From Callorhinchus milii (lineage: Eukaryota): a stretch of 64,000 bases of DNA. The notes below the pieces were generated by a model that made no database searches, had not been told where the DNA came from, and saw only the letters and a program-made list of their open reading frames with translations. Positions 1 through 64,000 of this stretch are shown one piece after another. Each line of letters starts with the position of its first letter. Position 1 is the first letter of the stretch. The stretch lies in contig NW_024704742.1 of the NCBI RefSeq assembly GCF_018977255.1, forward strand, positions 125,614,001 to 125,678,000, written 5' to 3'. The translations under genes and the position numbers were made by a program.

Positions 1-309
1 GATATTTTTCCCACTGCCTTGGCCAACAATCCCCAAAATAAAATTGGTCATTCACTTCATGGCTACATATTACAGTCTATCCTATGAAGTGCTTTGAGAT
101 GTTCTCCTGACATAAAGCTGCTATATCAAATGAAGGATTTTTGAAATTAACTTCTGGCATATAATTGTACTATAGCATTAACTGCAATTCAGTTATTAGA
201 TCAGCTGACTCATGGGATATTAATCATATTCCACACGTCATCTATATTTTACTTGATAAGCTTATACTGTTTTTTGTTTCCTGTATAAATGTAATTGATC
301 TATAAAAGT

Positions 310-570
310 GTGCTGTTAATATTGTTCTGTATGAGGTTTAGCTAACCTTTGGTTGTGTGCTTTTAAATATTGTATTAGATTTAGTTAGTTTGAATGAATA
401 TGTAGATGGTTTACTGTTAAGTCTTGCATCAGGTTTACTTAGTTTGAATGAATATGCAGGTCATGTCTTATTAAATATTGTATTAGGTTCAGTAGTTTTC
501 GAGTAAATAGGAGGTAATATACTGTTAATATTATATCAAGTTTGAGCAAATGCATTGTTTCTCTGAATAT
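310..570 (+). repeat. Degenerate ~54-bp minisatellite
   Basis: Recurring ttaaatattgtattag and ttagtttgaatgaatatg units. Confidence 0.6.
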
Positions 571-2474
571 TGCGCGCTCAACCACCTAGACAAGATTTAA
601 TTCCTTGTCCACAGATTAGCTGATGTCAGCTGGACTGACAATCACAACTGGAGGGCTGCCGGTGGGCCCATGGCCTGTACGCCATCAGAAGAGTTAGCCT
701 TTTCAGAATAGGGACAGGGAATATTAGCTACAAAATACGTTATTGCACTGTAACTTCTGATGAGCAGTTGGCACTTGGAGTGAAGAAAAGAGCTGTCACC
801 AAACAGAGCACTCAGCAAATTAAAGTAAATCACAAGGAATTCTTCCACTTCTGGGAATTGCCTCTTGTGCTGCTGAAGTGTTCAGGTCAATAAAAAGATA
901 GAAAGATAAAAGCGAGGAAGGCTGTCCTAGTTTGGAAGAAGGTAAGAGCCTGGGAAAACTCATTTTGACGATACCGTGTCCACCTATACAATGACATTTT
1001 GCAATTTCATTAATCAATCGACTGATTTTCCTATCACAATATGAATTTACTTTAAATAATCTAAAGAAGGGATTTTTTGCTGGTTTCCTGGCCAACAATA
1101 GCCTACATAAAATTAATCATTCACTTGATCACCTGGTTTTGTGACATTGTTGTATACAAATTGGCTGCTGCATTCGCCAACAAATATACAGTCACTACAC
1201 TTTACTGTAAATCCTGTTAAGCACTTTGAGACATTTTGAGGACATGATCAAATGTCTGGATGGTTATTATTTGTATTTAATTTTATTACAGCATGGACAG
1301 GCAATGAAAATAAGACCATTTTAAACGCCAACATTCAAAAATCTGCACGGTTTAACATACAGCACCAATGTTGCTAGAGGTAATGAATATTCACCAATAT
1401 TCACTCCTTAACAATAATAACAGCAACAATAAATTGCATTCACATAGTGCCTTTCACATCAATAGTACATGAAAGGCACTCAAACTGTTGGACATTAAAT
1501 AGTTAACTCTAAGCACAGATGTTCATCTTCTGTGAACTGGAAAGAGATTCGAGTTTTGTGAGGATAAAAGCATTGATTTAATCCAGTTTTAAACTGGCTG
1601 TGACACCGCAGCTCATCCAGTGCTGGCCACTTCACTTAGGATCAAAGCTATAAAAGAGTTTCATGTGAAAGAACACCACTTTCAATTCTTTATTAACCTC
1701 AAAAAGTACGTTGCAAAATGCGCCTCATCAAGTGTCCTTTCGGCCAACTTTCCCCTCCCACACCCATCGGTTCCCCCCGCTCAGTTTGGGTGCCCAGCTG
1801 GCATTGTCAAGCTCTTTGCGATGTACTTCTGACATAAAAGGCACTTTATAAACGTCAGTTATAAATTGTATTCACCACAATTCCTTTGAAAATTAGGGCC
1901 AAACTTTGAAAGCTGCCCCGATAGCCAAAATCGGCATTTGTGTGGAGTTAAAAGGAGACAGACTTAATTCAACCAGGCCCCGGAAAGCAGGACTCAAATA
2001 CCACCTCCAGACATTACAATATCAAATGCATTTTGAAATGCTACAAACTGTATTTCTTTGACAGTCAAGAAGAAAGTGTAGGAATGATAGGACATTCAAT
2101 GATTACTGATTCTGAATCTACTTGGAAAAGTGCCTGTTCACATTCAAACTCTGGACAACAGCCGTACTTTCATTGGAAGCTTCAAGCCTCAGTAAAATAG
2201 CACTTAAGAGTGCTTAATAAACCGTATTAACACAAATTTGTGCAAACATTTCTTCATTGAGGTGTATTAGATTTAATTTTCATAATAGTTTGGTAAAATA
2301 TTACCTCCTATTAGGCGTGTGACAAATTATAAGGTATGCTTTAAATGATCGGTGTATGATTTGACACGCTCCCTTTCACTTTCATTGTTAGCTTCTTCCA
2401 GTCTTCCTTTGAGAACTGAATAAATGCAAACAGGAGGGAAACATTGAAATAGAACACCAAGATCAAAAAGGTAA

Positions 2475-3016
2475 CACAAAAAATTCTGGAAATTCAGAGC
2501 AGACCAGGGAGCATGATGAAGGCTCCAATTGAAAAGATAATCTCTCTGTCTCAGATTCTAAGAATAATAAATAATCCTTGCATTTCATATAGGGTGTTTC
2601 AAGTTATTGAAATGTCTCAAAGTGCTTCACAGGATTTTCTGTAGAGTGACTGTGCATTGGCACATGCAGAAAGCAATTTGGGTCTATAAATGTCCCACAA
2701 ACAGCTGAGAAGTGAATGACCAATTTAGCTGGAAGATTATTTGTCAGGATACCGAGAAAAAAAACTTTTATTTTCAAAAAGTGTCATTGGATTTTTAACG
2801 TCATCTGAACAGCAGATTTGAACTCATCTGAAGGAAGGCATCTCTGATAATGCAGCTATCCCCAACACTGCACTCTGGAGTGTTCACCTTGACTATGAGC
2901 TCAAAGTCTTGATGTGGGGCTTGAACCCACAAACTTCTAATGTAGAAGTGAGAGAGCTATCAAATGAGACATTACTGACACAAATGAGCTGTTGTGGTTT
3001 TCCAGCATTTTTTGTG
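2475..3016. mobile_element. Old degraded relative of the palindromic Penelope-like element, split by a SINE (about 2560-2980)
   Basis: Terminal inverted match cacaaaaaattctggaaa (2475-2492) vs tttccagcattttttgtg (2999-3016), 17/18. Internal remnants agcagaccagggagcat and gatgaagg...gaaa. Confidence 0.5.
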
Positions 3017-3452
3017 ATTAAAGTTTTACAAATTTAATTTGCACAACACACTTTCTGCTTGATCAGATTTCCTAACAACTGCTGGTAAGTAAATATTCTG
3101 TACTTTCAAAACCCTCAAATTCACTCAATCTTAATTTGATCAGCAAATGCTATACTTACTGTACTCACCAGTGATCAATAAATAGTTATTATGAATATGG
3201 AAAGTGGGTGGTCAATGTACTATCCTACAGACGATCAATAATGGATGTTTCTACAGAAAATGGGTTTTTACTAGCCTACCCGGTAATCAACTTGTTCAGC
3301 AATTTGGTATAAACCAAAATAGAGCACGTTTGCAAGCACAGGGAGCTGGCTATGTGTGCCAGAGGGAAACAAAAGAGAGTATCTTGTGAGATGTAAAAAT
3401 CCTGCTTTAACTCACAGTGTCATGTGCCTTGATGCTAGTGGCCACTGCATTG

Positions 3453-4223
3453 CTGCAGGCTGCCGAAACCCTCATACACACCTTCATTACATCAAGGCTC
3501 AACTATGCAAACTCACTGCTTGTCGGCCTCCCCAACTCCTCCCTCCACAGGCTGCAGATCATCCAGAACTCTGCAGCCCGTGTCCTATCCCGCACTAGGC
3601 TCTGCGACCTTATCAACCCCATCCTGTAGCTCAATGGTTAGAGCACTCCCCTGGCGAGCGAGAGACCTGGGTTTGATTCCCGGTAGGGTGAAATCCTGAG
3701 CGAGTTTCCTTACTCGACACACCTGATAATAATCCCTTCAAGAAAGAATAATAATAATAATTTGGTCACTCAATCCATGACTATTTGTGGGACACTGCTG
3801 TGTGCAATTGACTGCTGCGTTTCGCCCACAAAATATATAGTCAATTAACTTTACAGTGTATTCTGTGAAACGCTTTGAGATGTCTAGAAGATGTGAAAAG
3901 CTCTATATCAAATGCAAGGATAATTATTATTATTATTATTATTATCCTTGCCCAACTCCACTGGCTTTCCATCACAAAGAGGATACAGTTCAAATCCTGG
4001 TTCTCACCTTCAAAGCCCTCCACGGTCTGGCTCCCCCCTACCTCTCTGACCTCCTAAGCCCCTACCACCCTATTCGCTCCCTCCGCTCAGCGGGCTCCGG
4101 CTTGCTTCACATCCCCCGCCTTGCTCGCCCCACTATCGGCGGGCGGGCCTTCCGCCACTCTGCATCCATCCTCTGAAACTCCATCCCGCAGTCCCTCCAT
4201 CTCACCCCCTCCCTCGCCACCTT
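3453..4223 (+). mobile_element. L2 LINE 3' fragment interrupted by a SINE
   Basis: AAETLIHTFITSRLNYANSLLVGLP, resuming after 3943 with LAQLHWL. Confidence 0.9.
3626..3943 (+). mobile_element. tRNA-derived SINE, short subfamily, inserted in L2
   Basis: Homologous to 8601-8914. TSD ATCCT at 3621-3625 and 3944-3948. Confidence 0.9.
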
Positions 4224-4769
4224 CAATTTTGTTGTTGTTGCATTGGAAGTTGACCAGGGTGAAGGTTTCAAGGTTTAATTGGGGAGAAATAACTTGGGGG
4301 GAATAACTGGGAATAATATGGGGGAATAACTTTAGGAATAAGTGAGGGAAATATCTGGAGGTATCTATGGCTATCTGTGTTTTGAAGCTAAAAATGAGAG
4401 GGTGCAGCTTTTTTTTACCATACAAATAGTGATATTTGTAGAAAAACAATGAAATAGCCTGGTCTAGCAATGCTGTCAATCAAGCAAATATAGCAAATTT
4501 CTGGAAATCATTCTTAAATGTGTGAAATTCTAATAAGGAAACTGGGGTATAACACTAGAATGGAGCACATTAATCACCATTATGTGCCTTTCGCAGATAA
4601 ACTACTGGGATCTTAATGATAGGACAAAGAGTCAAGTCAGAATATAAATGATGTAATTTTGTTGTTTTGTAAATAAGAGCCTAAAAGTACACCAGTTATA
4701 CCTGAGAAAAAAAAGCCATATTTAACTGAGAGAAACAACCAAAGATTTTTTCTCCTGCTTGAGGAATTG

Positions 4770-5145
4770 GACCTGATAGAGGTTTACAGAATTATAAGCA
4801 GTTTTGACAGGGCAAATAGGAATAAGTTATTTCCACTAGGTAGATGATTCAGGGACTAGGGTTTATAAGATAGACACAAGAAGAGCGAATGGAGAACTTA
4901 GGACAATTTTTGTCACTCACGAGTTGCTGGGATGTGGAATGCACTATGAAGTTAAGTGATAGAGGCAGAATTCATTGTGGGTTTCAAGAAGGAAGTACAG
5001 TTATATGAAGGGCAGAGGGTTGAAGGAGTATGGGTAAGGCAGGGCATGGTAGTAGGACTGAACATACACCTTGTAATGAGAGCAGGTGTAGACTCGATGG
5101 GGCAAATGGCCTCCTTTTGTACTGTAAATTTCTATGATTCTATGA
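4770..5145 (+). mobile_element. Old CR1 3' fragment
   Basis: gacctgatagaggtttacagaattat (DLIEVYRI-like) and a ttctatgattctatg tail. Confidence 0.75.
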
Positions 5146-7329
5146 ATCGGCAACAAGAAAACATCAATTGAAGATTAACATTAGGACTATGGAATGGAGG
5201 GAGTGCAGAGTGGAGGGGTGGAAGGGTGGATTAGCAGAGGTGGAGGCAACTCAGCAAATCCACTTGATCAATACATTATAGAAGACATTAGTGGCTATTT
5301 AACCCAAATTAATGACATTGTTTAAAACGGAGTTAAGTAAACACTGAAGAATAGGGGCATGGGGAGAGAGGAAGGAAATGGAATTATACTCCAGTGGGAA
5401 AGACCTTTGGTGTGCCAGTGTCTTGGGATGTCCTCCCGACATGAAAGGTGCTATACAAATGTAATTTTGTTGTTTCTGTTATTGGTTGAATTGCGTACGT
5501 CTGAGAATTTCTTTGATTCTACAGTAATTGCAGCACACGTGAGGGAAGAATATTTGCCAACCTATACATTCCTGTATTTTATTGCCATTTACTTATAAGT
5601 TCGCGTCATGTTAGGCTATGGTAATTAACTTGAACATCTTTTGGGTCCATCAATTTGTTTTGAAATCATTGAAAGAATCCTGTGTCAACGTAATTTACAT
5701 CAAGCAGAATAACACTGGCAGAGATGGCTGAACAGGCTGAATTGCTTTCTTCGGTTGCTATAAGCAGCATTATTCAGTTTAGAAAAATAGCAACAGAAGT
5801 AGGCCACTTGACTCATTGGACTTGTTCCGTCAGTATGTCTATAGACCCTCTCTTTAATTCCATTTCCTTTTTATAAATCCCTTAATAACCTTACTAAGTA
5901 TCTATCTTTCTCACATCCTACTGCCTCAATTTAATTTGCATCTAACGCCTTCTGTTCTAGATTCTCTCTTTTTTTGGCAATGATACAATTACAGATGGCC
6001 AAAATAACTCACAGGGATGAGAGATTCCCATCAATATTTGACACCACTCCCACAGCTGTGACACTGGAACACAACCTAGGAAATAGCACTGCTATTTACC
6101 TGCATGCAATCCTTAGAATCATGGGATGCTTATAGCATACATGGCAGCAATTCAGTCCTTCCTGGGGTTTGAACCCACAACCTTCTGTTCCAAAGGCAAT
6201 TGCCACCAGCTGAGCCAAGCTGTTGTCCCTGTTTTCAACCTAATCGCTGCTTCCTGTCCTTCAGCTATCTTTCTGTTTGTGCTGCCACATTCCTTTTCAA
6301 TATTGTGGGTATGAAATCCAAAGCTTGTTAAGACTGTTTTATCTTTTAGGTTAAGATTCATGGAAAATTCTTAAATGCAGTCTTAATTTAGAAGTAGGTT
6401 TTCCACCACTATTAGTGGCTTCCAAATTAAGATTGGAGAATTTTTGACAATTCTGCATAATCTTAAATTTAAAGACCAAACAGCCTTAAAAGCTAAAACG
6501 ACAACAACAACAAGTTGCATTTGTATAGCCCCTTTCACGTTGGGTGGACGTCCCAAGACTAGGTGGAATACAAAACCTCATTTGCCATATTATTTGCTAC
6601 AATCTCCATATGCTGGCTCCTTACCAAACGTTTTTTAAAAAGTCATATGTATAACATTCACTGCATTCTCTTTATTTATACATTCTGTTATTTCCTAAAA
6701 GAAATATTAAATTAGTTAACCGCCTAAATGGTTTATGCAAAATCACTAAAAGATATGACAATAGGACAGAATGAGAAACTGAATTAATTTCTGTTAGCAT
6801 TTGCTGTCAAAAATCCTGCACCAGCTGTAAATGATTCTCTAGGAATGGAAACACAGAGGCTGTTTTGAAAAAGGAAATTTGGGATTGCAACAGACAACTT
6901 GCTCCTCAGTGGACTAAAACTGAGCAATCTCTACACCGTAGTGAGGAACGTCCATTACTCTATATTGTGACAGGTAGCAGTTCAAGACCAACATTCCCAT
7001 CTATCACCCATTTGTGTTGTAAGCAGTGATCATGCAATCTATTTGTTTACTCTCCAAGCAGCACTGACAATTTGTCTGCCAGAACTCTTCTGAATGAGGC
7101 ACCAGAATATTGTTACTATTAATTCTCCTCCTCTTAGTTACAAGGAAACACATCAATAATTGGTTCACTGAACTGATGATATGCTCTGAGATGTCCTACA
7201 TGAAAGATGCCAAATAACTGCAAGTTGTTATTGTTGTAGGCTGAAGACTGGAAGATCAGGGCTATGGTAGAGTTTATCCATCTTTAAACCTAATCTGAGT
7301 CTTTATAGCTAATGAAGATGGTTGATTGC

Positions 7330-7650
7330 AAAGCTGAACAAGATATGTTACAGGAGGATTTGAACACACTTGGGAATCGGGCAGATCAGTGGCAGATGAA
7401 ATTCAATGTGGAGAAATATAAAGTACTTCACATGGGGACAAAAAATTCTGGAAGGGACTATTATTTGAACAGAAGGAAAATAATATGTATGGAGTGTTGA
7501 TTCTTTCAAACACCGATTAGATAGTTTTCTTTTAGGAAATAACATTATGGGATATAGTATATAGATAGTTTGGGACATATGTGCATGCGACCGGCAGGAA
7601 GGTGGAAGGCAAACAAGATGGACCTTGGGTCTTTTTTTGTCTAGCATTTC
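7330..7650 (+). mobile_element. CR1 fragments (RT piece and 3' tail)
   Basis: LQEDLNTLGNRADQWQMKFNVEKYKVLHMG and a ttcttatgttcttatgttct tail. Confidence 0.8.
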
Positions 7651-8600
7651 TTATGTTCTTATGTTCTATATTCATCATGCAATTCACCCACAATAAAGGA
7701 TGGGGAAATGCACTTTCCGATGTGATAATTATCACCTGGGGTGATGATTTATGTGTGGAAATATAGAAAAAAGAACTTGTAGCTTTATCGTGACTTATAA
7801 CGTCAAACGTCCCAAAGCAATTCACAATTCACAGGTAATTATTATCAAGGGTGGTGACTGTTTTTATATGCCAGCTACTTGCTCTAGTAAAAAGTTGAAT
7901 TAATGTGGGATGATGTACACCAGGACACTGGGAGAGACTCCTTTCTCATTTTGAATATTTGACTGGCGAGAGCTCACTAAGGAATGTCTTCAGTGAAAAA
8001 TGATGCAATTCAGCAACTGAGTTTGTACAGAGGTATGCCTGCTGAGGATAAGATATTCAGAACACACAAAGGCTTATGATTCTCTTAAACTCTTATGATA
8101 ATTATCTTATTCTCACATTAAGAATCAACTACCGTAGCATTTCTTATTGTGAGAACTGTCTTATTAATTCCCTCTACCTGCCTCTTTCATTGTTTTGTCT
8201 GAGTTACGGATTTAGAACAAGCAACTAAGCTTCAAGCACATCAGCCCATACCTCTCCGTGCATAATTGTGCTCCACACTGATTCTCTCAGACTCTGGCCA
8301 TGCATTCGTCACTGTTCTTTAAAAAAACTCTTAAAACAGGTTTTCTTGTACCATTGGTCTAAACTAGCTGGATGTAGAACAGCCAATATTCAAAGCCGAT
8401 GCACAGCAACATCCTATTCTATGGGTCAGTCTGGCTCAGTTTGTAGCACTCACACCTTTTAGTCAGAAACTTGTGAAATCAGGCCCCATTGGAACACTGA
8501 GCTCATATAGTCTAGGCTGGGAGAACGCTGCAATGTCAGAGATGCCTTCATTTGATTGTGACGTGAAACCAAGGTCCTATCTGCCTGTTTAGATGTACAT

Positions 8601-8914
8601 TGGAGTCCTGTAGCTCAGTGATTAGAGCACTCGCTTTGCAAGCGAGAGACCTGAGTTCAATTCCAGGCAGGGTGAAACCTTGGGCAAGTTTCCTTACTCC
8701 ACACGCCTAATAATAATCCCTCCAATAATAAGTTGGTCATTTTCAATCTATGACTGTTTGTGGGACACTGCTGTGCGCAATTGGCTGCCGCGTTCGCCCA
8801 CAAATATACAGTCAATTCACTTTACAGTGTGTTCTGTGAAGCGCTTTGGGACATCCTCCCGACGTGAAAAGCGCTATATCAAATGCAAGGATTATTATTA
8901 TTATTATTATTATT
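8601..8914 (+). mobile_element. tRNA-Ala-derived SINE (Deu-like core, L2-like tail), short subfamily, full length
   Basis: Head ggagtcctgTAGCTCAGTGattagagc..ttTGCaa..GTTCAATTCC (A/B boxes), core tgtgggacactgctgtgcgcaattggctgccgcgtt, tail ..aaagcgctatatcaaatgcaagg(ATT)n. Confidence 0.9.
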
Positions 8915-9629
8915 GAAGATCTTGCACGTTTTAAAAAGAGAAAGGAGTTTTTCCCAGTGCCTTGGCCAACAGTACTCCAGGTAAAATTGATTGTTGTTTG
9001 TGGGACATTGCTGTGCAAATTGACTACCAGGTTCTCCTGCAAACACAAAGTCACTTCACTTTACATTAAAATCTTGTGAAGCCCTCTGAGACATCTCGAT
9101 GATTTGACCCTTGCATTTATTGTTAGATATTGCGCTGAAAAGTCTCAGTACAAGTGTCAAGTGTAGCGACTGTATTTGTAGGCAAACGCACACAGCAACA
9201 TTCCACAAGCCAGTCACCAAGTAACTGTTTCCCAATTATATTGTGTGTAATATTTGCCCAAGGACAAGGACCACACAAACACATGTTACAGCTCAAATAC
9301 AGTAAGTTGTGGATATTGTGCTGATGTACAGTTCTGAAAGAATTACAGTAGAAAAATAATTCATGTAACATCAAAGATAACTAAATGCAAATAATAATAA
9401 TCCTTGTATATAATATAGCATCTTTCACATCAGGAGGACATCTCAAAGCTCTTCACAGGAATCACTGTAAAATGTAGTAACTGTGTATTTTGTAGTCAAA
9501 CGTGGCAGGCAGTTTGTGCACAGCAATGTCCCACAGAGAACCACAAAATGTGAAACGTGAGATATTGAGTACAAAATGGGATATGTGACGTGATAATTAT
9601 CATATGATGTTAGCACACTTTAGGAAACT

Positions 9630-9835
9630 CTGCCCCTGTTAATGTTTGAGTGAACAGTGGGGAGATTCAGATCCAGTGAGTCTCCACATGTTGACTCAAA
9701 CATTAACAGGGGCAGCTCAACTTTAAAAGTATGACTCAAAGGCTGTTGTGGCTTTAGGGGTTGATCAACTATTTTGACCATAGTTGGTCAAAATAGTTGA
9801 ACAACCCCTAAAGCCACCCACAACAGCCTTTGAGT
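9630..9835. repeat. Two adjacent long near-perfect inverted repeats (9630-9715 and 9734-9835)
   Basis: Arm-to-arm complementarity read directly from the sequence. Confidence 0.92.
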
Positions 9836-10689
9836 TAGAACCATGCTTAAAATGGCACTGAAAGGTGGTGCTAGGGTGAGCTCAGTTGTAATTTACTGCC
9901 ATAATACAAGAGATTTTCCATAGGTGGTTATTGGCAATGAGTATAATCAACACAAGTTAGTGCAGTCAGCAGCAGGCATTGTGGCAAAAACTGGCCTTCC
10001 CAGCAGGCATTGGCGGTGGCATTTTGCCTGACAAGGAGAAAGAGAAGCAAAAATAGAAGCAATAAAACGAGCAGAGTAACACAGGGCAGAGACAAGAGCA
10101 TTGTTCAATCATGCTTCAAATGTCCCTACGCATAACGTTTGTTTTGGCTTTGATAAAATTCATCATGACGCTTTGATGCAAGCACAAAGAAGCTCAAAAG
10201 TCAGCATCTTTATGCATTTTTCAGTGGTATGTATGATGATGAATTACAGTCACTCTGCTCAGCAATAAACATGTCAGATGCACTGATATCACCAAAGCCT
10301 AGCATTGTTGCATCCTGTTCTAAAAATAATAGGGTAAAGTTATCACGAACGATATCATTGCTGATGGTTACTATGGAGATCATATTTAATGAAATTTTAT
10401 TTCTGTTTAATATAATTTCTTGATTAACTTTCTCAACAGCGACGACAAGTTTCTTATTTAAATTTGATTACTTTGCTGCAATTTACAATTCTGTTCCTAT
10501 TGAGAGACACTAATGTATCTCAAAGATGTCAAATATAACTCACAGGTCTTGTAAGCTTCGCTTTGAAAAGAGCAGAACAAAATAGATGTTGAAATAAGCC
10601 AAGAATATTCTCAGTAGTGTCCTCCATAATGAAAGCAGGTGGCTTTGAGAACACAGTTTCCTGGCCAGCTCTAAGCTAATTTAATGTAC

Positions 10690-10784
10690 CTGAGGGATAC
10701 TGCCCCAGGTCCGTAGATCTCTCTCACAGCTGCCAGATCAGCTTCCAGTTGCAAGTGCTTGTGAAGCTCACCATCAAAGTTTCC
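10690..10784 (-). CDS. PARP8: PARP8 internal coding exon (95 nt), GNFDGELHKHLQLEADLAAVREIYGPGAVSL(R)
   Basis: Acceptor tttttggtttcAG and donor AG|GTacat; phase 0-2. Matches recalled human VNYDGELHKHPQLEADLSAVREIYGPHAVSLR. Confidence 0.96.
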
Positions 10785-12712
10785 CTGAAACCAAAAATAC
10801 AAGTTACAATTTAAATATGCACTAAAAACAGGGGAAATGTACCTGTGTGAGAAAAGAAAAGGGAATTTCTCCCTGCGTCCTGGCCAACAATCCCCCAGAT
10901 AAGATTCAATCATTCACTTCTCGGCTGTTTGTGGGATAGACATTATTGTGCTCAAATTGGCTGCCGTGTTCGACTACAAAACACACATTCACTAAGTTTT
11001 GTAGAAAATCTTGTGAGGGAGCACATCCCCATCACTGCTTTGGAGTGTCGCTTTAGATTTTACCAAGTCCCTACATAGGGCTTGAACCCACAACCGTCTG
11101 ACTCAGAGGTGAGAGTGCTCAAAGGCAAGACTCCTACCAACTGAGCCAGGCTGACAGATTAATCTTTTTCCCTTGATGTGTTTATTCAAATTGAGGTCCT
11201 ATCTGCCCATCAGATGGACATTATGTAGTCCATTTAATAATCCCACTTTATTCGATAAGAGAAAAGTTTCCCCCAGATAAAAGTGGTTATTAATCTCTTG
11301 GATGTTTGTGGGATGTGGGCTGTGCCCAAATTGACTGCCTCATTTGCAGACAAAATACACAATTAGCTCACTTTACAGTATATCCTTTGATGAATTTTGA
11401 GACGTCCTCCCATAAAAGATCCTATATCAAATGCAACAATTATTTTTACTGTTGCACAAAAGTGAATAACATTTCATTGGAATTTGGCTCATTGGAAAAG
11501 GCTATGTTTAACTTGCAGGAAATTTGTTTCCTAGTCGCTGTTAGAGAAAACGTTCTGCTTCAATTGAGGAATTATATTGATCTGATTGTGAGTGGCATGC
11601 TAGCAGGCTCCCTGCTCAAGGATGCTGAGCACATGTCAGTACTTTAATAGATGGAAAGAAGGTATTGGATATTAGACACCATCACGCTCCCTGCTTCAGT
11701 GTCTAAACAGAGTGAGAAGTTCTGAATGAATTCCACACCACTGCAGTGAAGCTTTGAGCACATTGCGTCCTTATTATCATTTATAAAGATTCCATACTTA
11801 ATATTAAAATAATTTCCATATCTGCGTGCTGGATCTTCAAGCTTTGCTGGTGTTTTGTAGCTTTAATGTTTTGATTGAAGCTGGGCTGAATATTAAATAG
11901 AAATGTGTAAATGGATTCTTAATGCATCTGTGGATTTACTGTTGTATCTGATTACTGCCACCGCTGAAAAGATTTAAAGGCACACATGGTTACTGACCGT
12001 GTCTCTCACTGAAAGGGATGTTTACGTCCCATTGCTTTGTCCCTGCCATGGGATCTCTTGAACATGTCTGGGTGTCTCATGGCGGATTTATGTTGTGAGG
12101 TTCTGCAAAACCACTTAGGTTTAAAGCCTCTCTGCAATCTCTTGAACTGCTGGATCCATCCATATGCAGCACTGGTACCATGCGGTGAATTTAACAGATT
12201 TGATGTATCACAATACGAAATATGTTATTTTATATGTTTTAAGCGATAATTAAAGACCAAGTGTTGAATTCAGACTTAACTTTGAAGCCAGTTTACTGTC
12301 ATCTCTTAAAAGAATTTACAGAAAGCCAGCTTTAAAATTAAGGATATACAGTATTTAAGAATTTACCAAATTCTGGACTCTCTAATAAATATAGTGTTAA
12401 TAATAATAATATTTTTTACATTTTGCTAAAAAAAAACAAGATCCAGGTGGAATTTCTCCTTCAGAGTATTTGTAACACAAGTAAATGGGGTTACTTGATA
12501 TAATGACATAATGAGCTGGCGTGGTTGTTGGTGGTGGTGATTCAACAATAATAATCCTTGCGTCTGATATTGAGCTTTCATATTGGGAGGACATCTCGAA
12601 ACACAAGATCCACTGTAAAGTGAAGTGACTATGGGTCTTGTGGATAAATGCAGCATTGCTCTATTTATCTAAGTAAGAATATGGACTGATGCTTTACTGG
12701 AACTCTGCTTAC

Positions 12713-12790
12713 CTGACCCACATAATAGAACTCTTCTGAGTCATTGTCTCCTTCTGAATCTTCCTCTATCGTGCTGTTATGTCTTGATTC
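12713..12790 (-). CDS. PARP8: PARP8 internal coding exon (78 nt), ESRHNSTIEEDSEGDNDSEEFYYVGQ
   Basis: Acceptor ctttgtttctttaatctAG and donor CAG|GTaagc; phase 0-0. Matches recalled human ESRQNSTVEEDSEGDNDSEEFYYGGQ. Confidence 0.96.
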
Positions 12791-13382
12791 CTAGATTAAA
12801 GAAACAAAGCCAAAAGCAATGTCAGAAAAACAGTGTATAAAAAAAGTAGAGTTAATAATAATCCTTATATTTGATACAGCACCTTTAATGTCAGGAGATC
12901 GTCTCAAAGTGCTTCACAGGATATAATGTAAAGTGTTAGAACTGCGTATTTATACCACAAACATGGAATTGTACAAAAGAAGATCACATGATCAAAATTT
13001 GGTCTGGATGAAGAAGGCCCTTCGGCCCATCTGATCTCATCACTCCAGAACACCAACCCCACCATCCCCCATCACTACATCAAGCTACTTTTTAAATGAG
13101 TCGAGTGTCCTGGCCTCTTCCACCTATCTTGGCAACTTGTTGATTACCCTCAGATAAAGAAAGACTTCCTGGTATTTGTCTGTCCTGAAGAATGAAAATA
13201 TATCAAAGCACCTTTGGGGGGGGGGGGGGGGGGTTGGTAGATTCTCCCCCTTCCCTGAAATTATTATTTCAGACGGAAAGTGCAGATTAAATCCAATCCA
13301 CAACTCTCTTGCTCACCAGTACCACACAGTCATTGTGATCACTGTGGAACTGTCCTGTGACTCTGACAGTCACATCACATCG

Positions 13383-13752
13383 TGGAGTCCTGTAGCTCAG
13401 TGGCTAGAGCACTCACCTCGCAAGCGAGGGACCTGGGTTCAATTCCCAGCATGGCAAAATATTGGGCAAGTTTCCTCCACACGCCTCTCTTTACCTAGCA
13501 GTAAGTAGGAACCCAGTTGTTAGTCGATTGGTGGATCGCTTTTCCAAGGTAATAACTCCTTCAAAAAAAAATAATAATAAATTGGTCACTTCGATCCACA
13601 GCTGTTTCTGGCACACTGCTGTGCGCAATTGGCTGCTGCGTTTCGCCCACAAAATATACAGTCAATTCACTGTACATTATATTTTGTGAAGAGCTTTGAG
13701 ATGTCTCGAAGAAGGGATAAGGCGCTATATGAAATGCAAGGATTATTATTAT
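13383..13752 (+). mobile_element. tRNA-derived SINE, long subfamily
   Basis: Same head, core and tail plus a ~60-bp internal segment ctctctttacctagcagtaagtagg...gatcgctttt. Confidence 0.9.
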
Positions 13753-15588
13753 CCTCTGGCTGAAGGAGGTTGCAAAGAGGAAGCATGTCTCAAAGCATAA
13801 AGTGTAGGGATCATGTATTTTGTAGGTTAACAAGGCAGATAATTTGTGCACAGCAATGTCACACATCAATCAGCTAAGAAGTGAATGACCGATTTATCTG
13901 GGGGATTGTTGGCCAGGACACCAGGAGACAGTCACTCTAATAGTACAATAGTACAATGGGAATCTTTAACATTCAACTGAATACGTACCAATAAGATTCA
14001 GATTTAATATCTCATCCGAAGCACAGCACCCCAAACAATAAGAGGCTTCCCTCCCCAACTCCAGCTCTGCACTGGAGTGTCAGCCCAGACTGTGAGCTAT
14101 TTTAATAAAAATTGTGAAGTTAAGGGATATAGAAAAAAGGTGAGGAATAGCAATAGAAGGATAAAAAGCTGATATGAACCAATAAAAGGGTGGAGCGGGC
14201 TTGATGGCTGAATAGCCTTTGTCAGGGTCTGTATTAACAAAATTATATTATTGGGTTTATCAATAATAATTAGCTTCATAACAGGTAACAATAACCCAAT
14301 GCAAACCACAACAATTTTACATTTACATTTCACGACAGGAGGACATCTCAAAATGACTCCTTCTGGTGCCAGGAGATACATCATACCAATGGTTGAGAAC
14401 CCTTGTCGGGGAGGAAATCCCACAGGTCAACGTGATGCCCTTGCAGCTACCAGAAGCAGTAAGCATTGTGACTCGCAATCATTGTAAGCCAGTCCTGTTA
14501 GGAATCATTGTAATTTAGACCCTGGTGTAAGGCTCTGATAATCAGCCTTCCTCAGTGTTGAATTTTCAGACCATCTGCTACAACTTTTCTCTGGACTTGT
14601 GGGCTCTTTAGTAGTCTGTCGCGCTAATTTCTATATCCTATTATTTTGATGGGTTCCCCATGGTGCTCAGCACAGGCTCAAATGGCTGTACAGCAGCTGT
14701 CGTTTCCTTCACTGCTCAGTCAGTTCTAAGGTTCACACCAGCCTCTACTTTGCTCCCTCCATGCTACCATCAGTGGCTGAGCACATAGCCATTATGTCCC
14801 TAACCTCTGGAAGTCCCTCAACCCCTCAATCATCCCACTCTTTATCTGTCTTTAAATCCCACCTTAAAACCTACCTCTTATGGTCATCACTTATGGTCAC
14901 TTCTCTCACTCCCTTCTCTCTTGCTCTGTGTCCAACCTCACCACTGTGAAGAACTCTGAGGTGTTATCCTACATGAAGGGCGTTATATAAGTTATATTTG
15001 TTATTGAATGAGATTGATAGATTTCTTGTGGATAAAGGGATTAAGGGATATGAGGATAAGGCGGGTAGGTGGATTTAAAATAGATCAGCCATGATCTTAT
15101 TGAATGGCAGGGAAGGCTCGAGGGACCGAGGGGCCTACTCCTGCTCCTAATTCTTATGTTTTTATGTTCTTATGTTGATGTTATTGTTACACTGTGACAT
15201 CTGATTTTGTACCTTTTCACCTCTTTAATCTAAAATGTTTATTCATACGGATTACAGAGACATGGATACAAAAATAGAAAGGGAAGACATGGTCTCAAAC
15301 ATTAACTGTGCCATTATAATGCAGGGACACATATGATATTAAACTTGCTTTGGACCAGTCTAACTCAACTGCACTCAGTTACACTCCATCTGCTCACTGT
15401 ATTCAGGAAAAGCAGGACTAGGTTTAAAATGAAAAAGATCAAGGAGACTAAAGATTTTTTTTTTTTTTTCAAAAACTTAGTAGATACATGGATCAGCATC
15501 CCAGCAAAAAATCAGTCAATGTTGCTTCATTTAACTCCTTCAAAACTAGCTGGATACTTAACTGTTTATAGAGGCAACATTGGATGAA

Positions 15589-15926
15589 CAGTAGAAGCCT
15601 GTTGTAACATGGGTTGGTTTATATAAAGTATGGACCCCATTCACTGTGACTCCAAGCAGCCGACTGGTTCGTTCCCACTCACTGGCCAGCTCTTGTACTA
15701 AAAAATGACTGACATGTCAGTCACCTGGTTACCACTAATGCCACTTCCTGGGTGTAGGACGTGATGTCAACCTGATGGCTCGGAAGTTGGCCATTATTTT
15801 TGGCACAAGAGCAGGTTGGCTACATACCATACAGAGTGGATGCTGACATCTCCTGACTGTTTATCGCGGTCCCATGTAAGTCGGTTTCAGATATTACGAA
15901 GCTCAGCTACTAACAAGGCTCCACTG
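15589..15926. mobile_element. Ancient Tigger/pogo-like MITE
   Basis: Degenerate TIRs cagtagaagcctgtt / aacaaggctccactg and an inner inverted pair 15689-15713 vs 15786-15812. A related fragment surrounds the SINE at about 48365-48735. Confidence 0.5.
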
Positions 15927-16484
15927 ACGTTAGTTACAGAATGAAATGACCGAATGCTCCATGGAACACTATGATTTCTGTGCTGCTGTACTGGGGGAGG
16001 GGGGAGAGATTAATGGTGGCCATCATGACACTTATCAATTAAATTGATAGTGATCCAAATCTACCTCCAACTTTCAAATAAATTGCCAGCTCATCGCATT
16101 GTTCTTTATGCGTCATTACTGATGCAGAATAGCTGCCGCATCTAATAACAACATTCGCCTCATTTCTAATCAATTATACGTTGTAAAGTGCTTCAAGACA
16201 TTTCTTTTAACAGTGAAAGGTAAATTTAAACTATATAAAGAGAGGATGAGGCAGAGGGATTGAGGCAGTGAATTCCAGAGCTTCTTCATTCAAACCTCTC
16301 TTGCGAACATTCCAAGATACCCACCTTTAGTATTCAACAATAACAACAACTTGCACTTATATAGCACCCCTCATTCAGGGCAGCGTCCCAGAGCGCTTAG
16401 CTCTCAATTTATGAGCTGCGCTGAGCAAAAATATTTGAAAATATTTTTCTCATGTTGAGCAAGTTGTTTTTAAGCGTGACTTAC

Positions 16485-16555
16485 CAGACCCCTCTCGTTG
16501 TGCAGTTTTGTTCTGACCGACAGGCAACTAGTGGCATCATTATGGAACCTTAATT
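16485..16555 (-). CDS. PARP8: PARP8 internal coding exon (71 nt), ELRFHNDATSCLSVRTKLHNERGL
   Basis: Acceptor tcccatatttttcAG and donor CTG|GTaagt; phase 1-0. Aligns to recalled human ELRKTNDINCCLSIKSKLQKENGE. Confidence 0.92.
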
Positions 16556-17936
16556 CTGAAAAATATGGGAAAGATTTATAATATATAATATTCACAACGA
16601 CTTCCTTTGGAGTGTGCAGAGTTTCATGGAGTGGGCGATCTTCCTTTGCATTTATGGCTCCCAATTGTCCCCTTGGCAAATATTTAACTGTGATTAGAAC
16701 AGGATACAAACGATGCTAGCTAACAGCAGATTTCATTATAGTGTTTAGCCTATCAATTAAGGGGTAAAAAATCTTTGCATGAATTTACTACTTTTTTTAC
16801 TCAACCAAGGACGTATAGAGATTCCATTGTGTCTCACATCTTATTACCTATCCCCATTAAAGAGCAAGTACTATGAATCTACTTAGCCAAATTATTCACG
16901 TGACGGAAGTGCAAGGCATTGGGATTAAAATATCCGCCAAGAGCTAATGAACAGGCACAATGGCCTAAATGTTCCTGTTGTCCTATGTTCATACTGAAGT
17001 AGCGCTCAACACAAAGATGATACACTCTCCTGGAAAAATGCCAACACCATCGTATAAGACCTCACAGGAATACAGACCCTGACAAAGGCTATTCAGCCAT
17101 CAAGCCCGCTCCACCCTTTTATTGGTTCATATCAGCTTTTTATCCTTCTAAGCTATTCCTCACCTTTTTTCTATATACCTTAACTTCACAAGTACCTATG
17201 CATCCCCCAGTTAAGAAGCTGCATTGATCCTGCATCCATGACGCAAAACCCTTTGTGTGAAGAAAATACTACACACTTAACCTCTTAACTCTAATTTTAA
17301 GGTTATGTTGCAGACCGCACTCTTCACACTCAACAATACACACAACAATACACCCAATAAACCCAAGCCTTAGGACACAGAATCACGTTTATTGATTTCT
17401 ATGAAGTATTACAATTCCTTTCAGCACCAACAACCTCTTTGATATTTTCTTTATTTGTTCAACTCACTGCATGGATTCTTCTTTCACTCAGCCTGACCAA
17501 AGTAAATTGCTCTGTTTATATTATACATTTTAGTGTTGCTTTTTGAGATGTTGGAATACCAAGACGAGCTCAAAAGACCACATACATTGTGGTTAAAATT
17601 ATGAATATCTACTGTCAAGCTCAATGTTATCTGGCAGTCGTTCGTTCACTAAACTAGCCGGTGCAGTTGGCTGAATATTTCAACTTTCACATGAAAAAAA
17701 CTCACTACCTCTCTGAGTAATCACCTGTTGCATCGATATCTGTAATCTCTCTAGCACACAACTAAAAAACAGAAGTGATTTGCACCACACACAGACTAGC
17801 TGTTTTCCCTTGAACTTTAGGAATTTTAAATTTCAGTTCTAAATGATAAGTAGCAATGCGTATTGAAATGTAAAAAAAACAGAAGTCGCTGGGAACACTC
17901 AGCAGGTCAGGCAGCATCTATCGAGAAAGGAAAGTG

Positions 17937-17973
17937 AGTCAACGTTTCGGGTCCACGACCCTTCATCAGAACT
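17937..17973 (-). ncRNA. Minimal type I hammerhead ribozyme motif on the PARP8 sense strand
   Basis: Reverse complement reads AGTT CTGATGA A GGGTC gtg GACCC GAAA CGTT GACT. Confidence 0.7.
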
Positions 17974-17982
17974 GGCGAACTG

Positions 17983-18021
17983 GGGTTCTGACGAAGGGTC
18001 ATGGACCCGAAACGTTGACTC
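17983..18021 (+). ncRNA. Minimal type I hammerhead ribozyme motif
   Basis: GGGTT (stem I), CTGACGA, A, GGGTC atg GACCC (stem II), GAAA, palindromic ACGT stem III, GTT cleavage triplet, GACTC (stem I partner). Confidence 0.7.
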
Positions 18022-19157
18022 ACTTTCCTTTCTCCATAGATGTTGCCTGACCTGCTGAGTGTTCCCAGCGACTTCTGTTTTTGTTTTCAGATTTCCAGTC
18101 TCTGCAGTATTTTGAGTTTTGTCTATTGAAATGTAGTTGTCCTGTCCATGGGCTGGTTTTGTGCTTCAGAGGATGGAGAGAAGAAAAAATAGGTTGTTGG
18201 TACTGAAAGAAACTTTAATACTTTACCCACAATGGTGGCATTTGGTAAAGTGTCACATCAATACAGCCAATTGGCCTACTTCAGAGAATTGTAACTTTGT
18301 GGGGACACTTAAAATGAAAGTTAACATTTTTACCATTGACTTGTACAAGTCCTATCCTAGGCATACAAACTCAGAGTAGCCTCCAACAAAGATTAATTGT
18401 TATAACAATATCAGTTCCACAAGTATAGGCCTGCATTACTCTGCCATGTTCCATTAAGTTGTTCGATTGTTTGAATCTACTCCACTGTTAAATAGTGCTG
18501 TTTGTACCCATTACATAGGAAAACAGTTGCAGTATTTAGTTACAAAGGGTCATTTAACCTATCGAGCCCTCTCTGCCACAGACCATTCTGTGGTAGTAAG
18601 TCCAACCACCTCTTCAAATCCCACATCCATGTCTTCTCACCATACAGTATTTCTACTCCCCACATATTTATCCACCTTCTTCTTGAATCTTTCATTCCAT
18701 CCCTTTCTGGAGCATTTGATTCCAAAATCACATTACTCTGTGAGTAGAGACTCATTCCAGCCACGGTGCTAACCATTTAGACTTAAGGTTACGTCCTCTA
18801 GTAATTAATTGGTCCACAAGGGGGTTAAAAAAATACTCTCTGTTTACTTTGCAGATTGATTTCATAATCTTGAGTAACAGTTAAATCCACCTTAATTTCT
18901 TCAGCTCCTGGGAATACCCCCAAACACATCCAACCTTTCACTATAATTTACGATTTTCATTCATGTTATCATCCTTACAAGTTAGCATTAGTGACTCTTT
19001 TTGCCTCTTTCTCACTTTCTTTCTCTCTACAAGAAAGTATTCCATCTCCCCCCTTCCTTTCCAAACCAAAAGACATGGTTTGTCGATTGTTCCCTCAAGA
19101 ATATTTTGTTCCTAGTGGCACGATTTAGGCAAACAGCAACCAGAATTTGACTCTTAC

Positions 19158-19247
19158 CTGTTGTTATTCTTTGGAAAATGACTGGAATGGGATCTCTTGT
19201 GACTAGCACGTCATCATCATTCTCGGAATTGGACACATATGTATTGT
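19158..19247 (-). CDS. PARP8: PARP8 internal coding exon (90 nt), DNTYVSNSENDDDVLVTRDPIPVIFQRITT
   Basis: Acceptor ttctccctttcAG and donor AG|GTaagag; phase 1-1. Matches recalled human DNTYVSSSENDEDVLVTTEPIPVIFHRIAT. Confidence 0.96.
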
Positions 19248-19544
19248 CTGAAAGGGAGAAGATGACAATGTATTAGATTATTTCAATCTGGAATAATTTT
19301 GCATGTTTGTAAAGAATCCCATTTCAATGTGACATGATATTGTATACACATTTGCTCTTAGGAATGTTTTCCTGACAAAATAGTGCCTTAATTACCAGCC
19401 AGCAAAGAAACGGTATGTTTTCACTATGTACCAGTGAGAGGCTGCACAGTCTGATCTCAGCCCACATTGATTTGGGTTTCAAACAAAAAAAATTCCTAAG
19501 TTTCCACTGACAACCCAGTGCCTGGTCCAAATACCTGGTGTAAT

Positions 19545-20590
19545 AATGAGGTACACACAATGAGATGTTACCCAGGTCTGTGAATAGTTAATTGATCTCA
19601 GCAAGGCAGGCAGTAGAGGTGTTTCATTTGGTTTCCTGGACCCAAATAGAGCAAAAATCGGATGAAAAGTCATGTGAGAAATGTCAGACTCAACTGTGAT
19701 GCCCTCTACAGTCGAGAGACCTGCCAACATTCACTGTCCCATTTACAGTGCACATGAACAATAGCTGTCTCACACCTCAGACCGCCGAGACCCTCATACA
19801 CGCGTTCATAAAATCCAGGCTCGACTACGCAACCACGCTGCTTGTTGGCCTCCCCAACTCCTCCCTCCACAGGCTGCAGATCATCTAGAACTCTGAAGCC
19901 CGTGTCCTCTCCCGCACCTGGCTCCACGACCCTGTCACCCCCATCCTCACCCGACCCCACTGGCTTCCCATCACAGAGGATACAGTTCAAGATCATTGTC
20001 CTCACTTTGAAAGCCCTCCATGGCCTTGCACCCCCCTACCTCTGTGCCCTTCCTAATCCCTACCAACATACCCGCTCCCTCCACTCAGCGGCATCCGGCC
20101 TGCTTCATGTCCCCCGCCTCACCATTGGCGTGTGAGCCTTCAGCAACTCTGCCTCCACCCCCTGGAAATCCATCCCGTAGTCCCTCCACCTTGCCCCCTC
20201 CCTTGCCTCCTTCAAGACCCGTCTCAAGACCCTCATCGTTGACCATGCCTTTGGTCACCCTCCTTTCACCCCCTGCCCTCCACCCTCCCCGATCCCGACT
20301 CTCAGCTCGGGTCTGAAACACTTCATTGTCCAGTGCCTTGGGACGTCCTCCCAATGTGAAAGGTGCTATACAAATGTAATGTTGTTGTTGTTGTAGCTAG
20401 TTGGGCGGTACCATAGGGCAGCCAGCACCCATGGAACTGCACTACACCATGTGTTCAGACCATCTCTTTTCATAGAATGAAACCTAGAGTTTGTACTGGA
20501 TATGAAAGGTGTTCATGATGTGGCTGTTAATGAGTCAGTGTAGTTCTCACTCACTAACTAGTTCTGAGGTGAGGAAAGGGAGAATTAACC
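19545..20590 (+). mobile_element. LF-SINE-like relic (19545-19766 and 20394-20590) split by L2; similar relic at about 51270-51540
   Basis: Motifs ggtctgtg..agttaattgatctcagc, gccctctacagtcga..cctgcc..cactgtc..cacatgaa and ggcagccagcacccatggaactg resemble the recalled LF-SINE consensus. Confidence 0.45.
19767..20393 (+). mobile_element. L2 LINE 3' fragment inserted in an older SINE
   Basis: SRLDY..LLVGLPNSSLHRLQII homology and (TTG)n tail. TSD TAGCT at 19762-19766 and 20394-20398. Confidence 0.92.
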
Positions 20591-20887
20591 CTGACCCAAT
20601 GAGGATACAGAGATAGTTTACAGTGTGGAGCATATGTATAACTCACATTAGTGCTGAAGATAAAGGAAGAAGCCTCGACTCATTTCTGACAGGTTGACAA
20701 ATACCGTAGGTTTTTGGAGTTTGTTTTAAATGAAAGTTGTATCAATCTGTATTAATTAATATTGTTTACAAAGGATTCAGTATTAAGAGATAGAATTCAG
20801 ATGGATTAGTCCATAGACTACACAGATGGACAACAGTCTGTACTATGCTATCTTTTAATACAATAGTTCACTCACAAACACAACCTG

Positions 20888-21191
20888 TGGAGTCCTGTAG
20901 CTCAGTGGTTAGAGCGTTCGCTTTGCAAGCGAGAGACCTGAGTTCAATTCCAGGCAGGGGGAAACCTTGGGCAAGTTTCCTTATCCACACGCCTAATAAT
21001 AATCCCTCCAAAAACAATAAAATTGGTCATTTTCAATCTATGACTGTTTGTGGGACATTGCTGTGCGCAATTGGCTGCCGCGTTCGCCCACAAATATACA
21101 GTCAATTCACTTTACAGTGTGTTCTGTGAAGCGCTTTGGGAAGTCCTCCCGACGTGAAAAGCGCTATATCAAATGCAAGGATTATTATTAT
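20888..21191 (+). mobile_element. tRNA-derived SINE, short subfamily
   Basis: Near-identical to 8601-8914. Confidence 0.9.
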
Positions 21192-21363
21192 GTCAAGTGA
21201 TCTCATAGTGTGTACAACATCAACAACTTGTACTCCACGCAGGGTAGAGTCTCAGAACGCTTAACAGTTAACGCCTGATTCCGAGCTGGGGGGTTGGGGG
21301 ATGTGACTTTTGCAGAAATCAAGCTTTTAACATTGCACTTACTCACTCTCTGGAAGATACAAT

Positions 21364-21568
21364 GGGATACAAATTTCACCTGGTGTATGTTTAGTCTATT
21401 TACTTAATATTTTAGAGCATCCAGAATTTGGCAAATTCTTAAAATGAATTTAGGCACTACAGAAAAACAGCTTCAAACTTAAACCAAATTCAAGAATTTG
21501 GCAAATTCTAGACATTCTGAAATGGTATATAAATATAGTAAATCTAGGCCCAGGTGGAATTTCTCCCC
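21364..21568. mobile_element. Palindromic MITE, possibly PIF/Harbinger-type
   Basis: TIRs gggatacaaatttcacctgg / ccaggtggaatttctcccc and a 3-bp TSD AAT. A related one-ended copy lies at about 12260-12460. Confidence 0.55.
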
Positions 21569-24500
21569 AATTATGTCTCCTTTGTGCCATAATGTTCTGA
21601 GCTGACCGCAGCAGGCTCGAGTTGTCTGTGGCTGTACAATAACAAAAACGTCAGTTGCACAATGAAATCTGCCAGCTACACTTAAAACAATAGCAGCAGC
21701 ATAAAAGTTAGATGTGCAATCTATAGATCAATAACCTTACTATTGATCGTTGTCAACCAAATGGAGCTTGTAATGAATTGGAAACTTTTTTAACAGCTAA
21801 ATCATAAGAAACTGCTACTATTTGCCTTCAGAAAAATCAGTTGATTTATGAGGCTTTCCATCTCATGGTTCAGAAATGGAATTGAGTTCTCTATGACCAG
21901 CACAGAATGAATGCAGAAGCACTGGATTTTTCCAGAGCCTTGGTTAGGACAAAGCATCCTAGCCTCAATGAGAAGCTGGTTTCTTATGGTGTGTTTGGTG
22001 AGCTGCTGAAATGGATTTAAATATAGGGTTGTGACAAATAGGGTTTGTTTATTTATTGTAACACAGGGCTCATTAGGGAGATACACATGGTGACCACACT
22101 TTCCTTCTTGCCTTCATTAATAACCCTGGTGGATGTCATTAAAAGTGATGTTTGTTCTTTTTCCTGCAGGCATCAGACAGTGGATTACTTGCCATCTGAG
22201 GAACAAACCAAGACCAAATCTGTATAGCGTGGCAGGGAAGGGGAGGGCAGACAGAAGGTACCTTACCTGCAGTGCTGACAGGACCAAGTCAATAACTCTA
22301 CTGAGAAAGAGTGAATGCACCATTGCTCACCTATCTTGAAAATTTGAAGGATGGAAGCTATCTTCAGCACAGATCCTCAACTCATTGCTTTGATAATCAC
22401 ACCTAATCTGCGCTGAGGCAAGCAAGTGCTGAAAATGCCTGCAAAAGCTCTTGCATTAGTAGTATCCTTACCTTTACTAGTCATCGTCAGTACACTCACT
22501 GTTCTTCAAACTTCTCACTACTGAGTGAGGAAATATTATCATAATAATCCTCGCATTTGGTGTCGCACCTTTCACCTCAGGAATCACATTTCACATCCTA
22601 AACAGCTTCACAAGTTTTTATTGTGAAGTGTAATGACTGTGTATATGGGAGCTGAATGTTAGCAGTCAATTGTGCATAGTAGTGTCCAACAAACAGCCAT
22701 GAAACAAATGACCAATTTTATTTGGAGAATTGTTGGCCAGGACAGCGGGGGAAATTCCCTTCTCTTTTCGAATATAGTTGTCTGAAGGACCTCTGATAAT
22801 GCAACACACCCCAGCACTGCATTGGAGTGTCATCTTAGACTATGTGAGTTCAACTGTCCACGGGTAACCACCCTAAGTGGTGAACCCACCACTTCTGACT
22901 TAAGGGTGCTACCAACTGAGCCACACTGACACACTTGTATCACTTGTTTGGTAGATAGCCAAGAAAACACATCTCTTGTTTCCAGATTCACAGACCCAAA
23001 ATCAAATATAACAATAATCCTTGTAATTGATATAGCGCCCTTCATATCATGAGGACATCTCCAATCACTCCGCAGGATTTATTGTACAGTGTAGTGACTC
23101 TATTTTGTAGGCTCTGACAGCAGCAACTTTCACGCTGGATAGCATCTCCGAAAGCTGAGCAAGGGAGAAGGGGACGTGACCACAGGTGCAGTCAAAGAGG
23201 CAGAACTTAAGATGGGATTTAAAGATAATTGGGAGGGCGAGGCAGAGGGATTGAGGCAGTGAGTTCAAGAGGTTAGGGGGTTACTGGCTGAAGGCACGGC
23301 CTCTAATGGTGGAATAGAGGGGTATAGCAGGCCTGTGTTAGCTGAGCGAATGGGCGGGCCGAGCATTAGGGTCCGAGGAGGAACAAGTGGGTCAATCTGC
23401 TCCTGACTGTGAAAGCCTCTCCTACATAACGTTATTGTATGAGGAAGTTCAAAAACAGATCTGAGAGGTATGAATGAAGAAGGCCCTTTTTGATCTTATT
23501 CTGTCAAAATGTCCACACCGCCCTCTTCCCATTTCAGCATCGAGCTACTTCTTAAACGAGGCAAGAATTTTGACCTGTCACCCTTCCTGTTTTGACAATT
23601 GTGAGTAATGAATGAAATCAACATCCCCATGTCTCTGTCAAATCTCCCTCCCATCCTTAGTTCTACCCTGGCAGTTGAAGCAGAAAGCATCAATGCAATT
23701 AATAGGAAACTCAACAGACTAGTTGGGGGGAGTTACGCAGACTGTACAGCACTGAAACAGGCCATTCAGCTCAACTAGTCAATGTGGTATTTATATCAGC
23801 CCACAAAATATACTTGACAGTATATTCTGTGAAGCGCTTTGAGACGCCTCGAAGACATGATAAGGTGATATATCAAATGCAAGGATTATTATTGTATACC
23901 ACACGAGCCTTCGTCCCTTTGTAATCGTCTCTCCCCCCTCCCCTTTCCCATACTCCTTTCATCAAAACAACAAGTTTCCTCACAAATTCATTCATGCTTT
24001 CTGCTTCAACATTCCGCAAGTGAGTTGTGTGAGGGCTATAAGGAAACCGAAAGAGTCCGAACAAACTTTATAGAAGCTGAGGGCCCCTCCTGAGCCTCTG
24101 CTGATTCTGAGAAAGAGCTCATGGATCGACTTTGGAGAAAAACCTATTTACTCCACAATTCTGAGAAAAGAATGGGAACTATCATTCTTATTCTGTTATT
24201 GTACCAGATATCTGGCAATTGTAAGCAGCATGAGTGCTGGGCCTCAAAGAAAGTGGCAGCATGTCCTTGAAGTGCCTGGTACAATCCCCTCGATATGGAA
24301 GTGATAGATGTTGTTACAGATTCCTGTGCTTGGTATGCACTAATGAGGACAAAAACTATTAACAACTTATATGGTTACTATCATTCCATTAGAATTGATT
24401 CCCAACAGTCTATCCCAAAAAGTTAATAGGTGATTATCTAGTAAGAAGATGTCTTCCGTGTTTATTAAGAAAGTATTTTATGACGAACTCTTGATTTTAA

Positions 24501-27500
24501 ACAAAACCTGAATGCCTTCATGGTTAGGACATTGGTGATGCATGCACATACCCTGTGTAGTAAGGTGCTTTGACAACCTTTCTGGCAGACATTGTGCAAC
24601 AATAATTAAAACTTTAATCTATATGTTGGTTAAATATTTATGCTGGTTAAGATAAGGGATCCAACTGCTGGTTAATGAAACAGCTTTTCCACCCAACGTG
24701 GGACCTGCTGGAACAGGTAGTACATGGCCCAGATGCAAAGTAAACATCAACTCATTCTGGATAAATGCTGCGTCTAAACCACAAAATTCAGAGGAACACT
24801 CCCTCCTCCGCCTAATGTGAATTTTTCTTTTTCCCACAATAAACAAGATTATGCTTAACAATAATAATCCTTGCATTTGATATAGCTCCGTAGCACATCA
24901 TTGAAATGTCTCAAAGCGATTCACAGAACATATTCGTAAAGTGAATTAACTGTGTATTTTGTGGGCGAAATGTGGCAATTGTGCACAGCAGTGCCCCATA
25001 AACAGTCGTGGATTAAGTGACCGCATTATTATTATGTTTTGAAGGCTAATGTACAGCAGCTGATCCCCTCTAAACACACACACACAAAGAAAAAATATAC
25101 ACAAACACAGATATATGCACACACACACATTGATCTCACAATGCCTGAGGAATGCCTTAGCAGTGATATCTGTAATTCAGCATCAGTTTGAGGCATATTC
25201 TATGCAATAGATAAGCACCAACAATGAATTAAGATTGAACTTCATTGTTAGTGAAATGATCAACCTTAGTGCATTTTTTTTTAATCAAACTCACTTTGTA
25301 AGAACCTAACTCCAGAGTTCCCCTTCACTTGATGTCAATCGTAAATATAATTGGCTTTCACTAAGTTTCCAAATCCAGGTACAAGAAACAGGAAGGTTCT
25401 AGCATGGACCTCTGCATATCATTCTCAATAATTCTCTCTATTTAACCTAATTCTACCAATGACTACTACCTGTTATTTCCCTTTGGCCAATTATTAACTT
25501 ATGTCTCTATCTTACCCTTGGTACTCAGTGACAACACTTTGTAAAGAAGTCCCTTATATGCTACTTTGACAAAGGCCTTTGGAGCAACTACATCATATGG
25601 CTTCCCCCTGTCAAATTAGGTGTCACAACCTCAAAAATGACTTATGAGAGATTGTCTTGACAAGATCAATCCATCCTTAATCCATGCTGCCTATCATTTG
25701 TTGGGTTATTCCCATACAGATAATTTTCCATTCCTTTTTCAATTATTTAGGTCAAGCGAAATGGTCCTTTAGCCATGCATGATCAGACAACTTTCTTCAA
25801 TAGTTTCATGAATTCAGTGTACGTTTCTGGGTGATTTTGATAGAAGGCAGGGGAATAAAAGGAAGATCCAGTAAAAAGCCAGAAAGCAAAAACACAGCTA
25901 AAAAAGAGCCTTTGCAAGGCTTTGGAATTGCAATTTAGTTGACATTATTTTCACAAATGGAAGCAAAACAAGTGATTTTATTCACAGATCAGAAGTCAAA
26001 ACTAGCCTTCCAACCTGCAAATCCACATGTTTAACCCAAATTGAGATGCTGAGCTATCTGTTTGAATACACATGAAGTATTTTTTGCAAGACAAGGGTTT
26101 AGTGGCATACAAACTTGGCCACTCTATCCTCACAGCAGTAATTGGCATTGACAAGAGCAGGTCAACAGACCTCATCTCTGATGATCAGATAGGAGTCTTT
26201 GGCACTTGCAGTGAGGGCAGGGATCAGAGCCGAGAATGTGCGAGAGAATCACTACTAAACAGGACTACATTTACTGTATTTACTTCAAGCAAAGCATATA
26301 AATTGCACAAGACATTCAACATTCAGAACACCGCTACTGTGGAATAATATTTCACAGTTTGACACCCAATAATTAATAAGATGCAGCAACAATTTCTAGG
26401 TCCTCTTTTTTAAGCAGAATCAACATGCTTTGCCAGCAGCTCTGTAAAAGACATGCAAGCGGTTCTAATTGAATGAGACATGTTGGCTGGTGCAGCATCA
26501 CTGGCCCATCATGAAGCGACTGTACAAGATCTATAGGACATTATTGCATGGCAAAAGCACTCCACGCTGTCCCTTACCAAACCAATCTTAATTATAGTTT
26601 GCATTTAAAGATGACACTTGGGTGCAGCACGTTGAAATATGTAATATGTCAATAAGGAATTCCCAGATATGTCAAAGGTACCCCTCCCTTCCTCCAAACA
26701 CCACTCGCAGTGCAAGCTCTCTGAGACACTGTCTGGCGTGAAGGGCGCTATATAACTGCAAATTATTGTTGTTGTGGCTAGAAAAATACTTGACAAATGC
26801 AGAAATCCATCACGATGCTTAAAGATTTTTCAGACCAGGCTGAGTGCAAATTTCTTGTGTCTGGAATTGAATGTACACTCTCTCCCCGAAGGGACACACC
26901 CTGCCTACCTAATACAGTGTCAGGTGTAGTCTACCAAGACCCAAGCTTGAGGGCAGGGTGGCACCTCCAACACTTTTGGTATATTCCAAATCAACACTTT
27001 ACAAATTTCTAATTTTAACCTGCAAGTTAAGACAAGTTAACTTGATTATGACTATAAGACACTGTTTCTGATGATGACTTGCAGGTATGTAGAATCCACT
27101 AACAGTTAAGGTGTGAATTCGGATGGAGAATTTTAAGGTTGGGTTTCTCTGAAGTGCTTGCTAACAGTGCTGATCAATGGGATTCCCCTAGATTGTTAAT
27201 AAGTGAAACTCTTGTGCCAGTACAGTACTGATTTACAAAATGATTGTCGGCTTCCGTTCAGCACTGTATCGTTCAGTCAATGGATCTGCTGGCTGAACTC
27301 TGCTCAACAGCTTTGAGGGGATTTTCCAGGATGAAACCGTTGGCCTTCATAAGACTGCAGGGAACAACTGCATTAGCTTGGCTTAATTAGTAGCACTCTC
27401 ATTGCTGGGTCAGAAGATTATGGGATCAAGCCCTACATCAGGATGTGACTGGCCTGCTTCATATCCTCACAAAATATTCCCCCCACCTTGGGTGAGCTTT

Positions 27501-28459
27501 TAGCCATTCTGCCTCTGCTGTCTGAGTCCCTCCAACTCGCTCTTTCCCCCAAGTTCAAGGCCTGAACTCCATCCCGCAGTCCCTCCATCTGCCACCTTCA
27601 AGACCCACCTCAAGACCCTCCTTTTCGAGAGTGCTTTTGATCTCCCTGCTTCCTCCCATGCCCTCTACACTCCTCCACCCTGACCCCCAGCTCGGATCCA
27701 TAACTGTGTCTTTCCACCGCCTTGGAATGTCTTCCTGTCATGAAAGGGACTTCACAAATGTAATTTTATTGTTGCTGTTGTTGATATAATAGCAAGCAAG
27801 GGGTGCCTCAAACTGGAGCCTTCGCTAAAGAATACACCATAGTACTCTTCACACATTGCTGAGGAGGAAGTGGAGAGAAAGTGCTAATGGCGAACCTATA
27901 GAGATTACTCCATAACGATTACTATTCCACTTAGATGATTTACATACAAATAGTTCCTGAAAGCACAAACCAGCATCAAAATGATATTGTAACCAATTAA
28001 AATGGCATTGTTTATTCTATGAAACCATAGACCAAAACTCTTTCACTGTTCAATGACTGTAGAACCGCAATTGCTCTTTTGTGGTTTTTATTTCTGAAGT
28101 TCACGTTTTATTTCCTCTATCAAACCCTAATTTAAAAAAAATTAAAAGGTACATGGGTTTCAACATGCTGGATAATCCAACAGTTGAATGAGATGAAAGC
28201 CAGAGCTGGTTTTGTAACTAAAGTTGTCGGGACTTTGAGCTCACAGTCTAGGCTGACATTCCAATAGAGTTGGGGAACCCTGCATTGTCATAGGGTCATC
28301 CTTCAGATGAAACATTAAAAAATGCCATAGGATCATTAATATGTCTATCTGTTCAGTTGGATTTTATTGATCCTATGGCATTTTTCGAAAACAACAACAA
28401 ATTACACTTGCATAGCACCCTTCACGCTGTTGGCTGGGAGAAATGGTTTCTCCCTGGCC

Positions 28460-28690
28460 AACAACAACAACAAAATTACATTTGGATAGCGCCTTTCACG
28501 TCGGGAGGACATCCCAAGGCGCTGGACAGACAGAGTTACGGACCTGAGCTGGGGGTCGGGATGGGGGAGGTCAGATGGGGAAGCAAGGAGATCGAAAGCA
28601 CAGTCGAAGGGGAGGGTCTTGATGTGGGTCTTGAAGGTAGCGAGGGAGGGAACGAGATGGAGGGACTGCGAGATGGAGTTCCAGAGGGTC
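28460..28690 (-). mobile_element. Short L2 3'-end insertion (similar ones at about 27560-27783 +, 44388-44665 -, 46068-46379 -, 59265-59460 -)
   Basis: (CAA)n followed by ttacattt..atagcgcctttcacgtcgggaggacatcccaaggcgctgg, the same tail as the long L2 copies. Confidence 0.85.
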
Positions 28691-29114
28691 ACTATGCTCC
28701 AGGTATACAAATACACAAACAGTACAATTTACAGCGAATCTCGTGAAGCGCTTTCAGACATTTAGGCAATCGGATAATAACAAACAACAAATTACATTTG
28801 ATAAGGTGCTATTTCAAAGATGGAAAGTTCAAATGCAAAGATTATTATTATATTTTATTAGGTGAAAGAATGCTGATAAGAATACCACTTCTTTCTGTGC
28901 TGTAATGCAATGCTGGTGAACAACAACAACAACAACAACAAATTGCACTTATGTAGCTCCTTTCATGCTGGGAGGATGTTGGAAGGCACTCGACAGTCAA
29001 AGGTTTATTTCGAGATGGGGGATGGATTCAAGAGGGGTGGAAATATTTATTGAAACCAAAAGAGAACACACCGACATGCAAATGCCACTGTCAACTGAAA
29101 GGTCTCACATACGT

Positions 29115-29363
29115 GGCAGGGCGAAACCTTGGGCAAGTTTCCTTGCTCCACACGCCTAACAATAATCCCTCCAAAAAAACAAAAAAGAATAAATTGTTTA
29201 TTTTCAATCCATGACTGTTTGTGGGACACTGCTGTGCGCAATTGGCTGCCGCATTCCCCCACAAATATACAGTCAATTCACTCTACAGTATATTCTGTGA
29301 AGCGCTTTGGGACGTCTAAAGACGTGAAAAGCGCTATATCAAATGCAGGGATTATTATTATTA
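29115..29363 (+). mobile_element. 5'-truncated tRNA-derived SINE
   Basis: Starts after the B box; core and (ATT)n tail are intact. Confidence 0.88.
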
Positions 29364-29953
29364 CGTCTAAAGGAAGCAGCAACATCTGCTCATCTTGCAG
29401 TAAGGGGTCATAGACTATTTCAACATAGGTTTCAACTAGCGCAGAGTTTGGGAGCTTTGATGCTTTAGAGCAAATTTAGCATCTGACATTAAGTGATAAA
29501 AAAATCCCAACATTAAAGCTAATGGAAGCACAATTTACGAGTACATTACACTGATGTACAAAGATCCTGTTATTCTTCATCTTTATTTCTAATGTACACT
29601 AATGCAGTTCATTTACTTTGTTGGAGTCAGCAACAACAACAAAATTACATTTAGATAGCGCCTTTCACGGTGGGATGGTCGTCCCAAGGCACTGAAGTTA
29701 GCACTTGTGGAAAATCGGGTGAAGAGGAAAGCTAACGACATAAGTACAACACATGCTCTTTCTTAGAACAAAGGTTGGTGCAAACTGCCCTGTCCTCTGC
29801 AGACAGGGCTTTTACACCAGATCCCAGCTGGTATTACATCAGCAAACACGCCACTCCTTCACTTCACTTCAGTTGAAAGTTAGCTTATGTCCAATGCGAA
29901 GATCACAAGAAAAGTTCGGATGAACAAGGCATTTGATCTCATCTTTCCAGAAT

Positions 29954-30321
29954 ATAATAATAATAATCCTTACATTTGATATAGCGCCTTATCATGTCTT
30001 CTAGATGTCTCAAAGTGCTTCACGGAATATACTGTAAAGTGAATTGACTGTAAATATTGTGGACGAAACACAGCAGCCAATTGCGCACAGCAATGTCCCA
30101 CAAACAGGCGTGGATTGAGTGACCAATTTATTATTTTTTTGAAGCATTATTATCCCCAGAAAAGCGATCCGCCAATCGACTAACAATTGATTAACTTACT
30201 GCTAGGTAAACAGAGGCTTATAGAGTAAGGAAATTTGCCTAACGTTTCACCCGGCCAGGAACTGAACCCAGGTCTCTCACTTGTGAGGCGAGTGCTCTTA
30301 CTACTGAGCTACAGGACTCCA
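29954..30321 (-). mobile_element. tRNA-derived SINE, long subfamily
   Basis: Reverse-complement match to 13383-13752. Confidence 0.9.
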
Positions 30322-30772
30322 TAATAACAGCATCAAGCTATTTATTAAATCATGTTGTGTAGATGTCCCAAAGCACTTCATAGAAAATATTGTAAAGTGA
30401 ATTTATTGTATATTTTATGGGTGAAACGCAGCAGCCAATTGCCCCAGAAGTGTCCCACACAGTCGTGGATTCAATGACCAAATTTTTGATATGTGATATT
30501 TGCGGGTTAAGTCAAGGTGTCCTCACCAACGATCCTCCAGATAAATTGTTATATGTTTCATGGCGGCTTGTCAATTGCCAAAAGTGGATTTTTTGGTAAA
30601 AGTCAATCAGTGAAAAATGAGTTGCTCCAAAATAAATGAATTCACTCAGCTTTATTTTCTGCTTCTGGGGCAATCCACACCTTAGACCAATTAGGGATGA
30701 AGTGAAGTTTGGTAAAATTGGGTATGGAGAGGGCAGATTTGATAGGCTGTTTGGCAGATAATTTGCCCAATA

Positions 30773-31101
30773 GAGTCCTGTAGCCCAGTGGTTAGAGCAC
30801 TCGCCTCGCAAGCGAAAGACCTCGGTTCGATTCCAGGCAGGGTAAACATTGGGCAAGCCTCTTTACTCCACACACCTCTGGATCACTTTTCTGGGGGTAA
30901 TAATTCCTTCCACAAAAATAGTAATAATAATAAATTGGTCACTCAATCCATGACTGTTTGTGGGACATTGCTGTGCGCAATTGGCTGCCGGATTCAACCA
31001 CAAAATATACAGTCAATTCACTTTACAGTATACTCTTGAAGTGCTTTGAGACATTTTGAAGATGTGATAAGGTGCTATATCAAATGCAAGGATTATTATT
31101 A
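30773..31101 (+). mobile_element. tRNA-derived SINE, partially deleted long form
   Basis: Head, core and tail homology. Confidence 0.9.
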
Positions 31102-34100
31102 TAATGGCAATTCGGATGCACCAAGACAGCAGAAAAAGAGGACACAGGCTCAGGATTACAAAAGGCAATTTTAGGACAGATACCAGGAAGTATTGCTTTA
31201 CCCAGAAGTTAATTAACAACGAACAGGTTGCCAGCAACCGTGGTTGAAGCCACAACGTTGAACTCATTCAAAAGACAGTTTGATTCGATTATGGGGAAGA
31301 TTGGTAGTGGTGGAAGGAAGGGATCAAATAGGCTGAAGGATGGTTTTGATCCAAATCCATTTTGTAATCTTGTGTGAGCCTGTGATGCGTACTCATTGCA
31401 TCCTATTTGACTGACACTTAAATGTGTGCTCACAGGTGACCTCTGAACCTTGCAATAGTGCTCAGTTGATTTTTGAATCCTGCAACAGTGCTCAAAGGAC
31501 CTTACAGCGTGTTATATGTGTGTAATATACTTCAGGATGCTTTCTTGGCAGCCAAGTATGTTACCTAGTGCCAGAATCACTTGCATTTGCTGCTTGCGAT
31601 CAAAGGTTGAAAGGGTTGCTAAGAGTTATGCTGCTTTAAATAACCCTGTGGAGTTCTCCCCCTACTTTTAACATGAGCATAAAATCAGTAAATCAGTGGC
31701 AGATTTTTACTGATTTTCATCAAATGTACACGTTATTTTTGATTCTTTTTTTACTTCAATTTTCTTCCTTTTTGACACAAAAAATAGCCCTGAAATAACA
31801 ATCCCTCAAGTAATATTGGTCATTCACTTTGTGGCTGTTTGAGTGAAATTGCTGTGTGAAAATTATTTGTTGTGTTCATGTATAGAAACAGTTTACAGTA
31901 AATACTGTGAAGAGCTTTGAAACAGTCATCAATAACAACTTATTTATATAGTGCCCTTAATCTAGATAGTATCTCAGAGTGCTTCAAAGACATGATAAGG
32001 TGCTACATCAAATTAATGGGTTGCCATTGTTACATTATTTCTTTGTTTTCTTAGAAATGTCAAGTCCTGTGACTCACTAATAAATTAATATCACATGCTT
32101 CCATCTCAGATCTGTAGTCTGGGAACAGACTTCAATGCAGTCGGGCATGAATCTGTGATTCAATGCAGCTGGCTGGTAAGTGTGCATGCAACAACCGATC
32201 ACGACGTCATTTCCCAAGATTTAATGCAGCCGTTAAGTGCGGGAGTAATGGAGGCTAGGGGAGTGGCATTACGAGTTATGAGATGATTAATACAATTAAT
32301 CAAAGAAATCAAAGTGGTTTTGATAGGAAACTGAATGGGATTCAGATGCATGTAAGACTTAAATGATTATACGATCCATAAAGATAAGACTTATGCAAGT
32401 TTTACTGTATCACAAAATAATTCAATTCCTCTTGCATTCTGTTCACAGTAGTTGCCCAGGTGGCAACTAAAGAGTCTGTCGATCACCCTTCAATAACTCT
32501 AAGGCATGGGGTCACCATTGCTTAGCAGAATACCCTAAGCCTAAATTGAACTGTCTGAATCATGTCCTTCAACTTGCAATGTGTTTTTAAATTATTAATT
32601 ATCATTCATTATTCAGATGCATTTTTTCTGCGGTTCTCAAACTTCTGTTAAAATCTTGACTGTTAAAATACTGCAATGTTGGGAATCTTTCACATCAATT
32701 GGGTAATTGATGTTGATACCAAAAGTAAGAGCTTCAAAAAGAATTAAAATTGTGTTCCATGGTAATGTATTGCAATGTCAATTTTCAAAAAATATCATGA
32801 ATATTAGTTTAATAATCTGTGATCTGTGATCATTGGAATAGATTAATTGATAGGAATGTACTCAGAGGTAGAGGGATCATGTCTCAATGCCTTAGTAGTT
32901 TAATTGCAGTCAGACAAGTCTGCTGAGCAACCATCACTACGGCTTTCACTGACCTTGTGGTTGACTTGCAACTGAAATCCATTGAGACCAACTGAGCTGC
33001 AGCCTCACAAGCACACATGAAAAGAGGTACAAAAACATTTGGAGGGGTATATATGCAGGACACTAAATGGATATCATTGAGGTGTGTGAGCCTAGCTCAG
33101 TGGTACTGATGGTGGCATGGGGAGAGCAGGTGATGCACAGCGAACCCAAGATAGCTGAGCGGGGGAATAGGAAAAGATCAGAAAGGTACAGAGGTGAGGG
33201 TGAGGACATTGAAATTGATCTTCTTGTAGATAGAGAGCCAGTGGACATTGCGGAGTGCGGAGTTTGGAGTGAGTGAGGATGCAAGTGGTGGAGCTTTGGG
33301 TAATACCATTTGATAAGAAAAGGAAGCTTCTCCTGGTATCCTTTTCAACAATCCTCCTGATAAAACTGGGCATTCACCCTTAGCTGTTTGTAGGACCTTT
33401 TCCTCACCAAATTGGCCGCAACATTTTTCTACAAAAAGAAACTTTACAATACTTAGTGTAAAGTCCTTTGTCATGTTTTGACACATAAGGTGCTACAAAA
33501 ATGCAAGTTCTTTTTTCTAACTTTGTGTAATACACCGTGTTCTCTCCTCCATTGCAGAGCATAATACAGTATATGGGAGAAAATGATTTCCTGGTCTCTC
33601 TCTTACCTACACATATTGTGTCAACCTTCTGTGATTGTATCCAAGGACAAGAGTAGAGAGCCAACAAGTCAGCCCACTCACCCATCCTCCTGCTCCCCAT
33701 CCCATTAACCTCCATAAAATGTCAAACAGGATTTTACTGGGAATATTCAACTCTGCCATCAGCAAGTCTGAGCTGCAGATATTTTTAGAAATCTGTCTGG
33801 GCTGATCAGACTGGGGCTCAGCGAATTGTTTCAAGATTGGGTCCGAGAGAGGCCTGCCACCTTGCCAACCCTGGCTCTGTCCAATCCTTAATACTTGGAG
33901 ATTCATAATGTAGCATAAACAGGTTCACTTTTTGTGATGCATAGTATTAACCCATCTTTCTATTTCAGATGCTACTCAACCTGCCTTGCATTTCCGTCTT
34001 TTTCTACTTACATTGACAGCTTTCTTGGTATAAGATTGATTGCTAGGAAACGCACAATGGGTGAAATTTTGCTTGCCGCTAACTGCAGGGGCTTTAAAAT

Positions 34101-34255
34101 TCTCAACTATCTATGGAATATTCCTGTAAGAAGTGCAAAGTGGTCAACTTCACAATAATTAACACTAGAAGGTCCAAATTCCACATTCCCAGCATTTATT
34201 TTTACAATCAATAATGTAATAGTAATCCACACATTTTATATTAATATTTTATTTT

Positions 34256-34472
34256 AATAATAATCCCTCCAAAAAACAAAACAATAATAAATTGGTCATT
34301 TTCAATCCACGACTGTTTCTGGGACACTGCTGTGCGCAATTGGCTGCCGGGTCCACCCACAAATAATACAGTCAATTCACTTTACAGTATATTCTGTAAA
34401 GCGCTTTGGGACATCTAGAAGACGTGAAAAGCGCTATATCAAATGCAAGAATTATTATTATTATTATTATTA
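34256..34472 (+). mobile_element. 5'-truncated tRNA-derived SINE
   Basis: Core and tail homology. Confidence 0.88.
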
Positions 34473-34558
34473 TATATGAAGTAACACAGGTCTGGGCTGG
34501 TGTGTGCTGCATTTGATGATCTCAGATGGACAAAAGGTTTAGGAACTGCAACTAGCCT

Positions 34559-34688
34559 CAGTGTTCTTAGGTTAGGAAGAGAAAATACAATGAGGGCCCC
34601 TTATCTCATACAGAGACAACCCCCAGTGTTCTTAGGTTAGGAAGAGAAAATACAATGAGGGCCCTTATCTCATACAGAGACAACCCCC
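34559..34688 (+). repeat. Tandem duplication, 2 x ~65 bp
   Basis: cagtgttcttaggttaggaagagaaaatacaatgagggccc(c)ttatctcatacagagacaacccc occurs twice, differing by one indel. Confidence 0.95.
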
Positions 34689-34949
34689 ACCCCCCCTCCG
34701 CCCCCATCCCCTTTGCTGGAAGATAGGTGGATGTACATATTAGGTAAGAACAATAGCTGCACAGTTGTACTGTAGTGTAGTAACTCTGAGAACTGTTCTG
34801 CATCTTCCATACAAAGAAGTTGGGGGAAAAACTGAAGGAGAAAAATTAGCAGTTAGCAGTTGAGAATAAAAGGAGACAACACTTTGGCTGGAGAGTGTTA
34901 CAGGCCAATTGCACATTTCCAACAAGAAGATATTTAGAGAATGGCATAC

Positions 34950-34987
34950 CTGGGTAATCTTCCGACACATGGACTGAATAGGACACT
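34950..34987 (-). CDS. PARP8: PARP8 internal coding exon (38 nt), VSYSVHVSEDYP
   Basis: Minus strand reads ttttctttctcctcgacAG|a GTG TCC TAT TCA GTC CAT GTG TCG GAA GAT TAC CCA G|GTatgc. The peptide matches the recalled human PARP8 segment SVSYSVHVSEDYP, and the phase joins the next exon. Confidence 0.95.
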
Positions 34988-35294
34988 CTGTCGAGGAGAA
35001 AGAAAAAAAACGATTAGAACGAGCATAAAGCAATTTGCAAATACCACAATTAACCAGAAACATATTGGTCCTTAGTGAGCATTCGCCTACAAATATATAG
35101 TCACTACACTTTATAGTAGCAGTATCAGATATTAGCACTCATTTCAGGGTCAGAAGGTTGTGAGTTTAAGCCCCATGTCGTGACTTTGAACTCACAGTCT
35201 AGGGTGTGCTGCATTATTATAGGTGCCATCCCTCAGATGAAATGTTAAAGCAAGGTCTTGTCTCTCTGTTCAAGTGTGTATTAAAGATCACACA

Positions 35295-35632
35295 TACGTG
35301 TATGTGTTTGTGAGTGTCTGTGTAAGTGTGTATATGTGTCTCTCTCTCTGTACGTATGTGTTTCTGAGTGAGTGTGTGAGTTATGTGTGAGAGTGTCTCT
35401 CTCCTCTGTACGTGTGTCTGTTTGTGAGCATCTCTGTGTGAGGGGGTCTGTGTCTCTTTCTCCTCTGTGTCTCTGTGTTTGTGAATGTGTCTGTGTGTGT
35501 CCCTGTCTCTCTCTCTCCTAAGCCTGTGTGTGCATGTCTCTTTGTGTCTATTTGTGTGTGTGTGTGTGTCTCTCTCTCTGAGAATGCGTGTCCCTCTGTG
35601 TCTGTGAGTGTGTGTGTGTCTCTGTGTGTGAT
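35295..35632 (+). repeat. Compound (TG)n/(TC)n low-complexity microsatellite
   Basis: Seen directly in the sequence. Confidence 0.9.
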
Positions 35633-36344
35633 GCTGAGCCCTGAGAAGCAGGAGGTATTGAGCTCTTGTAGCCCTACAGTCAGAACACTGGTCCTGAGTG
35701 CATGTTTTCGGGCAGATTTCCAGGCCCTTTGGGTCTACGCTGGTGTCGTTACCCCACCCCCAAATGGGCCACCCATTTTTTGTTAAAGAAAAACTATTTT
35801 TTTAAATTTGCGACAATCTAATACATGTTATTTCCTCATATTTCGTTTTTATCAATAAAGTGAAAAAATGTAGATTGCTTGTAAAATGTACTTCAACAGC
35901 CCCCGCAATTCCCTGCAAAATTTGGCCAAAAAAGTGGCCAAATTTCCCCGCAATTTCCCACAAATATTTTCTTAATTTCCCAGCAATTTTTGGCAAATAT
36001 TTCAGCACTTTTCTTTGGCCCAGCTAATAATCCATCTCAATGACCGTACCTTCAGTCACTTCTCATCTACCCCACTAACTCCTACCCCGCCCGCATTCCC
36101 ACTCCATCTCTGCAAAGCATTTCGAGATGTTCTCCCTCATGAAAGGTGTTATATAAGTGTACAATTGTGTTGTACAATTACAAGTTAAAACTGCATTTAT
36201 TAATCAAAACCAGGTTGGTATTTGATTTTGTTTAATTAAAAAAATTGTCAATATTATAACGTTTGAAAACTATCCATGAGTTGGGTGCTCACTCAGTCAT
36301 TTGCGGAAAAGAGCTGAAGGTTAAGACAACGGTAGGGACCTTAC

Positions 36345-37150
36345 ACAACAACAAGATTACATTTGTATAGCGCCTTCACTTCGGGAGGACGTACCAAGGC
36401 CCTGGACAGTCAGTGTTTGGACCCCAAGCTGGGGGCCGGGATCAGGGAGGGTGGAGGGCAGAGGGAGGAAGGAGAGTGATCAAAGGCACGGTTGAAGGGG
36501 AGGGTCTTAAAATGTGTCTTAAAGGAGGCAAGGGAGGGGGCGAGGCAGAGGGACTACGGTAAGGAGTTGCAGAGGATGGGGACAGAGTGGCTGAAGGCTT
36601 GCCCACCAATGGTGGGGCGGGTGAGGCGGGGGACATGGAGCCAGCCAGCGCCGGCTGAGTGGAGGGAGCGGGCAGGTTAGAGGAGGTTAGGAGGTCACGG
36701 AGGTAGGGAGGAATGAGGCCCTGGAGGGCTTTTAAGTTGAAGACCAGGATCTTGAACTGTATCCCTGTGTGATGGGAAGCCAGTGTAGTCAGGCAAGGAT
36801 GGGGGTAATGGGGTCACGGAGCCCGGTGTGGGAGAAGACATGGGCTGCAGAGTTCTGGATGATCTGCAGCCTATGGAGGGAGGAGTTGGGGAGGCCGACA
36901 AGCAGGGAGTTTGCATAGTCAAGCCTTGATGTAATGAATGCACGTATGAGGGTTTCAGCGGCTTGCGGTGTTAGACAGTGGTGGAGCCGGGCGATGTTGC
37001 AGAGGTGGAGGAAGGCAGAGCGGGTCATGGCATGGATGTGGGGTAGAAAGGATAGTTGAGGGTCAAACAAGACGCCGAACGTCCGGACTAGCTTAGTAAG
37101 GTGAAGTGTGCATCCTCGGATGGTGATGCTGTCAGCGCCTGAGGTGTGGA
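36345..37150 (-). mobile_element. L2 LINE 3' fragment
   Basis: Peptide FDPQLSFLPHI...SRLDYANSLLVGLP; L2 tail at 36345-36405. Confidence 0.92.
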
Positions 37151-38852
37151 GTTAACCATTAGCCACCACCAGGCTTTAAGCTCTGTGAGACTATCATTCA
37201 GGAGACAGAAGAGGTTCAAATCAGTTTACTCCTGGAATTTATAAGTGTCTCTAAAAAGCTCACTTATCATAAGCTGTCCAGTTTCATAGGAAGCAGAAAT
37301 GCCGTCCTGTTAAGGTAATGAGGAAGACAATTTGTTTCTTTGGAGGAGACATGAATTGATTCTTTAAAAACGTTAGAAGAGACTTACATGGATGAACAAG
37401 CATCACAAAAAACTCACATTTGCTATCCCTGGATAGACCCTGCTGTGATCAATTAGCTGCAAACATCTTTTTATATATTGCAAAAGAAATATCCCTTAGA
37501 GACTAGTGCAAATTTTCCTTTCATTCTGTTTCTGTCTCTACTTTTACTCAAGAGGAATGCGTCTCATAAGGCCTGTGTATTATAAACAAGAACAAAATTG
37601 TTGCAATTCAAAGCATTCTCAGGAGCCACAAGGGAAATTAGGCGTTGGCTTGGCTCAGTCTCGCCTCCAGGGCAAAGATTGTCGAGTCAAGCCTCCATTT
37701 CAGGATTTGAGCTCATGCACCCAGGCTGACACTGAGGGAGATACTGTACTTTAGGCGGTTAATTGAGGTCACGTCCACCCAATTAGGTCTACATTAAAAA
37801 CAAATAACACTAACCAATCATCCTCCAAATTAAGTAACAATGGTAATTGTTGCCTTTGATATACGCCTTATCACATCTTAGCGACATCTCAAATCAAGTC
37901 ACAGAATATACTATAAAGTGAATTGACTGTATATTTTGGGGGCGTAAATACACAGGGTACTTGCAGCAAGCACGTGTTAGCATCATTGTAATTGCAACCT
38001 CTGCTATCCAGATAACAGTAATGGGAGACTGGGAGAAATCCTGAATATGAGACAACTTTACTCATGGTACTTTTCACAGTTAGTTGTATGGTAGAGTTCA
38101 CAAAAATAAGTTATTAATGATTTTTCATGCATGTGCAAAAGTCTGAAGTCACCATGCTCCAGTGGCACAAGGCTTCATTGAAGGAGTCAGATCTCAAAGA
38201 TCTGATGTAGGATTTGCACCTACATACACCCTTCTCACTCACAGGTAGGAGTGCTACAAACCGACACTCTGACATGAAAGCAGGAAGGACAGAATGACTC
38301 ATGAGCTTTCTCTTTCAGCAGCAGCGGCCAGCCTCACAGATTGGGAAACATTTGTTACATTTCAGTAACTGCTCAAACACTGCAATAGGCAAATGATATT
38401 GCAAGAAGGGAACCATTTAGCAGAGCTATCAGCTGCTCACACCTGCCCTGCTCTTTCTGATCCAAATATGCAAAATCTCGTCCCTAAATAAAAACCAACA
38501 AGACGGCTACAAACAAAAATTTGAATAAGAAAACAGACGGTTTCTTTTTCTATCATGTGATTTCTGGGTGCATCGTCCATAACGGCTGATAGCCTCACCT
38601 GCTCGCCCACCTCCCCTTGACCTTGTGACTTGACTGGTGGCTGTGTGGTGCAGTCATTGCTCTGCCACTGTTAGGGCAAGCAGACATCTGCCGCTTTCAC
38701 AAAGGAAGGACTCATCTAAAATGACCACACCTTTCCAGCAGTCATGAGTAACCGTCTGAAAATATTTTACATTTCCAAACACAAATGTTTTTTTAAAACA
38801 GTGAGAATTGAGACTCCAGTATATAACTGTTGTGGGACACTGAGATTCCACT

Positions 38853-39198
38853 ATAATAATTCTTGCATTTGATATAGTGCCTTATCACGTAGTTGAGACA
38901 TCTCAAAGCGCTTCACAGAATATATTATGAAGTGGATGGACTGTGTATTTTGTGGGCAAAACGCGGCAGCCAATTGTGCACATCAGTGTCCCACAAACAG
39001 TGTTGTGGATGCAGTGACCAAATCTTTTTTGAGGGATTATTACCAGTGGAAAGTGATCCGCCAATCGACTAGCAACTGGGTTCTTACTTACTGCTAGGTA
39101 AACAGAGGCATGCGGAGTAGGAAACTCGCCTAAGGTTTCACCCTGCCCAGGAATCATACCCGGGTCCTCTCACCAGGCGAGTGCCCTACAAGATTCCA
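38853..39198 (-). mobile_element. tRNA-derived SINE, long subfamily
   Basis: Reverse-complement homology to 13383-13752. Confidence 0.88.
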
Positions 39199-41560
39199 CT
39201 TACATATGGCTATATGTGCTAACAATATTATATTTTGTGGCACAGATATTATTTTCCTTGCCCCCCTCCCCTTTATTGGAGATTAATCCATTTATAGGAT
39301 TTATTATGCTCTGTTGATTAACTGTTATGATCTGTGTTAGACGGCCAAACCTTGTCTTTAATATAGTGCCTTTAACATCAAGATGTCTCAAAACAATTTA
39401 CAGAGAATTGCTGTCAAGGGTAGTCACTGTGCTTCTGAGGGGAAATACAGCTGCCAAGTCCCTCAAACAGTCAAGAAATGAAATGACCAATTAATCTGGA
39501 GGATTATTTGTCAAGACACCAGTGGAAATTCCTTTCCCTTTTCGAATACAACAACAACAACAACAACAAGATTCCATTTATAGAGCGCCTTTCACGTCAG
39601 GAGGACGTCCCAGAATAGTGGTAATGGGATCTTTAACATCTGCCTGACGTTATCCTTCATTCACCAAATTCAGCAAATTTATCGCTGTGCATTTATTGCA
39701 CAGCAAATTGTATTTATTTGGTCAGTGAATCTTCTTCTGAGAATGTACTTTATTATTTAACATTTAATTATTACATTTAGCTACACACACAGAGCAACAC
39801 ATTCCCTTAATTTAGCAAATGGAGAATTTCAGCACTTGCTTTCCTTCCCCCACTTTTAATAAGCTCAATAATGTTTTTTTTACTTACTGAATCTTATTGC
39901 TGTTGTTTACAATTAAACTGACAACTCAATTCAATAATGAATCAAATAAATTACGCCTTCAACACAGTACTGAGGTATCTTGAAGTGAAAGAAAAATAGC
40001 AGAACGTGAAATTTCCTGTAAAGTTTGGCACTGTGTCACAACTGCATTTCAGTGTGACATAGCAATGTCCAGGATTGTGCATCTGACTACTCTCTACATT
40101 ACACACAGCTGTACACATCTCTATCTCACATACACTTCAATTAATTTTCTTTGCCAAAATGCTATTTAATTCCCTCTTGAGTTTACTTGTGCTTGTGGCT
40201 TCAAGCGACACTTCAGGGCTTTGAGGTTACAGCCTCGGCTGACACTTTAGTGCTGGGGTTGTGCTGCATTGTCAGAGGTGCTGTCCTTTAGATGACAGGA
40301 TAAACCAAGGTTCTGTCCATCTATACAAGTGGACGTTTATGATCCAATGGCGCTATTCAAACAGAGAAGGGAGTTCTCCCAGTGCTCTGGCCGACAATCA
40401 TTTACACTTTACAGGAACTTCTGTGAAGCACTTTGAGACGTTTCACATTATAAGCCTATATATCAAATGCAAGTATTAATAGTATTTTCTGCCTCCCTAA
40501 ATAGTCCAATCATATATTTTTCACTTACTACGTAAGTAATACATAGAACTACATAGAATATTATAGCATAAATACAGGCCTTTTGGCCTATCTAAAGTGT
40601 GGCGGTTTTGAAACACCACACAAGTAACTACACCTCTTCTAATCTTCTCCGTCATGAATACATAGTTTCCTCCAAAATAGATTGACACTTTCTGCCTCAA
40701 CCAGAGTCCCAGCAGTCAGTTCCACTCAATTCAAAAGTCTCTGTTCACTTTCCCTCTTCTGAGCTCGAGTCTGTGCCCTCTCCTTATGGAGTTTAAAGTT
40801 ATCTTAAATACATTATTAGGGTTCAATTGATTGAAGATGCTTTTTAGCATCTTCAGGACTTAAATAAGATCTCCCCCGAGCCTTCTACTCCACGGTGTGA
40901 ACTCTGCCAGCTTCTGTAATCTCTCCTTGGAATTATTCTCTCCATTGTCTTGTGATATTGTAAACTACTCTACGTTACACGTGAGGTATTTCCATCTCGT
41001 CCTTCATGATCTGGCTTCCTCTTTCATTGAGCTATAGGCCATCCCCCCCAGCCCCCACCCCCTCGCTCCCCCACAATCACCCCCAGCTCAGGTGAAAACC
41101 CTGGACTTTCCAGTGCTTGGACATCCTCCCAACATGAAAGGCGCTATATAAATGTAGATTTGTATTTGTCTTGTGTATTGTAATTGGTTTTGTTTCAATT
41201 GCAGTCACAACACATAACATTTACAGCAGCCTCGACTCCAATTTCTTCAGTGATGGTGAATATGTATGACAACTGGAAAATAATTATTTCAAAACAACAG
41301 CTTAGCTGGTAATTGCGGTGGTGCTTATTTTTTCCTGTCCCTCTCAACTGAAACACTGAAAATGACTGTTGACTTCATCTGGAAGAGTTCTGTGATTCTC
41401 CACACATAAAGGCTGTGATCATCCTGCAGGGAGGGGAAGCTGGGTTATGGCAACAGTGTTTAAACAGTTTAAAAGCAGCGAACATAAGGGACTACATTCG
41501 TTGCGGTACAAGTTTGAGTTTATCCCGATTCGAAAATGGGATTTGGCATCAAAGATACCG

Positions 41561-41872
41561 CATTGCCACTCACTGTATTGTCACCAAACTGAGTGGCACT
41601 GCCACTCACTGTACTGTCATAAGAACATAAGCATTTGCTAGGCAAAAGATCATGGTCTAGTTCACCTTCCACCATCCCAGCATCACTTAACATGTTGTAT
41701 CCCAAACTATATACTGTATCCTGAGATATTGTTTTCTAGCAGAAATCTTATCTCATTTGTTCTTGAAACAAATGGCATTTTCTGCTTCCACTGTCTCTCC
41801 AGGGAGCCTGTTCCATAACCCAGTAATACTGCCACTCACTGTACTGTCAACAACCCAATGACACTGCCACTG
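41561..41872 (+). repeat. ~36-bp minisatellite (tgccactcactgtactgtca core) interrupted by a CR1 3' end at about 41619-41818
   Basis: The core recurs at about 41564, 41600, 41830 and partially 41865; ataagaacataag marks the CR1 tail. Confidence 0.75.
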
Positions 41873-43607
41873 ACGGTAATGCCAGTGGTCACAGAGCACC
41901 ACTTTCTGCGGTGCTAGAAGGCTCCATGGAGATGAAAATGGTCATGTAGATGAAACAAAATGAGGTAAGTGACAGGAAATAAAAGCCTCTTTTCAGGTTC
42001 TGTTGTCCTATTGAGAAGAGTGATTAATAACAGCGTAAGCTGTTGCCAATAGCGACGCAGCTGTTCAATATGACAAAGGGATGATGAGTCTGCTGCAATC
42101 CCTTCAGCAAGGTAATCCTACAAAGAACAAAATGGCAGCCGTGAGGATTGGTAAAGAATTGGTAGGCTAGTAGAGTGACAAATGGTTCAAGTTCAGACCC
42201 TTTGAAGTCAGCTCCTGACCTTCATCACCCAAAACAAAATGGTTTCTTTCAAATCTTATAATAAATTCTGTTCTACTGCATCTATTACAGTAATAATAAA
42301 AACTAGTAATTCTTAAAAATGAAAATAATCCATACATTTGAGATAGCGCCTTTCACATCAGAAGGCTGTCTCAAAGTGCTTCGCAGGATATCCTGTACAG
42401 CATGATTATTGTGCATTTTGTAGGCAAATATGGCAACAAATTGTGCATAGCAGGTCCCACAACATCTATGACGTGATTGACCAATTTTATTTGGGGGATT
42501 GTTGACCGGGGGAGAATCCCTTCCCTTTACAAATAGTGACATAGGGTCTTACCATCCACCTGAACAAGCAGACGGCACCTCGGTTTAACATCCCATCTGA
42601 AGGACGGCATCTTTGACAATGCAGCATACCATAGCCACAACCCCTACCCATGCCCCACAGTCGGCAACAATGGGGGCCACTTCACAATCACTGGACACAG
42701 AGACTGTTGTAATCAATTTTTTCGTGCTGGCTTCACGCCCAATAACTCCGTGCGACTCAATATCTACAAACTGCTTCTGACCACAAGTGTTCTCCATGTG
42801 ATAATTAACCCTGGTGATTATTAGCTCATCACAACTGCATTCCCTCTCTTTAACCACCAAATACTCAAGAAAAGAGATGAATCTAGCACAAAATGTACAG
42901 CGCACAGGCTCGGGGGGGGGGGGGGGGGGGGTGGAAGGGGGAGAGCTTTATGACATGACCAATATGCCGCTTCCTTTCCACAGAATCACACCACACAGTG
43001 AGCCTAAATTTCTCACTGCACAATTGGGGCAAAACGCTGAACACAACAGAAGAGGTTGTTATCCCCACATAAACACCCATACCCACATGCTATCTCTCTG
43101 CCCCTGCGCCTCACATATACACATTCTCCTGAAGCAAAGAACAATGATCTGAATCTGGGTGTTTCCTATTCTAAACTCACGCTACTATGTTCAATAATTT
43201 ACTGAGCTGCAGGGGAAATAAAATCCCTTTATAGTGACAATCATATTATTTGAACCACTGGAAGCTACAATCACCTGGGGTTAGCCTGCAGTTGCTGTGC
43301 ATTAAAGTGTTATTCAGACCAAGTCAGACATATCTTTCATGTTTCTATTTTAATTTCCTAATTTTAATTTAACATATAATACCACTCCCTGTTCTCTCCT
43401 GCCTCTCCCTGTTCCCTGAATCCCAACAGTCTGTTCTTTTTTCCCTTGTGTAGGGTTTATGCCTCAGGGGATGTAAAATACCCAGCCACCACTGAATCAA
43501 TGAAACTGTTCCACAATAGTTAACATTTTAAGCACAATACCGTAACCAGAAAATAGAGAAGAACAAAGGTCTATTGTAGTCACACTCTGAGAAAGTTCAT
43601 AATAAAA

Positions 43608-43958
43608 AATAATAATTCTTGGATTTGATACAGCGACTTATCAAGTCGTCAAGACGTCTCACAGGATACTTTAAAGTATAGTGACTCTGTGTTTAGTGGG
43701 TGAAACGCGGCAGCCAATTGCGCACAGCAGTGTCCCACAAATAGCCGTGGATTGTCACCAGATTTTTTTATATAAGGAATTATTATCACGCAGAAAGTGA
43801 TCCGTCAATCAACTAACAAGCGGGTTTCTACTAACTGCTGGGTAAACAGAGGCGTATTTGTGGAGTAAAGAAACTTGCCAAAGGTTTCGTCCCGGCCGGG
43901 AATCTAACCCAAGTCCTCTCATTTGCGAGGAGAGAGCGCTAACCATTATATTACTCCA
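43608..43958 (-). mobile_element. tRNA-derived SINE, long subfamily
   Basis: Reverse-complement homology to 13383-13752. Confidence 0.85.
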
Positions 43959-45631
43959 CGTTCCATTAACAGGAAGCTGTGTTCTCTGTGATGTGAGTTC
44001 TCTGATGAGCTGTAAGATTATCAGATCTATTAAAGCGCTTTCCACACGAGTGACATTGGAACGCTTTCATCTCAAAACACAGAAGCAATGCAGCTAGAAG
44101 GAGACTTTTTACGCTCATAATGTTTAAACCGGCTTTAATTCAATCATGTAACACAGCAACAAAGCCAAAAGCACTTTGCAATGTAGTGTGCGAGAGTTCA
44201 GTCATTTCAGAGTACAGGCCAAATGCAGTGGCTTGCGTTCACTGCCAACATGGGACTTGTCACATACTAAATTTAGACTCGTGTTCTGTATATGTATTGA
44301 GCAAGGTGGTGAGAATGAGCAACTCAATGCCAGCAGCTGTGGTAGAAGTCCAAGGCATCAATGCATTGTGAGAGAAAACTCAATGCATACAACAACAACA
44401 ACTTGGATTTATATAGCACCCTCCACGCCAGACGGTGTCTCAGAGCGTTTTACAGTAACGGATCCCGGGACCGAGCCAGAGGGAGGGGGAGGAAGGTGAC
44501 CAAAGTCGCGGTCGAAAAGAAAGGTCCTGAAAATGGGAAGGGAGGGAGCGAGACAAAGGAAGTGAGGAAGGCAGTTCCAGAGCCTCAGGGCATAGTGGCT
44601 GAAGGCACGGCCGCCGAGGGTGGAGCGGAGGACTCGGGGGACGAGGAGGAGGCCAGACCCGGAGGATCTAAAGGGATATGTTGAGTGAGGAGGGAGCTTG
44701 GGAGGGAGGGAATTAGGATGGATGAAGGCTCATATAGAGTAAAAAACATGGCACTGACTAGTTGGGTCGAATGGCTTGATTCAATGCTGTAGATTCTGTA
44801 AAATTTCATGGAATATCCCAGATTCAATTAAAAGTTTGTTTTGTCAAAAGGCACGGGAGCAATCGCAACATGTACAAGAGAGGTTTTTTTTGACTAGACT
44901 CGACAATGGTACATTATTTCAATGTCCGTGGATCTCTTTTATCCAGAATGAAGTCTCGAAATGTGAAAGTGATAGCATCGCAGTGGCAATTACTCTATAA
45001 CCTAAAGGAGAAGTGGTATAACATGAAATTAGTTCCGCATGAGATGAGAAGAGAAATACATCGATATTTTAATAAATAGAATCTGACCCTGATATCAGGA
45101 AATTACCAGTGATCCAACATTGTCAGAAAAATGACTGGAGTTAATAAAACCTGATGTGTTTATGCTGAAGAGAATAGTGATACGCCTGCAACTTAATTCC
45201 TCTGACACCTATACACTGACATCTATACACCAATTTCTCCATACAAATTTCTCTCTTGCCCCAATTGAGCAGGAACAATACAAATTGATTACTTCATCCT
45301 TACTCTTGCACCAAGGTCTCCTGTGCTGTTCTCTACCACTGCATCTGATGTAGCAAATATAACCTTAAAATATAACGTTATGACATCAGAAAGTTTCAAA
45401 ATGTTTCACAGGTGATTGCTGTCAAGTGAGGCAGCCGATTTGCATGCTAAAAGGGCCCACAAACAGCACCCAGGTGAATGACAGATTTATCTGGAGGACC
45501 ATTGGTCAACAACATCAGGAAAAACTCCTTTCCTTTCCTTTCTCACAGTGTTTCATTTGAGGTCCTAAACAGGACCTTGGTTTAAAGTCTCATCCAAAGG
45601 ACCTCTGACAATGCAGCTGTGTATCAACCTA

Positions 45632-45962
45632 TAATAATAATAATGCTTGCATTTGGGATAGTGCCTTATTACGTCTTCTAGACGTCTCAAAGCACTTCAC
45701 AGAATATACTGTAAAAGGAATTGACTGTATATTTTGTTAACACGGCACAGCAGAGTCCCACAAATGGTCATGGATTGAGTGACCAAATTATTATTTTTTT
45801 TTGAAAGGATTATTTCCCCCAGAAAAGCGATCTGACAATCGACTGACAAATTGGTTCCTATGAGTAAGGAAACTTGCCTAAGTTTTCACCCTGCCTGGAA
45901 ATCAAACCCAGGTCCTCTCATTTATGAGGCGAGTGCTCTAACCACTAATCTGTAGGACTCCA
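45632..45962 (-). mobile_element. tRNA-derived SINE
   Basis: Reverse-complement homology to 13383-13752. Confidence 0.88.
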
Positions 45963-46018
45963 CATTGTATTTTTTTAGAAAAAGACTATTCTCCCCACAC
46001 TCGCGCCAGCTAATCTAC

Positions 46019-46643
46019 ATAATAATAATTCTTGCATTTGAACTAGCGCCTTATCACGTCATTGAGACAACAACAAAATGACATTTGTATAGCGCCTTTC
46101 ACATTAGGAGGATGTTCCAAGGCGCTGGACACACAGAGTTTCGGACCTGAGCTGGGGGTTGGGATCGGAGAGGGTTATGGACAGGGGGAAGCAGGGAGAT
46201 CGAAAGCACAGTCGAAGAGGAGGGTTTGAGATGGGTCTTGAAGGAGGCAAGGGAGGGGGGTGAGGCAGAGGGACTGCGAGATGGAGTTCCAGAGGGTGGG
46301 GACAGAATAGCAGATGGCCCGCCCGCCAATAGTGGGGCGAGCGAGGTGGGGGACATGAAGCAGGCTGGAGCCCACTGAATAACATCTCAAAGCGCTTCAC
46401 AGAATATACTGTAGAGTGAATTGACTGTATATAATTTGTGAAATGCAGCAGCCAATTGTGCAGAGTGGTGTCCCACAAACAGTCGTGCATTGAGTGAACA
46501 AATTTTTTTCATTATATCTTTTTGAAGGAATTATTACCCCAAGAAAGCGATCTGTCAATCAGCTAACAGCTGAGTTGCTACTTAAGGCTAGGTAAACAGA
46601 GGCATGTGGAGTAAGGAAAGTTGCCTAAGGTTTCGCCCTGCCT
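46019..46643 (-). mobile_element. tRNA-derived SINE interrupted by an L2 3' fragment (about 46068-46379)
   Basis: The SINE tail is split at gagaca|tctcaaagcgc by L2 sequence. Confidence 0.85.
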
Positions 46644-47348
46644 GTGACTTTAAAGTTCTGACAAGGATTTCACAGTCTTCTGGCTCAGAAGCGAGAATGT
46701 TACCAACTAAGCAAACTCCACTGCACAGAAACAACAAGAACCATATTGAATAGCGTACTCCAAAATATGCTCAATCTGCTTTCGCTCAGTGAGCAAACAT
46801 CTTGATAGAAATTCCTGAGATAACCAAACCACCTAAATTACAGTTGACTACAAGACAAAGGCCTTTGACTTTAATTGTGCTGATTGGAATATCTCAGGGT
46901 GTTTGATGCAACTGGCAGACATTAACTTTGCTTTCCTTCCGATGTTGGTAGTCAAGCAAGATGGTAACAGCAACTTCCATGCATTGGCTCAGAGCTGTTC
47001 ACTGGATCTTCCTGGGGTCAAAATGGCTGTTGCTTTTGCTCACAGTCACTATCTTGACACTAGTTTCTGTAAAGCACTTTGAAACATTTAGTCTGATCAT
47101 ACATTATATGAATGAAGTTTCTTTCTTTCATTACAGGTGGAGGCTTATTTTAAAAAAAATGTTGAAATAGCAATAACCAAGTTACAGTTGTCCAGGAAGA
47201 TACATAATTGGGACCACAATAACTTGCATTTATATAGCACCTTCACACAGTGTAGTGACTCAGAGAGCTGAACAATGGTGGAGTTTTGACATCGAACCCT
47301 GAAGATAGGGGGGCCATCAAGCCCGTTCCTTCCAATCAAAGACATGTC

Positions 47349-47905
47349 TCATACAGCACAGAAGGAGGCCATTCGGCACACTGTGTCTGTGCCGGATCTT
47401 TGAAAAGAGCTATCCAAATCAATCCCATTCCCCCGCTCCCTCCCCATAGCCCTGCAAACTTGTCCTCCCCAGATAGTTATCTACATCTCTCTTAAAAGTT
47501 GTTATCGAATCGGCTTCCACCACCCTTTCAGGCAATGCATTCCAGATCCGAACAACTCGCTGGGTGAAAAAATTCTCCTCACCTCCCTTCTGTTTCTTTT
47601 AACAACTATTTTAAATCGGTGTCCTCAGGTTACTGACCCACCTGCCAGTGGAAATAGTTTCTCCTTGTTCACCCTATCGAATCCCCTCATAATTTTGAAA
47701 ACTTCTATTGTCTCCTCTTAACCTTGTCTGCTCCAAGGAGAATAATCCTAGCTTCTCTTGTCTCTCCTGGTAGCTGAAGTCCCTCATTCCTGGTAGCATC
47801 CTGGTAAACCTCCTTTGCATCCTCTCCAATGCCTTGATATCCTTACTAAAGTGTGGGGCCCAGAACTGAACACAGTACTCCAGCTGAGCCAAACAAGTGT
47901 CTTAC
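47349..47905 (-). mobile_element. CR1 LINE 3' fragment
   Basis: LEYCVQFWAPHFSKDIKALERMQRRFTRMLPGM...LGLFSLEQTRLRGD is typical of the CR1 ORF2 C-terminus; 3' UTR follows. Confidence 0.93.
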
Positions 47906-48384
47906 AATAACTAATGTATTTCCCCAGTTTGTTTCTTGTGCTGAGGCAGAAGAACCACAGGTTGAGCCAAAAGTAGAAGGCAAAACTCTGTGAAACTGAG
48001 CTTCAAATTCCCCAGGGATTGAGATTAGACAGATAACTCCAGGGGAGGAACTTGCATCAAAGAAGTCATGATGGGCTGAATGGCCTCCTCCTGTGCTGTA
48101 GAATCCCTGGGTCTTGCTTGAAATTCATTTGTTAAACATATATTTATTTTTAAAAATTGTACAATAATCAGAGTAAAACTGTGAGTGAAGTAACCAGGTC
48201 ACAATCCCCTGAGATTATGGACAATTAGTGTCTGCAATACATAAGTAGGATTGCCAGTGTTAATTTATTATGATTCTCGATGTCATTTTGATGAGCTTGA
48301 CATTTATTCTGACTAATGTTTTTTTTTAATTTTCAGCAATGAGATCACGTTTTGCATGTTATTGTCCACAGGAAGTGACATTAG

Positions 48385-48699
48385 TGGAGCTCAGTGGTTA
48401 GAGCACTTGCCTTGTAAGCGAGACACCTGGGTTCAATTCCAGGCAGAGGGCGAAACCTTGGGCAAGTTTCCTTACTCCACACGCCTAATAATAATCCCTC
48501 CGAAACAAAACAATAAAAAATTGGTAATTTTCAATCCACGACTGTTTGTGGGACACTGCTGTGCGTAATTGGCTGGCGCGTTTCACCCACAAATATACGG
48601 TCAATTCACTTTACAGCATATTCTGTGAAGCGCTTTGAGACATCTAGAAGACGTGAAAAGCGCTATATCAAATGCAAGGATTATTATTATTATTATTAG
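48385..48699 (+). mobile_element. tRNA-derived SINE, short subfamily
   Basis: Homology to 8601-8914. Confidence 0.9.
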
Positions 48700-48852
48700 A
48701 GGCAGCATTATATCACGTAGGAAGTTGGCCATTTTGATAAAAATCTGTAAAAACTGATGATTATTGACAGAAATTAATTAATGTTGAATTGTGGAAAACC
48801 TGATGAATATCAATGTTTACCAATTTCTAAGGGATTGGAATGCACTGTGTGT

Positions 48853-49270
48853 TAATAATAATAATCTTTGCATTTGATATAGTGCCCAATCACGTCTACA
48901 AGATGTCGCAAAGCACTTCTCAGAATATACTGCAATTGAATTGACTGTATATTTTGTGGACGAAACACAGCAGTCGATTGCGCACAGCAGTGTCCCACAA
49001 ACAGTCGTGGATTGAGTGACTACATTTTTTATTAAGGGATTATTACCCCCGGAAAAGCGATCTGCCAATCGACGAACAACAATAACAAAATTACATTTGT
49101 ATAGCACCTTTCACGTCCGTAGGACGACCCAAACAACCTATTTACTGCTAGGTAAACTGAGGCGAGTGGAGTAAGGAAACTTGCCTAACATTTTGCCCTT
49201 CCTGGGAATCGAACCCAGGTCCTCTCACTTGCAAGGCGACTGCTCTAACCATAAAGCTTCAGGGCTCCAT
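48853..49270 (-). mobile_element. tRNA-derived SINE, long subfamily, carrying a ~50-bp L2 tail insertion
   Basis: Homology to 13383-13752. Insert 49081-49131 has TSD AACAAC. Confidence 0.88.
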
Positions 49271-51993
49271 TTTGTGTAAATTAAGTCTTACTCCCACCAA
49301 CCACCGACTCAGTCACAATGATTTGGGTCGAAAATCAGTCCTTGGACTCCAATGGACTTGCCAGCCCTCATGTCATCCAACCCAACCACCCAGAGAAAGA
49401 TGCAGACCACACGAAGTTCAAAAAGGAGAAGAAACAGAATTTGAAACTAAAGAATTGGTTTAACTGAGAATGAGTAACATTATCTGTATAAAAAGACTAT
49501 TTTTTGTGATCTGTTGAAATCGAATATGGTGCAATAGTACTGATTATAATTCCTCTGACACTGTCTCCAAAATGGCAAAAAAAATGAGAAATATAGTTCT
49601 CTACATGAGCAAGCTATTTTGGGTTCTTTTTTGAATTGTACCCAGGACCTGGATATTTTCTATGGGGACTGATGAATACTGTATCAAGAACAAATGATTA
49701 CATGTTTTGCAGTAGGGCAGGATGAAAAGACATTGAGTGACAGCACCAATAACTTTATTGATCCAAGGCGTGTCTGTCCAGTGCTTTACTCACAATTTTA
49801 ACCGCTATGGGAGTCAGTGACTAGGGGCCATAGCTCTAAGATAGTCACAAGAAGAGCAAAAGGGGAGCTTAGGAGAAATATCATAGAATCATAGAAATTT
49901 ACAATGCAGAAGGAGGATGTTCAGCCCTTCGAGTCTGCAGCGACTCTAAGAGAAAGTTGCACTTTCAATCACCTGCACTGGCCTATTTCCATGTTCCTTC
50001 AAGCCTCTAACCTTCATACACCCCTCTATATCCTTCCTGGAACCCACAATGGACTCTGTATCAACTACCTTACTTAACCAGGCACTCCACACCAGAACAA
50101 CTTTGTGAATGAAAAAAANTTATCCTAAGATTTCTCCTAACATGAAATCAGTGACACGCCCACAGGTACTTGCGTGCCTGTCATTAGCCCAAATAGACAT
50201 CCTTTAGGGGTGATCCCTGCTTTGCTTTTTTGACCATAAGTGTTTCAGCCTAGTTTGATGCTGTCCTCACCCGATGCCAACCCACATTTACATGAGCAGG
50301 GTACTGAACCATTGTAGTGCTCCCAACACTATGTATCCACATGTTGGGACTTTGAGCTCATAGTATAGGCTGGCACTCTTGATCTAGAAATGTCTCAGAA
50401 ACATCTTAGAAACATCACAGGATTTTACCTTAAAGTGTTGTAATTGCATATCTGCAGGGAAACACGGTACCCAATTTGCACACAGCAATGTCCCACAAAC
50501 AGCCATGAATTGAATGGCCAACTTTATTTGGGGGTTGTTGGCCAGTGTTTTCACTCAGAGTTGTTGGGATGTGGCCAAGTAAGGTAGAAGAAACAGAATT
50601 CATTGAGGATTTCAAGAGACAATAATAATAATAATAATAGACAAGTATATGAAGGACAGAAGCTTGAATGGGCATGGGGCTAAGGCAGGCAATTGATTGA
50701 ACACCTTGCTCTGAGAGCCAGTACAGAGTCAATGGGCTGAATGGCCTCCTTCTGTGCTGTAAAGCACGATGATTCTAAATCAGTCTCACAATTTGAACGT
50801 TTCCCTCTGCACCAGTGGTAGGAATCGCCCTACTTAGTGCAACTGCATTTTTATTCTTTTAGATTTCTCTTTTTTGAGATGAAATATTGCACAGAGCCCT
50901 GACTTCACTGCTTGAGTAACTTCCTTCATTGCATTTGTCTCGTTCGTGCCTGTAACAGAGGTTCCGCTAGCAACTCGGAAGATCACCTACCACATTCAGT
51001 CAACTCAAAAGTCCATAATTCTAATTTTTTTTCAACACATTTACCCATTTTTACCCTTGTTGCTTGGCTCTACAGGGTGGAAAATTGTGACACGTGATGT
51101 GTTAGTTATCACTGGTGCTAATTATAGAGGAGGTATGAACTCTCCCCCATCCCATCGTCCCTTAACACCATCATATTAGTTGGTTCTAGCACTGGTCTTG
51201 TCAACTTTAGGTTTGTGGCTTGAGTGCAGATTAGCAAGCGGTGGGGAGCGGGGTAGATGGTGTAGTAAATAGAGCTGCTGCTTTCGGATCAGAAACTCAC
51301 TGCTTAGATTACTGGTCTCAGCTAGAGAGGCTATATTGGTCCTGGCCTTCCAGGGTTTGGGAGCCAGGAGCACTGCTCCCAGTCTCTTTATGGCATCCTC
51401 TATTGCTTGCGCATGTGTGTGACAGCTGGGTGGGAAGAGGTCATGTTTTGGCTGTGACATCCTCTTCAGTCGAATGCCATCTAAGCACTTACTGACAAGT
51501 TTCACACATGAAAAATGGCCACCGGGGTAGGGTAGCACTCCGGGTTGCTACCCTGAGTGAAGGGCGCTATATAAATGCAAGCTTTTGTTGTTGGTGTTGT
51601 TGGGTAAAGGTGGAAAAGCAGTTTTCGTGGATCCACACACCAGAAAGAGGAGAGCAGACCAGCAGCCCTCCATTGGGTTAGCAGAGAGGCATATGTCAAT
51701 GGTCTTAAAATTAGAATAACCAGAAAAGTGGATCACCATTGGGCCAGCAAGACCAATGGTGGCTGGAATCAGCATCAGATCTACTTGCGGGGTTCATACC
51801 CATGGCCAGGCTTGTTATTGGCTGGCCTCATTGTTCGTATTTATCAACAATATCAGAATTAACACTTGTGACAATTAATTCAACACATGTTACAATTTTC
51901 ACCATAAGGTAAAAAATGGATAGAATGAACTAGCATTACATCACATCACTTTACATCACATCAAAACATCTAAAAGTGCTGCACAGATAATAC

Positions 51994-52025
<32 letters not shown>

Positions 52026-52854
52026 TTGTCCACTTGATAGAATGCCTATAATATTGAAAAGTCTCAAAGCAGTTCACAGAAAATCAGACAACTATAATTA
52101 TTGTGTATTTGCAGGCAAATGTGGCAGCGAATTTGCGCACGGCAAAGTCCTATAATCTGCCATGGGATAAATGACCAAATTATCTGGAGGATTGTTGGCA
52201 AGAACACAAGAGAGCAACTCTATTCTCTTTTTGAACAATGTTATGAAAGCCTTCAGAAGGTTGTGGGTTCAATTCCCATGTCAGGGGCTTTAGAACTTGT
52301 AATCTTGACTGACACTACAGTGCAGTGATGTGGGAGTGCTGTATTGTCAATGGCATCGTCCTCCGGATGAGATGGACAAAGTTTGTCATGAGTTTGTTAA
52401 CTAGATAATTGCCTTGAATTGTATTTGAAGTGGCTGTGGGTTTATTTGTTAAAGCTACAGTACATATTGTGATTGCAGCTACTCACCTATTATTTTTATT
52501 ACAGTTCTTACAATTCATCATCAAATGAATAAAAGATGAGACATTCCAAACGGAATGCTTATTTTTAGTTCCAGTATTTGCTGCAAATTCTGTCTGAGTC
52601 ACCGCGCCATACATTAAGCATTCTTTCTTTCCGAACATTCCCAATCGCTCTTGAAGGCTATGACTCACATTAAGCTGCGATTCCACAGACACCAAAAACC
52701 TCTGTAACCTTATCCATGTATTTACTATTCTCAGTTTCCAGCTTTACCTGTATGTTTCATAAAATTGAGGCAAAGTAAGGCAAGTATTTTTTCCTAATTC
52801 GATAACTAAGCACGTGCATTTCTCCACCAAGGATGACTGGAAATCTATCATTAA

Positions 52855-54190
52855 CAACAATAAAATTACATTTATAGAGCCCCTTTCATGTCGGGAGGAC
52901 GTGCCAAAGCACTGAACAGTCAGGTGTCGGGGCCCGAGCATGGGGGAGTGGTGGTGTAGGGGTGAGGAAAAGCAGAGAGGAGGGAGGGCAACCAAAGGCA
53001 TGATTGAAGAGAAGGGTCTTGAGGCCGGCCTTGAAGGAGGCAAGGGAGGAAGCGAGACTAAGGGACCGTGGGATGGAATTCCAGAGTGCGAGGGCAGAGA
53101 GGCTGAAAGGGGTGAGGCAATCAGGAGGGCCTCGGTCTTGCTGACTTTGAGTTGGAGAAAGTTGTCCTTGTCCAGGCATTGATGTCGGACAGGCAGTCGG
53201 TCAGGACGCCAGTAGTCCTGGAGTTTAAGGTGGAGGCAGAGAGAGTTGGGTGTCATCCGCATACATGTGGAAATTTACCCCATGTCTGTTGATGATGTCA
53301 CCAAGGGGGAGCATGTAGAGAGTGAAGAGGAGGGGACCGAGGACAGAGCCCTGAGGGACACCGCACGAGACTGTGCGGGGGCTGGAGGGGAAGTTGTTTG
53401 CTGAGATGAAGTGGAGGCAGTGTGAAAGATAGGACCTGAAACAGTCAAGGACAGAACCTTGAAGGTTGAGGTGGGAGGAGAGGCGGTGGAAGAGGATTGA
53501 GTGGTCCATAGTGTCAAAGGCAGCGGAGAGGTCGAGGAGGATGAGGAGGCAGAGGGAGTCTTGGTTGCACATGGTCAGGATGTCGTTTGTGACCTTGACC
53601 AGAGCAGTTTCCGTGCTGTGGGCAGCAGGAAACCCGATTGGAGGGGTTCATGGAGGGAGTGAGAGGAGAGGAAAGAGCGAAGCCTCTCTCAAGGACCTTG
53701 GATAGGAAAGGGAGGTTTGCGATGGCCGGTAGCTGGACAACTGTGATGGGTCAAGGGAAGGTTTCTTCAAGGTGGGGTTGACAATGGTTGTTTTGAGTAG
53801 GGAAGGAACAGTGCAGGATGACAGGGAGAGGTTGATGATGTTGGCGAGTAATAGGCCAAGGAGGTGGAGCTGGGATTTAAGGAGAGAGGTGGGGATGGGT
53901 TCCAGGGAACAGGTGGTGAGCTTCATGGAGGGTATGGTGGTGAAGAAAGAGGAGGGGTTGACAGGTTCAAAGATGTGGAAGGAGGGATGGGTAATTGTCA
54001 GAGTGTGGGGTGGGGGTGGGGAAAAGGTGGAAGTTGTGGGGACAGTGGCAGCTGAGCGGATTCCCTCAATTTTGGACTCGAGGAATTCCAGCATTTTCTT
54101 GTAGTAAGAGTCAGAGGAAAAAATCTGCGAGGAGTGGCGGGGAGGGCGGAGAAGCCGATTGGTGGTGGAGAACAGGAGCCTGGGGTTGCC
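52855..54190 (-). mobile_element. L2 LINE fragment with internal deletions
   Basis: Motifs [32 protein letters not shown] and KKPSLDPSQLSSYRP. L2 tail at about 52855-52915. Confidence 0.92.
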
Positions 54191-55064
54191 CTTCGCCTAC
54201 AACTATCACTAGTTTGAGGATCAAACTTGTGATATCAATATACTGTATGGAGAAACCTTATGGGTTTGTTTGCTGAATAATTGGGTATCAGCCTGGTTTA
54301 GTTAATAGCACTCTTGCTTCAGGGTCAGACGGTTGTGGGTTTAAGCCACATGTTGGAACTCTGAGCTAATAGTCTAAGCTGACACTCCAATAGGGGAGGG
54401 TTACACTGTCAAAGTGCCATCCTTCAGATGAGATATTAAATTGAGAGGTGTGTGAATTTAGATGGTGGTTCAAGATCCAAAGGGACTTTGGAAGAAACAA
54501 GTTTCTTTCAGTGTCCTGGCCAAAATCCTCCAAATAGAATTGGTTATTCATGTTGTAGAATGCTTCTGTGCGCAAATTGGCTGCTATGTTTGCCTATAAA
54601 TACACAGTCTAAACAACACTAAAATACACAACACTATGCAGAAAATTTTATAAAGTGCTTTTGAGATTTCTCAAAGTTATAGGTCCTATATTAAATGCAA
54701 GGATTATTATTTTATTTTAAGAGTAGGAAATCTGTCTAATTCCCCTCCACCCTTCCCAGATCAGGAATGTTGAGATGAATTATAACCCCAAAATATTACC
54801 CATAACCGACATCAGTTAATTTGTCCCAGACTGAGGATCAGCTTGTGATAATAATCCTTGCATTTGATATAGCACCTTATCATGTCGTTGAGACATCTCA
54901 AAGCGCTTCTCAGAATATATTGTAAAGTGAATTGACTGTGTAATCCTTGGTCAAAATGTTCATTTATGGGTATATTCTTTGTCTATATGGTCAATACAGG
55001 CAGCAGCTTGGTTAGATGTCAGCCTGGCTGTTGGTAACATTCTGAGTCAGAAGAACATGAGTTC

Positions 55065-55503
55065 TAATAATAATATTTCTTGCTTTTGGCATAGCGCCTT
55101 TCACTACGGGTAGATGTCCCAAAGCGATTCACATGATTAATTGTGATGTGGAGTGACAGGATATTTGCAGGCAAACTCAGCAGTCCTATTGTGCACAGCT
55201 ATGTCTCACATACAGCCATGAAACAAATGTTATCTGCGGGGACTGTTGGTCAGAATACCAAGAGAAACTTTCTTCTCTTTTCAAATAGTGCCATGGGATC
55301 TTTAACGTCCACCTGAACAGACAATCGGGACTTTGGTTTAACGTCTCATCCGAACTCTGGCACTACCAACAATGCAACACCCCCCCTTCACTGCACTGGA
55401 GTATCAGCTTAGATGATATGAGTTCAAGTTCCAAAGATTGGCTTGAACCAATACCTTTCTGACTCAGAGACGAGAGTGCTACTACTAAGTCAGGCTGACA
55501 CAC
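55065..55503 (-). mobile_element. Older Deu-domain SINE (SacSINE1-like); other degraded copies at about 2560-2980, 13760-14098, 22540-22930, 40240-40475, 42320-42625 and 54290-54710
   Basis: tRNA-like head (ctctcgtctctgagtcagaaag..ggttcaagcc on the minus strand), ccagtgcagt...ggatgagacgttaaacc...gatcccatggcactattt core, and a similar tail. Confidence 0.7.
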
Positions 55504-55577
55504 TAAGGTTTACAACAAGCCTTTAAGATTCTAATCTAGGCTGACAGTGCACTGCAGTACTGGGTGGAGATGCCATC

Positions 55578-57022
55578 AACAACAATAACAAGATCACATT
55601 TGTATAGCACCTTTCACGTCAGGCGGACGTCCCAAGGCGTTGGACAGAGTACAGCATTTCAGACCCGAGCTGGGGTTGAGGGGGTAAGGGAGGGGAGGGG
55701 AAGGGGGTGGCCGATAATAATAATAATAATCCTTGCATTTGATATAGCGCTTTTCACGTCGGGAGGACGTCCCAAAGTGCTTCACAGAACACACTGTAAA
55801 GTGAATTGACTGTATATTTGTGGGCGAACGCAGCAGCCAATTGCGCATAGCAATGTCCCACAAACAGTCGTAGATTGAAAATGACCAATTTTATTATTGT
55901 TTTTGGTTTGGAGGGATTATTATTAGGCTCTGTGTGGAGTAAGGAAACTTGCCCAAGGTTTCGCCCTGAACTGCCTGGAATTGAACTCAGGTCTCTCACT
56001 TGCAAAGTGAGTCCTCTGACCACTGAGCTACAGGACTCCACGATGGCATGGTCAAAGAGCAGGGTCTTGAGGTGGGACTTGAAGGAAGCTAAGGAGGGGG
56101 CGAGGCAGAGTGACTGGGGGATGGAATTCCAGAGGTTGGGGTCAGAGTGGCTGAAGGCTCTCCCGCCAATGGTGGGGTGGATGGGTTGGGGGATGTGGAG
56201 CAGGATGGGGAGGGAACGGGCGGGTTGGTAGGGTGTTAGGAGGTTTCAGAGGTAGGGTGGGGCGAGGCCATGGAGGGCTTCGTATGTGAGGACCAGGATC
56301 TTGAACTGGATCCTCTGAAGGATAGGGAGCCAGTGGAGCCGGGAGAGAGTGGGGGAGAGCCCTGGAGGACGCCAGATGTGACAGTGCGTGGGCTTGAGGA
56401 GAAACCATTAGAGGCAATGAAGTGGAGAAGGTGAGAGAGATAGGAATCGAACCAGGCAAGGGCAGATCCGTGAAGATTGAGTAAAGCGGAGAGGTGGTGT
56501 ATGAGGATGGAATGGTCGACAGTGTCAAAGGCGGCAGAGAGGTCGAGGAGAACTAGGAGGCAGAGGGAGCCCTGATCACAGATGTTCAAAATGCCATTAG
56601 TGACTTTGACCAGGGCTGTTTCTGTGCTGTGGGCTGAATCACCGATGATTCTTTCCAGGACCTTGTAGAGGAATGGGAGATCAGAGATGGGGCTGTAGCT
56701 GGAGAGGAGGGATGGATCCAGGGAAGGTTTTTTCAGGATGGGAGTGATGATGGCCATTTTTAAGGGGTGGGAACTGAACCAGTGGACAAGGAGAGGTTGA
56801 TGACATAGGACAGGAGGGGAGGCAGAAGGTGGAGCTGGGAGACAAGGAGAGAGGCGGATGTGGGATCAAGGCAGCAGGTATTGGGTTTGAGTTTGCGGAC
56901 AGTTGTGAGGGAGGAGGGAGAGATAGGGTCGAAGTAGCATAGAGGGGGATAGGTGGGGGGTGGCTTATGAGGGAGAGGTGATGTGGAGGTGGCTGTGGAT
57001 GGGGCTGAGGTGGCTGAACGTA
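55578..57022 (-). mobile_element. L2 LINE fragment with internal deletion, interrupted by a SINE (55714-56040)
   Basis: Motifs PILKKPSLDP, HSTETALVKVTN and [13 protein letters not shown]2 3' tail with (CAA)n. Confidence 0.92.
55714..56040 (-). mobile_element. tRNA-derived SINE, short subfamily, inserted in L2
   Basis: Homology to 20888-21191. TSD CGAT at 55712-55715 and 56041-56044. Confidence 0.9.
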
Positions 57023-57035
57023 TCCTTAGTGACTC

Positions 57036-57968
57036 AGTGACGGATTAATACACAGCTACACAATTATACGTCTACCTTCCATTTTACTGTTGCTCCCACA
57101 ATCATGTGTTTTATCCAGTGTTTAGATAATCACAATGAGAATAAAACTGATGGTTGGAAAGAATTTTTTAACACAGGTGGTTGCAATGTGTCATTATTGA
57201 AGTAGAGTCCTTCAGTTGAGACAGTGCAGGTGGATGTTAAAAATCTAATGACACTAATTGAAAAAGGAGTTTCTCCTGGTGTCCTGGCCAACAATCCTTC
57301 AGGTAAATTGGTCATGTATTTCAAGGCTGTTTGTGAGATTTTGCAATGCCTTTAATTGGATGTTGCATTTGCCTACAAATAGACAGCTACTACACCTGGT
57401 AATAATGACTTGTGAAGTCTTTTTTGATTTTAAAGGTGCTAAGTCAAATATTATGTGAAACGTAATACTGTGTCGCACTGAACGTAGCAACAGCAAGCAA
57501 AAATAGTGTTTGCTGCATTGTGAATCATATGATGCCATAGTGAATTCCCCTCTCCCTGGAATCACTGAATTCACCAGCCACTACACTACTGCAGGACACC
57601 ACTGGCATGGAAACCTCGGTATTAACATAATACGGAGCATTATGGATCAGAGTTGCCATTGAGGAAGTCATTTGCCAATCAGCGCACTGATTTTGTAGCA
57701 TTTTTTTAAAGCACTGGCAGCTAAAACCAGATTGTTGACAGGTCAGAGGAATTTTAACATTCCTGTAATAGCTGTGCAATTGTGCATTAGGTTGGGACTT
57801 AGTGACGGATTAATACACAGCTACACAATTAAACGTCTATCTTCCATTGTATTGTTGCTCCCACAAACATGCGTTTTATCCAATGTTTAGATAATCACAA
57901 TGAGAATAAAACTGATGGTTGGAATTTTTTTTACACAGGTGGTTGGAATGTGTCATTATTGACGTAGA
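57036..57968 (+). repeat. Direct duplication of about 170 bp (57036-57206 and 57801-57968)
   Basis: agtgacggattaatacacagctacacaatt...gtgtcattattga.gtaga occurs twice with scattered mismatches. Confidence 0.9.
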
Positions 57969-58304
57969 CTCAGTCAATTACTTGAGACAGAATTAGATAG
58001 GTGCTTATAAAAGAATATTCAAGGTTATGGGAAGCAGGAGAGTGGGATTGAACCAAATACCTCATTCTGAGAAAAAAGGCTGAGACTGATAAGATTTTTG
58101 AAACACAGAGGGATTAGGGGATATGGGGATAGGGCAGGTAATTAGAGTTAGGTCTGAAGATCAGCCATGATCTTATCGAATGGCGGAGCAGGCTCAAGGG
58201 GCCGAATGGCCTACTCCTGCTCCTAATTCTTATGTTCTTATACCTGTTGCAGGTGTAATGACCAAAATGGCCTGTTTCTGTGCTTTGGTCATTTATGATT
58301 CTGT

Positions 58305-58467
58305 GGGATGCAAATTGCTACCTGTGATGTGTTGATTAATTTGTGTTAATTATCACATCACTGAAAACTCTTCCCAGTTGAGTGACACATTCCAACAGCC
58401 ATCAAATGTTTCCCGGTTTTTCAGTGAGGAGATAATTAGCAAAACGGTGGGACACAATTTTCATCCC
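58305..58467. mobile_element. Palindromic MITE
   Basis: TIRs gggatgcaaattg / caattttcatccc and an inner inverted pair taattatcacatcactgaaaa / ttttcagtgaggagataatta. Confidence 0.55.
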
Positions 58468-59644
58468 TATGGGGGGAAAATGTGGTATGTGCTAATTATC
58501 ATAAGAACAGAAGTTACAGTTAAAAATTGTTCTAAATGCTGAAGACTCTTCCATCCTCCCTCACACCCACCCCCTACCCCCCGAGCAGTCGAAATGAACA
58601 GATTATGCGGAGCAGAGTCATCCCACTCAGCTCCTATTTACCCCACAGTTGAACGCCCCAACAGGTAGGATGGTCCTAGTTGGACAAGCAGATGGAAAGC
58701 TTGCCGGACAGCAATATCAATGGCAAGCTATGCAGTTTTAACGAGTTAGACTCCAGCGGTACCCCAATGCACACTCTGGGGACCCCCAAGACTTGTCTCT
58801 TGCCAACCTGTGCTAATACTTTCAGGAATTAGGTAAGAAGGATGGTCCCTCCAGGGAGAGAGTGCACATTCCACTCCAACAATCTATCTCTGGAATTTCC
58901 ATGTGTAGGTGGGATGCATGGAACTCTCAGTTTGGTTTGGATACTCTTAAGCATAGTGATAGGTTTCCGCATGTGTCAGACAGCTGGCTGACCAAAAAAA
59001 AATTTAATGACAGCCCGGTCCTGGTCTCATATTGTCTGCTGACTTCAGGAGAATAGGTTCACGCAGACGCACTGTAGATGGACGAGGTCCATTACCTGCC
59101 ATTATTCTCAGCGGTGGGAACAAGGTACAATGAATTGCTGCTTTCACAGCCCAACAAAACACATCGCGTACATTGAATCTTCTGCAGCTCTGGGCAAAAC
59201 CTAATCTCCTGAGGTCACGAGATAGCCAATCAGTCCCAAACTTGTCATTAAGAACACAACAATCACAACAACAACAACACATTACATTTGCTTAGCGCCT
59301 TTCATGTCAGGAGGACGTCCCAAGGCGCTGGACAGTCAGAGATTCATACCCAAACTCGTGGATGGGATCAGGAGGGGTGGATGGCGGGGAAGGAGGTTGA
59401 CCAAAGGGACGGTCGAAGAGGAGGGTCTTGAGACGGGTCTTGTAGGAGGCAAGGAAGGATCAATCTTTTTAGATATATATTTTAAAATCACTCTAGTCTA
59501 GGTTCAACTCAATCTCCTCACTTTCCCACCCCAAGTGCCTTTTGCTAAATCCTAATCCAGTAACTAGAGTGGGAAACGTTACGATAAGTTCTGATTTGGG
59601 CAATCATATTATAGAATCATAGAATTATACAGCATAGAAGGAGG

Positions 59645-59745
59645 TTCTGACGAAGGGTTGTGGACCCGAAATGTTGACTTACTTTCCTTTCTCCATAGAT
59701 GCTGCCTGACCTGCTGAGTGTTCTCAGCGACTTCTGTTTTTCTTT
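59645..59745 (+). mobile_element. Single-arm copy of the same hammerhead-bearing Penelope-like element, inserted in a CR1 3' end
   Basis: ttCTGACGAagggttgtggacccGAAAtgttgact...gacttctgttttt is nearly identical to 17986-18082. TSD AGAAGGAGG at 59636-59644 and 59748-59756. Confidence 0.8.
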
Positions 59746-59897
59746 ACAGAAGGAGGCCTTTTGCTCATCGTGTCTGTGCCGGCTCTTTGAAAAGAGCTAT
59801 CCAAATTAATCCTACTTCATAGCCCTGCAAACTTGTCCTCCCCAAATATTTATCCACTTCTTGTTTAAAGATTGTTATCTAATTGGTTTCCACCACC

Positions 59898-61166
59898 TGA
59901 CCTATCGGCAGCATTCGATACGGTCGACCATGCTATCCTCCTCCACCGCTTGTCCTCCCACCTCAACCTTCAAGGCCCTGTCCTTGAGTGGTTTAGGTCG
60001 TACCTCTCCCACCATCTTCACTTTGTTTCCACGAATGGTTTTTCCTCCGGCCCCCGCACTATCTCATGCGGTGTCCCTCAGGGCTCTGTCCTCGGTCCCC
60101 TCCTCTTCACCCTCTATATGCTCCCCCTTGGTGACATCATCCACAGACATGGGGTTAACTTCCACATGTATGTGGATGACACCCAACTCTACCTTTCCTC
60201 CTCTACCCTCAACTCCACGACCACCGATGTCCTGACAGCTGTCTGTCCGACATCGAGTCCTGGACGAGAGATAACTTTCTTCAGCTCAACGTGCGTAAAA
60301 CTGAGGCCCTCCTGATTGGCTCGCGTCAGCGCCTCCGCACCTCAGGCGCTGACAGCATCAGCATCCAAGGCTGCACTCTCCACCTCTCAAAGCCAGTCAG
60401 GAACCTCGGTGTTCTGTTCGACCCTGAGCTGTCCTTTCTCCCTCATATCCGCGCCACAACTGGCACCGCCTTCCATCACCTCCGGAATATCGCCAGACTA
60501 CGGCACTACCTCACCCCTCACGCTGCTGAAACTCTGGTCCACGCCTTTATCACCTCAAGGCTGGACTATGGGAACTCTCTCCTCGCCGGCCTTCCCGGCA
60601 CCTCCCTCCACAAGCTGCAGGTCATTCAGAACTCTGCAGCTCGTGTACTGTCCCGCACCAGGTTTCGGGAACACGTCACTCCCACCCTCGCTCGCCTCCA
60701 CTGGCTCCCCATCCCCCAGAGGATCGATTTCAAGATCCTCATCCTCACCTACAAGGCCATTCACGGCCTTGTTCCCTCCTACCTCTCCGACCTACTATCT
60801 CCCTACCTACCTGCCCGTACCCTCCGTTCCTCTGGCTCCGGTCTGCTCCACATCCCCCGCCCCAACCACCATACCATCGGTGGCCGGGCCTTCAGCCTCT
60901 CAGCCCCCAGGCTCTGGAACTCCATCCCCCAGTGCCTTCGCCTTGCCTCCTCCCTTTCCTCCTTCAAGGCCGGTCTCAAGACCTTTCTCTTTGACCGAGC
61001 CTTCAGCTTCGCTCTCGACTCTCTACCCCCTCCTCGCTCCCTCCCTTCCCTCACCCTGACCAGTTCCCCCCTGCTCGGGTCCTGACCCAACTGTACAGCG
61101 CCTTGGGACATCCTCCCGACGTAAAAGACGCTCTATAAATGGAATCTTGTTGTTGTTGCTGTTGTT
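59898..61166 (+). mobile_element. 5'-truncated L2 LINE: RT C-terminal half plus 3' tail
   Basis: Peptide motifs [32 protein letters not shown] and SRLDYGNSLL...LHWLP, with one frameshift near 60240. Tail cagcgccttgggacatcctcccgacg...(TTG)n. Confidence 0.95.
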
Positions 61167-62629
61167 TCAGTTTCTCCTTGTTCACCCTATCGAATCCCCT
61201 CATAATTTTGAAAACTTCTATTAAGTCTCCTCTTAACCTTCTCTGTTCCAAGAAGAATAATCCCAGCTTCCTAAGCCTCTCCTCATAATTGAAGTCTCTC
61301 ATTCCTGGTACGTCCTGATAAATCTCCTTTGCACCCTCTTCAAGACCTTGACATCCTTCCTAAAGTGTGGTGCCCTGAACTGAACACAGTACTCTAGCTG
61401 AGACCTAACCAGTGTTTTATAAAACATTTTATGTATGATGGAGCTTTTGTAGTAACATAACAACGTGATTGGGCTCTTGAGACTTGAGCACTGATCTGAA
61501 CCCTATTGTTGGCAGGACAATATCTTTGGGCATGAATGAAATTTCCTAAATGCTTTGAGGTAAGCCAAAAACTAGCTCTGTTACTCTTTCGATGTAATAT
61601 AATTCTACAGATATTGATTAATATCTGTTTGCAGCCAACAACAACTTACATTGAAATAGCACCCTTCACACGGGATAGTGTCCCAGAGCGCTTTGGAGCG
61701 CACGGGGCACAGCAGCCATGCTCTCTGGGTAAACCTGTCTCTGAGGATTGTTCAGGATTAAATGGTACAATTGTGTCCTCAATGAACTATAGCTGTGTGT
61801 TTGTGTGTAAAAATCAGTTTTGCATCATTAATTTTGAACGATTCTCTAGTAGCAGCTGCTGAAAGCAACCACAGAACCAATAAAGCCACAAATTCATTGT
61901 CATTCAACGATCTTAAAGCATTGCAAATTATTTGGCACAGCAAAACACTGAAAGTTTTTCCATACCAACTAAAAAGATTAGAGTTGACAAATATTGAAAA
62001 TGTACATTCTCACTTAGGAGAATAATCAAAATGTTTTATTTTGATCAGCCGGGTGTCTGACATATGAGCAAACACATCACCATTCTTAATTATAGGTATA
62101 TATTATATATATGTACTATAGAGGATAATATATATGATAATATGTACCAATATGGCAGACAGCAGATGTACCAGTAGATACAGGGGGACCCTGTTATAGC
62201 AGCCATTGATACAGCACTCCCTCACTTCCACTGTCAGTCTAGAACTGTAAAACCACAGAAATTACAGCAAAGAAGAAGGGCATTTGGTTTATCACGTCTG
62301 TGCTGACCCTTTAAAGAACAATCCTTTCAATCCCATGTGTGCATTGTGGACTTGTATTAACTGAAAAGGTAGAATAGCTAGCTTCTGATATTCCTGCACT
62401 GAAAAATAGTGCTTCCTGCAAATAGTGTGCAGGGAGAGGGAGAGAGGGATGGAGAAAGGAAGTCCTGTAATTGCAATTTCAAACACCCGTAGTTTTCATG
62501 TCCTCATTGCTTTATACGACCGCACTTTTATATATAATGTTGTACGACTGCAATTCCTGACACATGTGAAATTTCACATCTTTCGGGAAATTCTGATGGG
62601 TTTGGCCCATGCAATCAGTTTGTGATCAG

Positions 62630-64000
62630 AAGACTAGCCCCTCCCCATCTCCCCCTCACACCCTGGCCCCATCCCTCCCTCCACACCGTCGAATCTGCCT
62701 CCAGCTCCTCTCTCACCACCACCATAAACCACATGAAACCGACCACCTGCTCCCTCAATCCAACCCCTACCCCTCTCCTTACCTCCAATCTCCACTTCCT
62801 TGCCCTCCTACTCCCAGACATCATAAACCTTTTCCTGACCACTGGCACAGTTCCCACTAATCTAAAAACGTCCATCAGCACTCCTATCCTTAAAAGACTC
62901 TCCCTAGACCCATTACTGCTTTCAAATCACCACCCCATCTCCAATCTCCCTTTCCTTTCCAAGATCTTGGAATGAGTCGTTGCTTCCCAGCTTCGCTCCT
63001 TCGTCACTCTCTTCACGAACTCCTCCAATCGGGTTTCCATGCCGCCCACTGCACAAAAACAGCTTTGATCAAAGTGACAAATGACATTTTGTCCATCTGT
63101 GACTAGGGCTCCCTCTGCCTCCTCGTCCCCCTTGACATCTCTGTTGCCTTTGATACCGTTGACCACTATCCTTCTCCACCACCTCTCCTCTCACCTCAAA
63201 CTTTATGGTTCTGTCCTTTATTGGTTCAGATCATAACCCTCACACCGTCTCCACTTCATCTCCACAAACGGCTTCTCCTCTAGCCCCCGCACTATCTAGT
63301 GTAGGGTTCCTCAGGGCTCTGTCCTCGATCCCCTCCTCTTCAATACCTATATCTCCGTCTTGGTGACATCATCCACAGATATGGGGTCAACTTCCACATG
63401 TATCCGGATGACAGCCAACTCTACCTCTCTATCTCCACCCTCGATTCCTGGACCACTGCTGTCCTGATAGAATGTCTGCCAGACATCAAGTCATGGATTT
63501 CGCCCACAAATATACAGTCAATTCACTTTACAGTCTATTTTGTGAAGCGCTTTGAGACGTCTAGAAGACGTGAAAAGCGCTATATCAAATGCAAGGATTA
63601 TTATTATTATTATGGATGAGAGCTAACTTTCTACAGTTGAATGTCAACAAGGCTCTCCTGATTGGCTCCCGTCAGCGCCTCCACACCTCAGGCACTGACG
63701 GCATCACCATCCATGGTTGCACACTCCACCTTACTAAGCCAGTCCGGAACTTTGGCATCTTGTTTGACCCTTAACTATCCTTTCTACCTCACATCCGTGC
63801 CATGACCTTCTCTGCCTTCCCCCACCTCCGCAACATCACCCGGCTCCACCACTGTCTCACACCGCAGGCCGCCGGAACCCTCATACACGCATTCATAACA
63901 TCCAGGCTTGACTATAAAAACGTTCTGCTTGTTGGCCTCTCTATCACCTCCCTCCATAGGCTGCAGATCATCCAGAACACTGCAGCCCATGTCCTCTTCC
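62630..64000 (+). mobile_element. Degraded L2 LINE ORF2 fragment (runs off the window), interrupted by a SINE 3' piece at 63499-63611
   Basis: Motifs PISNLPFLSKILE, GVPQGS and YPDDSQLY, with stops and frameshifts. TSD ATGGAT flanks the SINE piece. Confidence 0.92.

Follow-up and report, generated by a model that had tools for sequence, protein, structure and literature searches.

A head-to-head pair of minimal hammerhead arms in an elephant shark PARP8 intron as a probable Penelope-like insertion stub

An intron of PARP8 in Callorhinchus milii contains a 251-bp palindromic insert that is probably a dead, one-off insertion product: two head-to-head copies of the last 100–140 bases of a very abundant repeat, which would itself be the 3′ end of a Penelope-like element (PLE). 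An endonuclease-bearing PLE is the likely source, with the insert as a leftover of its 3′ pseudo-LTR end. We infer this membership from architecture and motif rather than from sequence homology. Coordinates throughout refer to the window, which is the whole 64-kb stretch of DNA that was analyzed.

Anatomy of the insert and its hammerhead motifs

The insert occupies positions 17873–18123 and is enclosed by an exact 12-bp direct repeat. The two copies of this target site duplication (TSD; 17861–17872 on the left and 18124–18135 on the right) are identical and AT-rich, and ATT is present on both of their strands. An exact 12-mer would arise by chance with a probability of 1.7 × 10⁻⁷ at a fixed place, or 0.002 with a boundary slack of 100 × 100. 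Within the insert, two inverted segments of 101 nt each (17872–17972 and 17985–18085, 12 nt apart) were complementary at 96/101 positions. The left arm (17873–17975, minus strand) is an inverted, 5′-truncated, tail-less copy of the repeat 3′ end and runs in the sense direction of PARP8. The right arm (17985–18085, plus strand) is also a 5′-truncated copy of that end, is antisense to PARP8, and is extended by a 38-nt tail (18086–18123, plus strand) found on the right side only. The arms are thus oriented tail-outward with their 5′ ends meeting at a 9-nt spacer (17976–17984), composed of one base plus the left-arm end copied again, which would represent repair filler. The predicted fold of the insert had an energy of −190 kcal/mol (z = −23), and equal stability was reached in 0 of 200 shuffles. 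The original prediction, which was made from the letters of the DNA, had described a 251-bp insert with a clean 12-bp TSD, built of two inverted arms of ~100 bp and a short 3′ extension, and this description was borne out.

Each arm contained a minimal type I hammerhead motif. The left-arm motif lies at 17937–17973 on the minus strand (core 17969–17941, predicted cut between 17941 and 17940), and the right-arm motif lies at 17983–18021 on the plus strand (core 17988–18016, predicted cut after 18016). In both, CUGANGA is followed by an additional A, a stem II of 5 bp, GAAA, the palindrome ACGU (no loop III) and GUU. A second family member, a solo arm without a tail, was found at 59645–59747 on the plus strand, flanked by its own 9-bp TSD (59636–59644 and 59748–59756). 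With G-U pairs included, helix I measured 5 bp in the right arm, 4 bp in the left arm and 5 bp in the solo copy. All three arms of the window (the two insert arms and the solo arm) had CUGANGA, the extra nucleotide, G10.1…C11.1 and GAAA; the solo copy has AUGU in place of ACGU, and its palindrome is lost. A minimal hammerhead (min-HHR) descriptor, written for this analysis, returned three sites in 64 kb, namely both insert arms and the solo copy, compared to a mean of 0.01 and a maximum of 1 in 200 dinucleotide shuffles used as a control. The core claimed for each arm (CTGANGA-A-stem II-GAAA-CGTT) was recovered. The arm motifs also agree with the min-HHR consensus in Figure S3 of PMC4209133, a match that supports their earlier designation as Penelope-type minimal type I hammerheads.

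The hammerhead check against Rfam that accompanied the original prediction was run with E up to 10 on 16000–20000 and 17978–18040, and it returned no hammerhead family. This null result bears only against a canonical Rfam hammerhead. The sub-threshold matches (nine in the first interval and one in the second) were mostly miRNA hairpins, with the others belonging to unrelated families. A microRNA precursor was considered and rejected, with the best Rfam match scoring 43.6 bits vs. a cut-off of 70 and none of the nine matches reaching its own cut-off. Free folding of the two isolated cores returned no hammerhead dimer, an outcome expected of a folding model that is blind to tertiary contacts and one given no evidential weight.

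Min-HHRs sit in the pseudo-LTRs of metazoan PLEs and are scattered through a genome in thousands of copies (Cervera and De la Pena 2014, PMC4209133). The motifs described here resemble them in CUGANGA with an extra nucleotide, G10.1-C11.1, GAAA, the NUH site, a short helix I, the palindromic 15.2–16.2 positions, the missing loop III, the dispersed copies and the pairing of motifs on opposite strands. Dual min-HHRs located 100–700 bp apart on opposite strands were interpreted in that study as probable truncated PLEs, whereas the cores of the insert start only ~20 nt apart. The alignment part of PMC4209133 has no row for a cartilaginous fish, and its searchable supplement contains no mention of Callorhinchus, shark or milii.

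Copies, junctions and age of the repeat family

Contigs from 4 of 24 runs (X1, X4, X5 and X11, the last from organism B) were placed on 16400–19400 at 80% likeness. The numbers placed were 11,913 for X1, 14,374 for X4, 4,361 for X5 and 26,630 for X11. Summed contig depth, which is not equal to copy number, was 1.2–1.5 × 10⁵ over the arms in X1, 7–10 over the flanks and 339–442 over the spacer, and it is read only as indicating very many copies of the arm repeat, on the order of ten thousand. Relative to position 18023, depth at position 17977 in the spacer was 0.17% in X1, 0.11% in X4, 0.23% in X5 and 0.21% in X11. The spacer and junction of the palindrome are nearly private to the insert copy. 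The placed contigs showed 412 different joints, and loose contig ends clustered at 18085–18087 (the tail-less end) and 18121–18122 (the tailed end). The X11 joints 17933/18024 were set aside as alignment breaks, since the two positions mirror each other next to an insertion of one base that is common in organism B.

Other copies of the repeat extend upstream past 17975 (74 contigs at an agreement of 0.69 in X1 and 243 at 0.58 in X11), and this continuation marks the arm as the 3′-terminal part of a longer repeat. Upstream, the family sequence is shared among copies and pyrimidine-rich, with CAG directly before stem I. Taken together with the private spacer, the varied junctions and the solo arm with its own TSD, the upstream continuation indicates that the palindrome as a whole is probably not the mobile unit. 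The original prediction of a family of palindromic mini-elements finds no support in these same four observations, with the spacer at 0.1–0.2% of arm depth in all four runs. The common start of the arms falls just after a possible splice acceptor.

All three arms in the window begin within ~4 nt upstream of TTCTGA, the start of the hammerhead, and such a common 5′ start fits a defined short RNA rather than random truncation. An alternative explanation would be a dedicated short, non-autonomous PLE derivative, mobilized in trans as an RNA of ~100–140 nt reaching from hammerhead to tail, with its 5′ end fixed, perhaps by a splice acceptor just before stem I or a stop of reverse transcriptase (RT), and inserting alone or in fold-back form. 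In addition to the shared start, the pyrimidine-rich upstream sequence with its CAG right before stem I would suit such a unit; the Penelope intron of D. virilis stops right at the 5′ side of helix I (PMC4209133), and non-autonomous PLE derivatives exist (PMC8557442; bioRxiv 10.64898/2026.07.22.740005). We nevertheless consider this explanation unlikely, given that the upstream family sequence is present in other copies, that the joints are many and varied, that three arms are too few to define a hot spot and that a spliced template would run on into an upstream exon instead of stopping.

The age of the insert and that of its family were distinguished by several observations. Over 97 shared bases, four positions separate the insert arms, two of these at CpG, and six separate the solo copy from each of them. 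Among the three arms, four of eight variable positions were transitions at CpG. The X1 contigs, classed by likeness to the insert copy and including any other repeat in the 3-kb stretch, numbered 1,216 at ≥99%, 3,337 at 95–99%, 5,226 at 90–95% and 2,134 at <90% (total 11,913), which places 7,360 of them below 95%. Not all of the repeat family is young, and organism B has it in abundance as well. An orthologous contig of organism B, with pieces 86–88% identical, is 190 nt shorter across the insert site, where a clean empty site would be expected to be 263 nt shorter; among the pieces listed for this contig, none falls on the element. The insert site is probably empty in organism B, and the insert copy is more recent than the family at large. 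Both insert junctions were present without differences in X1, and among the pieces listed for X4 only the right junction was. The description of the element as young consequently holds for the insert copy, with its perfect TSD and a site probably empty in organism B, but not for the family, most of which is <95% alike to it.

A broader form of the same prediction held that the mobile unit of a young family is the whole palindrome, which silences its own ribozyme by folding back and so spares the host. The clean TSD around the entire unit, the two intact cores and the predicted burial of the core are what this model would lead one to expect. The private spacer largely refutes it (0.11–0.23% of arm depth in 4/4 runs), the solo arm has a duplication of its own, the family contigs are mostly <95% alike to the insert, and monomeric min-HHRs show no detectable cleavage in any case (PMC4209133). 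We regard this explanation as very unlikely.

Penelope-like traits and a proposed route of insertion

Insertions of endonuclease-positive PLEs show strong 5′ truncation, an adjacent inverted and 5′-truncated copy, and a 30–40-bp tail that is often found at one end only (Craig et al. 2021, PMC8557442). The same form of PLE insertion is given in a curation guide (PMC8969392). In the insert, the truncated copy lies beside an inverted one with the 5′ ends of the arms meeting, the tail of 38 nt stands at one end while the left arm and the solo copy are tail-less, and the TSD varies in length, with 12 bp at the insert and 9 bp at the solo copy. The earlier comparison to an inverted pseudo-LTR pair is supported by this meeting of 5′ ends and by the upstream continuation of other copies. 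Truncation, an inverted copy, a tail at one end and a TSD are likewise shared with Penelope/Poseidon, Neptune and Nematis (PMC8557442; Schostak et al. 2008, PMC2377424). Unlike in those PLEs, both copies in the insert are cut to ~100 nt; consequently, no coding sequence is left and no clade can be assigned.

Another parallel is PAc, the Poseidon element of Anolis carolinensis, whose purified protein cuts and extends both strands and prefers ATT (Frangieh et al. 2024, PMC11167929). Reverse transcription by this protein begins at two internal sites that bound the tail, and the hammerhead of PAc cuts only with the protein and is not needed for insertion in vitro (PMC11167929). In PAc, the hammerhead lies about 100–150 nt upstream of two 3′ ends, and in the insert the corresponding distances are about 90 and 128 nt. 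The target of the insert is likewise AT-rich with ATT, and extension of both strands would yield the fold-back seen. The reading frame of PAc starts in stem II, whereas the sole ATG in the core region of the insert, in the left arm, gives a frame of 19 codons before a stop. This likeness to PAc is at the level of description, not of sequence comparison.

Non-LTR retrozymes are also short, non-coding and PLE-derived with a type I hammerhead, and their monomers are dispersed, many of them in introns (Li, Clavereau and Pollet, bioRxiv 10.64898/2026.07.22.740005). They are defined by head-to-tail tandem units. The insert is a head-to-head pair and the other copy is solo, arrangements that give no cis dimer and no circle, and we rejected this identity.

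Proteins and distant matches were also searched. A scan of 12 window frames gave no GIY-YIG match, and no RT/GIY-YIG frame was linked to the family. A protein search with the translated arms returned only three elephant shark host gene models, mis-predicted with exonised repeat. The RT fragments found elsewhere in the window, whose motifs suggest a LINE type, fall outside the duplications. Pattern scans for the motif and arm gave zero hits in one metagenome-contig scan and zero in two scans of viral contigs, and a phage collection contained no match. Seven other pattern loci (one in a genome contig and six in metagenome contigs) were dismissed as chance: the DNA is of bacterial type, the similarity ends with the pattern, and a hammerhead core is missing. 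PLEs themselves were found in every species of a survey that included the elephant shark (PMC4350176).

For the insert as a PLE stub, we infer with good confidence a route in which both strands are nicked 12 bases apart, each nick primes a cDNA, synthesis stops past the hammerhead and repair joins the products. The RT/GIY-YIG protein of the element would nick both strands of the AT-rich target at this spacing. Reverse transcription primed by each nick would begin at either of two internal sites ~38 nt apart, and this choice of sites would give one arm with a tail and the other without. Both cDNAs would abort just after the hammerhead, and repair would join them, with the 9-nt filler and the duplication of 12 bp left behind. 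The hammerhead would be a passenger inherited from the element. Two-strand priming of this kind predicts 3′ ends facing outward, 5′ ends meeting, a one-sided tail and an exact TSD, as observed. Several points count against a PLE stub: the negative GIY-YIG scan and protein search described above, the common 5′ start of all three arms, the absence of ATT from the 9-bp duplication of the solo copy, and the gap of 190 nt rather than 263 nt in organism B.

The insert in PARP8 pre-mRNA and its meaning

A frame at 19111–19272 on the minus strand matched PARP8, with 52 of 55 candidate proteins matching and most of the named ones being PARP8. Callorhinchus milii PARP8 is matched at 100% identity by five exons in the window, all of them on the minus strand, and white shark PARP8 at 88–100%. 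The exons flanking the insert lie at 19248–19159 and 16556–16485 (minus strand), and the host intron (16556–19157, minus strand) is 2602 nt long with GT..AG ends. A contig of run X5, which was taken as RNA on the basis of this spliced contig alone, joins both flanking exons and skips 16556–19157 with CT..AC ends; its depth was 97 vs. 2–14 in most intron bins. PARP8 is spliced across the insert, and the intron is removed. The placement of the insert in a PARP8 intron, as originally proposed, was confirmed by the five identical exons and the spliced contig.

PARP8 lies on the minus strand, and its pre-mRNA therefore contains the left-arm motif, with GUU at 17943–17941. The original prediction was right that a motif is present in the pre-mRNA, but the GUU it proposed for cleavage (18014–18016) belongs to the right arm and is absent from this transcript. 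During transcription, the antisense arm would emerge first, and the left-arm motif, without stem III or a dimer partner, would stay locked in a hairpin of ~100 bp. In the predicted fold, 30/30 positions of the left core paired with the other arm at a mean probability of 1.0, and freeing 12 core residues of this hammerhead was computed to cost ~30 kcal/mol. These predictions support the suggestion that the fold-back sequesters the ribozyme. Single min-HHRs show undetectable cleavage and dimers show low cleavage (PMC4209133). The two motifs of the insert are on opposite strands, which makes a cis dimer impossible, and the left-arm hammerhead most likely does not cut in the modeled PARP8 pre-mRNA. 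Protection of the host transcript by the fold-back, a further suggestion of the original prediction, would be unnecessary, since no cis dimer can form and single min-HHRs are either without detectable cleavage (PMC4209133) or dependent on protein (PMC11167929).

In one X5 contig, the left flank is joined directly to the tail, and 17880–18087 is left out at a 4-nt direct repeat. A splice reading of this skip was rejected, with GT..AG ends in none of five equivalent placements on either strand. Slippage of reverse transcriptase at the base of a hairpin leaves a direct-repeat skip signature of this kind (PMC8240250). The skip is a hint of hairpin formation, although a deletion allele or a PCR or library artefact fits equally, and it is uninformative on cleavage. 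Counts of A>G and T>C places, considered as signs of A-to-I editing in contigs that merge thousands of copies and have no matched DNA, were 5/5 in X5, 3/2 in X1 and 5/4 in X4 and say nothing on editing.

Long dsRNA duplexes such as this ~100-bp hairpin are ADAR substrates, and PARP8 could in principle have co-opted it as intronic dsRNA for ADAR editing, dicing or the tuning of splicing. The near-perfect hairpin predicted in the pre-mRNA and the RT-like behavior of the X5 contig that skips it (PMC8240250) are compatible with co-option, which we consider highly improbable. The site is probably empty in organism B, a close relative, and there is consequently no sign that the hairpin is conserved; the arms show ordinary decay, with half of their differences at CpG; a deletion allele or a library artefact would explain the X5 skip just as well; and editing as a by-product would not amount to co-option. 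A MITE or fold-back DNA transposon, in which the arms would be terminal inverted repeats and the hammerhead incidental, could account for the long inverted arms, the short non-coding unit and the target duplication but is scarcely credible given the 38-nt extension outside the inverted arms at one end, the private spacer, the unequal TSD lengths (12 vs. 9 bp), the insertion of a single arm with its own duplication and the agreement of the motif with the PLE min-HHR consensus (PMC4209133).

PLEs are already described as having minimal hammerheads, inverted truncated copies and one-sided tails, and the insert is one copy of a very abundant repeat. In the literature searched, no report on elephant shark hammerheads was found; Repbase or Dfam may contain the family, which may be undescribed in print. 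Antisense pieces of the arm repeat are already part of three elephant shark gene models.

It is doubtful, on the present evidence, that chimaera genomes harbor a dedicated non-autonomous Penelope derivative of ~100–140 nt, with its 5′ end fixed at stem I and about ten thousand copies, often primed on both strands and seeding near-perfect intronic hairpins. If such a derivative were real, it would offer ADAR or Dicer a substrate comparable to inverted Alu pairs, but of Penelope origin, and its genomic record would give a statistical readout of the second-strand step of Penelope insertion. As a PLE stub, the insert is a small and clean specimen: a tail on the right arm only, filler between the arms and an exact TSD are the traces that two-strand priming from two internal start sites would be expected to leave.

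Family members and the 5′ ends of their arms

The window contained a second member of the family, a solo arm that, together with its flanking duplications, occupied positions 59636–59756. This arm is a tail-less copy of the arm of the fold-back element in the PARP8 intron, is flanked by a 9-bp duplication, and is hosted by a different repeat. The ACGU palindrome has been lost from its hammerhead. All three arms began at most ~4 nt upstream of the hammerhead (17973–17986 in the element and 59643–59647 in the solo arm), and this shared start represents a possible truncation hot spot. Upstream, the family sequence contains a putative splice acceptor that adjoins the common start.

Sequence surrounding the element and the hairpin skip

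Two inverted segments of 47 nt (17404–17450 and 18177–18223), 81% complementary and 726 nt apart, lie on either side of the element and are perhaps the remnant of an older fold-back. The tail-less end of the element also showed 75% likeness to a 28-nt segment 110 nt upstream (17764–17791), which is either an older fragment or a chance similarity.

One contig of X5, a sequencing run taken as RNA since it holds a spliced PARP8 contig, lacked positions 17880–18087, which are exactly the hairpin, with a 4-nt direct repeat at the breakpoint. Splice-site ends were not found at the skip in this one contig from the RNA-like run. RT slippage, a deletion allele and a PCR skip have been offered as its source.

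Other coding and repeat content

A single C2H2 zinc-finger frame (43969–44139, minus strand; Pfam PF00096, E 3.5e-8) was identified on the same strand as PARP8, upstream of the PARP8 exons found. Reverse-transcriptase fragments (PF00078), which we take from their motifs to be LINE-like, were located at 53225–53644 and 56239–56865 on the minus strand and at 59869–60312 on the plus strand. Dispersed repeats were numerous around these fragments, and self-comparison put the repetitive share of the window at ~35%.

Matches outside the window

A pattern match in a bacterial contig (L001:1567–3075) was rejected as a chance occurrence with no relation to the element; judged by eye, the products encoded on this contig resemble a binding protein of the ABC type and a subunit of a di-iron monooxygenase. 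Translated antisense pieces of the element's repeat were present inside three elephant shark UniRef gene models (P0053–P0055), namely COG3, a phospholipase and CEP170Bb, where they are probably annotation errors.
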